Assembly (NCBI GenBank): GCA_944386725.1
Contig: CALXCE010000001.1
Coordinates: 20,162-84,161 of the forward strand
DNA length: 64,000 bases
Direction of reading: 5' to 3'
Origin: an uncultured Clostridia bacterium
GTDB lineage: Bacteria > Bacillota > Clostridia > TANB77 > CAG-508
This document shows, piece by piece, positions 1 through 64,000 of the stretch. Numbering within the stretch: the stretch's first letter is position 1; each line of letters begins with the position of its first letter. The notes below the pieces were generated by a model. That model had not been told where the DNA came from, did no database searches, and was given only the letters and a program-made list of their open reading frames with translations. The position numbers and the translations under genes are program-made.

Positions 1-29544: not shown

Positions 29545-30837
29545 ATGCACAAAATAAAATTATCACTTTCATTTTTTCTTATCATTACTATTATTTTTTC
29601 TTTAACAGTACCATGCTTTGCAGTAGAAACTACTTATGTTTGGTCTAGTACTTCTACTCCAGTCAGTTCTTCTATCACAGAAAATACTACAAATAATGAT
29701 GCAACTACTAACACTAGCAATAACTCTATTGCTACAAATGCAAGTGAAGAAACAAATACTAATACTTTAGATTTAGAATCTCCATCAGCTATTTTAATTG
29801 AACAAACCACTGGTCAAATTTTATATGAGCATAATAGCCATGAACCATTACGACCTGCTTCTGTTACGAAAATAATGAGCATCTTGTTAATTATGGAAGC
29901 ACTTAATGAGAATAAAATTACTTTGAACGATTCGGTTCCTTGTAGCGAAAACGCTGCTTCTATGGGTGGCTCTCAAATTTGGCTAGATCCTAGGGAAACT
30001 TTAACGGTTGATGAAATGCTAAAAGCTATTTGTGTAGCTTCTGCTAACGATTGTGTTGTTGCTATGGCAGAATATATTGCAGGGTCAGAAGAAGTTTTTG
30101 TTCAAATGATGAATGATAAAGCAAAAGTATTAGGTATGAATGATACAACCTTTAAAAATTGTCATGGTCTTGATGAAGATGGGCATGTTACGTCTAGTTA
30201 TGATATTGCTCTAATGTCAAAAGAATTATTAAACAAATATCCTCAAATAACGCAATATACAACTATTTGGACTGATACTTTACGTGATGGAAAGTCAGAA
30301 CTTACAAATACCAATAAATTACTTAGAACCTATAAAGGTGCAACAGGTTTAAAAACTGGCTCTACTGGATTAGCTTTATATAATTTATCTGCTAGTGCTA
30401 CTCGTGATGATTTGTCTTTAATTGCTGTTATCATGAAAGCACCTTCCACTAAAGTTCGCTTTGCAGAAGCTACAAAACTATTAGATTATGGTTTTAATTC
30501 TTTCTCTTTTAAACAATTTGGAAAAAAAGATGAAGTGGTAAAAACCATTTCTGTAGATAAAGGTGTGTGTTCGACTGTTGATGCTGTCTTATCAGAAAAT
30601 AGCGGTACTTTAGTTAAAAAAGGAAATGATAAAAATATCGAACAAAATTTGATTTTGGAGGATAATATTTCTGCTCCCATAAGTAGAGGTCAAAAATTAG
30701 GGGAAGTTTCTTTTGTTTTAGATGGTAAAACCTTATCTTCTGTAGATATTGTTGCAAAAGCGGATGTGGATAAAATCAATTTATTTACAATGTCTAAGAA
30801 GGTTGTTTATTCTTGGATAGATTTATTAAGGAGCTGA
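29545..30837 (+). CDS. Serine-type D-Ala-D-Ala carboxypeptidase (PBP5/DacB-DacF family)
   Basis: 430 aa; signal peptide, active-site SVTK, SAN(D), KTG motifs. Confidence 0.85.
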   Translation: MHKIKLSLSFFLIITIIFSLTVPCFAVETTYVWSSTSTPVSSSITENTTNNDATTNTSNNSIATNASEETNTNTLDLESPSAILIEQTTGQILYEHNSHEPLRPASVTKIMSILLIMEALNENKITLNDSVPCSENAASMGGSQIWLDPRETLTVDEMLKAICVASANDCVVAMAEYIAGSEEVFVQMMNDKAKVLGMNDTTFKNCHGLDEDGHVTSSYDIALMSKELLNKYPQITQYTTIWTDTLRDGKSELTNTNKLLRTYKGATGLKTGSTGLALYNLSASATRDDLSLIAVIMKAPSTKVRFAEATKLLDYGFNSFSFKQFGKKDEVVKTISVDKGVCSTVDAVLSENSGTLVKKGNDKNIEQNLILEDNISAPISRGQKLGEVSFVLDGKTLSSVDIVAKADVDKINLFTMSKKVVYSWIDLLRS

Positions 30838-30921
30838 ATTTAGTAATTCAACTCCTTATTTTCTTTTTTGTCAATGTTTCTTTTTTATTATTTTTTTAAT
30901 ACTCTTACCTATTTTTTCCTC

Positions 30922-32349
30922 CTAATCTGCCATAGTTGACATGGCTGGATCAATTAGTATTGTTTCTCCATTATCCAACTTATAATAATATGGTTCTGCT
31001 GATTCTATGCCTTGTTGGTAATTAGATTCATCATAAACCTTCTGATTTTGGTTTATTGCATTTGCATTATTGGTCATATTATTATCTATGGTATTGTCAA
31101 ATCCAAAGTCTTGTGATATTTCATTTTCTCCTATCCCTAATCCACCTTTTTCACTCTTACCTAATCTATAAATTGTATTATCCTTATCAATCAATATAAC
31201 ATAATCCTCTGTTATTCCCATTAATTTTATATTTTTTACATTCAATTTAATTGGGATTGTTTTATAATAATCTGAATATCCATCCGTTTTTGCTAGATTT
31301 TCAATAGAATATCCAAAATTATAAACTGTACCATCTTCTTTTAAGATTAATACTTTTTCAGATGAGTTGCTCATTTTAGCATGTGTTATATTTTTTATAT
31401 CTTTTAAAATACATTCATCATTATAATATAGATCATTATTCTCGTCTATTATAAAATATTTCTGTTCTTCTTGTGAAAGCCATTCAAAACAATATATCTC
31501 TTTTATTTTTATTGTTGTTTCTATTTTAGTTAATTCTTTGCTTTTATTGGTGTTTAAGGTATAAGCCGTCCCATCTTCTTTAATAATAAAAGCTTCAGAC
31601 GTTCCCTTTGGCCTTATGGATTTTACATTAGGTATATCAAGATCTATCGGTTTTGTTGCCCAACCATTCACTTCATCAGTTAGTGCTTCAAAATCAAATC
31701 CTAAACCTAATATATTGCCTTCTTCTGCTTTAAAGAAATAATTATGACCTATTAGAAATATATCGGTTATCTTTTTATTTTCAATTTTCAATATGTCATC
31801 ATAGCCAGAATAATCACTTCTAGTTGCATATCCCCAATAATAAGCTATATTATCATTACTTAGGGCAGCTGCTTGATTATCTTTTGTATATATCTCTTTG
31901 ATATTACTAATATTTAATTTTTTAGGTGTATCATCTATTCCGTAAACTTCTCTACCCAGCTGTCCATAATCATTTCCACCCCAAGAATATACTTCTCCAT
32001 TTTTAGTTAATGCTAATATAAAATTACTTCCAACTGATATTTTATCTACATTTTCTATATTAACCCTAGTAAAATTATCTCTTTGTAATCCATATATATA
32101 GTCATCATTATAATAGAAATTACTTCCTGCTACCCATACAGTACCATCTTCATATAAAATTACCGAATATGACTTTCCTACTTGGAAATCTTTTATTTCC
32201 TTTTGGTCATTTGGAAATTCCGCATCCAATATAAATGCTTTGTTTTGTTTATAATCTTCAATAAGATTTGGTGATCCTTTAATTATCACTATTGCTATAC
32301 TTGAAACTAATATTATTATGATTATGATTGGTATTATCCACTTTTTCAT
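30922..32349 (-). CDS. Membrane-anchored RCC1-like beta-propeller repeat protein
   Basis: 475 aa; N-terminal TM; repeat with SWGGNDYGQLG signature. Confidence 0.55.
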   Translation of the reverse strand: MKKWIIPIIIIIILVSSIAIVIIKGSPNLIEDYKQNKAFILDAEFPNDQKEIKDFQVGKSYSVILYEDGTVWVAGSNFYYNDDYIYGLQRDNFTRVNIENVDKISVGSNFILALTKNGEVYSWGGNDYGQLGREVYGIDDTPKKLNISNIKEIYTKDNQAAALSNDNIAYYWGYATRSDYSGYDDILKIENKKITDIFLIGHNYFFKAEEGNILGLGFDFEALTDEVNGWATKPIDLDIPNVKSIRPKGTSEAFIIKEDGTAYTLNTNKSKELTKIETTIKIKEIYCFEWLSQEEQKYFIIDENNDLYYNDECILKDIKNITHAKMSNSSEKVLILKEDGTVYNFGYSIENLAKTDGYSDYYKTIPIKLNVKNIKLMGITEDYVILIDKDNTIYRLGKSEKGGLGIGENEISQDFGFDNTIDNNMTNNANAINQNQKVYDESNYQQGIESAEPYYYKLDNGETILIDPAMSTMAD

Positions 32350-32423
32350 AGAATTCCCCTATCTTTCAAGTTTTACTGTTTTCATGAATTTTTTTATTGT
32401 TCCCTCTCTTTTTATAATATCTA

Positions 32424-34149
32424 TTAACGGAAACCTCCTCCGGCCTCCGCCTCCGCCGAAGGAACCGCCACCTCCTCCGCCTGATGAAAATCCGCCTCCA
32501 CCAGATGAATAACTTCTAGCTCTTGATTCCGCATTTCTTGCTGTAGAAATACCATGTGCTGTATATGCATTAATTAAAATAATATTATCATAAGAATTAA
32601 AATTAGATTGCTCTATAACTTCTGGATAGACCTCTTTGAAGTCTTTTGCAACTTGTTTTGCTATTCCCATCATTTGAGCATAAATCAAGTATTCCTCAAA
32701 TAATGTTACCTCTATTGCTTCTCTATCTTTTATTAATGTATATTCTTTTAAATATTTTTTTAAACCAGCCAGTTGAACTGCTTCTTGTTTTAATTGTGGG
32801 GTTGCAGTCTTAATCTTATTCTTAAAAATTATAAACTTTTTCTTTTCTTCTACAGTGATTAATCCCTCTTGTATTAATTTTTTTTCTTGTTCACTCAATA
32901 TATCATCAAACCATCTTAGCACCTTCGAATAACTCTTATTACACCATTTTTCAAACTCTTTATTTTCTAATATTCCATCTTGACTTGCAGTATTTAGCAT
33001 ATTAAATAAATTTCTCTCTGTTTCATTTGTAATAGTAAAACTTGGATTTGTTTCATTTAAATAAATTACAATATTATCTTTTTTGAATATACTTGTTTCT
33101 TCTTTTTTCTCTATTCTTATAACAGAATCTTTAATCCATTTTAATATAATCGCACCTAACAAATCTGTTTTCTTTTTTAATAATCCATAACTATATCCTA
33201 TATAGTATGCTCTAAAAATATTTTTGTTACATGGTATATCTCTATAATATGGTAAGTCTGATGGCATTTTTTTGCCTTTTTTCCCAAAATGTAATTTGGA
33301 TGCATTTGCAGTTGATATCGCTATCCCGGTTATGAAAACAACAAGGAATATTGGCAATATATTAAGTAAAATTGCAAATATATCAATAATTTTAGTTATA
33401 AAACTTACTGGTTTCTCATTATATTTGGTAGAACCTTCTTCAGCCATTTCAAGGTAATAATCAAAGTCATGATTTAATGAATTTGAAGTATGAAATGTAT
33501 TGCTTGGAAATTTTACTAATATTGTCATATATTCATTTGTTGAAAGCATTCCATCTGATTGCATTTCTATATATCCATCATATACATAAGCCGTTCCACC
33601 ATAATTTCCATATCCCCATACATCTATTGAATTTTGTATATCAAAATCTGTATGAATCTTTATATATACATTTCCTATAGAATTAGAAAAATCTTGTGGT
33701 ATTAATGTCCAATAAATCATTTGAGAATCGTTTAATTCTGCAACAAAATTACTAATTGTATAGCTTACCTCATATATATGTGAACCATAATTATTCATTC
33801 CCCAACATAATTCTACACCATTTGTAATTTTATTAATTCCGCATTTATATGATTTCTCTGACAATGTTCCTGATGTATTCCACGATGATAAGGTTTGATA
33901 AGTTCGTCCATTTTCTTTTACTGTTAAGTTTTCTATTTCTGATTTTCCTAAGTTGTAATATGGATGATACACTTCTGTTCCACTATTGGTAGTGCAAGAC
34001 CAAGTTTCATTAATCGTTGCATTTCCATTATTGTCCACGTAAATATCCATAGAAATTCTACTGATTGTATTTGCTTCTACATTTTTACAAATACTGAAAA
34101 TTAATAGACAAAATATAAATACCAAAGAAATTTTTAATATTTTTTTCAT
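32424..34149 (-). CDS. DUF2207-like membrane protein with Gly-rich C-terminus; natural end only with +1 shift at in-frame CGG 32440-32442
   Basis: 0-frame runs on as RRRFPLIDIIKREG... into the next gene's upstream region; GGC C|GGA GGA GGT TTC CGT TAA ends ...GGGGGGGGFR*; length 1726 = 3n+1. Confidence 0.7.
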
Positions 34150-34264
34150 ACATATCCCCCTTTATTTTTCTTCCGTTATTATATCATATAAAATAAGAAA
34201 TCTATATATTTTTTTGTTTTTTTATATTTTTAAGCTAAAAAAAAGAGCAAGATATCTTACTCTT

Positions 34265-34873
34265 TTATTCATCTTCTATTGTCGAATTATATTCAAACTC
34301 ATAAGTTTCTTTTTGGCTTTCTGGTTCTTTGTTTTTCTTAACTTTTTCTACTTCTTTTTCAATCTTTTTTTCAATTGCTTTTTTATCTTCTTCTTCTTTT
34401 TTCATACTTTTATTGTGCTTGTTTTGCATTTCCTTTAATATTTTCTGTGTCTCTTCTTTTTTATTTTGCATACAACGATTCATCATATTATTTGTCTTTT
34501 CTATTAAGTCTGGCATATAATCTAATAGCTTATCTAAAGAAGAGGTGTGATTTACTGGCATTAATTTTACATTGTTAGATTGGATAACAAGAAAAGCAAC
34601 CGGATTAATCGTTACACCTGCTCCACTACCACCACCAAATGGTAATCGATATTGAATTGCTTCTTCTTTTTCTCTTTTTGTATATTCGTCTATTGTTTCC
34701 CCTTTAAATTCACTACCTCCTGCCGCAAATCCAAATGATACTTTTGATATGGGAATAATAACAATGTTATTTGAGGTTTCTATTGGTTCACCAATAATAG
34801 TATTTACGTCTATCATATCTTGAATACTATTCATAGCTGTAACCATAAGACCTTCTATGGGATGTTCGCTCAT
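34265..34873 (-). CDS. ytfJ: Sporulation protein YtfJ/GerW family with Lys/Glu-rich C-terminal extension
   Basis: IIGEPIE...IIPISKVSFGFAAGGSEF...LPFGGGSGAGVTINPVAFLVI. Confidence 0.8.
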   Translation of the reverse strand: MSEHPIEGLMVTAMNSIQDMIDVNTIIGEPIETSNNIVIIPISKVSFGFAAGGSEFKGETIDEYTKREKEEAIQYRLPFGGGSGAGVTINPVAFLVIQSNNVKLMPVNHTSSLDKLLDYMPDLIEKTNNMMNRCMQNKKEETQKILKEMQNKHNKSMKKEEEDKKAIEKKIEKEVEKVKKNKEPESQKETYEFEYNSTIEDE

Positions 34874-35453
34874 ATTCCTTCACTCCTTTTTTCTCTTTTT
34901 TATTTAAAATATAAATGATATTTATAATATGGCTCATTTTTATTTCAAATATACCTGAAACAGTTAGATTTACCAAATTTTGATTTTGATAAATAGGGTT
35001 AATAATAAATATTTGATTTTCAAATTTTTTTACTTTTTTACGGAATACAATAGCAATTATTGTACTAATAGCTGGTACAATAATGGAAGTTAAACTAGCA
35101 TTTTCCGTTCCTATATCAATATGCAAATTAATATTTTTAATAGAAAGATTTAAATTTTTCATTGCTTTTAAAATTCTTTTATCCAATTTATAATTGTCTT
35201 CTAATAGTTTAAAATCTATATTTTTTATTTTTTCTTTCCATTTTATTTTTTCTAATTTTGTTTTGGTAATATTTATTTTAAAAATAGGTATTAAACCAAA
35301 AGCATTTAACTTAATAATAATTTTATAATCTTTATTGATATGTCTTTGTAGCTGTGAGTTAAATTTAAAATTGATAATCTGTATTCTTATTTTTGAGAAA
35401 ATTAAAATAATTACGAATAGGATAATTGCTATACATACAAAAAGAAAAACCAA
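34827..35453 (-). CDS. DUF2953-like (YtfI-like) sporulation membrane protein
   Basis: 208 aa, TTG start behind AAAGGAGG, N-terminal TM, position upstream of ytfJ. Confidence 0.5.
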   Translation of the reverse strand: MVFLFVCIAIILFVIILIFSKIRIQIINFKFNSQLQRHINKDYKIIIKLNAFGLIPIFKINITKTKLEKIKWKEKIKNIDFKLLEDNYKLDKRILKAMKNLNLSIKNINLHIDIGTENASLTSIIVPAISTIIAIVFRKKVKKFENQIFIINPIYQNQNLVNLTVSGIFEIKMSHIINIIYILNKKEKKGVKEYERTSHRRSYGYSYE

Positions 35454-35518
35454 TAGAAACGCCTCCTTTTTTGGAGCTTTTTATTAGTTTTTCCATTTTT
35501 TTCTTTTTTAAACATAAT

Positions 35519-36271
35519 TTAACTTATTTTTTTAGTTTTTTCTACTGTAATATCGCCAAATAACTCTTCTTGACTTGTCTCTACTTTACTTCTTCTTGAT
35601 AATTCTAGTAATCCAGAAAAAGCAGTAACTATTTCTTGTTTATTATGTTGTTTAATAGAAAATAGTTTATTGAAAACAAATCTTTTTTGTTTTACTAAAA
35701 CCTTATACATTTCTTTTACTTTACTTGCTACTGTATAATTATCAGTAATTGCTATTTTTTCTATGTTTTTAGCATTTTGATTTAATTTAACATTATTTCT
35801 TTCTATTATTTTTTTATAAATATCTGGTATTATATTATTTTCATAATTTTTTTCTAATTTTTGTTTTGGTAATTCTATTTCCTCTTGTCCTTTAAAATAT
35901 CTCCTAGAAAAGTCAAGATAATTGTTCCTCAATGTTTTACTAATTTCTTTAAATTTCTTATATTCTATAATTCTACGAATTAATTCTTCTTCTGTTAATT
36001 CCTCTTCTTCTTCCTCTTGTTTTGGTAATAGATTTTTAGATTTTAGATATAGTAAAGTAGAAGCCATCACTAGAAATTCACTTGCTATTTCTAGATTTAA
36101 CTTCTCTTGTTCCTTCAAGTAGTCAATATACTGGTCTGCAATTTGGCTTAAGTTGATATCATAAATACTCATCTTATTTTTGTCAATCAAATGACATAAT
36201 AAATCTAATGGTCCTTCAAAACTTTCAATTTTAATTGCATATTTTTTTGTTTCTAATGTTAAGATTGCCAT
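35519..36271 (-). CDS. scpA: Segregation and condensation protein A
   Basis: 250 aa; FEGPLDLLLHLI-type N-terminus (FEGPLDLLCHLIDKNKMSIYDI). Confidence 0.85.
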   Translation of the reverse strand: MAILTLETKKYAIKIESFEGPLDLLCHLIDKNKMSIYDINLSQIADQYIDYLKEQEKLNLEIASEFLVMASTLLYLKSKNLLPKQEEEEEELTEEELIRRIIEYKKFKEISKTLRNNYLDFSRRYFKGQEEIELPKQKLEKNYENNIIPDIYKKIIERNNVKLNQNAKNIEKIAITDNYTVASKVKEMYKVLVKQKRFVFNKLFSIKQHNKQEIVTAFSGLLELSRRSKVETSQEELFGDITVEKTKKIS

Positions 36272-36281
36272 GTTCTTCTCC

Positions 36282-36725
36282 TTATTTTTCTATTGCTTTG
36301 TTTATATTTTCTAATTTGTATCCCTTTTTTAACAAGAATTGTTTTATTTTTTCTTGCTCCATGGATATGGATTTTTTATATAAGATATTTTCTGCTGATT
36401 TTATTTCATATTGTTCTAATTCTTCTCTATGTTCAAATATATAATCTTCTATATCATTTTTGCTTAATCCTTTTGCCATTAATTTATATTGCATTTCTTT
36501 TATAGAGAAATTTTTCAATAGCATAAAATTATGAACAGTTTTTTCGATAAATTCTTTATCATCAATATATTTTGCTTCTTTTAAATATTCTATAATGTTT
36601 TCTAGCATATTTTCATCGATTGTCGTTAAAAATTTATTACGTACTTCTTGTTCTGTTCTTTTTTTGTATAGAATATATTTTAATACTTTTGTTTTTTGTT
36701 TATCAAATTCTTCTATCGTATACAT
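36282..36725 (-). CDS. recX: RecX-like regulatory protein
   Basis: 147-aa helical-repeat ORF downstream of recA; assignment by size, composition and synteny. Confidence 0.6.
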   Translation of the reverse strand: MYTIEEFDKQKTKVLKYILYKKRTEQEVRNKFLTTIDENMLENIIEYLKEAKYIDDKEFIEKTVHNFMLLKNFSIKEMQYKLMAKGLSKNDIEDYIFEHREELEQYEIKSAENILYKKSISMEQEKIKQFLLKKGYKLENINKAIEK

Positions 36726-36783
36726 ATTTTTCCTTTCTTTTTTCTCATTTTACTATAATTGAGAAAAAATAGCAAGATAATTT

Positions 36784-37248
36784 TAATTTTTTGAGTTTCG
36801 GTTTTTTTCATCATGTGATGCCAGCCCTTTGTGGGGTGAAGATGGTTGGATTTTTAAAATTACCGCTTGATTGGAACGAGAAATAGAAATTGTTAAGTAG
36901 AAAAATGAGGAATATTCAGGGCAATTGCTTATTTCTATATTTTTCATAAATTCTTCGGTTCCCTACATAAGCAAAGAAATTCTAAAATCATTTTATGGCA
37001 CCCTTCCACGCACAAGGCGTGAACTCTTTCCATAAAATAATTAAAGAATTTCTAAACTTATTTTGGGTCACATTTATCATTTATTCAAAATATAGAAATA
37101 AGGAATTGAGCATGAAAGAGGCTCATCTTCCTACTATACAATTTCTTTTCAAAGTGGAGTGAATAAGGTGATTTTAAAAATCCAACCATCTTCACCCCAC
37201 AAAGGGCTGGCATCACATGATGAAAAAAACCGAAACTCAAAAATTTTA
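36784..37248. mobile_element. 465-bp foldback (MITE-like) element: ~75-bp perfect terminal inverted repeats, imperfectly paired interior, apex hairpin CACGC-ACAAG-GCGTG
   Basis: Arms TTTTTGAGTTTCGGTTTTTTTCATCATGTGATGCCAGCCCTTTGTGGGGTGAAGATGGTTGGATTTTTAAAAT read on both ends; candidate 7-bp TSD TTTTAAT; no ORF of 60 aa or more inside. Confidence 0.75.
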
Positions 37249-37258
37249 ATTTAAGTTA

Positions 37259-37300
37259 AAGGCTAAATAAACAATATATATCACTTATTTAGCCTCTCAA
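37259..37300 (-). terminator. Rho-independent terminator after recA
   Basis: AGGCTAAATAA/TTATTTAGCCT stem then T-rich tract on minus strand. Confidence 0.55.
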
Positions 37301-37315
37301 TAAATTATTTAATTT

Positions 37316-38368
37316 TTACTTTTCTGTATCAGCGTCTTCAGCACCTGGTAATTCTTCACCTAGACTTTGCTCAAAAGCTTTTGCAAAGTTTTCTCTTACT
37401 TTTGTTTCTACTTCTTCTAGGATATCTGGATTATCTTGTAAATATTTTTTAACATTTTCTCTACCTTGACCAATTCTTTCTCCATTATAACTAAACCAAG
37501 AACCTGCTTTCTCGATAATGTCTAAATTAACAGCCATATCCAAAATGTTACCCGCTTTCGAAATTCCTTCTCCGTAAACTACATCAAATTCTGCTTCTCT
37601 AAATGGTGGTGCTACTTTATTTTTTACTACTTTAACACGCACACGACTTCCTTTAAATTCTCCATCTTGTTTGATATTTTCTGTTTTTCTGATATCCATT
37701 CTAACAGAAGCATAGAATTTTAAGGCTCTACCACCTGTTGTTGTTTCTGGATTTCCAAACATAACTCCAATTTTTTCTCTTAATTGGTTAATAAAAATTA
37801 AGACCGTTTTCGATTTGTTAATTGCTCCTGCTAATTTTCTTAAGGCCTGTGACATTAATCTTGCTTGTAATCCCATATGGGAATCTCCCATGTCACCATC
37901 AATTTCTGCTTTTGGTACTAAGGCTGCAACAGAGTCAACGACAATAACATCTAGTGCTCCACTTCTTACTAAGCTTTCTGTAATTTCTAATGCTTGTTCT
38001 CCTGTATCTGGTTGAGATACAATTAAATTATCGATATCTACACCTAATTTTTTTGAATATACTGGGTCTAGTGCATGTTCTGCATCAATAAATGCTGCTT
38101 CTCCTCCCATTTTTTGTGCCTCAGCAATAATGTGTAATGCTAATGTTGTTTTACCAGAAGATTCTGGTCCATATATTTCTATAATTCTACCTCTTGGTAC
38201 TCCTCCAATTCCTAATGCAATATCTAAGCTTAAAGCTCCTGTTGGTATTGCTTCTATTTCCATGGCTTTGAATTCTCCTAATTTCATGACAGAACCTTTA
38301 CCAAATTGCTTCTCAATTTGGCTCATAGCCATCTCTAATGCCTTCTTTTTTTCTGTATTTTCTTCCAT
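37316..38368 (-). CDS. recA: Recombinase RecA
   Basis: 350 aa; GPESSGKTT Walker [10 protein letters not shown], canonical RecA sequence throughout. Confidence 0.97.
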
Positions 38369-38389
38369 AAATTTTCCTCCTTAATTTTT

Positions 38390-38438
38390 GAACTTTTGTT
38401 TGATGTCTTTATTATATATCAAAAATTTGTTTTGTCAA
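38390..38438 (-). promoter_or_regulatory. recA promoter (TTGACA 38433-38438, TATAAT 38411-38416) with LexA/Cheo-like box GAACTTTTGTTT at 38390-38401
   Basis: Perfect -35 and -10 hexamers with 16-nt spacer; GAAC-N4-GTTT matches Firmicute SOS-box consensus in 11/12 positions. Confidence 0.6.
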
Positions 38439-38465
38439 TACTTTTTTAAATTTTTATAAAAAACA

Positions 38466-40046
38466 TTATTTATACCATCCTTCTATCCCATAAAACTGAT
38501 AAAACCAATTAGGTGTAAATTCTCCTACTAACTCCGAACTATATGCCACTGTGTATTTGTTATTATATAAGCTAATATATGGTGCATCAGATTTATAAAT
38601 TTCTGCTAGTCTTACATATTTTTCTTGTAAAATATTTTCGTCTGTTGTGTTTTTCACTTCATTCATAATATTAGTAACTTCCTCATTTGAATAATTTGCC
38701 AAATTTCCTTCTCCAAAATAAGTAGTAAGATTTGGACTTGGAGATAATGTCATGCTACATAACGCAATATCATAATTTTTGCTATTGATGCTATTGCTAT
38801 ATTGTTCATCTGATGCTTGGACAATATTAATTCGAATGCCTTGATTTTCTAATTGCTGTTTTATATTTTCGGCAACTGCTACTTTAGAAGAATCACTAGC
38901 TTTTACTAGGAGATTTAATGTCAATCTTTGTGTTCTATAATTTTCTGTTTTTTGCCAATATTCAGAGATATACCTCCAATCATTATCAATTAAAATTTGT
39001 TTCGCTTGTTCTAAATTATAACCACTACTTGCCTCTTGTCCTTGTGATAAGTAGCTCCCATAATCTAAAGGAAAGCTACTAGAGTAACATTTATTATTAA
39101 ATATATTAGAAACAATATTTTCCTTGTCAATAGAATAGGATATTGCCTTTCTTACTTCTTGTTTTGATAGAAAATAATTTTGCGTGTTTAGTGCTAGAAA
39201 AGTATGTTCTCTTCCTTTTAATTCTTTTGAGCTATATCCTATGGTTCCTATATAATCTTGTAGATTGTCATTTGTAGTGGAAATTAAATCAATATTTCCT
39301 AATTTGAAACTGTTATATAATTCACCAATAGAAGAATATAAGTTTACGGTAATCTTTTCAATAGTTAAGTTTTTCTCTTTATTCCACCAGCTAGTATTTT
39401 TTTCTAAAATGATATAAGATGATTGCACTTCTGAAATTTTATATTTTCCTGTCCCTGCTGGTGAACTATTTTTTTCGGTATTTACAAAGTCTTCAGCTTC
39501 ATAATAATCTTTTGATAAGATAGGAAAGTTTAATTGATATTCAAAAAAAGGTACTTCTCTGTCTAAATTGATTTTTATAGTATAATCATCTACAATATCT
39601 ATTCCTATTACATATTGTACATTATAAGAATAAATAGAAGATACCTCTTTTAAACGGTCAATGGTAAATCTAACATCCTCTGCTGTGAATCTCTCTCCGT
39701 TGCTCCATTTTACATTTTCTCTCAATTTTATGAGATAAGAATTATCGCTTTGCTTGGCCCATTCTGTCGCTAAACAAGGCTCTAGCTTGTAATTCGCAGT
39801 TAAAGTAATTAATGGATCATAAATCAATTTTGAAATATCTTGTACGTTTTTATTATTACTAAGAACTGGATTGATTGTGTCAAACTCAGCAATCCCAAAT
39901 GTTAATTCTGTGACTTTTTCTTCTTCATTACTTGCTTGTTCTAATTTCTGTTGTGTTTCTTCATCTTGTTTTATTTTATAAACAGCAAATAGTAAAATAA
40001 CAATAATAAAAATAATAAAAACATATTTAATCCAATTTGATTTCAT
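38466..40046 (-). CDS. ABC transporter substrate-binding protein, family 5 (peptide/nickel type), orphan
   Basis: 526 aa; N-terminal anchor; family-5 SBP-like WSNGERFTAEDV motif; no permease genes adjacent. Confidence 0.75.
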   Translation of the reverse strand: MKSNWIKYVFIIFIIVILLFAVYKIKQDEETQQKLEQASNEEEKVTELTFGIAEFDTINPVLSNNKNVQDISKLIYDPLITLTANYKLEPCLATEWAKQSDNSYLIKLRENVKWSNGERFTAEDVRFTIDRLKEVSSIYSYNVQYVIGIDIVDDYTIKINLDREVPFFEYQLNFPILSKDYYEAEDFVNTEKNSSPAGTGKYKISEVQSSYIILEKNTSWWNKEKNLTIEKITVNLYSSIGELYNSFKLGNIDLISTTNDNLQDYIGTIGYSSKELKGREHTFLALNTQNYFLSKQEVRKAISYSIDKENIVSNIFNNKCYSSSFPLDYGSYLSQGQEASSGYNLEQAKQILIDNDWRYISEYWQKTENYRTQRLTLNLLVKASDSSKVAVAENIKQQLENQGIRINIVQASDEQYSNSINSKNYDIALCSMTLSPSPNLTTYFGEGNLANYSNEEVTNIMNEVKNTTDENILQEKYVRLAEIYKSDAPYISLYNNKYTVAYSSELVGEFTPNWFYQFYGIEGWYK

Positions 40047-40177
40047 ATTCCACCTCTATTCTTTTGCTATCATACCTTAAATCAAATTAATTTTCAAGAT
40101 ATTTATAGGAATTTGTTTGAAATTATAAAACAAAACGGACTGTAGTAGGTACAGCCCGCCTTTTTATTTTTCAATTT

Positions 40178-40441
40178 TTAAGTTCTTGATTCTACAATTA
40201 ATTTGATACCTGTTCGATCCTCTCCTTCGACCTCCACTTCTGCAAATGCTGGTATACAAACTAAATCTACTCCTGCTGGTGCAACAAATCCTCTTGCTAT
40301 TGCCACTGCTTTTACTGCCTGATTCAATGCTCCTGCTCCGATTGCTTGCATTTCTGCCTTATTTGATTCTTTTACTAATCCAGCTATCGCTCCTGCGACT
40401 GAATTAGGATTTGATTTTGATGAAATTTTTAAAATTTCCAT
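40178..40441 (-). CDS. spoVS: Stage V sporulation protein S
   Basis: 87 aa; MEILKISSKSNPNSVAGAIAG...AIGAGALNQAVKAVAIARGF. Confidence 0.9.
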   Translation of the reverse strand: MEILKISSKSNPNSVAGAIAGLVKESNKAEMQAIGAGALNQAVKAVAIARGFVAPAGVDLVCIPAFAEVEVEGEDRTGIKLIVESRT

Positions 40442-40593
40442 TTTCTTTTGCCTCCTATAATTTTTATTTTTTGTTGCAACTTTTACGATTGTTATTTTAT
40501 ATTATATGGAAAATTTTGTAAAGTATTTTTTGGAAATTTTTAGGTAATCTCATCGCATTTTTTTTCTTGTTTCGACAAACCTTTTCAAATATC

Positions 40594-64000: not shown

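Follow-up and report, generated by a model that had tools for sequence, protein, structure and literature searches.

Repeats of the Correia/NEMIS, ERIC/IRU, BOX, RUP, and bcr1 types are imperfect palindromes of 100 to 200 nt, often cotranscribed with their neighbors, that can be modular (as BOX is) and that insert beside promoters and terminators. Among bacterial mobile elements, IS10 and IS50 make 9-bp duplications, and HUH enzymes of the IS200/IS605 type insert without target duplication. Bacterial MITEs derived from insertion sequences (ISs) of the IS4 type (DDE_Tnp_1) have been reviewed (PMC10969869, PMC3184786), and RAYT genes have been described whose long flanking TIRs also form repeat families (Di Nocera et al. 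2013, PMC3733652). A foldback of 452 to 465 bp that separates the recA terminator from the recX promoter in the window (the whole 64,000-nt stretch analyzed here) is very probably a nonautonomous transposon (MITE) of an IS4-like insertion sequence. The locus comprises the following features.

36282 to 36725, minus strand: recX (Pfam).
36747 to 36775, minus strand: recX promoter candidate TTGCTA-N17-TAAAAT, listed by the promoter scan and kept in congeners.
About 36789 to 37242, no strand assigned: putative foldback MITE proper, about 452 to 454 bp, with termini TTTTGAGTTTCGG...CCGAAACTCAAAA and borders good to 1 to 2 nt owing to T/A runs.
36788 to 36860, plus strand: left perfect arm, 73 bp, the outermost 17 to 19 nt or so being the IS4-type terminal repeat (TTGAGTTTCGGTTTTTT).
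37007 to 37021, no strand assigned: apex hairpin CACGC-ACAAG-GCGTG, whose letters vary among copies while the pairing is kept.
37171 to 37243, minus strand: right perfect arm, 73 bp, matching the left arm in reverse complement.
37260 to 37295, minus strand: presumed recA terminator hairpin, with an 11-bp stem and a 14-nt loop (AGGCTAAATAA...TTATTTAGCCT), after the recA stop codon and outside the element.
37316 to 38368, minus strand: recA (Pfam).

A repeat search of the window returned arms of 87 nt (36778 to 36864 and 37167 to 37253) that are 95% complementary. The preliminary description of this DNA had reported perfect terminal arms of about 75 bp, an imperfectly palindromic interior with its apex hairpin, and no ORF of 60 aa or more, all of which hold: the longest perfect arm measures 73 bp, the sequence inward of the perfect arms continues as an imperfect palindrome down to the apex (displaced by one base from where it was first placed), and the longest ORFs within the element encode 54, 55, and 51 aa. 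The arms had also been called unusually GC-rich; they are richer than their surroundings (37% G+C for the arm and 52% for its CATCATG...GGTTGG part versus 29% for the window), but only moderately so. The element is predicted to fold as one long rod on either strand, with energies of -224 and -235 kcal/mol and z scores against shuffled sequences of -21.5 and -27.5 for the two strands.

Within its own genome (G000; an assembly of 1.2 Mb and 29% G+C in 35 contigs, 92% complete), the element is one of a dispersed set: 13 termini are present at about 10 loci, contrary to the possibility, raised in the preliminary description, that there would be no other copies. The second full copy, at C5:45502-45938, is 78% identical to that in the window, and there are three shortened copies (C5:5920-6198, C14:18348-18624, and C19:14771-15105) and two solo arms of 70 nt (one on C3 and one on C16). 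The C14 copy lacks one half of an inner inverted repeat, both halves of which are present in C5:45502, and the shorter forms look like deletions when their sequences are compared; those of 277 to 279 bp and the solo 70-nt arms probably arose by palindrome-stimulated deletion. A blastn search of the element against plasmids and phages yielded zero matches.

Repeats of this element break MAG assemblies, and four contigs of the own genome (C22, C27, C31, and C32) stop inside it. They may also yield flipped contigs. In the first 248 positions of a contig from one other sample (ENA ERZ28614680), the recX-side half of the element matches the opposite, recA-side half in reverse complement (98.8% identity); the interior thus appears flipped between the perfect arms, through a genuine inversion at the 73-bp inverted repeats or as an artifact of the de Bruijn graph. 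Contig C35 (3,034 bp) of the own genome has a G+C content of 55.6%, versus 29% for the genome, and may be an rRNA fragment or contamination.

The copy in the window is bounded by an exact direct repeat.

36779 to 36789, no strand assigned: left flanking direct repeat AATTTTAATTT (presumptive target-site duplication, 9 to 11 bp), exact over 11 nt, at offsets 6/6 from the anchors.
37242 to 37252, no strand assigned: right flanking direct repeat AATTTTAATTT, exact over 11 nt.

Duplications were sought around the anchors TTTCGG/CCGAAA with a slack of 0 to 10 nt, and the null distribution was drawn by the same procedure from AT-rich random sites. Around three of the four complete copies, exact direct repeats lie about 6 nt outside the anchors, with consistent spacing: 11 nt in the window, 9 bp (ACATAAAAT) at C5:5920, and 8 bp (AAAATACA) on C19. 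The fourth matches at 7 of 9 positions, as judged by eye. Under the null, the probability of a direct repeat is 0.019 for at least 8 nt, 0.006 for at least 9 nt, and 0.0017 for at least 11 nt. The 7-bp duplication TTTTAAT proposed originally is indeed common to both flanks, but the exact repeat extends to the 11 nt of AATTTTAATTT, and since that repeat runs into the T/A stretch of the inverted repeat, the duplication around the window copy can be sized only to between 9 and 11 bp. Two other palindrome families of the same genome (families A and B), which served as a control, have no such flanking direct repeats.

The ends of the element lead to a parent insertion sequence. Its outermost 17 to 19 nt or so read TT[A/G]AGTTTCGGTTTTTT, and the terminal motif TTAAGTTTCGGTTTTTT, with at most one mismatch, is present in 38 of the genus's 121 genomes; the reversed pattern, searched as a control, is nearly absent. 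An inverted pair of the motif bounds elements of 1.3 to 3.2 kb in four congeners: copies in G512 (C3) and G007 (C13) are intact, with an ORF of 423 to 437 aa, and those in G043 and G534 have, respectively, a frameshifted ORF and an ORF disrupted by another IS. The encoded protein matches DDE_Tnp_1 (PF01609; 3e-13, 50.4 bits, cutoff of 23) and contains LDRGY, with the second D, and Y-x2-R-x3-E-x6-K within LYMNRWRIEEYFKFKK, which is the IS4 signature Y(2)R(3)E(6)K around the catalytic E, read as L-Y-MN-R-WRI-E-EYFKFK-K. Its best resemblance among NCBIfam models is to the IS4 family, at 45 bits, and the IS701 and IS1634 models also match weakly; because the IS4 score lies below the cutoff of 160, "IS4-like" is a tentative name for the parent family. 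Copies of the parent are flanked by 9-bp duplications (TTGAATAGT, ATGTTAAGT, and, at 8 of 9 positions, AATAGATA). One congener, G256, has two foldbacks of about 450 bp whose termini and core are as in the element, whose arms are different, and whose 9-bp duplications are AAATACTTA and ATCATTTTT.

Copy numbers of the terminal motif vary within the genus. G023 has 28 copies, and the 2.0-Mb genome of G544 has 103, a burst of this IS/MITE family. In G572, several motif pairs lie just 200 nt or so apart and constitute a shorter MITE form.

The sequence common to the element and the IS is limited to the 17 to 19 terminal nucleotides, and the rest of the arms is unrelated. Only the tips of the element thus derive from the IS, and the remaining 400 bp or so are layered palindromic cargo with an oriented, structured center. 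The terminal 20 nt or so of the arm are also the sole part that recurs in other genera, and an exact 30-nt arm pattern (TTTCGGTTTTTT..CATCATGTNATGC) had 0 matches in the genomes of other species and 0 in JGI metagenomes. With respect to the transposase, searches of the own genome for DDE_Tnp_1 (PF01609) and rve (PF00665) gave no match, tblastn of the IS4-like protein against the same genome gave a best E value of 1.3, and tblastn against plasmids gave no match. The copies in this species are therefore probably orphaned, insofar as this can be read from an assembly that is 92% complete and from MAGs, in which IS copies are often lost.

The ends of the element are the terminal repeats of the IS, and we infer that an IS4-like transposase mobilized it in trans in an ancestor. 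Its flanking duplication is as expected of a transposase that makes target cuts about 9 bp apart, and it landed in AT-rich DNA lying after the recA terminator and ahead of the recX promoter. The insertion would date to an ancestor of the species, after its split from the sampled congeners. The 10 or so copies are now probably immobile relics, because the assembled genome has no matching transposase.

A second candidate parent was rejected. An HTH/rve-like ORF of 479 aa on G195:C47 is flanked by two copies of the terminal motif, at 3978 to 4008 and 5697 to 5731, but these are direct 22-nt repeats (TTTTTTTGAGTTTCGGTTTTTT) and not inverted ones. The inverted repeats that belong to this ORF lie inside the pair of motif copies; the G195:C47 IS therefore inserted into a preexisting motif, and the direct repeat around it points to a target duplication of uncommon length or to an IS that targets the motif. 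Neither this protein nor an ISLre2-like or IS110-like protein has a homologue in the own genome.

The recA-recX loci of congeners represent empty sites. Fourteen congeners have recA followed by recX, and none of the 14 spacers contains the element, so that relatives do not share the spacer sequence, as the preliminary description had allowed they might. Eleven of these spacers measure 28 to 188 nt, and the other three, at about 860 to 950 nt, have unrelated inserts. These inserts of about 0.9 kb, in G006, G012, and G016, are seemingly ORFs rather than repeats, and that of G016 translates into a KMD/RFDK-repeat, coiled-coil-like stretch. Within the species, the element lies upstream of an identical RecX in contigs from all six other samples, and therefore the insertion looks fixed. 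Five of the six contigs are 99.5 to 100% identical to the window, most break inside the element, and no presence/absence polymorphism of the insertion was seen among these six samples. Fixation in all sampled members of the species is what would be expected of an ancestral, nonmobile spacer or a local palindromic duplication, but we consider such an origin extremely improbable given the 14 congener spacers that lack the sequence, the 10 or so dispersed copies, the flanking duplications, and the existence of a parent IS. The MITE interpretation, which the preliminary description had favored from the arms and interior, draws instead on the full set of observations: the element is small and noncoding, has terminal inverted repeats and target duplications, exists as multiple dispersed copies, ends in the termini of an autonomous IS family found in congeners, and has empty sites in relatives.

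The element occupies exactly the gap between the recA hairpin and the -35 hexamer of the recX promoter (TTGCTA, 36775 to 36770), and its end is only a few bases upstream of that hexamer. Several of the short congener spacers share one layout, in which the recA stop codon is followed by a hairpin, then by a promoter (TTG(C/A)TATTT-N-TATAGTAAAAT) and a ribosome-binding site ahead of recX. This layout is fully kept in the own genome, where scpA comes after recX (Pfam). The hairpin at 37260 to 37295 was not called in a strict terminator scan, and its position matches that of the terminator hairpin of congeners. A promoter scan restricted to positions 36200 to 37500 of the window found promoter-like sites to be no more frequent than in shuffled sequences. 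Since congeners have both a hairpin and a promoter between the two genes, recA and recX were transcriptionally separate before the insertion, which hit the gap between these signals. The earlier proposal that the element might uncouple recX is accordingly unneeded, and because the genes already have separate transcription signals, its local effect on them is probably small. The insertion would have added about 460 bp to the spacer and brought the A-rich end of a MITE close to the upstream side of the recX -35 hexamer. Any transcription continuing past recA would yield RNA that folds as a very long hairpin.

The interior of the element consists of two further layers.

36863 to 36953, plus strand: left middle half ("left type"), 88 to 97% conserved in other copies and 77% complementary to the right half.
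36939 to 37092, minus strand (the better-folding, or sense, strand): central cargo module of about 150 nt, with internal loop A, stems P1 to P3, a 6x6 purine loop, stem P4, and the apex.
37079 to 37169, plus strand: right middle half ("right type"), 86 to 94% conserved in other copies.

The preliminary description had called the interior diverged, implying decay, and the middle layer contradicts this. The left segment (positions 80 to 170 of the element) is 96 to 97% identical to the left segments of C27 and C31 and 88 to 92% identical to those of C5 and C14, but it matches its own right half at only 77%; the right segment is 92 to 94% identical to the right segments of C19, C22, and C32. The asymmetry between the halves is thus conserved between copies, and the mismatches were therefore already present in the master copy. 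Homologues of the left-type layer also occur in G256. G019 has the middle layer together with the core at about 71% identity, and in G014 the core is accompanied by part of the middle layer at about 70% identity; in G019 and G014 these lie within other outer arms.

The central module has a variable outer stem, followed inward by a large internal loop (in the better-folding strand, GAATGTGAYTGGAGA on the 5' side and CGTAWTGARCCGAGGAAT on the 3' side), stems P1 to P3, the 6x6 purine loop AAAGAG/AGGGTG, P4, and a variable apex. A profile of the center scores 135 bits in one orientation versus 22 bits in the other, and the module is therefore oriented and not a plain palindrome. In 37 of 38 core copies, the predicted fold of the sense strand is more stable than that of the complement (9 kcal/mol on average), and the sense-strand stems contain 28 G·U pairs versus 3 A·C. 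Over 31 copies, stem positions are paired in 86% of cells versus 74% in shuffles, and 21 of the 31 module pairs vary at both positions. Covariation scores 0.348, compared with 0.150 in shuffled controls (none of 500 attained 0.348) and 0.07 to 0.12 when partners are slid; the covariation and strand-bias counts come from related copies and do not represent independent events. RNAalifold on a plain MAFFT alignment recovers the inner stem only, and the outer stems were projected from a single-sequence fold. The purine-rich internal loops are conserved across subfamilies of the module, which a covariance model places in 93 of 301 genomes of the order, representing 14 of 43 genera, and all copies examined are intergenic.

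A second subtype of the core, at G000:C12:20949-21135 and C5:45502-45938, has the same loop A and P2 and a different center (...ATAACTATACCCGAAAACAGGACC...), and the central part of the module seems to be exchangeable. The conserved pattern of loop B and the apex also appears on a viral or proviral contig (IMGVR_UViG_3300045988_149678, 11984 to 12031).

The strand preference, the covarying stems, the excess of G·U over A·C, the conserved purine loops, the breadth of the module in the order, and the fact that its better-folding strand in the window is also the recA/recX strand could all be accommodated if the element, or at least its central 150 to 330 nt, were a functional structured RNA (a cis-acting insulator or stabilizer, or a small RNA gene) with the transposon ends as a mere vehicle. 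We regard this as unlikely, also in the form of the long structured RNA that the preliminary description had named as the alternative to a MITE. Palindromic DNA keeps its pairing without any RNA role, G·T wobble fits a single-stranded DNA form equally well, and the covariation and G·U bias, although both are seen, can in large part be produced by palindromic DNA and the shared ancestry of the copies. The orientation of the core relative to neighboring genes, moreover, is even (18 same and 17 opposite), whereas a cis-acting RNA from the upstream gene would show a bias. Orientation relative to the leading strand is likewise unbiased (7 of 19). No conserved promoter is evident by eye or from the scan described above, and Rfam covariance models gave no match to the element beyond two chance-level hits (E = 0.78 and 0.97).

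The module is not confined to elements with IS4-type ends. The own genome has more than 100 self-complementary segments belonging to several families, of which family A (about 325 nt, with GGGGACGTTTC arms) numbers 20 foldbacks, 12 or 13 of them full length and with a paralogous core; the core model detects the family A cores over their full length. Three Y1_Tnp genes are present in this genome: that on C23 is bracketed by family A arms, that on C13 (G000:C13:9073-9417) is bracketed by family B arms, and that on C5 adjoins a family E arm. With Y1 genes bracketed by A or B arms, the arrangement corresponds to the TIRtron/TIRYT organization of PMC3733652. The window itself contains a family A-type core, a paralogue of the central module, at 14320 to 14467 (a full-length match of 82 bits to the second-round profile), as well as three family B palindromes within 4.6 kb (19457 to 19547, 21881 to 21969, and 23894 to 24019). 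Each family B arm (GGGACAAGGGGACGTAGATAATGTCCC) is a small hairpin with GTAG.

These systems bring up another origin for the element, namely, as a REPIN/TIRtron-type palindrome that was moved, like the GGGGACG palindromes of the genome, by one of the three Y1 (RAYT/TIRYT-like) single-stranded DNA transposases. Precedent exists in the RAYT genes with long TIRs and the TIR repeat families described in PMC3733652, the genome has the three Y1 genes with their flanking family A, B, and E arms, family A has a paralogous core, and the arm of the element contains GGGGTGAA, one base off the GGGGWSAS motif of that paper. Nevertheless, the arms of the element (TTAAGTTTCGG...) are absent beside all three Y1 genes of the own genome, the element family has duplications of 8 to 11 bp that are lacking in families A and B, and the termini match those of a DDE IS instead, which makes mobilization by a Y1 enzyme very improbable.

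Four further core-bearing palindromes have arms that are single copy in the own genome, and one of these sites bears on where such arms come from. At the site in G006 that is orthologous to C3:57822-58038, arms and core are absent together, and a small GGGACG hairpin is present instead. Arms are thus brought in as part of the element rather than copied from neighboring DNA, and the idea that they form by inverted duplication of the flank was not supported. The same stop codon is followed by a 217-nt core-bearing palindrome in G000 and by the small GGGACG hairpin in G006 (G006:C5, about 1000 to 1060), which suggests a hot spot shared by different palindromic repeats.

The core is always found at the exact center of arms that are otherwise unrelated, whether of the IS4 type, of the TIRtron type, or single copy as in the four palindromes above. 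This position would follow if the module were an independent mobile element that inserts into the centers of palindromes (hairpin loops), making the 465-bp element a nested insertion, and both vehicles do have core-less forms (C14:18348-18624 and C2:21501-21633), and the central part of the module can differ around an unchanged loop A and P2. However, the core-less C14 form resembles an asymmetric deletion of a longer palindrome rather than an empty target, the whole architecture of about 450 bp is conserved between G000 and G256, arms and core are jointly missing at the one orthologous empty site examined (that of C3:57822-58038 in G006), and neither an enzyme nor a junction signature was found. 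Nested insertion is, in our estimation, quite doubtful, somewhat more so than an RNA function for the element.

There is a modest chance, still well short of even, that the central module (or the middle layer of about 330 nt plus the core) is under selection for a function of its own as an active structured nucleic acid, whether RNA or single-stranded DNA, and rides in two mechanistically unrelated vehicles (the IS4-type DDE MITE and the Y1-transposase TIRtron palindromes) as well as between single-copy arms. Taken alone, a MITE at this site is ordinary genome archaeology. The parent IS accounts for a whole set of palindromes of about 450 bp in the genus and provides a testable pair of transposase and ends, and the element illustrates that a MITE can be nearly all cargo, with just 18 nt or so per end from the IS. 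That cargo is a conserved, oriented, and covarying fold, common to the repeats of Y1 transposases and present in about one-third of the sampled genomes of the order, and on these grounds it may be a structured RNA or DNA module of an undescribed kind. If it has such a function, it would represent an undescribed class of hitchhiking structured element, spread across an order of small-genome gut Clostridia, rather than MITE filler DNA.

Like the MITEs derived from IS4-type insertion sequences, the element is small, noncoding, multicopy, and intergenic, and its terminal inverted repeats and duplication length match those of the autonomous IS. Unlike them, it owes only some 18 nt at each end to that IS, its interior is an IS-unrelated layered palindrome of 400 bp with a conserved asymmetric structure and a cargo module common to other repeat classes, and its parent is absent from the host assembly. 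As a long, hairpin-forming intergenic repeat, it also resembles the TIR repeats of TIRtrons/TIRYTs and the REP/REPIN-RAYT systems (PMC3733652), and its own genome has three such systems (families A, B, and E), with a core paralogue in family A, but no Y1 gene is flanked by its arms, target duplications border it, and its termini are those of a DDE IS. From the Correia/NEMIS, ERIC/IRU, BOX, RUP, and bcr1-type repeats, which it resembles as a modular, imperfect palindrome beside a promoter and a terminator and to which it is unrelated in sequence, it differs in its much greater length (about 450 bp), its concentric layers, and a core with strand-specific fold signatures that is common to mechanistically different vehicles.
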